From: an uncultured Gemmatimonadales bacterium
GTDB lineage: Bacteria; Gemmatimonadota; Gemmatimonadetes; Gemmatimonadales; GWC2-71-9
Assembly (NCBI GenBank): GCA_963844035.1
Contig: CAWJMT010000027.1
Location: 1-64,000 of the forward strand
DNA length: 64,000 nucleotides
Reading direction: 5' to 3'
The position numbers and the translations under genes are program-made. Below, one piece after another: positions 1-64,000 of this stretch (position 1 is the first letter of the stretch; every line of letters starts with the position of its first letter). A model generated the notes under the pieces. That model searched no databases. It saw nothing but the letters and a program-made list of their open reading frames with translations, and was not told the origin of the DNA.

Positions 1-429
1 GACGGCCTGCCCCAGCACACCGAAGCCCAGGAAGCCGACGCCGAACGCGGCCTTCGCGAGCCGCTCCCGCGGCTGCCAGCGACCTTCGCGCTGCTGCTCC
101 GCGTACGCGTTCGCCTCGCGATAGGCGGCAAGCACCGCGAGGGCGACGTACTCGACCATCTGCTCGGCCATTCCCGGCATCCTCGAGGCGGATCACCGGA
201 ATGCCGTCCGGCAATCTCGGCGCCGCCAGCAGCACGTCCACGCCGGCGCCGGGGTCGAAGTCGCCTTCGCGGGGCGCACGCGGGCGAACAATTCCGGCGG
301 CGGCTTCCAGACGAGCGCGTAATCGGTCTCGGCGCGGGCCTCCGGCCAGACGGTGATCGCCGCGTCCGGCAGCGCCGCCGCGAGCGCCGCGTGCCACGCC
401 TCTTCCGCATCGCGCGGCGGTTGCAGCAA
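1..429 (-). CDS. ghrA: Glyoxylate/hydroxypyruvate reductase A-like 2-hydroxyacid dehydrogenase (frameshifted, runs off window)
   Basis: [10 protein letters not shown]...[13 protein letters not shown]; after a frameshift GVDVLL...[18 protein letters not shown]...[13 protein letters not shown] (Rossmann GxGxxG). Confidence 0.8.
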
Positions 430-454
430 GTCGCCCTGACGGACGCCCTCGTCG

Positions 455-2444
<1,990 letters not shown>

Positions 2445-2463
<19 letters not shown>

Positions 2464-2594
2464 CGGCGCCGTGCCCGTGGTCGGATGAGATCCGCGCGAC
2501 ATCCCGTGACCTTTCCGATCTTTTCGACGAGCATCCTGATGAAGCGCCAGACCTTCGGGATGAGCCAGATCATCAGCAGCACGAGGACCGCCAG
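2445..2594 (-). pseudogene. C-terminal fragment of a membrane protein (DUF4126-like)
   Basis: LAVLVLLMIWLIPKVWRFIRMLVEK resembles the DUF4126 C-terminal helix; it sits directly upstream of the carboxylase alpha subunit. Confidence 0.45.
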
Positions 2595-3246
2595 GACCTG
2601 TTGCCCCAACCCCGTCACCACGCGCGAGATAACGAGCGACACGCCGACCATCAGGTAGTCGGGATAGTGCATCACCAACACGTTGATCGTGGGACCGAAA
2701 TCCCACGCCCCGCGGGCCCGCGCGATCAGCATCCCGAGCGGATTCATGGAGGCGGCAATGAGACCAGCAACCAGGGTCCTGGCGGGAGTGTTCGGCACGA
2801 TCGCGGGGAAAATCAGGATGACCACCCCGACCCACGTGATCTGTGGCAGCAGCGGCCAGTGCTCCGGGAACGCCTTCCCAGTGCCAGCTCATGCCGATGC
2901 CGAATGCGACGAAAACCATGTACACCGAGTCCGACATCCAGCATGAACCGGGGGTCGCGGTCGCTCGTGCGGGTCCAGAAGAACAGCGCGAGCGAGACGA
3001 GCACGCTCACGCCGGCGATCGCGTCGAACCCCCGAAGGCGATACGAGCCCGGGTCTCCGTGAGTCATCGCGCGGAGCGCGAAGTGATACGACGTCGTCGC
3101 CGACGATCCAGAGCACGGCCGTGAGGAGCGCCATCACTCCGAGACGCCGCGACGCTTCCCGCAGCAGGTCCTTCGGGATAGCCCGGGGTTGGCTCCGCTG
3201 CGCCGGCGTGCTCCCGAGCGGGCTGGATTCGTTGGGCGGTGGACAT
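2595..3246 (-). pseudogene. N-terminal membrane domain of a Ser/Thr kinase paralog, truncated before the kinase domain
   Basis: Closely parallels 3252-4841 ([43 protein letters not shown]) but stops matching at LGQQV. Confidence 0.75.
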
Positions 3247-3251
3247 GACCG

Positions 3252-4841
3252 TCATGCGGGCGGGTGCGCCTCCCACCACTCCCTCGCCTGCGCCTCGCTC
3301 CACGGCTCGCCCTCGACGCCCGCGAGCAGGCGGGCCAGCTCCGCGGCGCTCTGCGGGCCGATCCTCCGGCTTCTTCGCCAGGCAGGCCAGCACGAGCCGC
3401 TCCGAGCGTCGGCGGGATCGGGAGCGTGGTACGCTGCGACGGGGGGACCGGATCCTCCCGCAGGTGCTTCGCCAGCATCTGGAACCCGGTCGTCCGCTTC
3501 GAAGACGAGCTCCCCCGTGAGCACGAAGTAGGCCACGCACCCGAGCGCGTAGAGATCCGCGCGCGCGTCCACCGGGTCGCCCAACGCCATCTCCGGCGCC
3601 ATGTACGCGGGCGTCCCGGGAGTGAGACCGGCGGCGGTGGCGAGCGACTCCCCGCTCGCCCGCGAGCGTCACGTACTTCACCAGGCCGAAGTCGAGCACC
3701 TTCACGAAGTCGCGGCGCAGCCCCAGCCGGCCGACCTGGATGTTCGCAGGCTTGATGTCCCGGTGCACCAGCCCGCGCACGTGCGCCTCTTCCAGCGAGG
3801 CGCACACCTGGCGCAGGATGTAGATGACGCGGGGCGCCGGGCAGCGGACCGTACCGGCGCACCATCGCTTCGAGCGTCATGCCGTCCAGCAGCTCCATCA
3901 CGAAGTAGAGCGTCTCGTCGTCGGTCACGCCGAAGTCGTACAGCTCGACCGTGTGCGGCGACCGCAGGCTGGCCACGGTCTCGGCCTCGCGCCGGAAGCG
4001 CTTGACCGCGAGCTGCGCCGTCTCGCCGCCGCGCGCGCCGATCATCTCGGGCCGGATCAGCTTGATCGCGGCCGGCCGGGCGAGCATGCGATGGGTCGCC
4101 CGGTACACCTCCCCCATGCCGCCGCGCCCCAGCAACTCGCCCGAGCTGGTAGCTCCCCATCTCGCGCGCCTTGGCGACCTGCTGGCCCAGCCGCGTCACG
4201 ACGTGCGAGATCACCGCCGCGACGCCCGCCATCAGGTAGTCGGGATAGTGCATCAGCAGCACGTTGCTCGTGGGACCGAAGTCCCACGTCGCCCCGGGCC
4301 TTGGCAATCATCATGCCGAGCGGGTTCATGGACACGGCGATGAGCCCCGCGATCAGGGTCTTGCGGGGCGTGTTCGGCACGATCGCGGCGAAGATCAACG
4401 TGATGACGCCGTTCCACGTGATCAGGGGCGACATGACCCATCCCGGCGGGGACCGGCTGCCAGTGCATGATCAGACCGAGGGCGAGCCCCGTGAGCACCA
4501 TGTACCCAAGTCCGAGATCGAGCGTCCGCTGCGGGTCCCAGTCGCGCTTGCGCGTACCGACCCACAGCGCGAAGGAGACGAGCGCGCTCACGACGCAGAT
4601 GGCGTCCGTCCGGTCGAGGTGCAGCCAGCGCGGGGCCCCCATGCGACATAACGAGCAGTGCCACATGATCCAGCAGCGGGCTGACGACCCATAGCGTGGC
4701 CGCGAGCAGCGACATGATTCCCAGGCGGCGGGACGCCTCCCGCAGCAGATCGTCGGGCAGGGGGCGGGGCTGGCCCCGGGAGGTTCTGAGCTCCGCCGGG
4801 GTGCTGGGGCGCGGTGCGGCGATCAGCGGCGGGGTCGGCAT
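3252..4841 (-). CDS. Membrane-anchored Hanks-type Ser/Thr protein kinase (multi-TM N-terminus), frameshifted
   Basis: [44 protein letters not shown]; hydrophobic N-terminal half. Confidence 0.9.
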
Positions 4842-4900
4842 GACCGTAAAAAGTAGCGGTCGCGCCACGGCTCGATAGCTTCCATCGAGGCTTATGGCAG

Positions 4901-6075
4901 GTGATGGACCCCCAAGCAGTGGTATCGGAGAATCCTATGAGCACCCCAGCACCCGGACCCGCGCGCGGGTCGGCATCGGCGCCCGCATTTGCACCTGTAC
5001 CCGCACCCGCACCCGCGCCCCCGGCCGCGGGGAGCCTGACTCAGCTCCCCGAGCGTCCCCTGTTTCGCATTCTCGCGTACTACGTGCTCCTGTTCGCGGG
5101 CGCCGCCGCGGTGATTCAGCTCTGGCCCGAAGTCCTTCCCTTCTTCAACGCGCCGTTGCCCGTCTCGACGTTTCTCCCGAGCGGCATGGGGCACGACGCT
5201 GCCCTGCAGGTCGCTGGAGGCGAGGCGCCGGGTCCGTGGCACGTCGTGCTCGCGACGGTGGTCGCCCTGGCGAGCGCCTGCCTGCTGATGCTGCCGGTCA
5301 CCTGGATGTACGTACAGACCCGCCGCAAGAAGGGGTTCCGGCAATCGGTCGTCCAGACGCTCATCATTCTGCCGCTGGTGGTCGCCGGCGTAATCCTGCT
5401 GGTGCAGAACAGCACGGCGTTAGCGTTCAGCCTCGGTGGCATCGTCGGCGCCGTCAGTTTCCGGAACACGCTGCGGGATACCAAGGACACGATCTACATC
5501 TTCCTCGCGATCGTCGTCGGCTGTCGCCGCCGGGGTGCATGCGATGCTCGTGGCCGCGACCATCTCCGTCAGCTTCAACATCGTGGCATTGATCATGTGG
5601 TGGACCGACTTTGGCCGGGTCGGCGCCGTGCTCGAGGGTGGGCCGGCCGAACGGCGCCTGGCGCGGGCGAAGGCCATGGCCGACCGGTCGGGGGGGTTCA
5701 TCTCGCTCGTCGATCGCGAGCTGCTGCAGTCGATGACACCCGAGCAGCTCGACGTGCTGGCGGGCCGCGCGCGGCTGCGCCAGCATGCCGCTGCCGAGGC
5801 AGCGGACCTTGATGACGTGATCAAACCGAAGCGCGACCGTACACTCCGCTTGCAGATCTCAGGCCCGCCGGCGCCGGCACGCCGGGCGGCCGAGGCCGCT
5901 CTGGAAGGGCAACACGAAGCGCTGGCAGTTCATCAAGTCGTGCTCGAACGGGCCCGGGTCCGGAACGCTCGAGTACCGCGTGCGGCTCAAAAAGACCGCC
6001 GACCCGGCGGACTTTCTGGGTCGATTCCGCGCTGCCGCCGGCGCCGTCGTTGAGAAAGCGGATCTCGACGAATGA
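4901..6075 (+). CDS. DUF4956-family membrane protein, frameshifted
   Basis: QSVVQTLIILPLVVAGVILLVQNSTALAFSLGGIVGAVSFRNTLRDTKDTIYIFLAIVVG matches the DUF4956 signature; C-terminal soluble domain ending KADLDE*. Confidence 0.8.
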
Positions 6076-7050
6076 AGCGGCGCAGTACTCCAGGGCGCCT
6101 ACATCGACGAGCTGCGCAGCGCTATCGCTGAAGGCCTCGAGCAGCGCTACACCGTCGAGGGACTGCTCGGCACGGGAGGGATGGCGCTGGTCTTTGCGGG
6201 CCGGGACCTGAAGCGGAATCGCCCGGTCGCCATCAAGGTGCTGAGCCCCGAGATCGCCAGCGCGGTCACGACCGCCCGATTCGTGAAAGAGATCCTGTGG
6301 AGCGCGAATCTGCAGCATCCCCACATCGTTCCGGTGCTCGACTCCGGTGAGGCCAACGGCTTCCCGTACCTGGTGATGCCGTTCGTCGAGGGTGAGACCC
6401 TCGGCGCCAAATTGGCCGAGCACGGGGCGCTTCCCATCGCAACGGCGGTGAAGTACGCCACCGAAGTGGCGCTGGCGCTCGACTATGCCCACAGCAAGGG
6501 GATCGTGCATCGCGATATCAAGCCCGAAAACATCATGATCTCCCACGAGTACGCCCTCGTTGCCGACTTCGGGGTCGCGCGCGCGCTGGGGGTCGCGAGC
6601 GGCAACACGCTCACCGGACCCGGGTCGCCGATCGGCACGCTGGCATACATGAGTCCGGAGCAGGTGCTGGGAAGCCCCGACGTCGATGGCCGGAGCGACA
6701 TCTACAGCCTGGGGTGCGTCACCTACGAGATGCTGGCGGGCCGGCGCGCGTTCGGTGGTACCTCCTTGCGGCAAATCATGGAGCAGCAGCTGAACAGCGA
6801 GCCACCTTCGCTCGGTACCGCGCGGCCCGAGATCCCGCCGCCCATCACCGCGGCCGTCACGCGCGCGCTGGACAAGGATCCGGCCAGGCGCTTTGAGACC
6901 GCGCGCGAGTTTGCCGCGGCGCTCGGTGAAGTCCCCGCAGCGGCGCTCACGGCGCGGCCCGCGGCCGCACAGTCGCGCACCGGCCTGTGGCTCTTGATCG
7001 GCGCCGGAGTCGCCGTCGCGCTGCTCGTCGCTACGCTGCTGCGCCGCTGA
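6072..7050 (+). CDS. Ser/Thr protein kinase with C-terminal TM anchor
   Basis: [50 protein letters not shown]; probable start ATG overlaps the DUF4956 stop (needs one indel). Confidence 0.9.
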
Positions 7051-7064
7051 CCGAGGGCACCTCC

Positions 7065-10000
7065 ATGCCGCCACCCTCGCAGGTTCGCTGCAGTGTCCCC
7101 GGTCGCGAGTTGCTCCAGGTGCTCGCCACGGCGCCACTCCCCCTCGGCCTGCGCGACGCGCGATCGGTGACGAGCGTCCACCGCGATCTCTACTTCGACA
7201 CCGCGGACGGTGTGCTGCGGGCCGGCGATGTGGTCAGCCGGTTGCGCTACCGGGCCGACGGCAGCTGTATCCTGTCCCTCACGGTCTCCAAGGCGACGGC
7301 GGGCGACGACCCCGGCGCTCGGCACGTTGAAGCCGAGCTCGTTGCGCAGGCACCGTTGGCTGCGCTCAGCGGCGACTCGGAGCCCGCGCGCCGCTGCCGG
7401 GCGTTCGCGGATCCGGCATTGCTGGAAGCTCAGATCGAACTGGCCGTGACACGCACGACCCGCTTCGCATGGGCGGGGTGGCTCCGGCAGGCCGTGGTCG
7501 AGTGCCAGCTGGACGATGTGACACTCCGCCACGGCGATCTCTCCGACGCGTTCCAGGAGCTGAAGCTGCGTCGGTCGGGTTTTGGCGGCCCCAGCCTCGA
7601 GCGACTCGCCCGCGTGTGGGCCGAGCAGCACGCGCTCCGCCCCTCCCTCACCACCAAGCTGCAGCGCGCCGAGGCTATCCGGCAGCGTCTCGACCATGAT
7701 GCCGTGACGTTCCAGTTGGGCCCCGGGCGATCGGTAGCGGTGGTGGCCATCCACGACGGCTCCGTCGCGGTGGTGGCGGACGGTGACCGCGTGCGCCTCC
7801 CCACCGGTGCAGGGGCGGGAGAGGCGGCGTGCCGTCATGCCATGCAGGCGTGGCTGCGGAGCCGCGTCGGCGAGGTGTCTCTCCTCGGCAGCGCCGAGAC
7901 GCCGTCCGGCGATCGAAGCGTTGAGGTTTGGGTGGTGCGCCGCCCTCGCCATGCCGCCGCGGCCACCGCGCAAGGCGCGGTGAAATGGTTGCCGCTCGAG
8001 GCACTGGCCGCGTTCGCAGCCGCCGGTGCGCTCGGCGATCCCGAGAGTCTGGCCGCCTACCGCGTGGTAGCGGCATCCGGACTCCTGCAGGCGCTGGGGC
8101 ACGCGCCCGCCAGCACTCGCCGGACCGCCACGCGCCCCGTCACGCCGGCCGAACCGGAGCGGGAGGTGTCCGACGATCTGCTCGATGGTCCCCAGAGCGA
8201 GCTGGCCTTCATTGCGCGCGTGCTGGCGCTTGCCGAAGACGTGCGCGTGCCGGTGCTCGAGCGGATTCGCTACGTCGGGATCGTGAGCGCCAACCTCGAT
8301 GAGTTCCATATGGGGTCTGCCGGCTGGCTGCGCCGCAGCGCCGAGCGCGATGCGTCCGCGCGGGAGCGCCTCGTTCTTCTCACCGCCGATGTGGGCCGGC
8401 TGCTCGAGCGGCAACGCCGTGCTCTCAACGCCTGCCTTGCCGTGCTCGCGACGCATGACATCGCGCTCCGCCGCTGGGACGCCCTGAACGACGCGGAGAA
8501 GACCAAGCTACGGGAGCGCTTCGCCAGCGAGATCGCCCCGCTGCTCACCCCGCGCGCCATCACCGTCAGCCCCGGGCACCCGGTTCCGAGCATTCCACCG
8601 TTGACGCTTGCGTTCGCCGTTGAACTCGGCGAGGGAACGGGCCCCGTCCACTACGCCTACTTGAAGGTCCCGCCCGACGTGCCGCGTTTTCTCGAGGTTC
8701 CCGGAGGCGTCGTCCTCGTAGAGGACCTCATCCGCGCGGAGCTGGGCCGGGTCTACCCGGATCGCCCGGTGCAAGGGGCGTGGCTATTCCGGGTCACACG
8801 GCTCTCCGACCTGGATGTCGACGAGGCGGGATCGGGCGATCTGCTCCAGGCCATGGAGGAGGACCTGGACCAGCGGCGGACGAATCTGATCGTCCGGGTC
8901 GAAGTGGAGCATGACATGCCGCCGGCCGTGCTCGACATGCTGCTGCGGGAGCTGCGCTTCCAGGGCTCGGGGTGGGCCGCCGCGGCGGTCAGCGCTCCGG
9001 AAGTCCAGCGGGTCGAGGGGCTGCTGGCGCTCAGCGACGTGCGCGAGCTCGCTGATGCCGCGGTTCCGGACGGCACCTTCCCTCCGTTCGTGCCGCGCCA
9101 ATCCTTCGCTCCCGACCAGCCGTTGTGGGACCAGCTCCAGGTGGCCGACCGCATCGTGCATCATCCCTATGACGACTTCGCGGCAACGGTCGTTCGGTTT
9201 GTGAGCGACGCCGCGGACGATCCCGACGTCGTTGCCCTGAAGCTGACGCTCTATCGTGGCGGGGATCGCTCACCGCTCGTGGATGCGCTGCAACGCGCGG
9301 CGCGCGCGGGGAAAGACGTCGCCGTGTTCGTCGAGCTCAAGGCGCGCTTCGACGAGGCGCGCAACGTCGTCTCGGGGAAACGACTCGAGGCGGCGGGGGT
9401 GCAGGTCGTCTACGGCCTGGTCGGACTGAAGAACCACGCCAAGGCGGCACTCGTGGTGCGACGAGAGGCCGGCGGGCTGCGACGCTACGTGCACCTCGGG
9501 ACCGGGAATTACAACCCTGGTACGGCACGGGTCTATACCGACATCGGGCTCTTCTCGGCGGACCATGAGTTGGGCGAGGACGTGCACGACCTGTTCAACC
9601 AGTTGACGGGGACGTCGGGCCCGCCCCAGTCGGGCTTCCGGCGGCTGCTCGTGGCGCCATCACACCTGTTGGCGGCGATCCTCGAACGCATCGAGCGGGA
9701 AGCGGAGCATGCGCGGCAGGGCCGCGCCGGCGTGATCCGGGCCAAGATCAACGGCCTCGAAGATGCCGAAGTGATTCGGGCGCTCTACGCTGCGTCGCAG
9801 GCGGGGGTCGAGATCGATCTGCTGGTGCGCGGGCTGTGCCGGCTCCGGCCCGGGGTCCCGGGGCTCTCGGACCGCATCCGCGTGCGGAGTACGCTGGGAC
9901 GATTCCTCGAGCACGCGCGGATCTACCATTTCGGCAACGCCGGCGAGCCGGAGTACTTCATTGCTTCAGCTGACTGGCGCCCCCGCAACCTGCGACGCCG

Positions 10001-10178
10001 AGTCGAGGTGGCCGCGCCGATCACCGACCCGCGCTGCCGCGAGTACATCGAGCGGGTGCTGACCGTGGAGCTGAGCGATCCGACGGCGTGGATCCTCGGA
10101 TCTGATGGGCAATATGCGGCTCCCGCCGCGGCCGTGGGCGACGCTCGCAGCGCACAGCAGTTGTTTGCCGGCCCCTAG
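7065..10178 (+). CDS. ppk1: Polyphosphate kinase 1 with ~370-aa N-terminal extension (CYTH-like + NUDIX-like domains)
   Basis: SANLDEF, LLTPRAI, FRVTR, HHPYDDF, LKLTLYR, VELKARFDEARN, KNHAK, HLGTGNYN, RFLEHARIY, SADWRPRNLRRRVEV; N-terminal RDLYFDTADGVL...SRLRY. Confidence 0.93.
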   Translation: MPPPSQVRCSVPGRELLQVLATAPLPLGLRDARSVTSVHRDLYFDTADGVLRAGDVVSRLRYRADGSCILSLTVSKATAGDDPGARHVEAELVAQAPLAALSGDSEPARRCRAFADPALLEAQIELAVTRTTRFAWAGWLRQAVVECQLDDVTLRHGDLSDAFQELKLRRSGFGGPSLERLARVWAEQHALRPSLTTKLQRAEAIRQRLDHDAVTFQLGPGRSVAVVAIHDGSVAVVADGDRVRLPTGAGAGEAACRHAMQAWLRSRVGEVSLLGSAETPSGDRSVEVWVVRRPRHAAAATAQGAVKWLPLEALAAFAAAGALGDPESLAAYRVVAASGLLQALGHAPASTRRTATRPVTPAEPEREVSDDLLDGPQSELAFIARVLALAEDVRVPVLERIRYVGIVSANLDEFHMGSAGWLRRSAERDASARERLVLLTADVGRLLERQRRALNACLAVLATHDIALRRWDALNDAEKTKLRERFASEIAPLLTPRAITVSPGHPVPSIPPLTLAFAVELGEGTGPVHYAYLKVPPDVPRFLEVPGGVVLVEDLIRAELGRVYPDRPVQGAWLFRVTRLSDLDVDEAGSGDLLQAMEEDLDQRRTNLIVRVEVEHDMPPAVLDMLLRELRFQGSGWAAAAVSAPEVQRVEGLLALSDVRELADAAVPDGTFPPFVPRQSFAPDQPLWDQLQVADRIVHHPYDDFAATVVRFVSDAADDPDVVALKLTLYRGGDRSPLVDALQRAARAGKDVAVFVELKARFDEARNVVSGKRLEAAGVQVVYGLVGLKNHAKAALVVRREAGGLRRYVHLGTGNYNPGTARVYTDIGLFSADHELGEDVHDLFNQLTGTSGPPQSGFRRLLVAPSHLLAAILERIEREAEHARQGRAGVIRAKINGLEDAEVIRALYAASQAGVEIDLLVRGLCRLRPGVPGLSDRIRVRSTLGRFLEHARIYHFGNAGEPEYFIASADWRPRNLRRRVEVAAPITDPRCREYIERVLTVELSDPTAWILGSDGQYAAPAAAVGDARSAQQLFAGP

Positions 10179-11057
10179 TGGCAATTCCCTCCAGCCCTAT
10201 CCAACACGACGTGGTTCACATCGAGGAACGCGGACGTCCACCCCGCGGCAGTTAGCGTGACCATCAGCACTCCGTAGCGATCCTGGAGGCGGAACGTGCT
10301 GTGAGGCTCGGGCTTGGCTCGGAAGGCGCGCAACTCACCACCGCCCGTCCCGACAACGATTTCGGTGATGCCGCGCGTTGAATCAGCGGTTCCCTGCGGC
10401 GTTTGCGGCAGGAAACGCTCGTAGTTGTGGTCGTGCCCGCTCAGGACCAGATCGGCGCCCCCATCGTACAGGATCCGCCACACCGGCTCCAAGCGGGGAT
10501 CGGTGCCGTGTAATCCCGAGCTGAAGCGGGGATGGTGCCAGTAGGCCACGGTGCACCGCGCGGGATGGGACTGCAGATCCTCTCTCAGCCAATCCTCCTG
10601 CGCCTTTCGCGCCGCGTCGGAGAAACGGGCGTTCACCACGATTTCACTGTTCAGCACGACCGCGTGCCACGGCCCCACATCGTAGCTGTAGTATCCCCTG
10701 CCCTTGGGTCCGGCGCGGCTCCCGAAGTACTGGTAGTACGGGGATGCTCCATCCGAGACATACTCGTGGTTCCCCGCCGCGGGATGGATGTTGTTCATGA
10801 TCAGCTTGGCGGTGTCGCCCCAGGTCGAGCCGAAGCACTGCGCGAAGTCCCCGGTCGACCCATTGGGATAGGCGTTGTCGCCCATTGTGACGACGACCGC
10901 CTGGACGTTGGTCCCGCGGGCGGCGCGCAGCACGCTGTCGACCAGGCTGCGCAGTCGCCACGGCACCGGGAAGATCACACCGCCCAATATCTCCGGTGCC
11001 GATCAGCACCGCTGTGCCACTCGCCGCGATTTGTAACCACGCCAGGGCGATCAACAT
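10175..11057 (-). CDS. Secreted calcineurin-like metallophosphoesterase (acid/alkaline phosphatase-like), frameshifted near N-terminus
   Basis: GDIG, GDNAY, GNHEY, WHHPRFSSG, LSGHDHNYER, VVGTGG; N-terminal hydrophobic signal. Confidence 0.9.
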
Positions 11058-13573
11058 CAGCAGGGACCGGTGCCGCTCGGCCGGCGGCAGACACGAATCG
11101 AGTTGGCCGGGTTCATGACGCCGATCCAGAATCCCACCCCGGTCGCACTGTGCCATCCGCCGGGAGACTCGCCGTCCACGAACACCCTGCCGACATCCTG
11201 CGTGGCAAACAGGCCCGCGTTGAGTGGAAGGATGAACGGAAACCTGACGACCGGGACCCGCAGCTCGATGGTCCCGTACACCGATGCATCGCCCGCATAG
11301 CGCTGCGCGTCCAGACTCCGCAGCGTAGTGCGGCCGCCGATGAACGCCGCCTCGTGGAACGGAAAGTCACCGAATACCTGCTTGGCGCCGCCGCGCAGCA
11401 CCACGATCGGGTGCAGCGGGACCGGGATGGTGACATAGGTCGCGACCGCGGCCGCGACGGAGCCAAAGGCGCTGGTCACGTCCCAAATGGCAGGGTAGAA
11501 GCTGCTGCTCGCGTCCACGAGAAACCCGCGGTGCGGATCGGTGGCCTCGTCGCGCTTGTCGTAGTGCAGCAGCATCCGCAGACCCGCTTCGCCGAACTTG
11601 GCGAATCCATAGGGATGGTCGGCCGCGATGAAGCTGCCCGGGAGGCTGTCGGTCGTCGCGTACTGGATCGCGGGCCCGACCGCCAGCTCGCTGTTGGGGC
11701 CGAGGGACCAGGCCACGGCCGGTTGCAGCAGCCATTGCCGCTGCCGGACGTCGTAAAAGGTCGGTCCCGAATCAGAGGTTGCGTTGCCGAGGCCGTGGTA
11801 GCGGATCAGCTCGAGTTCCGACATTCTGGCTACGGCGATGAAGTGCATCGCCGAGCTTTGCCGCCGTTGATCCGTCGTCAGGGCGATCCGGAACGCGTTC
11901 ACACCGGTGGAATACTCGGCGTGGATTCCGGTGACGCTCGAGTACGGACGGTCGCGGAACGCGTACCCGTACTTGCTCACCGACAGGCGGGGGAGGATCC
12001 CTAGGTCGCGGTTGCTCGACAGGCCCGGCGCGGGGACGATACTGTCGCCGTGATCGCGGCTCGGCGGCTCGAGGTGGCCGTATTCCCTGACCCAGGGGAT
12101 CCGGTTGAATGACGTGTCCGGGCCATACGCCACATTCTGCACCGTGCCGACATCGAGCAGCTGCACCCGGCTTCCGTGACCGCCCCCACCGGACGAGTCG
12201 ACCAGCCGGTTCGTGCCGTTGCCACCGATCACCCGAACCACGATGTCCTGCCGGCCCGTGACGGTGGCGGTGTCATCGCCGCCGTGGAGGTACACCCGAA
12301 TCTCGCGAGTTTCCTGCGGGTCGAAGCGACGGACGAAGTACGGTGGATTGCCTCCCGACTCGATGCGCACCTCGACGAACGGGCCTTGGACCCCGGTGAT
12401 GGTGGCGCGGTCGGCGGCATCGGTACCGTGAACGTCCGCGACTTGGGCGAGCATACGGTAGAAGCGGTTCGCCGCCTCCGGCAGCTTGGTGCGGCGCTCC
12501 TTGAGCGCGCTGGCGAGGTGCGGTACCGACGACTGGTATTCCGGTGGCAGCGCCCTGAGCGCGGCGTCGATCACCGAGTCGGTCACCCGTTGCATCAGCG
12601 CGGCCGCCACCGAGTCCCATACGGGCTTCTCCAGGCCGTCCAACATGCGGCGATCGAACTCGAGGCTGTTCCACGTCAGGGCGCGGACGCTCGGGTAGGA
12701 CTCATCGAAGGGGACCAGGTTTCCATTCACCATGCGCGCGATCGTAGCGACCAGCCCGTCGGAGGAGACGAACACCTTGTCGCGGTCGCGCGGAATCGGT
12801 TGCCAGGGATTCGCGACGCCCGATTCCATTCGGGCCCACTTCCACTGGCCGGGGTGCCGGTCCCAGTCGTTCAAGAGCATGTCCATGAGCCGGGCGGCGA
12901 GGAACGCGCGCGTATCGACCTGCTGGCGGGGATCGCTGTAGAGCAGCCGGAGCAGCTCTTCGCTGTCGATGATCTTCTTGGCGCCGGCGAACCCGACGCC
13001 GTGCTTCGGCTTGCCCGGATATTCCTCGATCAGGCCCAGCGTGCCGGCAAAGGCGGGACGAAACTCTCCCAGCAGTGAGTCGTCGGGCATGACCGCGAGG
13101 ACGGGCGTGGCATGGAGCACACCTGCGGCGTCGAGCATCGGCGCGGCGGCGAGCGCCGCCCCGGGATGGCTCGTGCTGACCTGATCGCGAAACACCTTGT
13201 CGACGATGGTCCCTTTGAACGCTGCCGGCGTCTGAACCTTGTCCTTGTCGACCAGCCGGAAGACGTATTCGACTCCGTCGGGGTTGATCAGGCGCAGCGA
13301 CCGCGTCTGGTTGCCACCGCCCGTTTTGACCGGGCGCAGTCCGCCGGCAAAAGTGCGCAGATTCAGCACCTGTACCCGGGTCGGCGTCTTCCACAGGTCG
13401 CGGTAGGTGTCTCCGAAGAACCAGCGGTGCAGGCCGCCCGCTTTGTACCGGACGCCGGCCGCGATCTCGACGCTGTCGGGCCCGGTCGGCGGAGGTGGCC
13501 CGTGGGGTGGGTCGGTCTGCGCCGCCGCGAGCGCCGGCACGAGCGTCAGTAGCGCGGCGACGACGAACTTCAT
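11057..13573 (-). CDS. Omp85/BamA-TamA-type outer-membrane barrel with N-terminal atypical-kinase-like domain
   Basis: Signal peptide; GGGNQTRSLRL, EYVFRLVDK, DMLLNDWDRHPGQWKW, PIPRDRD; C-terminal barrel with YDKRD..PHRGF, IGGRTTLRS..QRYAGD, ELRVP, DVGRVF. Confidence 0.8.
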   Translation of the reverse strand: MKFVVAALLTLVPALAAAQTDPPHGPPPPTGPDSVEIAAGVRYKAGGLHRWFFGDTYRDLWKTPTRVQVLNLRTFAGGLRPVKTGGGNQTRSLRLINPDGVEYVFRLVDKDKVQTPAAFKGTIVDKVFRDQVSTSHPGAALAAAPMLDAAGVLHATPVLAVMPDDSLLGEFRPAFAGTLGLIEEYPGKPKHGVGFAGAKKIIDSEELLRLLYSDPRQQVDTRAFLAARLMDMLLNDWDRHPGQWKWARMESGVANPWQPIPRDRDKVFVSSDGLVATIARMVNGNLVPFDESYPSVRALTWNSLEFDRRMLDGLEKPVWDSVAAALMQRVTDSVIDAALRALPPEYQSSVPHLASALKERRTKLPEAANRFYRMLAQVADVHGTDAADRATITGVQGPFVEVRIESGGNPPYFVRRFDPQETREIRVYLHGGDDTATVTGRQDIVVRVIGGNGTNRLVDSSGGGGHGSRVQLLDVGTVQNVAYGPDTSFNRIPWVREYGHLEPPSRDHGDSIVPAPGLSSNRDLGILPRLSVSKYGYAFRDRPYSSVTGIHAEYSTGVNAFRIALTTDQRRQSSAMHFIAVARMSELELIRYHGLGNATSDSGPTFYDVRQRQWLLQPAVAWSLGPNSELAVGPAIQYATTDSLPGSFIAADHPYGFAKFGEAGLRMLLHYDKRDEATDPHRGFLVDASSSFYPAIWDVTSAFGSVAAAVATYVTIPVPLHPIVVLRGGAKQVFGDFPFHEAAFIGGRTTLRSLDAQRYAGDASVYGTIELRVPVVRFPFILPLNAGLFATQDVGRVFVDGESPGGWHSATGVGFWIGVMNPANSIRVCRRPSGTGPC

Positions 13574-14445
13574 CGCGTCCCCCCCCGCCAGCGATACAGC
13601 GTCAGGGCGGCGGGGGCCCCCTTGGCGAACTCGTCGCTCACGATCAGGATCCGATCGCGCGTGAGCGCAATGCCTTCGGGTTGGGCATGCGTGCCTGGAA
13701 GTGGACGGGCGAAAATCACGTCACCCGCCGGAGTGATCTCGATCAGCGCTTTCTCCCTGGAAGCGACGATCAGATAGTAGCCGTTGAACGGGTCGATGGT
13801 AATGTCCGAAGGGTGCAGCCCATCCCATCGGTTCGAACCGATCACTCGGCGGAGCGGCACGGTCAGTTTGGACAGGCGGGGACCGTTCCCACGCTCGAGC
13901 TTCCAACGAAAGATGACCAGGGAATCCCGCAGAGTTTTGGTGAGGACGTTCTTGCACACGAGCAGCAGCGACCGGATGCCCGAGTCGAACGCCACGCCCT
14001 CGATCTCGCACTCGCGTCCAGCTTTCGTGTCGTGGACGGTGTACGCGACCCTCGCGCCGTTGCCGCCTTCCCGGGCCACATAGATCGTCCCCTTGCTGGT
14101 CACCAGGACGACACTGTCGCCGACGACCGTGATTCCCTCGAAGTCGTCCACCGCGACCGAGCCGCCGAGCGCGAACTGTTTGACCACGACCCCGCGCCGG
14201 TAGTCGATCTCGTACACGTGGCCCAACTCGTCGCCATGCGCGAGCAGCCGTCCGTCGGCGGTGAGCGCGAGACCCGAAATTTCGTCGAGCGTTGGCGGCA
14301 GCACCCACCGCGCGATCGGTGCTCCCGAATCGGGGTGGGCGCGCAGCTTGGTGCTCTCGGTGCCCCTGGTCTCGAGCCGCTGCGGTGCGCTGCAGGCGGC
14401 CACGCTCAAGAATGTGGGGAGGAGCCAAGTGGGAAAACGAAGCAG
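13570..14445 (-). CDS. SdiA-regulated/YjiK-like beta-propeller lipoprotein
   Basis: LDEISGLA, AHGDE, DDFEGIT, EIEGVAFD, HPSDITID, HAQPEGIAL repeats; lipobox SVAAC; start CTG at 14445 after GGAGG (or TTG at 14409). Confidence 0.8.
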   Translation of the reverse strand: MLRFPTWLLPTFLSVAACSAPQRLETRGTESTKLRAHPDSGAPIARWVLPPTLDEISGLALTADGRLLAHGDELGHVYEIDYRRGVVVKQFALGGSVAVDDFEGITVVGDSVVLVTSKGTIYVAREGGNGARVAYTVHDTKAGRECEIEGVAFDSGIRSLLLVCKNVLTKTLRDSLVIFRWKLERGNGPRLSKLTVPLRRVIGSNRWDGLHPSDITIDPFNGYYLIVASREKALIEITPAGDVIFARPLPGTHAQPEGIALTRDRILIVSDEFAKGAPAALTLYRWRGGTR

Positions 14446-14448
14446 ACA

Positions 14449-15121
14449 CTACCTCCGAATGCGTGGCGGCGGCTCGAGGTGCGCGACCAACTCTAGCGGG
14501 TGACTTAGCGCTGGAGTATGGCCGCTGTCAATTTCGTCGGGAACGATACCAAGCCGATCGCGCACCACGCGCCGCAGCCATGTCGCAGGAAACACGCGAT
14601 CGTGACGACAGAGAATGAACCGAGTAGGGACATCGGGCCAGGCAGGGAGTGGCCAGGGCTCCTTCCCGGGCGTGTCCGACTGCCTGCGACCCTTCGCGAG
14701 CGCCGCGGCAGCCAGCGCCGGCTCGACGTCGTGGTAAAAGATCGCAAGATCGCTCGAGTCTTCCTGCTTGGTCGGCGCAAACCCCGTGTTCGCAAACATC
14801 GCTTCAGCCGGCTCTCCCGGGAGCCGGGACCATCGCCGCCACGAGGACCATGAGGATCGCTTGCACCCGATCGCAGACGATCGGTGCGACGCAGCCGCCG
14901 AACGACTGTGCAACAACGACAAGATTCTCGCGGTCCCCGATGGCGTGAATGACAGCATCGGCATAGGCGGCGAGCCCGGCCGTATCGTCGTCAACCGGCA
15001 GGTCCGGCGCCACGACGTCATGCCCCAGCCGGCGCAGCTCGGCCTCGACCAGGTGCCAGTACCATCCCACATCCCCGGCGCCGTGGATGAGAACGTAGGT
15101 GTAACCTGCGTCAGTCGGCAA
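14449..15121 (-). CDS. Alpha/beta hydrolase, frameshifted
   Basis: VLIHGAGDVGWYWHLV, VAPDLP, VVVAQSFGG nucleophile elbow, DRVFP, DSGHTPALSHP. Confidence 0.85.
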
Positions 15122-16726
15122 CGCGGGTGATGGTGAGATGAGGGGCATCACCAGCGGCGCTCGCCCCTGCGCCACCCGAACGCAACTCGTGGCGGTGGAC
15201 CGCCCACCATTGCGCGGCTCGCGCGTTGGTCCAGCGGCCCGCCGCGGCGCACGCGCGAAGACGCTCGCGCAGAACGTGCGCCGAGGCCGGGCGATCCTCA
15301 GGTCGCTTGGCGAGACACGCGAGGAGCACCGCCTCGAGATCCGCCGACACGGGCGCACCGAGCCGAGTGGATGGAGGATCGGGTACCGCATGCAGATGAT
15401 GAGCCACCACTTCGAGGATCGAGCTTCCGCTCGAAGACGTGCGTGCCGGTCAGCAGCCAGTACCCGACCGCGCCGAGCGCATAGAGGTCCGCCCGCGCGT
15501 CGACGGTCTCCGGCGCGGTCACGGTCTCGGGGGCCATGTAGAGCGGCGTCCCCGTGATCGTGTCGGCCACGGTGAGCGCGGGCTCGGACGTCGCGCCGCC
15601 GCTCGTCCGGACGCCGACGTCCTTCACCAGGCCGAAGTCGACGCACCTTCACCAGGTCGGAGATGCCGCCACGATCGACGACCAGGATGTTGCCGGGTTT
15701 GACGTCGCGATGAATGAGCCCGGCGTCGTGCGCCTCGGCGAGCGATGCCGCGGCCTGTTCGAGGAGGTGGATGACGCGTTCCTCCGGCTGTGGACCATCG
15801 ACCTCGACGATCTCGTCGAGCGATGCGCCTTCGAGCAGCTCCATGGCGTAGTAGAAGACGCCGTCGGTCGTGCGCCCGTAGTCGAAGACGGTCACGGTGT
15901 TGGGATGCGTGAGCATCGCGGTGCGCCGGACCTCGCGCTCGAAGCGCGTCAGCGCGTCCTTTCCGGCCCGGTCGGGCAGGCAGGAGCTTGATGGCCGTGG
16001 GCCGGCGCAGCATCGCGTGCGAGGCGCGGTAGACCACGCCCATCCCGCCCTCGCCGAGCTTCTCCTCGAGCGTGTACTGTCCGAGCCGCCGGATGTCGCT
16101 CACCGCCTTGCGCAGACCATAGATCGTCTGCGAAAAGCCGGCCGCCATGGCCACGACGATCGCCCACAGGACGGCGGAGACGAGCGTCGCCGGGTAGGCC
16201 ATGTCGCCCACCTGGCCCTTGGGCCAGATGGCCGCGGGCGGATCATACAGCGCGGGATCCCACGCGCGGAACGCGACGAAGATGCAGCCGAGCAGCGGCA
16301 CCGTCATCAGCGCGGCGACCACCAGCGTGTGCCGCGCGGTGGACGGGACGTAGACCGCATAGACCAGCAGCATGTACGTGAGCTGCCGTACGCACGATCA
16401 TGTCCGGCGATGCGGTCAGGTCCATGACCAGCGCCATCGCCGAGAACGCCGCGGTGCCGACGAACAGCGTCGAGAGCTCGACGGCGCGGACGAATCGAGG
16501 CGATCGCGGCGCTCCACGCAGCAGCAGCCAGAGCGCGGCGAACGCGACCGCCGCCACGAGCAGCGGAACGCTCTGGCGATTGAAGGAGGGCCGATGCAGA
16601 AACCAGATCGACAGGGCGAAGGTCAGCCGCGACGAAGCCCAGGGTCACGCACGCGAGCACCCGACCGAACCGGGACAGCCGGGTCTGCCGCAGCTCGTGG
16701 TCGACTACTCCCTCGGTGGAATCCAT
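15111..16726 (-). CDS. Membrane-anchored Ser/Thr protein kinase, frameshifted
   Basis: Multi-TM N-terminus then LGQYTLEEKLGEGGMGVVY, TAIKLL, IHRDVKPGN, GTPLYMAPE, DLYALG. Confidence 0.9.
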
Positions 16727-16749
16727 GTGCGGGACCCTACCCTTCACGC

Positions 16750-17487
16750 TCAGCGGAAGACCTCCTTCAACAAGGTGGTCACGCGCGCCGCCGGGTCGGT
16801 CCGGATCTTTCTCTCCTCCTCGCTCAGGACATGGAATAGTCCATCCAGCGCTTTCGTCACGACATACGCTTCCAGGTCCACCGTCTGGATGCGAACGAAG
16901 GGCACCGCTTGCGCCCGCCTCGTGAAATCCTTGTACCGGCGAGTCGTCCCGACCTCATTCATCGACTGCTCCACCACAGGCCGGAACGCCGCGGTGAGCT
17001 CGTCAGACGTCTTGCGGCGGAAATACTCCGTCGCGGCGCTGTCCCCGCCGCTCAAGATCTGACGCGCATCGTCAAAGGTCAGCTGCCGTATGGCATTCAC
17101 AAAAATATCCCTGGCCAGTGGCGCGGCGCCTTCCGCAGCGCGGTTCATGCTCAGGATGAAGTCGTCCACCTGCCGTCCATACCCCACCTGCCGCAATCTT
17201 TTTTCGATCGTGCGGAGTTGTGCCGGCATCGGGATCTTGATGGCCTCATTCCTGAAATACCCGTCCACTCTGCCCGTGAGGCGGACCGCATTGCCGGTTC
17301 CCACCTGCAGCGCTTCTTTCAGCCCGGACGCGACCCGCTCCTCGCTCGGTGGGCCGACTTTCAGCCCAAGGCGTTTGCCGAGCGGTCCTAGCTGGGCTTG
17401 CAACTCTGTGAAACAGAGCAAGCCAACTGCGAGAACGACAAGAGATCGTGAAGACGTAGACACCTCGTCCTGAGAGAGGGAGAGCAC
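16750..17487 (-). CDS. DUF4197-family protein
   Basis: [69 protein letters not shown]. Confidence 0.9.
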
Positions 17488-17504
17488 CCCATACGTTAAC
17501 TCAG

Positions 17505-17597
17505 CGGCGTCTGTGACGCGGCAGCACCTCCATCAGAGAAGACGTTCGTCTGAACGGTGCGCTGTGGGACTTGGCGAAGGAGGTACTTGCGGCCTGA
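17505..17597 (+). pseudogene. Decayed 3' remnant of a DUF932-like gene
   Basis: Translates [29 protein letters not shown], resembling the DUF932 C-terminus (IxxDVxLNxALWxLA); followed by a terminator. Confidence 0.45.
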
Positions 17598-17606
17598 GCA
17601 ATCAGT

Positions 17607-17647
17607 CCAGGGAGGAGGCGTCGATCGGCGCCTCCTCCCTGGGTTTT
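17607..17647 (+). terminator. Rho-independent terminator hairpin
   Basis: 14-bp perfect stem CCAGGGAGGAGGCG/CGCCTCCTCCCTGG followed by GTTTT. Confidence 0.75.
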
Positions 17648-17747
17648 GCTGAGCGGCAAATCGTCGGGCGCCTGTCGATGCGCACCCGCCGCCGCTTAGC
17701 CTCGATTCATGCCGGTGTCACCAAAATCCGACGCGAGATCGACGACT

Positions 17748-18263
17748 TCATGACCGTCCCACGCTCGCGCCCAGGGTGACGAGAAGCTCGTCCAGTTGCT
17801 CGAACGTCTCTCCCATCGCATCCGCCGCCCCGGTGCCGGCGGCGTCGAGAGCTTCCTTCGAGGGATAAAGCTCGTGCATGACCAGCAACGTCTTGCCGCC
17901 TTTTTCCGCGAAGGTCACCGTCGTGACGGAACCCTCGTCACTTTCCTCATTGGTCCAGACGAGGCGCGAGTGCGGTGTTACTTCCTTGTACGTGCCGAAG
18001 AACGCCGCCTGTGAGTCCCCGTGTGCGAACGCCAAACGGTACCTGCCCCCGACACGAACATCCATTTCGCAGGAAAGCAGGGACATTCCCATCGACTTCG
18101 GCACCCACCACTGCCTGAACAGCTCGGGCTTGGTCCACGCCTCGAACACGAGGCGCGCCGGGCCGTTGAAAGTTCGCGTGACGACGAGCTCACGCTCGGA
18201 CTTCCGCTCCACCGTCGTACGGTTCTTCATGGGGGCAACCTCACTCTCTCTTCTTGCGTTCAT
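17748..18263 (-). CDS. SRPBCC (AHA1/START-like) domain protein
   Basis: RELVVTRTFNGPARLVFEAWTKPEL, CEMDVRVGGRYR, RLVWT, TVTFAEKGGKT. Confidence 0.92.
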   Translation of the reverse strand: MNARRESEVAPMKNRTTVERKSERELVVTRTFNGPARLVFEAWTKPELFRQWWVPKSMGMSLLSCEMDVRVGGRYRLAFAHGDSQAAFFGTYKEVTPHSRLVWTNEESDEGSVTTVTFAEKGGKTLLVMHELYPSKEALDAAGTGAADAMGETFEQLDELLVTLGASVGRS

Positions 18264-18606
18264 GGACCTTCTCCTTTCGTTTCAATTCCTCGACAACGTT
18301 GTCCAGCTCGTCGAAGCGTGCGTCCCAGAGCTGGCGGTATCTCTCGATCCATGCAGCTTCCTCCTCCAGTCGGCGCGGGCCGAACTTGCAGGTCCGCACG
18401 CGCCCGACCTTCTCCGTCGAGACTAGCCCCGCCTGCTCCAAAACGCCGACATGCTTCTTCATGCCCGTGAGCGTCATGCGGAACTTCTCGGCAAGGGCCG
18501 TGATCGAAGCGTCTGCACGCCCGAGCTGCTCCAGAACGCCACGTCGGGTGGCGTCGGAGAGCGCGGCGAACGAGGCATCGAAGCGGGTCTTGGTATACTG
18601 AACCAT
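18241..18606 (-). CDS. ArsR/SmtB-family transcriptional regulator
   Basis: FAALSDATRRGVLEQL, MKKHVGVLEQAGLV, KVGRVRTC, WDARFDELD. Confidence 0.92.
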   Translation of the reverse strand: MVQYTKTRFDASFAALSDATRRGVLEQLGRADASITALAEKFRMTLTGMKKHVGVLEQAGLVSTEKVGRVRTCKFGPRRLEEEAAWIERYRQLWDARFDELDNVVEELKRKEKVHERKKRE

Positions 18607-18644
18607 ATGGTTCAGTATTTAACACACGAATAGGCGGCACGCAA
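18595..18644 (-). promoter_or_regulatory. ArsR operator palindrome overlapping start codon plus sigma70-like promoter
   Basis: Perfect 24-bp palindrome ATACTGAACCATATGGTTCAGTAT (18595-18618); TTGCGT-17 nt-TAAATA on the minus strand. Confidence 0.8.
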
Positions 18645-18669
18645 GGGGGGCCGCGCCGCCGGCTTCAAC

Positions 18670-19299
18670 TCAACGCACCACCACCGCCACACCGAGGCGC
18701 GTCACGTATGCGATGACGTCGTCCGCAGGCTGGCCGTTGACCGTCAAATCGCCGAGCGCGGAGATGTGCGTCGCCGCCTGCACCGTCAGCCCGAGACGCC
18801 GGCTGACTTTGACATCGTACCCCACGCCGAGGGCGAACCCCACGCCGGTACTCTGAGTGGACCCGGGCTCGGCACCGCCGGGTCCCCACACGATCCCGTT
18901 CCCGGCGCGCACGAAGAACCCCGTGGCTGGCCACGGATACCACTGCACCATGGCCAGCAGGCTGGACACCTTCTGGCCCCCGCTGCTCGACCACCGCTGC
19001 GCCTGCAAACCGAGCAGCACGTTGCGCGCGGGAGTGAACCCCGCCGAGACCGTCACCGCCGTCCCGTTGGCGGAGACGGCGGTCGGGCAGGTGGCGCAGG
19101 TCAAGCGCAGGCGTCCATACCCGATGCCGGCGTCCCCCCAGAGGCCGCCACCGCGCTTGGGGGTCGGAGTGCGCGCGGGCGATGGCGACGGCACCTGCGC
19201 GCTTGCCGGCAGGGCCGCGAGCGCCACCAGGAGCAGCGCGGCCGCCGCCCGCGCCCTCACTGCGGCTCGGGAGCGGCGGGACGCGGACGCGATCGCCAC
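18670..19299 (-). CDS. Small outer-membrane beta-barrel protein
   Basis: Signal peptide, alternating Gly/aromatic strands (QWYPWPATGFFVRAG, GFALGVGYDV). Confidence 0.7.
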   Translation of the reverse strand: MAIASASRRSRAAVRARAAAALLLVALAALPASAQVPSPSPARTPTPKRGGGLWGDAGIGYGRLRLTCATCPTAVSANGTAVTVSAGFTPARNVLLGLQAQRWSSSGGQKVSSLLAMVQWYPWPATGFFVRAGNGIVWGPGGAEPGSTQSTGVGFALGVGYDVKVSRRLGLTVQAATHISALGDLTVNGQPADDVIAYVTRLGVAVVVR

Positions 19300-20699
19300 A
19301 CGACGTACGCACGGAGCTCGCGGTATGTCCCGGCTTCCTCGAAGCCAGCTGCGTAGGCGCTGCGCCGGATGTACCAGCCGGCGTAGGCGCCCAACCCGAG
19401 CGTCCGCGTCAGGGGCAGCGCGGCCTCGACACTCGGCAGTTGCGTGAAGTGATCGGCCGGCGAGCCGCTCACGGAGTGGACCATCGCCCAGTGATAGCGT
19501 GCGGAGAACACCGGGAAGTGGCGCCGCTGGACCGACAGTGTGAGATCAGCCCCCACGCCGGGACCGAAGTCGTAGGTGCGCGGGGTCCCGGGCTCGCCGG
19601 CCCCCGGAGCATCCACGGCGCCGAGCATGATTGCTTCGGCGTACGCTTCGGTCCGCAGCTCGAACCCTTTCCCGAGCGAGGACCCCGCCACCACCCCCGC
19701 CTCGAGGCTCTGCCCGCCGAACCGGTAGGCGGGGTTCCTGGTGTACTCGAACTTCTGCCGCACCGTGAAGATCGTCCGTACTGAAGCTGACGGGTTCGTG
19801 ATCTCACGCGCGTAGAGCCGCCCGGCGATGCGCAACTCGCCCATGGGGCTCGCTTGGGGGCCGATGAGCGCCCGCGCCTGGAAGACGTCGAACGGCCTTT
19901 GGTACGGCGTCGCGAATGCGTCGCCGTAGCTGAGCTCCGCGACCAGCACGCCCCGGACCTGGCTCGTGCCGGAGACAATTGAGTCCATGGCTTGTCGCAC
20001 CCCGGTCTGCAGCTGCAGCGCGATCGGGGGCGGCAGGTGCTCGCCGGGGTTCGCATACACCCGGGTGAAGTTGCCCTCCACGAGACGCTGGAGACCTCCG
20101 GCCGGGTCGAGCGGCAAGGCGACCAGCTCGCGCAGCACGCGGCCCGCGCCGCGCGCCTGGTTATCACGAATCAGCGTGACGAGGCGGTAGACCGTCTCGC
20201 CCACGATGATCCCGCCGAATCCCGTGTTGTAAAGGTCGTTCAGCGAGGGTTTGGTCGTCTCGCCGAAAAACTCCCACATGGCCGAGCCAAAAAAGGCGAG
20301 CGGCACCGATTCCCAGAAGTTGAGGCCGTTCGTGCGCCCGCTGCGGAAGTACGCGCCTCCCTGGTACGGGTGCCCGAACATGTTGATGACAAAGTTGTCG
20401 GCGTCCCACACCCAGCCGGTACGGATGTTGTTGCTCCAGGAGTGCGGTGAGACGCGCGCCCAGTAGCCTTCCACCGGGTCGTGCATGTTGAGGACCCAAG
20501 CATTGACCCGGTTCATGAAGACATTGCTGGCGACCACATAGAGCACCGCCGCCACCGGCCGCTTGCGCGGGCAGCCGGGGCACGCGCTGTCGGTGCGGGC
20601 GGGCTGCGGGGCGCTCGAGGGATGGTGCTGCGCATGCGCGACTGCGGAGGCCGTGACGACGGCCCCGAGGACCATCAGAGCAAGGCAGGATCCGCGCAC
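19257..20699 (-). CDS. DUF3943-domain outer-membrane protein
   Basis: WVWDADNFVINMFGHPYQGGAYF...NFWES...GSAMWEFFGETTKPSLNDL; beta-strand-rich C-terminus. Confidence 0.8.
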   Translation of the reverse strand: MRGSCLALMVLGAVVTASAVAHAQHHPSSAPQPARTDSACPGCPRKRPVAAVLYVVASNVFMNRVNAWVLNMHDPVEGYWARVSPHSWSNNIRTGWVWDADNFVINMFGHPYQGGAYFRSGRTNGLNFWESVPLAFFGSAMWEFFGETTKPSLNDLYNTGFGGIIVGETVYRLVTLIRDNQARGAGRVLRELVALPLDPAGGLQRLVEGNFTRVYANPGEHLPPPIALQLQTGVRQAMDSIVSGTSQVRGVLVAELSYGDAFATPYQRPFDVFQARALIGPQASPMGELRIAGRLYAREITNPSASVRTIFTVRQKFEYTRNPAYRFGGQSLEAGVVAGSSLGKGFELRTEAYAEAIMLGAVDAPGAGEPGTPRTYDFGPGVGADLTLSVQRRHFPVFSARYHWAMVHSVSGSPADHFTQLPSVEAALPLTRTLGLGAYAGWYIRRSAYAAGFEEAGTYRELRAYVVWRSRPRPAAPEPQ

Positions 20700-20756
20700 A
20701 TATAACGTTGCCCCGGCACGCTGCTCGCGACCATCGCCCGCCGGACGGATGACCGA

Positions 20757-21287
20757 TCACCCAAAGGATCGATGTAGTATCCCCGGCAGCACGCGCAGCA
20801 GAAACGCAGACCACGCAGAGACATCCTCGTCGTCATGGTAGCGGAGACTGAAGTCTTGGTTTGGGCGGTACGGTCGCTCGACGGGTTGGAAGTCCGCGAG
20901 GAGAGCCTCGATCAGGAGGTCCGGGTTGGGAGAGGTCTTCGCGAACGCCTCGCGTAGCATCTGGATGTGCTCTGGTGGCGGAGGCTTGAGCTTCGCGATG
21001 ACTCGGTTCTGAAGGGTCAGCGCCTCCTCGAGCTCTGCTGTGGAGAGGAACTCCTGGAGCCGCTGTGTTGGGCCGCCCCAGGGTTTCGGGGGCCCGGAAG
21101 TCTGAAAATTCACAAAGAAGCTCGAACCGGCGTATTGATCCCAACCCCATTTGTCGCATTGGAACCACACCAGGACCGGTTCACTCTGCCAGCCGAGCTG
21201 CGCCTGCCTGGCGCGCTTGAAGCCCTGCTGCTTGAACCACGCACCGAGGTGTTCTCGCAGCGTGCGGTAGAGTTCCTGGCTCTTCAT
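20757..21287 (-). CDS. Hypothetical protein
   Basis: Intact 176-aa ORF immediately downstream of ppdK with plausible composition. Confidence 0.6.
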   Translation of the reverse strand: MKSQELYRTLREHLGAWFKQQGFKRARQAQLGWQSEPVLVWFQCDKWGWDQYAGSSFFVNFQTSGPPKPWGGPTQRLQEFLSTAELEEALTLQNRVIAKLKPPPPEHIQMLREAFAKTSPNPDLLIEALLADFQPVERPYRPNQDFSLRYHDDEDVSAWSAFLLRVLPGILHRSFG

Positions 21288-21291
21288 TCTC

Positions 21292-23957
<2,666 letters not shown>

Positions 23958-23974
23958 GCCGCAGTGCTTTGAAG

Positions 23975-24273
23975 GATGTGGTTATGATCCGGCCGCTACG
24001 TTCATGGCGCCGCTTCAGCTCGTCAACCTGCGTCATGGTGAAGTAGTTGAGGCGAACAATGCTCGCGATCGGCTTCAACTCCGCCGGCAACACATTCCGC
24101 GCCTCGTCCTTATTGTCCCGTTCGAGAATTATCCACGCCTTGTGCACCCCGTCCGAGCAGCCGAAGTCGGCACGCGTCAGGAAATGCGATCCGGTGCGCA
24201 GGAGCAGCTCAGCGGCACGGGCGCACGCGGCTGCCGTTCCATCGTGTGGTACCTCTATGAGAAATCTGTGCAT
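23975..24273 (-). CDS. Small conserved-looking hypothetical protein (3' end uncertain)
   Basis: MHRFLIEVPHD...GSHFLTRADFGCSDGVHKAWII; no stop before ppdK in this read. Confidence 0.6.
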
Positions 24274-24463
24274 AGTGTCTCCCAATTTTACCTTGAACGA
24301 ACGCCGCCGCCACCCTCAGGCTGTCGACTCCCTCCATCAGTACCCAACTAGTCCAACACGACAAACTGTCCGCTGACGTGACCGTCACCTCGGAGTTCAG
24401 GAATGAGTTTGCTGACGCAGGATTGGTGATCACAGCGAGCAGCGGCGTGGCGCATGGTCGTGA

Positions 24464-25271
24464 CTACAGGCGCGGGCATTGGGGACTCGGGCCGGGCAGG
24501 GCAAGCGTATCTGCAACCTTGAGCCAGCCCGACCGCCCGGCGAACGTCGCAACGTCGACCCACCACTCCAGTTCAGCTCTGCTGACGAGCGGGCACTGGG
24601 ATCCCACACACCGATGAATGGCCGGTCATTCCAAAAGGCGCGGAGCTCCATTTCCTCGCCCTTGTACCATCCCTTGAACGTCCCTTCGCCGAGGTGCTCG
24701 AGCAGATACACGGTGTCGCCCGGGACGAACGGTGTGCCAGCGGCATCGGTCGTGGAATCATGCACGAGGAGAACACCGGGCCGGACCACGTGGGTGAATC
24801 CGTCCGTGCCTTGAGCGAATCGCCGGGGTTGAGAACGAAGGCCAGTTGGGTGGATCGCCTTCGCTACGGTACACGGGCAGTGGCTTGAGTGCGTGCCACG
24901 TGCCGTAGTTGCAGTCGCACTCGGTCTGCTCGCAACCGTAGTGCGCGGCGAAGCGATGCCTGATCGGGGGGTACGGGAATGTGGCGGGGTCGATGGTCTG
25001 CAACAGCAGGTCGCTCCTGCCAGCTCTAGCAGCTCTAGCATCCCTAGCAGCTGAGGCACGTTCTCGGCCTCCCTCCACAGGAGTGCTACCCGGCTTTCTT
25101 GTGAGGTATCGGGGTCAACGATCTGCGACTGCAGGTCGCTCCTAGCACCTGGGGCAGCTGCAGTGTCTTTCGCCACTGATACCACGCTGTCTTGGGACGA
25201 CGAGTGTTGAGAGTCCTTTGCGGTGGCGCAAGCGGTCGAGAGAACCCAGATCAAGATCGTGATGCGCATCA
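24464..25271 (-). CDS. Hypothetical exported/lipoprotein, frameshifted
   Basis: MMRITILIWVLSTAC lipobox-like; GCEQTECDCNYGTW; GDTVYLLEHLGEG..KGWYKG; WWVDVAT..GRSGWL. Confidence 0.5.
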
Positions 25272-25373
25272 TGCGTCTCCCCCACTGCCGCCTACCGGAT
25301 TGTCTCAAGCTGCTCAGAGATGCATGGCGGCGTACGGCTGCAATTCTACCTCGAAGGCACTGCGCCGCCACCT

Positions 25374-25919
25374 TCAGGCGTCGGCGCGTGTCTTCCTGGC
25401 TTCGAGCAAGAGCCAGATGAACGGCAGGAGCGCTAGCACCTTCAGGGCTGGCGCTTCGGCGTCCAAAGACGTGCCCCGATAGGCCAGGTAGTACGCGTAG
25501 CCCCTCATCCCGGCGACCAGAGTGACAGCGCCGGCACCCACGATCCTCGTCCATCCGCGGGCGTCCACGACCACCACCGCCATGCACCACATGACAAAGA
25601 GATCGCCCGCCCGAGCTTCTATCCCTTGGCCCAATCCTTGGTAAGCGAGCTGGGTGAGTGAGTCGTGCTGCGCCAGTTCGGCGACGCCTTGGATCAGGAA
25701 GATCAGGGCCAGGACGCCGAGGGAGAGGGATCCGGTCCAGGCGATCCATCGTGCCGTCCGAAAGTCGAAGACCGCCACGGCCATGAGTGCCGCACCCACC
25801 GCGAGCGCCAGGTGAATAACAACCTCGGCGCCACGGCCCGCGACCGCTTGGTAGAAAGCTGCCATCGGGAGGGCCGATAGGAAGACGACGGCGGCGACAA
25901 CTGTGCGGCGGGACCTCAT
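25374..25919 (-). CDS. Hypothetical integral membrane protein
   Basis: 181 aa with about 6 hydrophobic segments. Confidence 0.65.
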   Translation of the reverse strand: MRSRRTVVAAVVFLSALPMAAFYQAVAGRGAEVVIHLALAVGAALMAVAVFDFRTARWIAWTGSLSLGVLALIFLIQGVAELAQHDSLTQLAYQGLGQGIEARAGDLFVMWCMAVVVVDARGWTRIVGAGAVTLVAGMRGYAYYLAYRGTSLDAEAPALKVLALLPFIWLLLEARKTRADA

Positions 25920-25952
25920 GCTTCGCTGGGGCTACGTAGAGACGCCACTCGG

Positions 25953-26328
25953 TTATGAGGTACGGCGAGCGCTCCATGCCCGACGCTCCTGCACTCGCAC
26001 TTTCGCCAGCTTCGTCACAAGGCTGGCTGGAATCGGCGCATCAAGCGGGAACCTCAGGGTACCCTTCCCTGCTCGATAAGGCTCGAGTGCTTCACGATAC
26101 TTGGCCACCATCCCGGCAGTGACCGGGTAAACGCCGACGTGCTTCTTGAACGCTGCGATGTACAGTAGATAGCGGCCGTCCGAGGTCGAACGTCGGGATT
26201 CGATAGCTGATACGCTCCGTGATCCCCGGTGCTGCCGCTTTGATTGCGGCCCGCAGTTGTTTGAGCGCCTTGCGCGCCAACGGGGGAGTCTTGGCTATGT
26301 AGTCAGATACCGCGGTCGTCCTGGTCAT
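25953..26328 (-). CDS. DUF1801 (YdhG-like) protein, frameshifted
   Basis: VSDYIA...LKQLRAAIKAAAPGITERISYRIPTF; then AAFKKHVGVYP...KGTLRFPLDAPIP. Confidence 0.85.
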
Positions 26329-26388
26329 GGTCAGAGTCTCACGCAATTCTACCGGACATTCTTTCGCTCCTTTGAATCCTGCCTCCGC

Positions 26389-27021
26389 TCAGCGAAGGTG
26401 GTGTGACGGCCAGGGCGGAAAACTCAGCTGAACGCCGATGCCCAGGCGGCCTCCAGGGAGCAGTCCGATCTCCGCACGTGGCGTGAGTGTCACCGTCCGG
26501 TACGGTGGAGAGCGAACGAGCGCTCCACTAATGCCGCCGAGGGCCGCGCCGAGCAGCGTGAACGATCCGACGACGTGCCATGGGTTGCAAATCCAGTAGA
26601 GGTCGCCGTCGCATGGGTATAGGATCGCTCCGGCGATGCCATAGCTAATCCCGAACACCAGTCCCACGCCGGCACCCACGAGCAGGTATTGCGCTGTCCA
26701 CGACCGCGGCGGCTGGTTGCCGTGATTCACTTCGAAGCGTTTCACGACGGAGAACGCGACCACGGTCACAGAGTCGGTCTGGCTCGCACTCCGGAGCACG
26801 ACGGAGTCGGCGCGAAATCCGACGAAGGAGCCCGGCCACCGCTTCCAATGGAGTGAGGGCGCTGTAACTCGCACCTCGTCACCCGGCGCAACGTGAGCGG
26901 TGTCCTGCGCGCGGGCCGATGGAAGCGTGATCGCAAAGAGTGTGGCGAGCGCCCACAGCGTTTGATCGAGCGGGCTCACACGTGATGCGCGCTTGTTAGG
27001 CGGCGGCTCGCGCTGCGACAT
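26389..27021 (-). CDS. Hypothetical exported/membrane protein
   Basis: Signal-like helix, PGDEVRVTAP...DSVVL, Gly-rich TM hairpin. Confidence 0.55.
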   Translation of the reverse strand: MSQREPPPNKRASRVSPLDQTLWALATLFAITLPSARAQDTAHVAPGDEVRVTAPSLHWKRWPGSFVGFRADSVVLRSASQTDSVTVVAFSVVKRFEVNHGNQPPRSWTAQYLLVGAGVGLVFGISYGIAGAILYPCDGDLYWICNPWHVVGSFTLLGAALGGISGALVRSPPYRTVTLTPRAEIGLLPGGRLGIGVQLSFPPWPSHHLR

Positions 27022-27038
27022 CGAGTCGCCACCGAACC

Positions 27039-27524
27039 TCAGCCACGGCGCGCCTCCTCGATAGCCGCGATGTCGATCTTCTGCATCAGCATCATCGCAT
27101 CGAACGCGCGCTCGGCGGCAGCCCGATCGGGATCGGTGATCGCTTTCGTCAGAGCGATCGGCGTAATCTGCCAGGACAATCCCCATTTGTCCTTGCACCA
27201 GCCGCACGCACTCTCCTGGCCGCCGTTGCCGACGATTGCGTTCCAGTAGCGATCCGTTTCGGCCTGGTCAGCGGTGGCGACCTGAAACGAGAACGCTTCG
27301 TTGTGCTTGAATGCAGGTCCGCCGTTGAGCCCGAGGCACGGAACGCCCATGACGGTGAACTCGACGGTCAAAACGTCCCCTTTCTTCCCCGACGGGAAAT
27401 CTCCCGGTGCGCGATGCACCGCGCTGACGGACGAATCGGGGAAGGTCTTGGCATAAAACCGCGCCGCATCCTCGGCGTCGCGATCGTACCAGAGACAAAT
27501 CGTGTTCTTTGCTGGCTTCACCAT
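27039..27524 (-). CDS. PhnB-like VOC protein (3-demethylubiquinone-9 3-methyltransferase family)
   Basis: NTICLWYD, AARFYA, GLNGGPAFKHNEAFSFQV, CGWCKDKWGLSWQITP. Confidence 0.92.
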   Translation of the reverse strand: MVKPAKNTICLWYDRDAEDAARFYAKTFPDSSVSAVHRAPGDFPSGKKGDVLTVEFTVMGVPCLGLNGGPAFKHNEAFSFQVATADQAETDRYWNAIVGNGGQESACGWCKDKWGLSWQITPIALTKAITDPDRAAAERAFDAMMLMQKIDIAAIEEARRG

Positions 27525-27600
27525 GTCACTTCTCCATCGAGATGAGCCACCCAGGCCGGAGTCAACGATGTGCTCGGAGCGAAGGCGGCTCGCGAGGACT

Positions 27601-28938
27601 TCAGTCTGAGGCTTCTCCCCCATCAACTCGTAGAACCGCCGGAACACCTCAATCCCGTCCCACAGCTGTTTCAGCTCGAGCTTCTCGTTGGGAGCGTGCA
27701 ACCGGTCGTCGGGAAGCCCGATCCCCGTGAGAATCACCGGCGCGCCGCTCTTGCCCAGCGCCGGCACGATCGGGATCGACCCGCCGGCCCGCGCCGGCAC
27801 GGTGCCCCGCCCCACCACCTCGCGGAACGCCTCGTCGAGCAGCTTGAACGCCGGATGCGTGACCTTCACCTGCGCGGGGTCGGCACCGTGTAGAAACTTC
27901 ACCGTCGCGGTGACGTGCTTGGGCGTGTAGCGCTTGACGGCGGCGGCGAGCTGGCGCTCGACGGCCTTGAGCTTCTGGTTCGGCACCATGCGAATGCTCA
28001 CCTTGGCGCTCGCCTCGGCCGGGATCACAGTCTTCGCCCCCTCCCCCGTGAACCCCCCCTTGATGCCGTGGATCTCGAACGTCGGCAGCGCCCACAAGCG
28101 CTCGAGCACCGAATACTGCTTGAGCCCGGTCAGCGCCTTCGCCTGGACCCGCTTCTTCAGGAAGTCGGCCTCTTTGAACGGCAGCTTCTTCCACGCGGCG
28201 CGCTCGGCCTTGGACGGCGCTTTCACCGCGCCGTACAAGCCCGGGAATCTGAATCTTGCCGTCGGGAGTCTTGAGCTTGCCCAGCAGCCGGGCCAGCTCT
28301 TCGTGCGCGTTGGGCGCCGCGCCGCCGAACTCCCCGGAATGAAGATCCGACTTCGCGGTCCGCACGGTGATCTCGGCGTAACACAGGCCACGCAGCGCCG
28401 TGTACACCGCCGGCCAGCCCGGGGCCACATACGCCATGTCGGCCACCAGGACGGCATCGGCGCGCGTGCGCTCGGGCTCGCGCTTGAGCAGATCGAACAG
28501 CACGCGGCTGCCGAACTCTTCCTCTCCTTCGATCATGAACCGGAAGTTCACCGGGACCCGGTCGCAGGCGGCGATCGCCTTCAGCAGACAGAACACCTGG
28601 CCCTTGTCGTCCGCGGCGCCGCGGGCGAACAACGTGCCGCCGCGCACCGTGGGCTCGAACGGCGGAGTGACCCACTCGTTGAGCGGATCGGGCGGCTGCA
28701 CGTCGTAGTGCCCGTAGATCAACAGGGTCGGCGCCCCGGGTACCTCGGGGCCGACGCCCCACACGACGGGATGCGATTCGTCGGCGAGCAATTGTACTTC
28801 AGGGCAACCCAGCCGTCGCAACTCGGCGGCAACCCACTCGGCCGCCGCGCGGCAGTCGGCGTTGTGTGCCGGCAGTGTCGAAACAGACGGGATGCGGAGA
28901 AACTCGATCAGCTCGCGTTGCAACGTTGCGTGGTCCAT
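27601..28938 (-). CDS. M20 family dipeptidase, frameshifted (3' end approximate)
   Basis: LRIPSVS, YGHYDVQP, ARGAADDKGQ, IEGEEEFGS, DLHSG, GGSIPIV, HAPNEK. Confidence 0.92.
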
Positions 28939-29004
28939 GGCGCGACAATCTAGACCCAACCAGTGCGCCTAGCCAGCGACGAGCCCGGGGATACATTACC
29001 GCCC

Positions 29005-30132
29005 ATGCGCACCACCGCTTCGTTCGATCTCTTCCCCGACGTCCCGAACGAACGCGTCATCGCGCGCGCGCGCTGGCTGGCGCAGCAGGGCCGCGTGGGC
29101 GACGCAGAGCGCGCCTACCGCACCGTGCTCGCCGCCCAGCCCGACTTGAAAGCGTGCTGGGCCGAATGCTTCGAGCTGTTGCGCCGCACCGGCCGCGCCG
29201 CCGAGGCGCTCGGCCTCGCCGAAGCCGCCCTCGGCCACTTCGGTCCCACCGGCTTGTCGCTCACGCTGCGCGGCGCCGCGCTGATCGAGCTGGAGCGCTA
29301 CCGCGAAGCGCTCGGCGCCCTCGAGCAGGCGCTCGAGCGCGATCCCGATCTCGGCATGGCCTGGCACGAGCTCGGCTACGCGGCGCATCGCATGGGCGAC
29401 GCCAATCGCGCGCTGCTCGCCCTCGACCGCGCGTTCGCGATCGAGCCGCACACGGAAACACTGCGGCTGCGCGGCATCATTCTGCGCGCGGCGGGACGCT
29501 ACCAGGCCGCCGAAGTGTCCTTCGAGGGCGCGGCGCAAACTGCCGAGCATCCCGATCAACGGGCCGAGTGCGAGCGTGAGATCCTCACCACGCGTCGCTA
29601 CGCGTTCTTCACGCCGAAACGGCCCGACGACTTGACCCCGGCGCAGCGCTGGTTCGCAGATACCGGCACGATCGTGCTCGCCCCCGACCCCGGGCCGGTG
29701 CCGCCCAGCGACGAAGCGCTGAGCAAAGCGTTGATCGAAGTGGCGCAGGATTCCGCCTGGCGCTTTGGGCAGGTGGTCACCGTTGACGGGTCGCGCGCCC
29801 CGTGGGCCGAGTTGGCCGAGGCGCTCGGCGCACCCCTCGTGGACCAGGCGGCGTTCGACGCCGCCGCGTGCCCGCTGGTCGTGGCGCCCCGCCCCCTCGT
29901 GAACGAGCCGGCGTGGGCCTCGCTCACCGCGGCCGTCGCGAGCTACGGGACCGGCCTGGTGTTCGTGCTCGAGCACCCCGCCGACGTCGCGCTGGGGGGC
30001 GGCGCCGATATCATCGGCGTGCTCACCGACCGCGGCGTCCGGCGCCCCCGCATGCCCAACACCGCGCACGCCATCGCCGACGCCCAGATCCCCGCCGCCC
30101 GCTGCGCCGGACGCCGGCTCCGTCCCGCCTGA
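29005..30132 (+). CDS. Tetratricopeptide-repeat protein with unknown C-terminal alpha/beta domain
   Basis: Several TPR-like helices (GAALIELERYREALGALEQALERDP, AWHELG). Confidence 0.75.
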   Translation: MRTTASFDLFPDVPNERVIARARWLAQQGRVGDAERAYRTVLAAQPDLKACWAECFELLRRTGRAAEALGLAEAALGHFGPTGLSLTLRGAALIELERYREALGALEQALERDPDLGMAWHELGYAAHRMGDANRALLALDRAFAIEPHTETLRLRGIILRAAGRYQAAEVSFEGAAQTAEHPDQRAECEREILTTRRYAFFTPKRPDDLTPAQRWFADTGTIVLAPDPGPVPPSDEALSKALIEVAQDSAWRFGQVVTVDGSRAPWAELAEALGAPLVDQAAFDAAACPLVVAPRPLVNEPAWASLTAAVASYGTGLVFVLEHPADVALGGGADIIGVLTDRGVRRPRMPNTAHAIADAQIPAARCAGRRLRPA

Positions 30133-30142
30133 CCGCGACGCC

Positions 30143-31411
30143 GTGACCGCGCCCGTCCCCGTACCGCCCCGCGCCATGTCGGGGAAGTCGATCGCGGCAA
30201 GCCAGTTCGACCGCGCCGCCAACCTGATCAACCTCGAAGACTACATGCGCCGCATCCTGATGACCCCGTTCCGGGAGGTGCAGGTCGAGGTCCCGGTGCG
30301 GATGGACGACGGACGCATCGAGGTGTACACCGGCTACCGCATCCAGCACAACGGCGCGCGCGGCCCCTGTAAGGGCGGCATCCGCTTTCACCCCGAGGCC
30401 GACCACGACGAAGTGCTCGGCCTCGCGACCATCATGACGTGGAAGACGGCGCTCATGGACATCCCGTTCGGCGGCTCCAAGGGGGGCGTCACCGTCGATC
30501 CCAAGAAGCTTTCGCGGCTCGAGCTCGAGCGCCTGACGCGCCGCTTCACCCAGCGCATTTCCATCGTGCTCGGACCCTACCGCGACGTCCCCGCGCCCGA
30601 TGTGAACACCAACGCGCAGGTGATGGCCTGGATCCTGGACGAGTACTCGAGCCGCCACGGCTACACCCCCGCTGCCGTCACCGGCAAGCCGGTGTCGCTC
30701 GGCGGCTCGCTCGGCCGCGACGAAGCCACCGGCCGCGGCGTGATGTACGTGATGATGGAATACGCGCGCGACTTCGGTATCCCGCTCAAGGGCAGCCGCG
30801 TCGTGATCCAGGGCTTCGGCAACGTCGGCGGCCATCTGGCCCGGCTGCTCGTCGCCGAAGCGGGCGCCAAGGTCGTCGCCGTATCGGATGTGGACGGCGG
30901 GATCGTGAACGAGCAGGGCCTCGACATCCCGGGGCTGCTCGCGCACGCGGTCGCCGGGAAGCCCGTATCGGCGTGGAGCGGCGGCAAACGCATCAGCCAC
31001 GCCGAGCTATGGAAAGTCCCCTGCGACTGGCTGGTGCCGGCGGCGCTGGGCGGCGTGATCAATAAGGAAGACAACGCGAGCAGCATCGACTGCAAGGTCC
31101 TGGTCGAAGGGGCCAACGAGCCCACTACCCCAGCCGCGGACCGCATCCTCGAGGAGCGCGGCATCCCCGTGATCCCTGACTTCCTGGCGAACGCCGGCGG
31201 CGTCACCGTGAGTTATTACGAGTGGGCGCAAAATCTTCAGCAGTACCGCTGGACCCACGAGCAGGTGAACCGTGAGCTGCGCGCGACGATCACCAAGGCT
31301 TATGAGGGCGTGCGGGACTTGGCCAAACAGCGTGGGGTGACATTCCGTACGGCTGCGTACGCGATCGCGCTACAGCGGGTGGCGGAGGCGGAGAGGCTGA
31401 GGGGCAATTAG
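30143..31411 (+). CDS. gdhA: Glu/Leu/Phe/Val dehydrogenase (glutamate dehydrogenase-like)
   Basis: GPCKGGIRFHP, MTWKTAL, PFGGSKGG, DVPAPDVNT, GRDEATGRG, IQGFGNVG, EGANEP, PDFLANAGGVTVSYYEW. Confidence 0.93.
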   Translation: MTAPVPVPPRAMSGKSIAASQFDRAANLINLEDYMRRILMTPFREVQVEVPVRMDDGRIEVYTGYRIQHNGARGPCKGGIRFHPEADHDEVLGLATIMTWKTALMDIPFGGSKGGVTVDPKKLSRLELERLTRRFTQRISIVLGPYRDVPAPDVNTNAQVMAWILDEYSSRHGYTPAAVTGKPVSLGGSLGRDEATGRGVMYVMMEYARDFGIPLKGSRVVIQGFGNVGGHLARLLVAEAGAKVVAVSDVDGGIVNEQGLDIPGLLAHAVAGKPVSAWSGGKRISHAELWKVPCDWLVPAALGGVINKEDNASSIDCKVLVEGANEPTTPAADRILEERGIPVIPDFLANAGGVTVSYYEWAQNLQQYRWTHEQVNRELRATITKAYEGVRDLAKQRGVTFRTAAYAIALQRVAEAERLRGN

Positions 31412-31442
31412 GCGGGAGGGCGGGAAGGCGGGAAGGCGGGAA
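31411..31442 (+). repeat. Octamer tandem repeat (GGCGGGAR)x4, left arm
   Basis: GGCGGGAG GGCGGGAA GGCGGGAA GGCGGGAA starting at the gdhA stop codon. Confidence 0.95.
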
Positions 31443-31489
31443 GATGGTACGTTGCCCAACGATTTGATTCAGCACACGCGCTGGCCTCC

Positions 31490-31876
31490 ATGAGAATTGT
31501 CGGCGTGGCTCGCTACCATCGATTCGAAGCTTGGAAGAAGTCGCATCACCTCGCGCTCGAGGTGTATCGCATCACGGTATCCTTCCCACGACACGAGTTA
31601 TACGGGATCACCTCCCAAGCAAGGCGCGCCGCGCTCTCCGTTCCAACGAACATCGCGGAGGGGTCTGCCAAGCGAGGCAGACGGGAGTTCGGGCGCTATC
31701 TCGACATCGCCCTCGGCTCGTTGTCCGAGCTCTCGTACCTCCTCTTGGTGGCGCGAGACTTGGGGTTGTTGTCACAGGAACAGTGGAGCGCATTCGACGC
31801 CTTGCACGACGAAACTGGCAAGATCTTGTGGGGACTCTACGAGGCCGTGCGACGCGGGTCGACTACGATCCGCTAG
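31490..31876 (+). CDS. Four-helix-bundle protein (23S rRNA IVP-like/TIGR02436-type)
   Basis: FEAWKKSHHLALEVY, FPRHELYGITSQARRAALSVPTNIAEGS, YLDIALGSLSEL. Confidence 0.93.
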   Translation: MRIVGVARYHRFEAWKKSHHLALEVYRITVSFPRHELYGITSQARRAALSVPTNIAEGSAKRGRREFGRYLDIALGSLSELSYLLLVARDLGLLSQEQWSAFDALHDETGKILWGLYEAVRRGSTTIR

Positions 31877-31885
31877 GCCATAATA

Positions 31886-31918
31886 CTTCCCGCCTTCCCG
31901 CCCTCCCGTCTGCCCGCC
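31886..31918 (-). repeat. Inverted octamer tandem repeat x4, right arm
   Basis: CTTCCCGCC TTCCCGCC CTCCCGTC TGCCCGCC, near reverse complement of 31411-31442; abuts the aminopeptidase stop. Confidence 0.95.
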
Positions 31919-33025
31919 TCAATCCGCAGGAACTCCCGGTCTCGAATACAACGATTGGTAGGGATCCTCCCCCGGCTGCGTAAACACCCGTACCTCGATC
32001 GCGCGGATCGTCTCGGCGATGTCGGCGCCGTTTTGCAGGTAGATCTCGTCGAACAGATTGAGGTTCATGCGGTACAGCCGCTGGGCGATCACGACGGCGT
32101 TGTTGAGCGTCGAGGTGGCATACCAGCGCCAGTCGTAGGTCTCGAGTGACTGCCCGACCGGCCCCGTGAGCTGGGTGCGGGCCCACCGGAACAGCGTCGC
32201 CCGCGCCTGCGCCACGCCTACCCCGCCCGGAGTGCTCGCGTACGCGGAATCGAGCCGCCGCGCCAGCTCGGAGTAGAACACGTCGAGGATGCGCTCGTCC
32301 CGCCAGCGCGCGGCCGCGCGCGCCGCGTCGAGCGAGTCGCCGCGCGACCGGAAGAACGCCTGCGCGCCCCGATAGCCGACGAAGCTCGCAAAGCTCTCGT
32401 CGAACGCCGTGTGGCCCTTCACGTACAGCGTGTTGTGCGCCAGCTCGTGCAGCACCGTGGCGACCAGCTCCATCGTGTCCTTGCCCATGATCGTCGAGAG
32501 CAGCGGGTCGCTGAAGTAGCCGAGCGTCGAGAACGCTCCCGCGCGGCGCAGGTAGGTGTCGTACCCTTCCTCTTCAAGGTCCGCGGCCGTCTCCCGCGCG
32601 CGCGCGAAGTCGAAGAAGCCCTTGTACGGCACCACGCCCACGATCGGATAGGTCCAGGTGTAGGCGCGCAGCCGCTCGCGGCGGCTGGCGGACAGCAGCA
32701 GCAGCAGCGTGTCGCGCTTCACGTCGGCGTAGGTGGTGTAGGTGCGGCCGACCGACAGCTGCATCGAGTCCGCCGCGTACGCCCGCGCGTCGAGCACCAG
32801 CTGCAGGCGCTGGCGCAGCGGCGCCGGCGTCTTCGAGTCGGCCACGAGCCCCGCGATCGACCGGCGCCGCAGCAGGATGCGGGCTTCCTCGGTTCCGGCG
32901 CGCGCGATGTAGCGCGCATCGGCGCTCACGACCAGCGCCAGCAGCACCATCGCCGGCACCCCCACCACCACCCACAGCAGCAGCCGGCGGAACACGCGAC
33001 CCCAGTTCGGGGAACGGCGCAGCAT
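31919..33025 (-). CDS. Putative zinc aminopeptidase (Aminopep/DUF2265 family)
   Basis: WTYPIVGVVPYKGFFD, AFSTLGYFSDPL, VLHELAHNTLY, FDESFASFVG. Confidence 0.88.
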   Translation of the reverse strand: MLRRSPNWGRVFRRLLLWVVVGVPAMVLLALVVSADARYIARAGTEEARILLRRRSIAGLVADSKTPAPLRQRLQLVLDARAYAADSMQLSVGRTYTTYADVKRDTLLLLLSASRRERLRAYTWTYPIVGVVPYKGFFDFARARETAADLEEEGYDTYLRRAGAFSTLGYFSDPLLSTIMGKDTMELVATVLHELAHNTLYVKGHTAFDESFASFVGYRGAQAFFRSRGDSLDAARAAARWRDERILDVFYSELARRLDSAYASTPGGVGVAQARATLFRWARTQLTGPVGQSLETYDWRWYATSTLNNAVVIAQRLYRMNLNLFDEIYLQNGADIAETIRAIEVRVFTQPGEDPYQSLYSRPGVPAD

Positions 33026-33918
33026 CACTTCCCCCATCGCACCCCGACGCGGTGCACCGCGCCGCTCGGCATCTCGAGCGCGCGATAGGCGTAGTCGATC
33101 CGCAGATGCCCCAGTGCCACGCCCGCCCCGAACGCGAAGGGCGACTGGTTGTTCGCCGCCGCGGCACCGCTCACCCCCACGCGGGCGACGAGCCCCACGC
33201 CCCCTCGCGTGACGATCCCGCCCTCCGCGCCGGCCACCAGCACCGACGCTTCCCCCTCCGGCCACTGGCCTTCAAGCGTCGTGCGCAATCGCGCGGTGCC
33301 CTGGGGATCGACGAAATTCATCGTGAGTCCGACGCGGGTGCGGTGCGGCAGGTCTGCTCCGGTGCTCAGATCGCCTCCCAGATTCTGTACGCTCGCACCC
33401 AGCGCGAAGATATCGAACAGCGCGATTGCCACGCCGGCGTCGCCCGCCCATGACTCGACCTGGGCGGTAGAGTCTCCCTCGCGAACGTACTTCACGGATG
33501 CCCCGAGCGCGATCATACCGAAGCGGAATACTACAGAGGAGAGGCCCAGCACGTCGTCGGGTTCCGTGCTTCCCGACGCCGGGCGGAGCATCTGGCCCGC
33601 CAACCCATAGTTGAAATGACCGAGGCGCGTGGCGACCGCGGCGGACGTGTGGGCTACGCCGCCGGGGTACCACGCGTACGACCCTTCGAGCGCGACGCCG
33701 CGAATGGTGGCGAGTCCGGCGGGGTTGGCGAACATCGAGCTCGCGTCACCGACCAGGGCGACTCCGGCGCCACCGAGGCCCGCCGAGCGAGTGGAGCCGG
33801 AGAGAAAGGTGATGCTGGGCGGCGACTGGGCGGTCAGGCGGTCAGGCGGTCGGGCGGTCAGCGAAGCGAGGATCGTCCAGACCGCCAGACCGCCTGGCCG
33901 CCTGACCGCCAGACTCAT
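33025..33918 (-). CDS. PorV/FadL-like outer-membrane beta-barrel
   Basis: STRSAGLGGAGVALVGDASSMFANPAGLA N-terminal motif; GASVKY, GASVQNLG, RIDYAY, HRVGVRW. Confidence 0.75.
   Translation of the reverse strand: MSLAVRRPGGLAVWTILASLTARPPDRLTAQSPPSITFLSGSTRSAGLGGAGVALVGDASSMFANPAGLATIRGVALEGSYAWYPGGVAHTSAAVATRLGHFNYGLAGQMLRPASGSTEPDDVLGLSSVVFRFGMIALGASVKYVREGDSTAQVESWAGDAGVAIALFDIFALGASVQNLGGDLSTGADLPHRTRVGLTMNFVDPQGTARLRTTLEGQWPEGEASVLVAGAEGGIVTRGGVGLVARVGVSGAAAANNQSPFAFGAGVALGHLRIDYAYRALEMPSGAVHRVGVRWGK
33829..33910. repeat. Inverted octamer tandem repeat (GGCGGTCA-like) inside a signal-peptide coding region
   Basis: GGCGGTCA GGCGGTCA GGCGGTCG GGCGGTCA ... AGACCGCC AGACCGCC TGGCCGCC TGACCGCC. 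Confidence 0.9.
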
Positions 33919-35610
33919 CGGATCCGAAGCACGTTGAGCCGCGGTACCACGAACTTTGCAGCAAGGCGCCGGTCGCTGTCGCTGAACAGCAGCGTGAATT
34001 GGCCGCCGCCCGGCTCCTGCAGCGCACGCTGATATGTCCCGGCCGAGCCCGCGTAGATGGTGCCGGTCACATTGATGGCGTTCCCCGGCCCGCCGGGTGG
34101 CGGCGAGCGGGAACGTCGCCGGGAGTCGGCTGGGGCGTCGCCTGCGGTGCACGACGCGTGTCAACGCCGGGAAGTCCGAGCGGAACGCCCAGGACTTGTA
34201 CTTCGGACGTCGCGGGGGCGGTGATAGCCCGGCAGATCGGACACCCAGTTCGCGAGCACCCACCGGCGGGCCACCGTGGCGAACGGCATGCCGGCGCGTT
34301 GCGCCACGTTGGTGGTGCCCGTCGCGGTCGTCTGGACGAGCTGCCGCGTGAAGACCGCCTGCGGCCGCAATGCTGGTGTCCGTGGCATACTGATCAATCA
34401 GGTAGCGCACGAACGCCCACCAGGCGCCGCGCTCCGCCAAACCGCCGATTCCGCTCTCGCCGACCAGTGCCACGGCTCCGGGGTTCGCCAGGTACGCGCC
34501 GAAGTTGTCCACGTCACCGCGAACGTGCAGGCAGTAGCGTGTGCTGTCGCCGGCCTTGAGGAACACCCGCCCCCCCAGCTCCTCTGCGTAGTGCGACAGG
34601 CCCTCATTCATCCACAGGGTCTCGGCGGCGCCGCCACGCACCAGCGACGTGCTGGTTGAAGCTGATCATGTGCTGGAACTCGTGGATGAACGTCACGGGG
34701 ATCGACACGATTCACCTGCGTGACCGAGTGAGCGCAGGACAGCGTCGCGCTCGGGTCCGCCACGACCGTGTAGAACACCTCGCCGTTGTTCCACTGCGTG
34801 CGCGTGCCGGGGCGATATCGGCCGCGAAGAAAAATCCCGCGACGTAGCCGCTGTCTGATGCACTGCGATGCGGTGACGAGCCGGTTCACGACGTTGCTCA
34901 TCAGTACGATCACGCGTCCGTTCCCGTCGATGTCCGACTCACGCCCGAACGCGACGGTGTCCGCCGCGTACAGCAGCGTATCGAAGTCGGAGCGCAGCTT
35001 GTCGTAGTCCGCCGTCGTGAGGCCGTTGGCGGGCGCGGCGTTGTCCACGTACACGATGACGTGCTGTCCCACGCTGCGCGCGGTGGCGTTGACCGTGGTG
35101 AACATGTTCGGGTTCGTGAGGTTCGCGAGCACCTTGAACGTGCGCGGGTTGCCGACCGTATCCCCCGGCCCGGCGCTCTGCACCGCGGCGCCCGCGGGAG
35201 CGGCGCCCGCCGTCGCGCCGGCCGGCAGCGGGTAGACACCGGACTGCTCCATCAGCCGCAACCGATCGTGGAACTGCTGCAGCGGGAGAGGGCGGTTCCG
35301 CCGCGAGCTGTGCGGCGACGAGGGATCCCGACAGGATCGGCGCGCCACCGGCCAGCTTGAAGCTCGAGTGGATATCGGCACCGGTCGCCGCCGACTGCGG
35401 CACCAGGAGATACTCGGCGGAGTCCGTGACCGACGTGTTCGCCGCAAAGATCACGCAGCCCGCGCTCGGCCCCGGGTCGATGGCCGTGTCGGCCGCGACC
35501 GCCAGGCCGATCGGCTGCACCGTGGTGTGACACGCGGCTTGCTCCGGAGCCATCGGGTCACCGTTGCACGCAATCGTAGCCAGAATCGCCGCCGCGACAG
35601 TCCGTCTCAT
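33915..35610 (-). CDS. Zinc metalloprotease lipoprotein (M30/hyicolysin-like) paralog B, frameshifted
   Basis: Lipobox TIAC; AFGRESDIDGNG, NNGEVFY, HEFQHMIS, WMNEGLSHYAEELGG. Confidence 0.8.
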
Positions 35611-37276
35611 CGAATCCTCACCACGTTGAGTCGTGGGAACACCGAGGTCTTGAGCTGCGCCCCGGTCGCATCACCGTACAACATCGTGTACGACGCCCCG
35701 CCCGGCCCCTGCAGCGCGCGCTGATATGCGCCGGGCGACGCCGGATGTCATCTCACCCGTCAGATTGACCGTCTCTCCCGCGCCGGCCGTGGCCGTGAGC
35801 GGGAAGGTCGAAGGAATCGTGTTGCCGCATCGCGTGCGCAGCTTCGGGTACGCCGTGCGGAACGCCCACTTCGTGTACTTGAGCGCCGCCGGCGCGGTGA
35901 ATCCCGGCAAATCCGACGCCCAGAGGGCCAGTGCCCATTCGCTGGCGCTGGTAGCAGAACGGCACGCCCGTCGCCTGCGACACGTTGTTGGTGCTCCTGA
36001 GAGCCGTCTGGACGAGCGCGCGCGTCACGCCGTTCTGCGAGGCGAGGGCGGTATCGCCCGCAAAGCGATCCACCAGGTAACGCACGTACAGCCACCCCGC
36101 ACCGCGGTTCGCGAGCCCGCCGATCCCCGCCGTGTCGACCAACGGGTACGTCCCGGGCTCCTGAAGATATTGATAGGCGTTTTGCATGTCTCCACTCACA
36201 TAGTTGCAGTACGTCGTGCTGTCGCCCGGCAGGTAGGTGCGCCCGCCCAGCTCCTCGGCGTAATGCGACAGCCCTTCGTTCAGCCACAGCATCTCGGACT
36301 TGCCGTGGCGAATCAGCACGTGCTGGTTGTAGCTGATCATGTGCTGGAACTCGTGCACCAGGGTCGTGGGGACCACGCGTTTCACCGTGGTAACGGAATG
36401 CGAGCAGCTCAGCGTCCCGGCCGGATCGGCGACCATCGTGAAGAAAATCTCGCCGTTGTTGAAGATTGGGCGCCGACGACGGATCGATGTCGGCGCCGTA
36501 GAAGTACCCCGCGACGTAGCCGCTCGACTGGCACTCCGTGGTCGTGACGAGCTTGTTCACCACGTTGGTCATGAGCACGATCACCAGCCCGTTGCCGTCG
36601 ATGTCCGACTCCCGCCCGAACGCGGCCGTATCGGCGGCGTACAGCTGCTGGTCGAACGCATCGCGCAACGCGTTGTAGTCCGCCGTGGACATCCCGCCGC
36701 GGGCGCGGCATTGTCCACGAACAGGGCGATGTGCGTCCCGACGCTCTGCGCCGTGGCCGGGACGGAGACCGATGAGCTGCCGTTGCTGATGTTGGAGAGC
36801 ACCTTGAACGTCCGCTGGTCCCCCACGTTGATCACCGCGGGCGGTGCGGCAGCCTGGAAGCGGGGGCCGCTGCTGCCGGGAGCGAGGGTCGCGTAGGCGC
36901 GCTGCGCCTCGAGCTCGCGCAGCATCGTATGGAATTGCTGGGCGGGTGACCCCGGCGCCGACCCCTCATCCGCCACGATCTGGGCGGCGGCCATCGAAGG
37001 CAATCCACCGGTCAGCTTGAAGGTCGTGGTGAAGTCCGCGGTCTCCGTCACCGTCTGCGGCACCAGAACGTACTCGGCCGAATCAATCCCAGCGTTAGCC
37101 GGGAAGACTACGCACCCCTGCGAAGGGACCGGGTCGATGACCTTGTACTGCCCCACCGCCAACGCCAGCGGCGTCACCGCCATCAGGTGGCAGATCGCTT
37201 GCGGGGGCGCCGTCACGTTGTCCACGCACGCCGCCGCCCCCACCACCAGCGCCCAGACCCCTACCCCCACTCCCAT
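35607..37276 (-). CDS. Zinc metalloprotease lipoprotein (M30/hyicolysin-like) paralog A, frameshifted
   Basis: Lipobox AAAC; AFGRESDIDGNG, VHEFQHMISYNQH, WLNEGLSHYAEELGG. Confidence 0.8.
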
Positions 37277-38579
37277 CCGCTTCTGTACCACCAAGATGCC
37301 CCCCCTCCCGCAATTCCCCCGCGCGCGCCAGCCCACGCCGGAAGCAGATCGGACCGACGATCTCGTGCACCGCGACTACGGCAACTATGAATGCTTCGAG
37401 CGAGACGCCCGAGGCAGGTAGGGCCCGCCGGACCAAGGGCGCCAAACCGAGGGCAAACCCGGCTTGAGAGATAAGCCCGAGCCACCCCTCCCGCGCAAGG
37501 GCCGGCGCCACATCCTGACGACGGCCGGCCCATTGTACCCCGAAGCGCAGCGAAGTGGCACGCAGACCGGCCAGAAGCACCGCCCACGGCCACAGTTCCG
37601 CCAGGGCATCCACCTGCAAACCGGCGCCCGCCAGCACGAAACACACGAGATAGATAGGAAGGGACTGCTGCCTGAGGGCGCGCGTGACCTCGGCGCCCTG
37701 CACCGGGGCGACGTTCGCCAGGTAGAGTCCCGCCGCCAGGCCGACCAGGACCGGATCGACGTGGACCACCCGCGCCGCCGTGGCGGCCAGAAACCCCGCG
37801 ACCCCGAGGAGCAGGACCCCCTCGCGCCGCGCCGGCGGCTGGTAGTGCGCCACCAGCACACCCAGCACGCCCCCCGCGGCCAGGGCGCCGCACAGCCGCG
37901 CCAGCGCTTCTCCCGCGGCGCGCAGGTTCACGGCGCCCGGGCTCGCGAGCGGGAACGCGAACAGCAGCACGAACGTCAGCACCAGGGGCGCGAGCAGCAC
38001 CTGTGCGCTCGCCACCCCCAGCACGCTGCGCGCGAACGGCCCGCGCGACTCCAGCTCGTCCATCATCGCCATGGTGACGGTGGGCGATCCAATACTCGCA
38101 AACGTGGCCAGGACGAGCGCCACCGCCATCGCGCTGCCGAACGACAGATGACGGGTGAGGGGGAACCACGGGCTCACGCTCATCACGACGAGCGCGACGG
38201 CGGCGAACGGAAACGCGATCGCGCCCGCCGTCATGCGCGCGAACCCGATCCGTAAGACTCCGAGTGCGCGCACGTCGAGTGCGCTGCCGGCGGCGAGCGC
38301 GATCAGCGCGATGCTCGCATCGGAGATGAGGCGCAGCGCCGCCAGCTCGTCGGCGCGAATCAGGTTCAGCCACGGCGGCCCCACGCAGAAGCCGACGAGC
38401 AGGAACGCAATGATGCGGGGGAGTCGGACGCGGGGCGCGAGCTCGGCACCGAGCCACGCCGCTATCAGCAGGAACCCGAGGGCGAGTGTCGCCCGGGCTT
38501 CAACGGGACCGTGCGCGGTGAGGTGATGGACCAACGCCATCATCAGTCCCAACGCGAGGAGGCTCGCGACCCACCGCAT
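37095..38579 (-). CDS. Cation:proton antiporter (CPA family); 3' end overlaps next gene
   Basis: About 12 [43 protein letters not shown]. Confidence 0.85.
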
Positions 38580-38609
38580 GGCGGGCAACATACGCGCAAC
38601 AATGGGCTT

Positions 38610-38638
38610 TTGACAATGCAGCCGAGCGCCGGTATCTT
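38610..38638 (+). promoter_or_regulatory. Sigma70-type promoter for hisIE-dnaE-accA-metG
   Basis: TTGACA-17 nt-TATCTT, ending 6 nt before the GTG start. Confidence 0.7.
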
Positions 38639-38644
38639 CCCGAA

Positions 38645-39248
38645 GTGAGCGGAAAAAATTGGATTGAGGACGTGCACTTCGGGGACGACGGACTCGTCCC
38701 CGTCGTCGCTCAGAGCGCTCTCGCGGGCGAAGTGCTGATGGTGGCGTACGCCGACCGCGAAGCGCTGGAGCGCACGCGCGAGACGGGCGAGGCGCACTAC
38801 CACAGCCGCAGCCGCGGCAAGCTGTGGAAGAAGGGCGAAACCTCGGGCCACACCCAGCACGGTCGAAGACGTGCGGGTGGACTGCGACGGGGATGCCGTC
38901 CTCTATGTGGTGCGGCAGCAGGGCCCCGCCTGCCACACCGGGTCTCCCACCTGCTTCGGCGAGCCCACCGGCGCCGTCCTCACCCGCCTCGCCGGCACGA
39001 TCGCCGACCGGGGGCGCACGCGCCCGGCCGGGTCGTACACGGCCCGCCTCCTGAACGACGGTGTGGGGCGGATCGCCCAGAAGGTCGGCGAGGAAGCGGT
39101 GGAAACGGTCGTGGCCGCCACGAGCGAGGACGCCGCGCGCCTGACGAACGAGGCGGCCGATCTCTTCTATCATCTCCTCGTGCTGCTCGAGGCGAAGCGC
39201 CTCCCGCTCGACCGGGTCTTCGAGGAGCTCGCGCAGCGGGCCCGATAA
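38645..39248 (+). CDS. hisIE: Bifunctional phosphoribosyl-AMP cyclohydrolase / phosphoribosyl-ATP diphosphatase, frameshifted
   Basis: [66 protein letters not shown]. Confidence 0.93.
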
Positions 39249-39254
39249 GACACG

Positions 39255-42200
39255 ATGGCGTTCGTCCACCTCCACACCCACAGCGAGTACTCCCTCCTCG
39301 ACGGCGCCAACCGCATCCCCGACTTGCTCGACCGGGTCCGCACGCTGGGCATGGACTCGATCGCCCTGACCGATCACGGCAACCTGCACGGCGCCTGGTC
39401 CTTCTATGAAGAAGCGAAGGCCCGCAAGCTGCGCCCGATTCTCGGATTCGAAGCCTATCTGGCGTTCGGCAGCCGCCACCGCCGCGAAAAACTCCCGGGC
39501 GCTCCGGCCGACTACTCGCACCTCGTGCTGCTCGCCAGAAACCGCACCGGCTACGCCAACCTCATCAAGCTGTCGTCCATCGGGTTTCTCGAGGGGTTCT
39601 ACCGCCGGCCGCGCATCGATCGTGAAGTGCTGGAGCGTCATCACGAAGGCATCGTCTGCCTCGCCGCCTGCCTCTCGGGCGAGGTGCCGCTCTACCTCCG
39701 CCAGGGGAACTACGAGCAGGCGAAGGCGAGCGCGCAGTGGTTCGCGCAGACGTTCGGGCCCGACGGCTTCTGGCTCGAAGTCCAGAGCCACGGCATTCCC
39801 GAGGAGCGCGTGGTGGCCGACGGGATCTTCCGGCTGGCCGCGGACGTGGGGCTTCCGGTGGTCGCCACCAACGACGCGCACTACCTCCGGAAGGAAGACG
39901 CCGAAGCGCACGACGTGCTGCTCGCGATCGGGACGGGGAAGGATCTCGACGACCCCAACCGGTTCCGGTTCACCGGCCAGGAGAGCTACGTCAAGTCCGA
40001 AGCCGAGATGCGCGCGCTGTTCCCCGATCGGCCCGACTTGCTCGCGGAGACGGCGCGCGTCGCCGAGACGTGCGAGCTCGACTTCGAGAAGCGCTACTTC
40101 CTGCCGCAGTACCCCCGGCCGGCCGAGTTCGCGTCCGATGTCGACCTGCTGGTGCACCTCGCGCGCGCCGGCGCGCGCGCGCGCTACGGCGATCCCCTGC
40201 CCCCCGCGATCGAGACCCGGCTGCAGTTCGAGCTCGACGTCATCACCAGCACCGGGTACGCCGGCTACTTCCTGATCGTCTATGACTTCATCAAGGCGGC
40301 AGTCGACCGCGGTATCCCCGTGGGCCCCGGCCGCGGTTCCGCCGCCGGTTCGCTCGTCGCCTACGCCCTCGGCATCACCAAGATCGACCCGCTCAAGTTC
40401 GATCTGCTGTTCGAGCGCTTCTTGAATCCCGAGCGGATTTCCATGCCCGACATCGATCTCGATTTCTGCTTCGAGCGGCGCGGCGAGGTCATCCAGTACG
40501 TGCGCGAGCGCTACGGGCGCGAATCGGTCGGCCAGATCATCACATTCGGGACGCTCAAGTCGCGCGCCGCCTTCCGCGACGTCGCGCGGACGCTGCGGGT
40601 CGAACAGAGCGAGGTGGACCGCTGCACCAAGCTGATCCCCGCCGGTCCCGGCGTCACCACGACCCTGGCCGAGGCGGCGGAGCGCATCCCCGAGCTGGCC
40701 GCGATCGCCCGTCAGGATGACCGCATCCGCAAAGTGCTCGACCTCGGCTCGCGCATCGAAGGCCTGGCGCGCCACGCGTCGGTGCACGCCGCCGGGATCG
40801 TCATCGCCCCCGGGCCGCTCAGCGACTACGTGCCCGTCTGTCTCGCCCCGCAGGAGCCGGACGCGATCATCACCCAGTACGACATGGTGGCGCTCGAAAA
40901 GGCCGGGATGCTGAAGATCGACATCTTGGGCCTCAAGACCCTCACCGTGATCCACGACGCCGTCGCGATGGTCCGCGAGCGTCACGGCGTCACGCTCGAC
41001 ATCGACGGCCTCGATCTCGAGGATCCCAAGGTCTACGCGCTGCTGCGGGCGGGCCGCACGGCGGGGGTCTTCCAGTTCGAGTCGGCGCTCGCCACCGACT
41101 GCCTGCGCAACATGAAGTGCGACCGGTTCGACGACCTGGTGGCGACGAACGCGTTGCTCCGGCCCGGGCCGCTCGACACCGGCATGCATCTCGTTTTCAT
41201 CAACCGCAAGCTCGGCCGCGAGCCGGTGCGCTATCCGCACCCCGCCCTCGAGGAGATCCTCGCGCCCACCTACGGCGTCATTACCTACCAGGAGCAGGTG
41301 ATGCGGATCGCCAACATCCTGGCCGGGTTCTCGCTCGCCGAAGCCGATGTGCTGCGCAAGGCGGTGGGAAAGAAGGACAAGGAGCTCATCCAGCAGGAGA
41401 TGGGGCGGTTCACGGAGCGCGCCATCGCCGCCGGGCACACGCGCAAGGTGGTCGAGGACATCGCGGCCCAGATCGAGACCTTCGGGCGCTACGGGTTCAA
41501 CAAGTCGCACTCGGTGGCGTACTCGGTCCTTTCCTATCAGACCGCCTGGCTCAAGGCTTCCTATCCCGCCGAGTTCATGGCGGCGCTGCTCTCATCCGAA
41601 ATCGGCGACACCGACAAGGTGGTCCAGTACATCAACGAGGCGCGCGAGCTGGGTCTCGAGGTGCTCCCCCCCGACGTGAACGAATCCGGATTCAAGTTCA
41701 CCGTCATCGGCGAGCGGCGGATCCGTTTCGGCCTGGGCGCGGTCAAGAACGTGGGCGCGGGCGCCATCGCGTCCATTCTCGAGGGGCGGCGCGACGGGCC
41801 CTACCGCTCGCTCGTGGACCTGTGCGACGGCATCGACCTGCGGCTCTGCAACAAACGGGTGATCGAGTCCCTGATCGACGCGGGCGCCTGCGACTCCCTC
41901 GGCGGTCACCGCTCCCAGCTCGTGGCCGCGCTCGAGCACGCCTTCGGCGAAGCGCAGGTCCTCCAGTCCGAGCGGGACGCCGGTCAGCACGCCCTGTTCG
42001 GCGAACATGCCGCCGTGCCCCGGCCCCCGTCGTCGCTCCCCGACCTGCCGCCCTGGAGCGAAAAGGAACGCCTCACCCGCGAGAAAGCGGTGTTGGGGTT
42101 CTTCATTTCCGGCCACCCCCTCGCCAAATACCGCGCGGAGGTGGAGCTTTTCGGGACGCGCACGACGGCGACGCTCGGCACCTGGAGCCCGCAGAAGGTC

Positions 42201-42707
42201 CGCGTGGCCGCCGTCGTGACGGTGGTGAAGCGGCAGATCTCGAAGAAGAGCGGCGCCGAGTACGCCCGGATCACGCTGGAAGACTTCCACGGCACGGCGG
42301 AGGCGCTCGTCTTCCCCGAGGCCTGGGCCAAGTTGAACGACGTGATCCGCGCCGACAGCGCCCTGCTCTTGACCGGCAGCCACAGCGCGCGCGATCGCGA
42401 CGAGCAGCAGGCGCCGTTCATCGTGGAGCAGGTACGGCCGCTCGAGGAGCTGCGGGTGAGCGGCGCGGTCGCGGTGGCGCTGTCGTGGCCGGCCGACCGC
42501 CCGACCGATCCCGCCACGGCCCGGGCGGTGGCGGCGTTGTGTGCGGCCCACCCCGGGCCCGCGCCCGTGCTGGTCGAGTGGGGCGACGGCAACGGCACGA
42601 CCGCGCGGCTGCGCAGCCGCGCCTTCCGCGTCGATGCGGCGGACGAGCTCATCGCGGCGCTGCGCGAGCTGCTGGGCGCCGATCACGTACACCTGAGGGC
42701 GGCCTGA
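39255..42707 (+). CDS. dnaE: DNA polymerase III alpha subunit
   Basis: [52 protein letters not shown]. Confidence 0.98.
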
Positions 42708-42711
42708 GCCG

Positions 42712-43671
42712 ATGGCGACACACACCCTGGACTTCGAGCGCCCGCTGCTCGAGCTCGAGCGACAGATCGACGAGCTCAAGCGGGTGGCCGGCGAAACCGC
42801 GGTCGACGTCGAGAAGGAAATCGCCCCGCTCGAGCGCAAGCTCGCGGCCATGCGCGCCGAGATCTACCGCAACCTGACGCCGATGCAGCGCGTGCAGGTG
42901 GCCCGCCACCCGCGGCGGCCCTACACCCTCGACTACCTGCGCACGGTGTTCAGCGACTTCGTCGAGCTGCACGGCGATCGCCTGTACCGCGACGATCCCG
43001 CGATCGTCGGCGGGTGGGCGCGCCTCGACGGCGCGAGCGTCATGGTGATCGGCCACCAGAAGGGCCGCGACACCAAGGAAAACCTGCGGCGCAACTTCGG
43101 CATGGCCCATCCCGAGGGATACCGCAAGGCGCTGCGGCTGTTGCGCCTCGCGGAAAAGTTCGGCGCGCCGGTCATCACGCTCATCGACACCCCCGGGGCC
43201 TACCCCGGCCTCGGCGCCGAGGAGCGCGGCCAGGCGGAAGCGATCGCCCGCAACCTGCTCGAGATGGCCGGGCTGCGCACCCCGATCATCGCCGCCGTCG
43301 TGGGCGAGGGTGGGTCCGGGGGCGCGCTGGCGGTGGGGCTCGCCGACCGCGTGATCATGCTCGAGAACTCCGTGTACTCGGTCATCTCGCCCGAAGGGTG
43401 CGCCGCCATCCTCTGGAAGGACGCGAGCCAGCGCGAGCGCGCCGCCGAGGCCCTCAAGCTCACCCCCGCCGACCTGCTCGAGCTCGGCGTGATCGACGAA
43501 ATCGTGCCCGAGCCGCCGGGGGGCGCGCACGCCGATCCCGACGCGGCCGCCGAATCGCTGGGCGACGCTCTGCGCCGGCACCTCCGCCAGCTCCGCCGCA
43601 TCAAGGTCGAGAAGCTGCTGCGGCGGCGTGAGGAGAAATACCTCTCAATGGGCGCGATGAGCGAGCCGTGA
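42712..43671 (+). CDS. accA: Acetyl-CoA carboxylase carboxyltransferase alpha
   Basis: [61 protein letters not shown]. Confidence 0.97.
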
Positions 43672-43682
43672 GTTGATCCGCA

Positions 43683-45207
43683 GTGCCTAAGTTTTTCCTC
43701 ACGACCGCGATCGACTACTCCAACGGCGAGCCGCATCTCGGCCACGCCCTCGAGAAGATCGGCGCCGACTGCATCGCCCGGTACCGGCGGCTGTGCGGGG
43801 ACAACGTCCATTTCCTCATGGGCATGGACGAGCACAGCCAGTCGGTGATCCAGGCTGCCGCCCGCACGGGCGGCACGCCGCAGGGGTGGGTCGATGCGAT
43901 GGCCGACACGTTCGCCACGTATTGGAAGCGCCTCGAGTGCAGTCACGACGACTGGATCCGCACCACCGAGCCGCGGCACGCGCGGGCCGTCCCCGCCCTG
44001 CTCGAGCGCATCCGGCAGCGGCGCCCCGACGACCTGTTCGAGGCGGAGTACACCGGGCTCTACTGCACCGGGTGCGAGGAGTTCAAGACCGACGCGCAGA
44101 TCGTCGACGGCCACTGCATCGAGCACCCCACACTCGCGCTCGTCCCGACCAAGGAGCGGAATCACTTTTTTCGGCTGAGCGCGTACCGCGACGCGGTGCT
44201 CGAGCGCATCCGCTCGGGCGCGTTCCGGGTCGAGCCCGAGATCCGCCGCAACGAGGTCGTGCGCCTGCTCGAAGCCGGCCTCCAGGACATTTCGATTTCG
44301 CGGCAGCGGCTGGCGTGGGGCATCCCGTTCCCCGGCGACCCGCAGCAGACCGTGTACGTGTGGTTCGACGCGCTCATCAACTATCTCTCGGCAACCGGAT
44401 TCCCCGACGCGGGGTTCGAGCGGCTCTGGCCCGCCGACCTGCACGTCGTCGGCAAGGGGATCACGCGGTTTCACTGCGTGATCTGGCCCGCGATGCTGCT
44501 CGCCGCCGATCTCCCGCTCCCGCGCGAGGTGTGGGGGCACGGCTACGTGCAGTGGGCTGGCGACGAAGATGAGCAAGACGGCCGGCACGGCAGTCACGCT
44601 GGGGGATGCGATCGAGCGCCATGGCGCCGATGCACTGCGCTACTTCCTGTTGCGCGAGATCGGGTTCGAGGGCGACGGGGATTTCACATGGGAGCGGTTC
44701 GACGCACGCTACGCGTCGGAGCTCGCCAACACGCTCGGCAACCTGGTGTCGCGCTCGCTCTCGATGATCCACCGCTACCGCGGCGGCACCGTGCCGCGCG
44801 CGGCGGCCAGCGTCGGGTCGGCGTTCGACACCGAGGTCCGCCAGGCGGTCTCTGCGTACGCCGAGAGTATGAACGCCACGCGCCTGCATGACGGCGCGGC
44901 GCAGATGATGAACATCGCCGCCAGCGCGAACCGCTACATCGAAGAAACCGCCCCCTGGAAGCTCGCCAAGCAGGAGGCGCATGCCGAGCTCGACGTCGTG
45001 CTCGCCAACCTGGCGCGCGTGATGGTGCGGTTGGCGATCCTCGCCCACCCGTTCATCCCTGAGAAAGCAGCCGCGATCTGGAACGCGGCCTGTCCGGGCA
45101 TTTTGCTCGGGCCCGCTTCACTCCGCGAGGGAATGGGGGGCATCGAGGGGCGCGCCGTGGGTAAACCCCCCATCCTTTTCCCGAAGCCTGAAGCTGATTC
45201 CGCCTAG
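43683..45207 (+). CDS. metG: Methionine--tRNA ligase (short form), frameshifted near KMSKT
   Basis: TTAIDYSNGEPHLGH, GMDEH, YCTGCEEF, YVWFDALINY, GKGITRFH, KMSKT, LANTLGNLVSR. Confidence 0.95.
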
Positions 45208-45245
45208 CGCCCGGAAGGGCGTGATGTGGCTCACTTATTGCGTAT

Positions 45246-45274
45246 TTGACGGTCCAATCGGGGAGGCGTATCTT
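45246..45274 (+). promoter_or_regulatory. Sigma70-like promoter upstream of M23 gene
   Basis: TTGACG-17 nt-TATCTT. Confidence 0.55.
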
Positions 45275-45388
45275 TGCTTCCCCTTGTTTGTGGCCGGATC
45301 CCGCCCTGTCCGGATATGGGTTGTCGCAGCACTGCACCGCCTTCTACCGGCGGGAGCTTTGACGTCGAACAGAGGTGCCACAACACCG

Positions 45389-46327
45389 ATGGGCAAACGC
45401 GCGGAACGACGCTGGACTGTCATGTTGGTGCCACACGGCTCGGGAGCCTCTCGAGCGGTGGAGGTGTCGCACACGGTCGTGAAAGTGCTGCTGGGGCTGG
45501 CCAGCGTTGTCACGCTCGTCGTCTCGGTGCTGGGCGTCGCGGCGATCGCGCGCGGCGTGAACATCACGCGCAACCGCACACTCGAGCGGGAGAACCGCGT
45601 GCTCGCGGGTGAGATCGCGCGCATGCAGGACCGGCTCGTCGGCCTGCGCGACACCATCAACTCGATCGGCGTGCGCGAGCAGGAGCTGCGGCTCCTCGCC
45701 GGCCTCAACGCGACCGACGCCGGCGTCCGCCAGGGCGGTATCGGCGGACCCACGGGCAGCTGGTCGGAGCGCGATTCACTGGCGGCGCTCGGACCCAACG
45801 GTCAGAAGGCGCTCGCCGCGCGCATGGACGTCGACGGTCTCATCCGCCGCGCGAATATTCTGGTGCGCTCCGTGAGCGAAGCACGCGACTCGCTCTCGAG
45901 CCATCAGGCGCGCTTCGCGGCGACGCCGTCCATCATGCCGACCAAGGGATGGCTCTCGAGCGCGTTTGCCTCGGAGCGCTCGCACCCGATCCTCCACCTG
46001 ACCCGCCCGCATGAAGGCATCGACGTCAGCGCACCCATGGGCGCCGAAATCGAAGCGCCGGCGTCGGGCGTCGTGGCCGACATCAAGTGGCAGGAGGGCT
46101 ACGGCAACCTGCTCACGATCGACCACGGGTACGGCCTCGTGACGCGCTACGCCCACTGCTCCAAGATTCTCGTCGTCCGCGGCCAGCGCGTGAAGCGCGG
46201 CCAGAAAATCGCCCTCGTCGGCTCGACCGGGTTGTCCACCGGCCCGCACGTGCACTACGAAGTGTGGGTGAACGGCAAGGCGGTCGATCCGAAAAAGTTC
46301 GTGCTGCCGGATGCGATCGTAGACTGA
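45389..46327 (+). CDS. M23 family metallopeptidase (TM + coiled coil)
   Basis: TPSIMPTKG, HEGID, YGNLLTIDHG, TRYAH, STGPHVHYEV. Confidence 0.93.
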   Translation: MGKRAERRWTVMLVPHGSGASRAVEVSHTVVKVLLGLASVVTLVVSVLGVAAIARGVNITRNRTLERENRVLAGEIARMQDRLVGLRDTINSIGVREQELRLLAGLNATDAGVRQGGIGGPTGSWSERDSLAALGPNGQKALAARMDVDGLIRRANILVRSVSEARDSLSSHQARFAATPSIMPTKGWLSSAFASERSHPILHLTRPHEGIDVSAPMGAEIEAPASGVVADIKWQEGYGNLLTIDHGYGLVTRYAHCSKILVVRGQRVKRGQKIALVGSTGLSTGPHVHYEVWVNGKAVDPKKFVLPDAIVD

Positions 46328-46428
46328 CGGGAGGGCGGGAAGGCGGGAGGGCGGGAAAAAAGAAATGGGGGCCCCGGATCACCGGAGCCCCCATTTCATT
46401 TCTAACCGTCTAACCGCCTAACCGTCTA
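46326..46428. repeat. Two different octamer arrays flanking a hairpin terminator between convergent genes
   Basis: (GGCGGGAR)x4 at 46326-46357; hairpin GAAATGGGGG..CCCCCATTTC at 46362-46397; (CTAACCGY)x3 at 46402-46428. Confidence 0.9.
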
Positions 46429-46980
46429 GAAACTGACCTTCGGTGCCTTCTCCGCTCCGGCTTCTGCCTCGAAGTACGGTCGCGGCCCTTTCCCGATCAC
46501 CTTCGCCGTCAGCACCGCGGGGAACCGGCGGATGTAGGCGTTGTAGCGATTCACCGCCTCGTTGTAGTCCTGCCGCGCCACCGCCACCCGGTTCTCGGTC
46601 CCTTCGAGCTGATCCTGCAGGGCACGAAAATTCTCGTTCGACTTGAGCTGCGGATAGTTCTCGGCGATCGCGAGCAGTCGGCCGAGCGGCGCCGTCAATG
46701 CAGCGTTCGCCGCGGCCATCTGTTCCACGTTGTTGGACTGCACGGCACCGGACAGCTTGGCCCGCGCTTCCGCGACCTCCGTGAAGATCGTCATTTCCTG
46801 CTTCGCGAATGCCTTGACCGTCTCCACGAGATTGGGGATCAAGTCCGCCCGGCGCTGCAGCTGGACCTTGATCTGTCCCTCGGCCGCGTTGACCTGCTCG
46901 TCGTACGTCTGAATCGTGTTGTACCCGCACCCCGTCGTCAGGGCGAGCGCTACCAGCAACCACCGCATCCGTAGGTTCAC
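46426..46980 (-). CDS. lemA: LemA family protein
   Basis: GCGYNTIQ, QLQRRADLIPNLVETVK, ENYPQLKSNENF, LEGTENRVAVAR. Confidence 0.95.
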   Translation of the reverse strand: MNLRMRWLLVALALTTGCGYNTIQTYDEQVNAAEGQIKVQLQRRADLIPNLVETVKAFAKQEMTIFTEVAEARAKLSGAVQSNNVEQMAAANAALTAPLGRLLAIAENYPQLKSNENFRALQDQLEGTENRVAVARQDYNEAVNRYNAYIRRFPAVLTAKVIGKGPRPYFEAEAGAEKAPKVSF

Positions 46981-46995
46981 GAGTGCATCACTCCT

Positions 46996-47706
46996 CTAGG
47001 TGAGACCGTTGACAAACTCAGCCGTCCGTGCCACCGCGGCCAGGTACGCCCCCGCCCGGGGGTCGCGCGGCGCGAGCGCAAGCCGCGCCCGGCCCGCGGC
47101 GTGCGCCACCAGATCCTCGAGCGCGGCCGCGGAAAACCCCGCGACCGCTCCCGCCTCCCGCACGACGTCTTCGGATGCGGCGGGCACTGCGCGCCCGGTG
47201 AGGCGCAACAGGCTGCGCAGCATCGTGAAGAACCCCGCCCCGCTCCCGACGACCACCTCCGTCAACCGCTTCGAGTCGCTCCCCGCCGCGGCGTACGCCT
47301 GCCGCAGACGGATGAGCTTGCCGACCAGCTCGAACTCGAGCTGGCGCCGCAGATCCTCGCGCCGGACCGTGATCCCCTGCCACGGGTCCCGGCCGGCCAG
47401 CAGACGGTGCGCCTGGCGTATCTCCTCGTACTCGATCGCGAACGCGTCGCTCGAGGCCCGCCACTCGCGCTCGGTAAAGATCAATGGCGCCGGATTGCCG
47501 GCGCGGGTCCACGTGCGCACCGCCGGCTCGAGCGCCGCGAACAGGGCCTCGTCCACCGCGTCGCACACGAGCAATGTGTTCACGTCCGAACGTCCGGCCA
47601 CATGCGTCCCGCGCGCGGCCGATCCGTAGAGGAGCAGCGACCCGAGTCGGGCCCCGAGCGCCTTGGCAACGTCCTGCGCAAACGTTTCCGCCGTGACTGC
47701 CGCCAT
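46996..47706 (-). CDS. Nucleotidyltransferase-domain protein (LemA/TPM-associated)
   Basis: LLLYGSAARG...SDVNTLLV, DAFAIEY. Confidence 0.85.
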   Translation of the reverse strand: MAAVTAETFAQDVAKALGARLGSLLLYGSAARGTHVAGRSDVNTLLVCDAVDEALFAALEPAVRTWTRAGNPAPLIFTEREWRASSDAFAIEYEEIRQAHRLLAGRDPWQGITVRREDLRRQLEFELVGKLIRLRQAYAAAGSDSKRLTEVVVGSGAGFFTMLRSLLRLTGRAVPAASEDVVREAGAVAGFSAAALEDLVAHAAGRARLALAPRDPRAGAYLAAVARTAEFVNGLT

Positions 47707-47708
47707 CG

Positions 47709-48480
47709 TTAGAACTTGCCTCCCGCGCCGCCACCCGAGAATCCGCCGCCACCGCCAAATCCGCCAAACCCGCCGCCGAAACCGCCGCCCCCTCCCCCGC
47801 CCCAGCCACCCCTTCCGCCACCGCGACCACCCGAATCCACCAGCAGGAGCGGCAGGAACAGCCCGCGCCGGCGACTGAGGAAGAACAGCACGAGGAGAAA
47901 CAGCAGCAGCTTGACCACCGCTGGCATCCCGGGGGCGTGCTCGCCTTCCGCGGGAACGGGTACGCCGGTCAGCGTGACGCCGAACTCCGCCGCGAAGGCC
48001 TGGGCGATGAGATCCACGCCCGTGCTGAGACCCGCGCCATAGTCTTCGCGCGCCAGGAACGGCCCCATGGCGTCGCGGATCCGGCCCGACGCGCGCGTCG
48101 GGAAGAAACCCCTCAGCGCCCCGCCCGGTGGAGATGAACAGGTCCCCGGTGCCCGCCCGATGGTCGTGCCGTGGCACGAGCAGCATCACGATCCCGAGGT
48201 TCTTTCGCGGATCGCCCGCCTCCCCCTTGGCACCCACCCCCCAGTCGCGCCCGATCTTGAGGGCGACATCGCTCGCCTCCCGACCGCCGAGATCCGGCCA
48301 TGTCACGACCGCGATCTCGCCGCCCGTCTTCTGGCGCACCTCGGCGATCACGTCTTCCATGTGCGTCACGGATTCGGGGGCCAGCACGTGCGCGAAATCG
48401 TTGACGTAGCCCACGGGGGCGGGGACGGCGACCTGAACGAAGAGGACGAACGCGAGGGCGACCACGATGTGCGGAAACAT
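47709..48480 (-). CDS. TPM-domain protein with Gly-rich tail, frameshifted
   Basis: GYVNDFAHVL, EIAVVT, WGVG, TGRGAEGFLPD, GGFGGGGGFSGGGAGGKF. Confidence 0.9.
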
Positions 48481-48545
48481 AATGCCAGTAGCGCCATCAC
48501 CGGCCAGTCGCTATGGTAGTGCCGACCCGCAATCGTCGGCCTTCC

Positions 48546-49223
48546 ATGGATTTGCAAGGAGATCCAGTGCCCAGGATCTACGGTCCGCTGTCGCTCTCGC
48601 TCGGGCTCCGCGTCTGCGTCCTCGCCTGCGCACTGTCTGGTCTGGCGCGCGACGCATTCGCCCAGGCCGACCGCGCGACCGCCCGGTCCAAGGGCCGCCC
48701 GGACGCGCCCATCACGATCTACGTCATGTCGGACTTCCAGTGCCCGTTCTGCCGCGACTTCGCGCTCACGACGATGCCGACATTGGAGCGCGAATACATC
48801 AAGCCCGGCAAGGTCCGGTTCACATTCGTCAACTATCCCCTCACGAGCATTCACCAGCACGCCGTCGCCGCCGCCGAGGTAGCGATGTGCGCCGCGCTGC
48901 AGGGAAAGTTCTGGCCCGTGCACGACCGGCTGTTTCAGCGCCAGGAGCAGTGGGCCGAACAACAGGACGCCGGTCCCTATTTGCTCGCGCTGGCGGATTC
49001 GGCCGGTGTGAACCATGCCCAGCTTGCCGAGTGCGTGAGCACCCACGCGACGCGATCCGCCGTCGAGGCCGACGCCGCCGCCTCGGTCCGGGCGGGCGCC
49101 CGCAGCACCCCAACGTTCTACATCGAGGGAGGACTCATCGATGGCGCCGCCCCGATCGCGGCGTTCCGCGAGATCCTCGACTCGGTCTACCAGGTGAAGA
49201 CCGCCGCGCCAGCGCGTCACTGA
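48546..49223 (+). CDS. DsbA-like thioredoxin-fold protein
   Basis: KGRPDAPITIYVMSDFQCPFC, QGKFWPVHDRLF, STPTFYI. Confidence 0.9.
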   Translation: MDLQGDPVPRIYGPLSLSLGLRVCVLACALSGLARDAFAQADRATARSKGRPDAPITIYVMSDFQCPFCRDFALTTMPTLEREYIKPGKVRFTFVNYPLTSIHQHAVAAAEVAMCAALQGKFWPVHDRLFQRQEQWAEQQDAGPYLLALADSAGVNHAQLAECVSTHATRSAVEADAAASVRAGARSTPTFYIEGGLIDGAAPIAAFREILDSVYQVKTAAPARH

Positions 49224-50540
49224 TGGCCCGCCCTTCCATCTTGTACCGCCTCAGCGTCCGGCTGGCCGGCAAGGCAGCCCCGTTCGCGGCGCGCTTCGAC
49301 AAGAAGCTCGCCCGCGGTCTGGACGCGCGGCGTGGTCTGGTGGACCGCTTCGAGGCCTGGGCGAAGGACCATCGCGATCACAAACGGCCGCTCGTGTGGG
49401 TCCACGCGCCATCAGTCGGGGAAGGCCTGCAGGCGAAGCCCGTGCTCGAAGCGTTGCGGGTGGCGCAGCCCCACTGGCAGCTCGCCTACACGTTTTTCTC
49501 GCCGTCCGCGGAACGGCTGGCCCGGACGCTCCCCGCCGACGTCACCGACTATCTGCCCATCGACCGCCCGCACGACGTGAAAGCCGTGCTCGCGGCGTTG
49601 CAGCCGACCGCGCTCGTGTTCTCGAAGCTCGACGTGTGGCCGGAGTTGACGCTCGCCGCGGCGCGCCGCGGGGCAAAGCTGGGACTCATCTCCGCCACCG
49701 TCGCACCCGCAAGCTCACGGCTGCGCTGGCCCGCCCGCGGATGGGGACTCCCCGCCTATCGCGCCATCGACCGGATCGGAGCGATCAGCGAGGAGGATGC
49801 GCGGCGGTTGGAGCAGCTCGGGGCCAGGCGCGAGGTCATCGTGGTGACGGGCGACACGCGCTACGACAGCGTCGCGGAGCGGGCCGAGCGGTTCGACCGC
49901 ACGCGGGAGCCGTTTCTTCGCCTCAGCACGGTGGGCGACAAAGTGTTCACGATCGTGGCCGGGTCCACCTGGCCGGGCGATGAAGAGGTGGTGCTGGCCG
50001 CGTTCGCCGATCTGCGCGCGCAAGTGCCCGCGGCCCGGCTGATCCTCGCGCCGCACGAGCCAAACCCCGATCACCTGGCCGGCATAACGCTCCGCACCCA
50101 GGCGCTCGGGCTCCCGCGGCCCGTGCGTCTCTCGCAACTGGAGCACGCGCGGCCCTCCCCGGTCATCGTGGTGGACCGCGTCGGCACGCTGGCGGACCTC
50201 TACGCGCTCGCGGACGTCGCGTTCGTCGGGGGAGGGTTCCACCGGGCGGGGTTGCACTCGGTGCTCGAGCCCGCGGTGTTCGGAGTTCCGGTCGTGGTGG
50301 GGCCGCATTGGCAGATGAGCCGGGACGCCCACCTCTTGATCGAGCGCGGCGGCGCGGTGGCGCTCCCGGCGGATGGACGCCAGCCCCTGCACTCGCAATC
50401 GCTCGTCTGGTTTCACGATCCGGCGGCACGCCGCAAAGCGGGCGCGGTGGGACAGCAGGTGGTGCGGGAGGGGCGCGGCGCGGCGGAGCGAACCACCGCG
50501 CTGGTACTCGCGATGGTGCGGGACGCGGTGCGAGCGCTAA
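49223..50540 (+). CDS. waaA: 3-deoxy-D-manno-octulosonic acid (Kdo) transferase (3' end approximate)
   Basis: WVHAPSVGEGLQ, TFFSPS, YLPID, VTGDTRYD, AGSTWPGDE, LILAPHEP, AFVGGG, HSVLEPA. Confidence 0.9.
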
Positions 50541-50938
50541 GGCGTTTCGGGCGGCGCGACTGGCGCCGGCGCTTCCTTTCCGACCACCACACCCTCGTAG
50601 GTCACCGAGCGGGGCGCGACGAGTCCCGCGGTAATCACGGTGAAAAACACGTCGCTGAAGCGACTGCGGACGTGGATCTTCAGGCTCGCGATGGACGCGT
50701 TCTTGCCGAGCTGGCCCGCCAGCAGATCTTCTATGTTGGCACCGCCCATGGAGAACATGCCCCAGATCAGATACACCGGATGTCGGGTGATCTTGAACTG
50801 GTTCCCGGCCGGCTGGGGTAAGATGGGCTCCGCCATGGTGGCGGTGACGCCGAGGTGCGACGCATCAAATTTGGAAGCGCAGCCGCTCGGCGACAGCGCC
50901 AGCGCGACGAGGGTCGCGCCTGCAAGAATGCGTTTCAC
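50537..50938 (-). CDS. Bor/Iss-like small lipoprotein
   Basis: Lipobox PSGC; YLIWG...FSDVFFTVITAGLVAPRSVTYEG. Confidence 0.6.
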   Translation of the reverse strand: MKRILAGATLVALALSPSGCASKFDASHLGVTATMAEPILPQPAGNQFKITRHPVYLIWGMFSMGGANIEDLLAGQLGKNASIASLKIHVRSRFSDVFFTVITAGLVAPRSVTYEGVVVGKEAPAPVAPPETP

Positions 50939-51018
50939 ACGGCTCCTGGGGAGACGAATGGGCGCGCTGGGAGCAGCGCGCACCAAAGGTAGTCGCTGAA
51001 TATGCCCTTGTGAACCCG

Positions 51019-51657
51019 TCAGAGACCGAACGCCGGCCGGAACGAGAGGTGTGCGCCGATGCCGAACGTAGTGGTATGTCCCCCGCCCTCCAGGTTCTCA
51101 TAGTCCATCGCCGCGTGGATCCCCAGCATGCCGAACCCGACGGTCAGACCGCCGGCCACGCCGAACTGCGTGCTCGTTGAGGCAGCGTTCGTCACGCGGA
51201 CGCCGGGGGCGATCCACGGCTCGAGGCTCACGCCGGGTGCCGGAAGGTCGACCGCGAACCCCACTGCGCCGGTCCAGCGCGTCGTCGTGACGCTCGCCAC
51301 ACTGTAGGACGCGAACCCGCCCTGCAGGTTCATGGACACGGGCATCAACGACCCGCCGATCAGCCGCAGGGCCCCGGTGCCGCCCCACTCAGTGACGCTG
51401 CCCGAGGCTCCGTCCGCGTCCCGCGTGCCTACCGTCGCACTGACCGTCAGCACGCTCATCCCGAACACCACGCGCCCCGCGTACGTGGAGCCACCCCCGC
51501 CGCTCGAATCGGGCGAGCCGTAGTCCGCGGCGAATGTGAGTCCAGTTCCGCTGCGCGGACTATTCCACACGGGCATGCCGGCGAGCTGGGCGGCCGCACG
51601 CCCCGGTGCGGCGAGTGCGGCCCCAGCAACGCAGACCAACAGAAGAGCGCGCTTCAT
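51019..51657 (-). CDS. Outer-membrane beta-barrel protein
   Basis: Signal MKRALLLV..AAA; amphipathic strands; EPWIAPG. Confidence 0.7.
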   Translation of the reverse strand: MKRALLLVCVAGAALAAPGRAAAQLAGMPVWNSPRSGTGLTFAADYGSPDSSGGGGSTYAGRVVFGMSVLTVSATVGTRDADGASGSVTEWGGTGALRLIGGSLMPVSMNLQGGFASYSVASVTTTRWTGAVGFAVDLPAPGVSLEPWIAPGVRVTNAASTSTQFGVAGGLTVGFGMLGIHAAMDYENLEGGGHTTTFGIGAHLSFRPAFGL

Positions 51658-51694
51658 GAATCGTCCTCCACCTGCGAGAAGGTATCCAGCGTGC

Positions 51695-52300
51695 CTAGCG
51701 CAGCCAGACGGCGCCGAGCGACACGCCGTCGAAATCACCGATGCCGGCGCTGATCCGTAGGTCGAACCTGCGACTCAACCTCAAGTCAACGCCGAGCCCC
51801 AAGGTAAACTGGACGTCCGTACCAGCGTCGTTAAAGACGAGCCAGGTGGTCGGCTGCACGTACGGTACGATAACCATTGAGGAGTCCTTCGGCTGCACCC
51901 GGCGGCCGAGGGACAGGCCCAACGGAACAGTTACCACCCAAGTGTCACCGAAGTTGGTACCGACGCCGACCGTGATCGCCCCGTCCAACGGAAAGTCCTC
52001 CGTCTGCTTGATCACGCGCTGGCGCGCTTCGACACCCAGGAGTCCGATCGCGTCGGCGCTGTCTCCCGGCGAATACATGCCCCCGCGCAGGCCCAGGTCG
52101 AAGTTACCGCGCGCGCGGCGGTACACGCCTTCGAACGCGACGCCGTTGCCGTTCGGAAAGCTCACGACGGCGCCGATCTCCGATTTCGTGAACGCCCGGT
52201 ACGGCGCGCTGAACGACGGCGTGCTCGTCGACTGTGCGCTCAGCGGGGCGATGAGACCAAGAGCGAGCCCGGCGATCAGCAACGTCTTCTGGTGCCGCAT
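51695..52300 (-). CDS. Outer-membrane beta-barrel protein
   Basis: Signal peptide; VPYVQP, LGLGVDLRL, GVSLGAVWLR. Confidence 0.7.
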   Translation of the reverse strand: MRHQKTLLIAGLALGLIAPLSAQSTSTPSFSAPYRAFTKSEIGAVVSFPNGNGVAFEGVYRRARGNFDLGLRGGMYSPGDSADAIGLLGVEARQRVIKQTEDFPLDGAITVGVGTNFGDTWVVTVPLGLSLGRRVQPKDSSMVIVPYVQPTTWLVFNDAGTDVQFTLGLGVDLRLSRRFDLRISAGIGDFDGVSLGAVWLR

Positions 52301-52401
52301 GGTACCGTCCTCAGTTGGTTATGGGGAAGATGCTGAGACAAGTACCCGAGGGTCGCGGTGGCGTTCCCTCACAGGGTCGGACGCAACGCTTGGATTCGAC
52401 A

Positions 52402-52525
52402 TCAGTGCCAGAACGACAAACCGATCCTCGTGCCGAGGGTCACGTTGCTTGGGTGGCCGCCCCCCCCGAACATGTAGCCGAGGAAGCCCTCGAACCGCGC
52501 CGCCGAGGAGCCGAACTCGTCCTCC
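52402..52525 (-). pseudogene. Internally deleted paralog of the OMP at 52667-53248
   Basis: FGSSAARFEGFLGYMF...LGTRIGLSFWH* versus FGSAATRIEAFLGYAF...LGTRIGLSFWR*; GGAGG RBS directly precedes it. Confidence 0.7.
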
Positions 52526-52595
52526 TGGTGTGTGCGAGCTGACCCAACTACCCGAATGGTCAGCGACGCGTTCCCAGTGAGGACCGGACGCAACA

Positions 52596-52622
52596 CGGCC
52601 CGCCCACAGAGTGGACGGGCCG
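52596..52622 (-). terminator. Hairpin downstream of OMP gene
   Basis: CGGCCCGCCCAC-AGA-GTGGACGGGCCG (G:U pair on the minus strand). Confidence 0.6.
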
Positions 52623-52666
52623 CGTGATGAGGTGTGACATCGCTCACGCCGTATTGGCCCAAACGA

Positions 52667-53248
52667 TCAACGCCAGAATGACAAGCCGATGCGAGTCCCG
52701 AGAGAGAAACTGCTCGGCAAAGCGTCGCTCTCGAACGCATAGCCAAGGAAGGCCTCGATACGTGTGGCCGCACTGCCGAACGGTATGCGCTTCCCCACGC
52801 CGGCACCGAGCGAGAATTGCGACCCGCTCCCGCCGCCGAGATCATAGAACGACATGCCCACGCCGCCCGTGATGTACGGCGCGCGCACCAGCTTGTACGG
52901 CCCGCTGCCGGCCTTCAGGCGATACAGCACATTGAGGCCGGGCGTGACCGTGTAGGTGGTGGCGCCGATCGTGGTGAGCAAGAAGCTGAGACGTGGCTCC
53001 CACATCAGCTTCTTGTGGGTGAGGAAGCCCATGCGAACGTCCACGGGCAGGCCCATGTTGATGCCGCCATCCACGTCCGACGGCTTGGTGTATGAGGCCG
53101 CAAAATCGCCCCCCAACTCGTAGCGGGGACTGGATGTCGTGCTGGCCGTGGTCTTCGTGTTGGCTGGGGTCTTCTTCTGCGCCGACGCGGGCGCGGACGA
53201 CATGGCGAGACACCCAACCAACAACGCACAGCCGAGGAGCTTGACCAT
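52667..53248 (-). CDS. Outer-membrane beta-barrel protein
   Basis: Signal peptide; YELGGDF, VRMGF, PYITGGVG, C-terminal IGLSFWR; preceded by AAGGAGG RBS and TTGACA at 53336-53341. Confidence 0.75.
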   Translation of the reverse strand: MVKLLGCALLVGCLAMSSAPASAQKKTPANTKTTASTTSSPRYELGGDFAASYTKPSDVDGGINMGLPVDVRMGFLTHKKLMWEPRLSFLLTTIGATTYTVTPGLNVLYRLKAGSGPYKLVRAPYITGGVGMSFYDLGGGSGSQFSLGAGVGKRIPFGSAATRIEAFLGYAFESDALPSSFSLGTRIGLSFWR

Positions 53249-53408
53249 AACGGTTCCTCCTTGGATGAGTACGTGTGCTGGTGATCCCTAGGGCGCCTCA
53301 ATAAGCGCCCTACCTCTAAGACACGGCCTTCGTTCTGTCAAGTGTTTTCCACACACACGACCACACCACGCACGGTTACACCGTGCCCCGAAAGAGGCCG
53401 GACGCAAG

Positions 53409-53437
53409 ACGGCCCGTCCATAGTGTGGACGGGCCGT
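53409..53437 (-). terminator. Hairpin downstream of atpC
   Basis: 12-bp stem ACGGCCCGTCCA/TGGACGGGCCGT. Confidence 0.65.
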
Positions 53438-53495
53438 ATCAGGCCGATGTGATCCTTCTCACGATGACGTGGGCCGCGGGTCTCGTTCCGACCGG

Positions 53496-53744
53496 TCAGG
53501 TGGTTTCGGCGTGATCGGCCACTACACGCACGGTGTTGTCCGCCACCTGCAGGAATCCACCTGCAATCTTGAACGCGCTGGTGGCGCCGGCGTGACGCAC
53601 CCGCAGCACGCCCTCGCCGAGCAGCGTCAGGAACGGCGCGTGGCGGTTCAGGATACCGACCAGTCCGTCGTACGCGGGCGCGACCACGGATTCGGCCTCG
53701 CCGTCGAAGACGGCCCGCTCGGGAGAGATCACTTTGACGTGCAC
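53496..53744 (-). CDS. atpC: ATP synthase F1 epsilon subunit (N-domain only)
   Basis: VKVISPER, GILNRHAPFL, GGFLQVADN. Confidence 0.93.
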   Translation of the reverse strand: MHVKVISPERAVFDGEAESVVAPAYDGLVGILNRHAPFLTLLGEGVLRVRHAGATSAFKIAGGFLQVADNTVRVVADHAETT

Positions 53745-53749
53745 GCGGA

Positions 53750-55219
<1,470 letters not shown>

Positions 55220-55307
55220 TCAGGTATCAGGTATCAGGTGTCAGGTGTCAGAGCCGGTGTCTGCGTCAGGGAGACCCTGACACCTGACACCTGGCACCCG
55301 ACACCTA
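55220..55307. repeat. Inverted heptamer tandem repeat between atpG and atpD
   Basis: (TCAGGTR)x4 at 55220-55251 and (CTGACAC)-like x4 at 55277-55304, abutting the atpG stop. Confidence 0.92.
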
Positions 55308-56193
55308 TCCGTTCTGTGCTTCCGCGCCGCCGACGATCTCGGCGATCTCCTGCGTGATCTGCGCCTGACGGGCCCGGTTGTAGGTCCGCTTCAGAGATGT
55401 CGAGAATGTCGCCCGCATTGTCGGTCGCATTCTTCATCGCCGTGCGGCGCGCGCCGTGCTCGGCCGCCGCCGTTTCCACCAGCGCGCGGAAGATCTGGTT
55501 CCGCACGTACAGCGGCAGCAGGCGCTCGAGAATCGCCTCAGCCGACGGCTTGAGGATGTAGAACGGCATTTTCTGCGCGCCCTTCCGCGCTCCCGCCTTC
55601 GGCGGGGCGTCACCGGCAGGATCCGCACCACCGTCGCCGGCGTGGACATCGCGCTGTTGAATTTCGCGAACACCACGTCGACCGCGTCCAGCTTCCCTTT
55701 CTCAAACTGCTCGCATCAGCGGGCCGACCAGCTCCACCGCATGCTCGGCCGTCGGCCGGTCCCCGATGTCGGTGCGCTGCACCGCCGCCGTCCGCCCCGC
55801 GAACCGGAAATAGGCGATCCCCTTCTTCCCCACGAGGTGCAACTCGACGGTCGCGCCGTCAGCCTCGAGCTGCTCCACGCCGCTGGCGCCCCTCGCGAAT
55901 CAGGTTCGCGTTGAACGCACCCGCCAGGCCGCGGTTCGACGTGATGACCACGAGCGCCACCCGCTTCACGCCGCCCGGGCCGGGCTGCCGCAGCAGCGGG
56001 AACCGCTCCGCGAGCTCCGGCGAATAGAGATCGGCGATCACGTCGGCCAGCGCCGCCGCGTACGGCCGCGCGCCCACCACCCGCTCCTGCGCGCGCTTCA
56101 GCCGCGACGTGGCGACCATCTCCATCGTCTTGGTGATCTGGCGGATGCTGCGAACCGACTTGATCCGCTGGCGCAGGCCGCGCGTCTCCGCCA

Positions 56194-56194
<1 letters not shown>
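55305..56194 (-). CDS. atpG: ATP synthase F1 gamma subunit, frameshifted
   Basis: IKSVRSIRQITKTMEMVATSRL, TSNRGLAGAFN, EHGARRTAMKNATDNA, RQAQITQEIAEIVGG. Confidence 0.95.
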
Positions 56195-57734
<1,540 letters not shown>

Positions 57735-57797
57735 GGATTTGGGGTTCGAGAGATTGTGAAAAATATCACATGCCCGGCATACCGCAACTACGAACGG

Positions 57798-57860
57798 CTA
57801 GACGGTTAGGCGGTTAGCCGGTTAGGGGGCTCGACGGCATCTAACCGCCTAACCGCCTAG
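57798..57860. repeat. Inverted octamer tandem repeat (GCGGTTAG)
   Basis: CTAGACGGTTAGGCGGTTAGCCGGTTAG ... CTAACCGCCTAACCGCCTAG. Confidence 0.92.
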
Positions 57861-58609
57861 CTCCTAGAACGCGTCTTTCCTCTTATGAACCGCTGCAACA
57901 CGCCCCGGGGCCCCAGCTCGCGCAACTCCTGCGGGCTCACCCCGGCCACCCGGCGGGCCGTCCCGGCCAGGTGGCTGGGGGACGCATACCCAGAATGCGG
58001 GACACCGTCGCGACGTTGTAGCCTGGTTGCCGAGCAGGTCGGCCGCGCAGGCGGAGCGCGCCAGGTCGATCACGCGCTTCAGGTTGGGCGCGCCCCCCGA
58101 CCGCGAATTCCCGCGACAGATGCTCACGCGTAACGCGTAACGCCTGCGCGATGTGGGCCGTCGTGATCGGCGCGCGTCACGCGACGCTGGACCTCGTCCC
58201 ACGCGCCGAGCTGCAGCGGGTCGGTCAGGCGCAGCAGCTTGGGGGCGTCGGCGAGCGCCTGGCGCCGCGCCACCTGCGCCGTCCGCGCCGCGACCCACTC
58301 GCCCGACGAGGGCGTGTCCACCCCCTCGACCAGGATGCCGGCGAACCCCGCCCGATGGCACCGGGCGATGAGCGCTCCGTCGTCCGGCCGGAACGCCGAC
58401 AGGGCGTACATGGGGATGCGCGGGAACCGGGCGGGCAGGCTCAGCCCCGCGTCCGGCACCGCCTTCACGTCGAGCACGACCGCATCCACCACGCGATGGG
58501 CCAGCAGGCGCTCCACGGCGGCGAGGGTGCGGCACAGGCGGACGCTCCCGGCGCCGCGCGGGTAGCCCCGCTGCACTGCCCGCCGCGTCTCGCGGCGCGG
58601 ATGAAACAC
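57857..58609 (-). CDS. AraC-like HTH regulator with receiver-like N-terminus, frameshifted
   Basis: VDAVVLDV..IPMYALS; REHLSREF..PNLKRVIDLAR..ILGYASPSHL. Confidence 0.7.
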
Positions 58610-58620
58610 CGGAATGACGG

Positions 58621-59079
58621 TCAGCCGGCCTCGTCCGGCGCCAGTGCGTGCACCATGTCCGCTGCGCGCTCCAGCACGCTGCGCGCGTTGTCGTACGAGA
58701 TCGTATCGACGGACCCCGCGAGCGAATGCCAGCTACAGTCGGTGATCCCCTCCTCGGCCTGGGGCACCGGCTCGCCGTGCTTCGATTCGAACAGGAAGAA
58801 ATGGCAGTACTTGTGAATCGTCTTGCCGCGAAACCGAAAATACCAGTCGATCACCTGGATCGGCCCGTGCAGGGTCAGGTCCCCGAGGCCGGTCTCCTCG
58901 ACCACCTCGCGGCGCGCGGCATCGGCGGGCGGCTCCCCCGGCTCGAGGTGCCCCTTGGGGAGCCCCCAGTTCCGGTAGGAATCGCGAATCAGCAGAAACC
59001 GCACGTCGTCCCCCTCGCGCCGGAACACGACTCCCCCGGCGCTCGTCTCCCGCTCAGCCCGTCGCTGCCGCTGTGCCAT
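58621..59079 (-). CDS. NUDIX hydrolase (Ap4A hydrolase-like)
   Basis: ETSAGGVVFR, WGLPKGHLEPGEPPADAARREVVEETGL (NUDIX box). Confidence 0.92.
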   Translation of the reverse strand: MAQRQRRAERETSAGGVVFRREGDDVRFLLIRDSYRNWGLPKGHLEPGEPPADAARREVVEETGLGDLTLHGPIQVIDWYFRFRGKTIHKYCHFFLFESKHGEPVPQAEEGITDCSWHSLAGSVDTISYDNARSVLERAADMVHALAPDEAG

Positions 59080-59081
59080 GC

Positions 59082-60089
59082 CTAGAACACGCTGAAGCTG
59101 AAGTACTTGCGCGGATTGGCCTGAATGTCCGACAGCAGCTGCCGCAGCTGGATCATCGTCAACGCCGTCTCGCGGTACAGCGTCGAATCGGATACCAGCA
59201 GCCCCAGCGTTCCGGTGCGGTTCACGATGCGCGACATCACGGTGTCGGCCGACGTGAGCACCCGCACCAGACTCTCCTGATTCTTGTGGGCCGCTTCCAT
59301 GAATTCCCGCAGGTTCTGCGAGGCGCTGCGGAGGTCCTGGCTTGACGCCGCGGAGTTGTTGAGAATCGTCGCGAGCTGGCCCTGGTTGGTGGCCGAGTCG
59401 ACTCGCCCGAGCGTGTTGGACAGATCGGTCGCAGCGCGCGCCAGCAGGTTGGACCCCTGGCGCAGGTTGGACCCCACCGACCCGAGCATTTCCGCCTGTT
59501 CGTTGGTGACGCGGAGCAGGCGGTCGGAGACCTGCCCGAAGTCGCTGATCGCGCCCCGCAGATCCATCACTGCCTGGGAGTCGAACGCCGTCTGCACGCG
59601 ATTGGCGACGGCGGCGATGTCGGTCGCGATGCGGCTCGCCTGCGCCGTCAGCTGCCCGATGTCGGGGAGCGTCGCGCCCGGCCACTTGCTCCCCGCGCCT
59701 GCGGACGCTTCCGCGATCGCCTGGCGCACGTTCGGGTCGTCGGGCAGCTGCTCCAGGGGGATCAGGGTCGCGGCCCACTCGCCGAACAGCGACGCGGAGG
59801 CGGCGATGACGACCGGTTTGGCGGGCAGCGTGACGCCGCTGTAGATCTTCATGTCCGCCTCGACCCAGTCACCCGCGGTCAGCCGGATCGCCTCCACGCG
59901 CCCCACCCGCACGCCCCGCAGCACCACCGGCGCCCCGGCGCCGAGCCCACCCATCGTGCGAAACCGGGCCGTGTAGACGGCCTCAGTCTTGCCGATGTGG
60001 GCCCCGGAGAGCCACAGGGCGCCCGCCACGATGACCGCGAACGCGACGATCACCACCACGCCGACTGTGAACTCGTTTTCGCGTTTCAT
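59082..60089 (-). CDS. MlaD/MCE family protein
   Basis: NEFTVGVVV TM, GLGAGAPVVLRGVRVGRV, GTLGLLVSDSTLY, DIQANPRKY. Confidence 0.9.
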   Translation of the reverse strand: MKRENEFTVGVVVIVAFAVIVAGALWLSGAHIGKTEAVYTARFRTMGGLGAGAPVVLRGVRVGRVEAIRLTAGDWVEADMKIYSGVTLPAKPVVIAASASLFGEWAATLIPLEQLPDDPNVRQAIAEASAGAGSKWPGATLPDIGQLTAQASRIATDIAAVANRVQTAFDSQAVMDLRGAISDFGQVSDRLLRVTNEQAEMLGSVGSNLRQGSNLLARAATDLSNTLGRVDSATNQGQLATILNNSAASSQDLRSASQNLREFMEAAHKNQESLVRVLTSADTVMSRIVNRTGTLGLLVSDSTLYRETALTMIQLRQLLSDIQANPRKYFSFSVF

Positions 60090-60814
60090 GGCGCACGTCC
60101 CTCGATGAACTGCCGGACGACCGGGTCTCGCGTCGCCTGCACTTCTGCTACGGTGCCGACCTGCCGGATCCGGCCCTCGTACAGCATGGCGATCCGGTCC
60201 CCGACCGTGTAGGCGCTGCGCATGTCGTGGGTCACCACCACGCCGGTGACGCCAAGGCGCTCGCGGGTCCGCACGATCAACCGGTCGATCACGGCCGACG
60301 TCACCGGGTCCAATCCGGTCGTGGGCTCGTCATACAGGATATAGCGCGGCCGTATGGCGATGGCGCGCGCGATCCCGACCCGTTTTCGCATCCCCCCGGA
60401 CAGCTCGGCGGGATACTGCTCACCCGCCCCCGTGAGGTCAACCATGGCCAGCGCCTCCTCCACCCGCTCGTCGATCTCCTCGTCGGTCAGACGCCGCTGG
60501 CGCAGCCCCAGGGCCACGTTGTCGGCCACCGTCATCGAATCGAACAGCGCGGCGAACTGGAACACATAGCCGATGTCGCGGCGCAGCGTCGTTCAAGGCG
60601 GCCCGCTCGAGGGTCGACACCGACACGACCGTCTACCGACAACATCTCCCTCGTCGGGCTCGAGCAGGCCCACGATATGCTTCAGCGCAACGCTCTTCCC
60701 GGTCCCGGAGTAACCGATGATCACCATCGTCTCGCCGTCCTGCACCTCGAGCGAGAGGCCCGCGAGCACCGGCTTGCCGCCGAACGCCTTGGAGAGGCCG
60801 CGAAATTCGATCAC
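60086..60814 (-). CDS. MlaF-like ABC transporter ATP-binding protein, frameshifted
   Basis: GYSGTGKS, LSGGMRKRVGIARA, LYDEPTTGLDP, VTHD. Confidence 0.93.
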
Positions 60815-61577
60815 CGCAGCAGCGTGGCCGCCCAGAAGGCGTCGAGCGTCAGAATCAGGACCGCCGAGTACACCTGGGCGCGGGTGCTGCTGCGGCCCAC
60901 GCCCTCGGCGCCACCGCGCGTCGACAGCCCCATCACGCAGCCGACCATGGTGATCGCGAACCCGAAGGTCGCACTCTTGAGCAGGCCGAACCAGGTGTCT
61001 TTGAACACGTAGAACAGCTTCAGCCCCTTCACGAACTCGGGCGTGGAGAGGTGGAGGAACGCCAGGCTCGTCATCCATCCCGTGATAATGCCGATCCACG
61101 ATGGCGAGTGCAACCACGAGCGGAAACATCGCCGTCCCGGCGAGCACGCGCGGCACAACCAGAAAGCTCTGCGGGTCGTATGCCAGGGTCTCGAGTGCGT
61201 CCACTTGCTCGGTGACCTTCATCGTCCCGAGTTCGGCGGCCATGCTCGCTCCCACGCGCCCGGCGAGCGCCAAGCCCACCAGCATCGGGCCCAGCTCGAG
61301 CATCATGCTCTTGCCGACGAGCGTCCCAACGAGATACAGCGGGAACGGTACCGTTGAAGGTGTAGGAGGCCTGCAGCGCGAGGATGACGCCGGTGAACGC
61401 GGCGATGAACAGCGCGACCGGAAGCGAGTCCACGCCGATGCGGCGCATCTGCACGAAGAGCAGACGACCCCACGTGGCGACATCCGGCACGGCGCGCGCC
61501 ATGTCGGCCATGAAATGACCCCAGCGACCGGCATCCTCGACGAGGTTGACGGCCTTGCGGCCGATACGCTCGATCAC
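60811..61577 (-). CDS. MlaE-like ABC permease, frameshifted
   Basis: IGVDSLP, ELGPML, AGRVGASMAAELGTMKVTEQVDALE, GAEGVGRS. Confidence 0.92.
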
Positions 61578-61707
61578 GGGGGTTAAGCTAACGTCGCTAA
61601 GTACGCTAAGACGTAGCGACGCTATGTCGCAAGAAAAAGACGAGGTGGCCGGGACCTGCACCGACCATCCTGGCAACCTGCAACTTACCGTCGTAGCGCT
61701 TAGCGTC

Positions 61708-62694
61708 TTACGCTGCAAAACTCGCCAGCGCCTTCCCCACATCGCCATCCCGCAGGCGCTTGAGCGCGCGATCCCGCAGCTGCCGCACGCGCTCACGCGT
61801 TACGCCGAGCATGCCGCCGATTTCCTCGAGCGTGTGCTCGCGGCCGCCGTCCAGGCCGAAGTAGAGGCGCAACACCTTGGCATCGCGCCGCTGCAGCGTG
61901 TTCAGCGCCGACTCGACCTCGTCGGACAGGAACCGGTCCATCGCCTGGTCTTCCGTATCCGGGAGGTCCTCGGCGATGAAGCGCTCGATCAGCGACCGGT
62001 CGCCGTCCGGATCGAGCGGGGCGTCCAGCCGCACGTCGCCCGTGTTGAGGGCCGCGAGCGACTGCACCACCTCGAGCGACAACTTGGTGGCATCGGCGAT
62101 CTCTTCCGGCGTGGGCTCGCGCCGCATCGTCTGCCGCAGGTACTCGGCCGTCCGCACGATGCGCGACAGGTCGGCGGTGCGGTTGAGGGGTACGCGCACC
62201 GTTCGGCCCTGACGCGCCAGCGCCGCCAGGATCGCCTGACGGATCCACCACACAGCGTAGGAGATGAACTTCACGCCCTGATCGGGATCGAACTTCCGCG
62301 CCGCCGTGAGCAGTCCCACGTTCCCCTCGCCGATCAGATCGGTGAGCGGGAGGCCGCGGTTCTGGTATTTCTTGGCGACCGAAATGACGAAGCGCAGGTT
62401 GCGCTTCACCAGCTCCTGCATCGCCTCCTGATCGCCGGCGCGCACCTTCCGCGCGAGCGCGATCTCCTCCTTCTGCGTGAGCAGAGGGGTCTTGGAGACT
62501 TCGTGCAGGTACTGGTCGAGAATGTCGCGCTCGTGTTCGTGGTGGCCCAGACCGGACATCAGGCCGCGCCGGCGACCGCGCTTTCTGCCAGGCTTGGGCT
62601 TAGCCGCGGGCGCCGCCGGTGGTACGACGGTCGCCGCTCGGGGCTTCGCCCGGGAGGCAGGGGCAGTCTTGGTGCGGCGGGTGGCCTTGGGCAT
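61708..62694 (-). CDS. RNA polymerase sigma factor, RpoD/SigA family (no region 1.1)
   Basis: YLHEVSKTPLLT, NLRFVISVAKKY, DLIGEGNVGL, KFISYAVWWIRQ, TLEEIG..VTRERVRQ. Confidence 0.95.
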   Translation of the reverse strand: MPKATRRTKTAPASRAKPRAATVVPPAAPAAKPKPGRKRGRRRGLMSGLGHHEHERDILDQYLHEVSKTPLLTQKEEIALARKVRAGDQEAMQELVKRNLRFVISVAKKYQNRGLPLTDLIGEGNVGLLTAARKFDPDQGVKFISYAVWWIRQAILAALARQGRTVRVPLNRTADLSRIVRTAEYLRQTMRREPTPEEIADATKLSLEVVQSLAALNTGDVRLDAPLDPDGDRSLIERFIAEDLPDTEDQAMDRFLSDEVESALNTLQRRDAKVLRLYFGLDGGREHTLEEIGGMLGVTRERVRQLRDRALKRLRDGDVGKALASFAA

Positions 62695-62776
62695 GTCCCT
62701 CTTATCTGGTCTGGCGTGAGAATTCCCCCCTGATACCACCGACGGGGGTAAAAGTTCATCGCGAGCGGAAAATCGC

Positions 62777-62805
62777 TTGACACTGCTACAACGCCCCGAT
62801 ATGAT
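62777..62805 (+). promoter_or_regulatory. Near-consensus sigma70 promoter of the tRNA cluster
   Basis: TTGACA-17 nt-TATGAT. Confidence 0.8.
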
Positions 62806-62851
62806 GCCGTGTTCCAGTCGGATAGGCATCCGAGGGGGCGGCTAATATAAC

Positions 62852-62924
62852 GGGGGCGTAGCTCAGTTGGGAGAGCGCGTGAATGGCATTCACGAGGTCA
62901 GGGGTTCGATCCCCCTCGCCTCCA
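62852..62924 (+). tRNA. tRNA-Ala (GGC)
   Basis: Cloverleaf, G3:U70, anticodon arm CGTGA-ATGGCAT-TCACG, TTCGA. Confidence 0.96.
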
Positions 62925-63013
62925 TTGGGGGGCGGGCCGGGTGAAGTCGCAAAATGGGCCGGGCCGGGCTGTGGTAGATAGAACCCCACGGAGCCGTTAC
63001 ATTTGCGACGCAC

Positions 63014-63086
63014 GCGGGAATAGCTCAGTTGGTAGAGCACAACCTTGCCAAGGTTGGGGTCGCGGGTTCGAGTCCCGTTTCCCGCT
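63014..63086 (+). tRNA. tRNA-Gly (GCC)
   Basis: GCGGGAATAGCTCAG, anticodon loop TTGCCAA, GGTTCGAGTCCC. Confidence 0.96.
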
Positions 63087-63092
63087 CTGAGA

Positions 63093-63197
63093 GGCGGTTA
63101 GACGGGTGGTAGGCTGACGGTTAGGCGGTTAGACGGTTAGGAACGACGGGCGAAGGCGTGGGTCTCTCTAACCGCCTAACCGTCCAATCCCTAACCG
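63093..63197. repeat. Inverted GCGGTTAG/ACGGTTAG octamer arrays in tRNA spacer
   Basis: GGCGGTTAGACGG...ACGGTTAGGCGGTTAGACGGTTAG ... CTAACCGCCTAACCGTC..CTAACCG. Confidence 0.85.
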
Positions 63198-63209
63198 ACT
63201 AATAGGCGA

Positions 63210-63283
63210 CGCGGGGTGGAGCAGTCTGGTAGCTCGCCGGGCTCATAACCCGGAGGTCGTGGGTTCAAATCCCACCCCCGCTA
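63210..63283 (+). tRNA. tRNA-fMet (CAT), initiator-type
   Basis: C1:72 mismatch, GGG/CCC anticodon stem, loop CTCATAA. Confidence 0.93.
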
Positions 63284-63349
63284 TTGAGGCGGAGGGATGC
63301 AGGCGGAATGCCGACGGAGCTATTCCGCATCGCGATTCCGCCTTCTCTC

Positions 63350-63423
<74 letters not shown>

Positions 63424-63655
63424 CCTATCCGAGAGAGGGTTGAGACGGACAGGGTACAGGTCGCGGGACCGGCAACAGCTAGACGCACAGACGGGTAGCG
63501 GGTTAACAGGGTGCAGGAGCGAGGAAGGCCCAGCGTCGCTTTTCCCAGTCCCGTGACACTACAACCATCTGTCCGTCTACACGTCTAGTCTTTGCTCTTC
63601 CTGTCCACGGCGACTGCGAACCTGTAGACTGATTCCCAGTTAGTGTTCGAGGCGG

Positions 63656-63729
63656 GCGCCCATAGCTCAACTGGATAGAGCGTTTGGCTACGGACCAAAA
63701 GGCTGGGGGTTCGACTCCCTCTGGGCGCA
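63656..63729 (+). tRNA. tRNA-Arg (ACG)
   Basis: Anticodon arm TTTGG-CTACGGA-CCAAA. Confidence 0.95.
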
Positions 63730-63937
63730 CTAAATGCCTGCACGGAAGAAGGACGAAGGTGGTCGGTGGTGGGGAGTAGGAAAGGCAAAGCTAGACGTAT
63801 AGACGTCTAGGGGTGAACAGTGTGAAGTGAATGGGAAGGCTTCCCACTCACTCGCGACTATTCACCGCTGTCCGTCTGTACGTCTAGGATGGCAGGTCCT
63901 GGTTTACTGTTCACCGTAAACTGTTCGTAGGTTTTTC

Positions 63938-64000
63938 CGGGGCGTAGCGCAGCCCGGTTAGCGCGCCTGGTTCGGGACCAGGAGGTCGGAGGTTCAAATC
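63938..64000 (+). tRNA. tRNA-Pro (CGG), truncated by window end
   Basis: CGGGGCGTAGCGCAGCCCGGTTAGCGC, anticodon arm CCTGG-TTCGGGA-CCAGG. Confidence 0.93.

Follow-up and report, generated by a model that had tools for sequence, protein, structure and literature searches.

The window, a stretch of 64,000 nucleotides from an uncultured Gemmatimonadales bacterium, carries at one junction of two host genes a small cassette made up of a gene and two inverted arrays of short tandem repeats. The features of this junction are:

30143..31411, + strand: gdhA, host gene for glutamate dehydrogenase; its stop codon TAG runs into the first repeat unit
31410..31443, + strand: left arm, four 8-base units (core GGCGGG) and a closing AAG; the cassette-gene strand is the G-rich one
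31492..31497, + strand: putative -10 hexamer GAGAAT of a leaderless promoter, 7 nt 5' of GTG 31505, proposed from family-wide spacing
31505..31876, + strand: intact four-helix-bundle gene, PF05635/TIGR02436; the longest ORF runs from ATG 31490
31886..31919, - strand: right arm, four units of the left arm's 8-base family on the opposite strand, ending at the aminopeptidase stop
31919..33265, - strand: PF10023 aminopeptidase, host gene, convergent

The gdhA stop codon TAG occupies 31409-31411 and its G is the first base of GGCGGGAG, from which four 8-base units extend to 31442. At the other end, the right arm closes with a T at which the aminopeptidase stop (TCA, 31919-31921) begins. A single gene lies between the arms, enclosed by the two convergent stop codons. 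A repeat search identified the arms (31410-31443 and 31886-31919) as inverted repeats of 34 nt, 88% complementary and spaced 442 nt apart, and TRF assigned both a period of 8 and 4.2 copies. The RNA fold of 31400-31930 pairs the arms (z = -5.3; no shuffle out of 100 equaled it). By sequence, the plus-strand stem comprises 30 Watson-Crick pairs, 2 G-U pairs and 2 mismatches. Layout, repeat search, TRF and fold thus agree with the original observation of a four-helix-bundle gene packaged by inverted octamer arrays between convergent stops.

Translation of the cassette gene likely begins at GTG 31505 rather than at ATG 31490, from which residues are numbered here, and sequence features suggest that the gene likely has a promoter of its own. 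Scans of the cassette for sigma-70 consensus promoters and for terminators were empty, and Rfam gave no match within 30000-33500. Profile searches of the enclosed gene, a PF05635 member, identified no transposase; a Y1/HUH transposase is absent between the arms, and no Pfam match to a GIY-YIG nuclease was found in the cassette. Public runs, sparse contigs from related organisms, contained at most 0.18 of the words; four runs aligned to the gene body yielded short pieces and no joints, and are uninformative on expression or processing.

The encoded protein scores 115.3 bits against PF05635 (cut-off 33.8) and 109.1 against TIGR02436 (cut-off 24). Its predicted structure consists of four helices (pLDDT 95) and resembles that of Xcc0516 with a TM-score of 0.84-0.91, at a sequence identity of 40-42%. 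The TM-score to the Avd structure is 0.78, and the models specific to Avd are missed (NF033474, 24.5 against a cut-off of 80; PF22296, 22.6 against 40). Both the family assignment and the likeness to Avd proposed earlier are borne out by these scores. The solved homologues are Xcc0516 (PDB 2GSC) and BT_0352 (2RLD), with five chains each, and DGR Avd (4DWL, 8UB7); from the five chains of the first two we infer that the cassette protein is a pentamer. It has no known catalytic fold. A GxxExxY/PD-(D/E)XK partner was considered and rejected, since PF13366 has no match in the genome. Purifying selection acts on the cassette gene, with a median dN/dS of 0.08 over 36 pairs.

Among 10 relatives, the same junction was short or empty in 5, held a gene-less hairpin of other units in 2, another family member in 2 and another gene in 1. 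The two family members occur in either orientation, one of them being flipped. Comparison of gdhA-aminopeptidase junctions, the check that had been proposed, therefore recovered empty, filled and flipped states, and the idea of a cassette without transposase, consisting of arms and gene only, gains from the presence, absence and flipping seen among relatives. Empty junctions may represent deletions. No target-site duplication is visible at the junction, for which the relatives are too distant to fix the ends of the element. Since 37 of 52 homologue pairs with at least 70% identity share one site, movement of the cassette appears slow relative to protein divergence. Array units switch at orthologous sites in contigs that are 85-90% identical, and arrays change unit or are lost at the same site when near relatives are compared.

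Homologues in other genomes are flanked in the same way. An inverted-arm score of at least 15 was reached at 101 of 116 loci from the same order and 49 of 77 across phyla, and in three further locus sets at 57/66, 48/72 and 17/22, compared to 3 of 300 cross-locus and 0 of 150 random controls; matched arms were also present at 70 of 77 fresh loci. The expectation that family members in general carry inverted short-unit arrays thus holds for nearly all of them. The flanking units are locus-specific, of 7-16 bases in the matched arms and ranging from 7 to 20 bases across the family (8 in the window's cassette), and unit type is tied to protein subfamily. Four units per arm is not a universal maximum, with arms of up to 31 units in other genomes. 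Among related genomes, which as kin are not independent, the 8-mer pattern was found in 24 of 27 with the gene and 3 of 9 without it; one genome, G014, has 11 array matches and no family gene was found in it.

Besides the cassette, the window contains at least five array sites, none assigned to a strand:

33829..33914, no strand: gene-less inward pair of GGCGGTCA units, within a minus-strand gene in the part that likely encodes its signal peptide
46326..46428, no strand: two unlike arms (GGCGGGA type and TTAGGCGG type) flanking a terminator-like hairpin
55220..55306, no strand: gene-less inward pair of 7-base units (GGTGTCA family)
57795..57859, no strand: gene-less inward pair of 8-base units (TTAGGCGG family)
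63092..63202, no strand: gene-less inward pair of 8-base units (TTAGGCGG family)

The pair at 33829..33914 keeps its length within 3-9 nt in two relatives. At 46326..46428 each arm begins at a convergent stop codon, and the site is 76-93 nt shorter in four relatives. Genome-wide we counted 256 arrays of period 7 or 8, far beyond chance given 8 and 4 in two shuffles. The core count per run was four in 156 of 308 runs and higher in 12. Close array pairs are oriented inward in 50 cases and outward in none. Gene-less arrays throughout the genome, like the tie of unit type to protein subfamily, go beyond the original observation. TilS and MazG contain arrays yet are no longer than their solved homologues; some arrays thus overwrite coding DNA without changing its length. 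For LplA and RsmA the alignments did not extend over the arrays. One G of the heptamer is almost invariant (1.7% mismatch, most other positions 5-21%), a figure inflated for the core because the arrays were chosen by core patterns; reversed-pattern controls were matched by the same arrays and hence left out.

We favor, with a probability of roughly 55%, the explanation that the cassette is a selfish element whose predicted pentameric ring would bind the element's own repeats in single-stranded nucleic acid and which would spread via host recombination. That the protein binds its own repeat is very probable. The ring, modeled on the two solved homologues, would have five subunits, and the crevice of each would take one repeat unit; a ring would hold about four units, all on one strand. 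Binding of this kind is suggested by the occurrence of units of 7, 8, 9 and 10 bases. A G-rich run would lie 5' of the gene on either cassette strand, which would leave both open to capture. Single strands bearing arrays would be shielded once captured and more readily integrated by host enzymes; through integration the cassette would change place, and runs of four units would be left at sites that tolerate them, at times replacing coding sequence. This route of spread, by capture and host-enzyme integration, is the more doubtful part of the proposal and is offered tentatively.

The alternative that survives best, although unlikely, is that the protein is an RNA regulator serving the host, in which case the ring would bind runs in mRNA near gene ends and the arms of its own gene would be autoregulatory. 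TRAP- or Csr-type regulators are the comparison for a ring that binds mRNA. Solo arrays within genes have the G-rich strand as the sense strand in 36 cases versus 9, independent of replication strand, and intergenic solo arms show no replication-strand bias (38 leading, 30 lagging, by a proxy based on third-position skew). Array pairs sit close to stop codons with the G-rich strand after the stop, the gene is under purifying selection, and Avd binds RNA, holding flipped-out bases between protomers (10.1101/2023.10.23.563531). However, codon tolerance could explain the sense bias, arrays change unit or disappear at the same site in near relatives, and G003, a genome of the same genus rated 100% complete, shows neither the gene nor a match to three array patterns.

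It is improbable that the cassette is an RNA-excised intervening sequence, with arms that pair in transcripts and RNase III removing the cassette, as in 23S rRNA. The 34-bp stem of the cassette does fold, and in Coxiella burnetii (PMC4990558) the 23S rRNA element encodes an S23p protein, has tandem heptamers and a stem of 28 bp, and is cleaved by RNase III in vitro. Yet among this genome's four-by-four arm pairs (27, with the cassette's own included), partners match 670/762 compared to 670.2 for random same-family arms, which indicates that there is no compensatory pairing; selection on the stem was rejected on this ground. Many arms are solitary and some pairs join unlike arms. Because the window's cassette lies between convergent stop codons, it has no transcript to restore, and its gene likely has its own promoter; cutting by RNase III may be a side effect that allows the cassette to persist in rRNA. 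Of the earlier claim that the arms could form a stem of about 32 bp looping out the gene, the pairing is upheld (34 nt, which fold), whereas RNA excision as their purpose is not.

Mobilization in trans, either by an Avd-like reverse transcriptase or by a transposase such as the Y1 enzymes of this genome, would make the cassette a non-autonomous element, and to this we give poor odds. The fold is common to Avd and the genome has five Y1_Tnp matches, but the Y1 genes lie elsewhere with palindromic flanks of their own. RVT_1 has no match in this genome, which is 84% complete, and occurs in 7 of 61 genomes versus 50 of 61 for the cassette gene. Array units show no adenine-specific variation, mismatch frequencies being 12-16% for A, 10-19% for C, 11-13% for G and 8-9% for T. 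A retroelement was rejected for want of a linked RT and of an adenine bias. Nor are arms and loops copies of a master: arm haplotypes are near independence and 37 hairpin loops are mutually unrelated, except for one duplicated contig pair, so that master-copy or MITE spread was also discarded.

Very unlikely, and the weakest of these alternatives, is that slippage produced the arrays as simple repeats, which are retained for a G-quadruplex or hairpin structure, with the gene as a passenger: the window's arms have four GGG tracts by sequence, Rehm et al. found that GGGAATC runs form quadruplexes in vitro and related the four-unit preference of these Xanthomonas runs to them (PMC4692102), and adjacent units are slightly more similar than chance in two of four families, but slippage does not yield matched locus-specific arms flanking one gene family across phyla, nor overwriting at unchanged length (TilS, MazG), and quadruplexes fail as a general cause in that, of 208 cassette units, 33 lack GG on both strands and 102 contain GG only, with GG-only unit families likewise peaking at four units.

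The proposed selfish cassette shares features with several known systems. Like 23S rRNA intervening sequences, an ORF-bearing example of which from Leptospira is cited in PMC4990558, it has an S23p family protein and terminal inverted repeats forming a stem; the 5' arm of the rRNA element has tandem heptamers, and the cassette likewise has tandem units, but of 8 bases. Unlike those sequences, the cassette adjoins protein genes in either orientation, has an intact gene under selection and a likely promoter, and occurs alongside gene-less arrays in the hundreds. The rRNA insert seems to be one of the places in which the cassette has landed, and a literature search found no description of the cassette outside rRNA.

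Four-unit repeats of unknown function, GGGAATC in Xanthomonas and GGGGAYT in Nostoc, have been described (PMC4692102), and TAACTGA repeats of Beggiatoaceae (PMC4679880) and cyanobacterial STRR are similar short runs. The Xanthomonas-type repeats resemble the arrays of this genome in their four-unit preference, inward pairs and G-rich strand after stops; their unit has seven bases, that of the window's cassette eight. Unlike the published repeats, arrays here are tied to a four-helix-bundle gene, and a text search of both papers found that protein named in neither (PMC4692102, PMC4679880). A four-unit GGGAATC run does lie directly upstream of XCC0516, unexplained there (PMC4692102 supplement 2).

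DGR Avd has the same fold, whereas the cassette has no reverse transcriptase, template or variable repeat. Ssn-NTS (PMC11893778) and REPIN-RAYT (PMC3116915) are, like the cassette, small genes flanked by their own repeats, with many dispersed copies in genomes that carry the gene. However, they encode a GIY-YIG and a HUH nuclease, respectively, and their repeats are palindromic, as opposed to tandem non-palindromic units; REPIN doublets also replicate as a unit, which cassette-type pairs, with unrelated loops and independent arms, do not. Neisseria DNA uptake sequences (PMC2397512) are likewise short motifs in permissive places, often in close inverted pairs, with likely roles of recombination and drive, but that motif is single, 10-12 bases long and read by a surface pilin, whereas here four-unit runs flank the candidate reader. 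As a separate observation, ComEC is present but has no discriminating value, since 10 of 14 control genomes encode it too.

The cassette joins two old questions, the role of the four-helix-bundle proteins of intervening sequences and the origin of four-unit heptamer and octamer runs; every family gene bears its candidate ligand on both sides. It is conceivable, if rather doubtful, that PF05635 proteins are the missing readers of unexplained 7-10-base runs, including Xanthomonas GGGAATC, cyanobacterial STRR and the heptamers of rRNA intervening sequences, and that a ring of five subunits, non-catalytic and recognizing bases by a small residue-to-base code, drives its gene and sites through genomes, overwriting about 30 bases at a time, even in essential genes. 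If so, intergenic and coding DNA would be remodeled by a selfish gene that needs no transposase, and such genes would represent a class of selfish elements with no nuclease, recombinase or polymerase of their own, built on a small ring with tunable single-strand specificity. Such elements would also be the likely origin of DGR Avd and of ORF-bearing rRNA inserts.

Several residues were compared with the repeat unit. H or Y at residue 59 accompanies G at base 4 (27/32 versus 17/78; 4/4 versus 6/17 at fresh loci). Independent-pair tests have 3-6 pairs on supported branches of a weak short-protein tree and cannot reach significance; the link of residue to base has 3 such pairs, too few to separate it formally from shared ancestry. 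An internal copy of the repeat within the gene was rejected as its cause, the own unit beating a foreign unit in 54% of 179 genes. A rule relating residue 111 to period 8 held at first (28/33 versus 1/29) and failed on fresh loci (6/7 versus 8/10), where G115 gave a non-significant 6/6 versus 8/11. An aromatic residue 114 accompanies a period of at least 8 (69/77 versus 17/131; fresh loci 18/20 versus 7/30), and was discarded as a period rule because it is a clade marker, about 1 of 11 tree pairs differing. The window's own protein, with S59/F67 and G at base 4, misfits the heptamer rule and is a member of the 8-plus clade.

The cassette between gdhA and the aminopeptidase gene is real, and it is part of a wide and apparently undescribed system in which a four-helix-bundle gene has runs of its own unit facing inward on both sides, accompanied by hundreds of gene-less runs. 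The original prediction, four 8-base units starting at the gdhA stop codon and their near reverse complement ending at the stop codon of a convergent aminopeptidase gene, was confirmed:

31409..31411, + strand, TAG stop codon of gdhA, from which the units run on
31410..31443, left arm, four units
31464..31469, AATGGT/TTGATT-like word, found by eye
31490, ATG from which residues are numbered
31505, likely GTG start, preceded by GAGAAT
31886..31919, right arm, ending at the stop codon of the aminopeptidase gene (- strand)

The two arms, of 34 nt each, are 88% complementary, and the RNA fold of the region has z = -5.3. The enclosed gene belongs to the proposed four-helix-bundle family (PF05635/TIGR02436, both cut-offs exceeded), for which dN/dS is about 0.08. 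In profile searches its product falls far under the cut-offs for Avd, the DGR accessory protein; its predicted structure consists of four helices, with matches to Xcc0516 (TM 0.84-0.91), BT_0352, and Avd at TM 0.78. An xAxxxT hexamer ends 5-8 nt upstream of the start in 91 of 121 homologues drawn from the window's own phylum and clade, with start codons picked by script, compared with 1-9 at each other position. Because GAGAAT sits 7 nt before GTG 31505, matching this family-wide spacing, a leaderless promoter is likely on sequence grounds. The AATGGT/TTGATT-like word recurs at many loci some 40 nt ahead of the start, a distance too great for a standard -35 box.

Other genes of the family were expected to have similar flanks, and most do. 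Inverted-arm scores of at least 15 were obtained at 101/116 loci of the order, 49/77 GTDB loci from many phyla, 57/66 metagenome, 48/72 viral and 17/22 phylum loci (3, 3, 14, 2 and 2 loci cut by contig ends were excluded, respectively), against 3/300 with flanks mixed between loci and 0/150 at random places; fresh loci had inverted arms in 70/77 cases. Five sites of the window genome carry a total of seven family genes, three of the seven being one locus on redundant contigs; six score at least 15 and one is degenerate. The unit is locus-specific, mostly of 7 bases, then 8, 10, 9, 15 and 16, and the left arm always matches the right. Heptamer units, aligned without protein information, follow N-R-G-N4, and arm starts and ends tend to fall at the RG. 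In one clade (L067, L083, L084, L086, L095, L115, L116 and L132, from genomes G043, G045 and G053) the inverted arms are long, scoring 27-64, and show little short periodicity; R45 is missing from several of its members. Open frames extend 93-217 codons beyond the domain in family members L053, L058, L104, L108 and L139. Because matched arms occur at 48 of the 72 viral-contig loci having both flanks (among L313-L386), the cassette may be ferried by phages or proviral fragments.

Arrays of period 7 or 8 number 256 in the window genome, compared with 8 and 4 in shuffles, while periods 5, 10, 11, 13 and 17 yield 6-10; contigs of this assembly are partly redundant (C1/C17, C3/C35/C28, C9/C30/C1, C13/C32, C5/C21 and others, 78-99% identity), so the array and gene counts contain some duplicates. 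Arms of resident genes match four of the commonest array families; arms matching the GGGAMG family are present in relatives and in none of the resident genes. Runs of 2, 3, 4, 5 and 6 cores occur 61, 79, 156, 11 and 1 times, and outside this genome the mode is 4-5 cores with a long tail. Array pairs less than 150 nt apart face inward in 50 cases and outward in none. Unpaired arms inside genes have the G-rich strand as sense in 36 cases vs 9, by rough gene calls; no replication-strand bias of unpaired arms was detected. Of the genomes in the window's family, 24/27 with the gene show the 8-mer pattern, vs 3/9 that lack the gene. The same-genus genome G003 has neither gene nor pattern; its lack of arrays may be the ancestral state or a product of decay. 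For a 7-mer, G014 is an exception, with 11 pattern matches and no family gene found; in G041 the single family gene has an arm of GGAAGCG type, and that array pattern matches 149 times. Gene-less sites in the window include:

33829..33914, arm pair within a likely signal-peptide region
46326..46428, two unlike arms, each beginning at the stop codon of a convergent gene, around a terminator-like hairpin

The second insert is absent as a whole from four relatives. Since related genome G002 has a degenerate version of the first at the same length, such arms may shape signal peptides.

The idea that the arms are kept as a pairing RNA stem was not borne out: partner arms agree at 670/762 positions (27 four-by-four pairs), as random same-family arms do (670.2 +/- 6.6), and in-register matching is no better than with shuffled unit order (515 vs 521). 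The 37 loops are mutually unrelated, except for one duplicated contig. The behaviour of the arms is that of sites, and differs from that of a stem or of a copied unit. Redundant contigs and relatives show unit switches at one and the same site. Between near-identical contigs of the window genome (C12:1056-1160 vs C23; C31:9748 vs C10:59393; C35:283254 vs C3:12151) the switches sit in rsmA, after tuf and in a signal-peptide region, and both arms change together. Arrays arise with little or no length change in these same comparisons. The TilS array aligns gap-free to 1WY5 and that of MazG falls two residues short of 3CRA, whereas ThiL has 6-7 extra residues; thus both overwriting and insertion occur.

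Empty as well as filled junctions were found in relatives, in keeping with a mobile cassette as first proposed. Among 30 aminopeptidase loci compared, gdhA was resolved on the left in 11, the window included. Five of the 10 relatives have a short or empty junction (stops overlapping in two; gaps of 6, 13 and 21 nt in three). Gene-less hairpins with other units, of 246 and 75 nt, fill the site in two more; another two have a different family member there, once in the window orientation and once flipped, and the last one has an unrelated gene. An additional genome, without gdhA, has a flipped family member at the same aminopeptidase end. These three family proteins share 79-82% identity mutually and 58-60% with the window protein, and their arms differ. 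With the 13-nt junction resembling leftover repeat sequence, the polymorphism may reflect gain or loss. At 157 loci with long flanks, where pairs are non-independent and shared flanks unannotated, 59 pairs below 60% identity have a common flank (28 of them flipped) and 15/52 pairs at ≥70% identity have none.

Protein and unit appear to co-vary, with limits. At 110 heptamer loci below 70% identity, His or Tyr at residue 59 accompanies G at base 4 in 27/32 cases vs 17/78, the columns having been chosen post hoc from about 100; all branches of the best tree give about 11 concordant pairs and 1 opposite (median p 0.006), and supported branches 3 pairs only. On fresh loci this rule held one way (4/4 vs 6/17, p 0.035). 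Lys or Arg at residue 111 goes with period 8 in the window clade (28/33 vs 1/29), as does G115 (21/21), and the window protein combines K111 and G115 with an 8-mer unit; on fresh loci the residue 111 rule failed (6/7 vs 8/10) and the G115 rule was not significant. No internal gene repeat explains the link.

The cassette fails membership of the rRNA intervening sequences, DGRs, REPIN-RAYT systems and insertion sequences alike. Neither the window genome (84% complete) nor 54/61 genomes yielded a reverse transcriptase, and searches for adenine-specific variation, a PF13366 partner and, over 30000..33500, Rfam families were negative. The feature is a PF05635 member and works in the way of a gene that carries its own sites on both sides. 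As the best mechanism, at a probability of roughly 0.55, we propose that a predicted pentameric ring would bind single-stranded runs and bias host recombination. Binding of the protein to its own repeat unit is predicted with good confidence; spread via biased host recombination is a more tentative suggestion.

Published accounts contain several parallels. A Coxiella rRNA insert encodes a PF05635-family protein and has a 28-bp stem with tandem GACAGAT heptamers, RNase III cleavage and a decaying ORF (PMC4990558). X. campestris has 186 GGGAATC runs with a four-unit preference and inward pairs, for which a quadruplex was proposed and function left open (PMC4692102); row 15 of its supplement 2 has bccP and XCC0516 on either side of a four-unit run, for which it lists no inverted partner. 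The binder of TAACTGA repeats is described as unknown (PMC4679880). In the Avd pentamer, flipped-out RNA bases sit between the protomers (10.1101/2023.10.23.563531), and analogue systems have been described (PMC11893778, PMC2397512, PMC3116915). Members of the family are reported from cas loci, from rRNA inserts of CPR bacteria and as strain-unique genes, and STRR hairpins of unknown function are reported among the same sources (PMC3936711, 10.1101/2024.02.27.582315, PMC8700078, PMC2670836). Among openly accessible articles and preprint texts, we found no paper that ties the family protein to arrays, flanking or dispersed, other than in rRNA. A single binding assay makes two old questions testable.

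A peptidase-like gene at 27039..28959 (- strand) of the window is split across two frames; frameshifts also interrupt two PF05635 genes of this genome and other genes, and are likely assembly errors. Y1 transposase (RAYT-like) genes of the same genome (G000:C23:11530, C5:185867, C23:33741 and C5:200388), each flanked by its own palindromic repeats, are a separate system.
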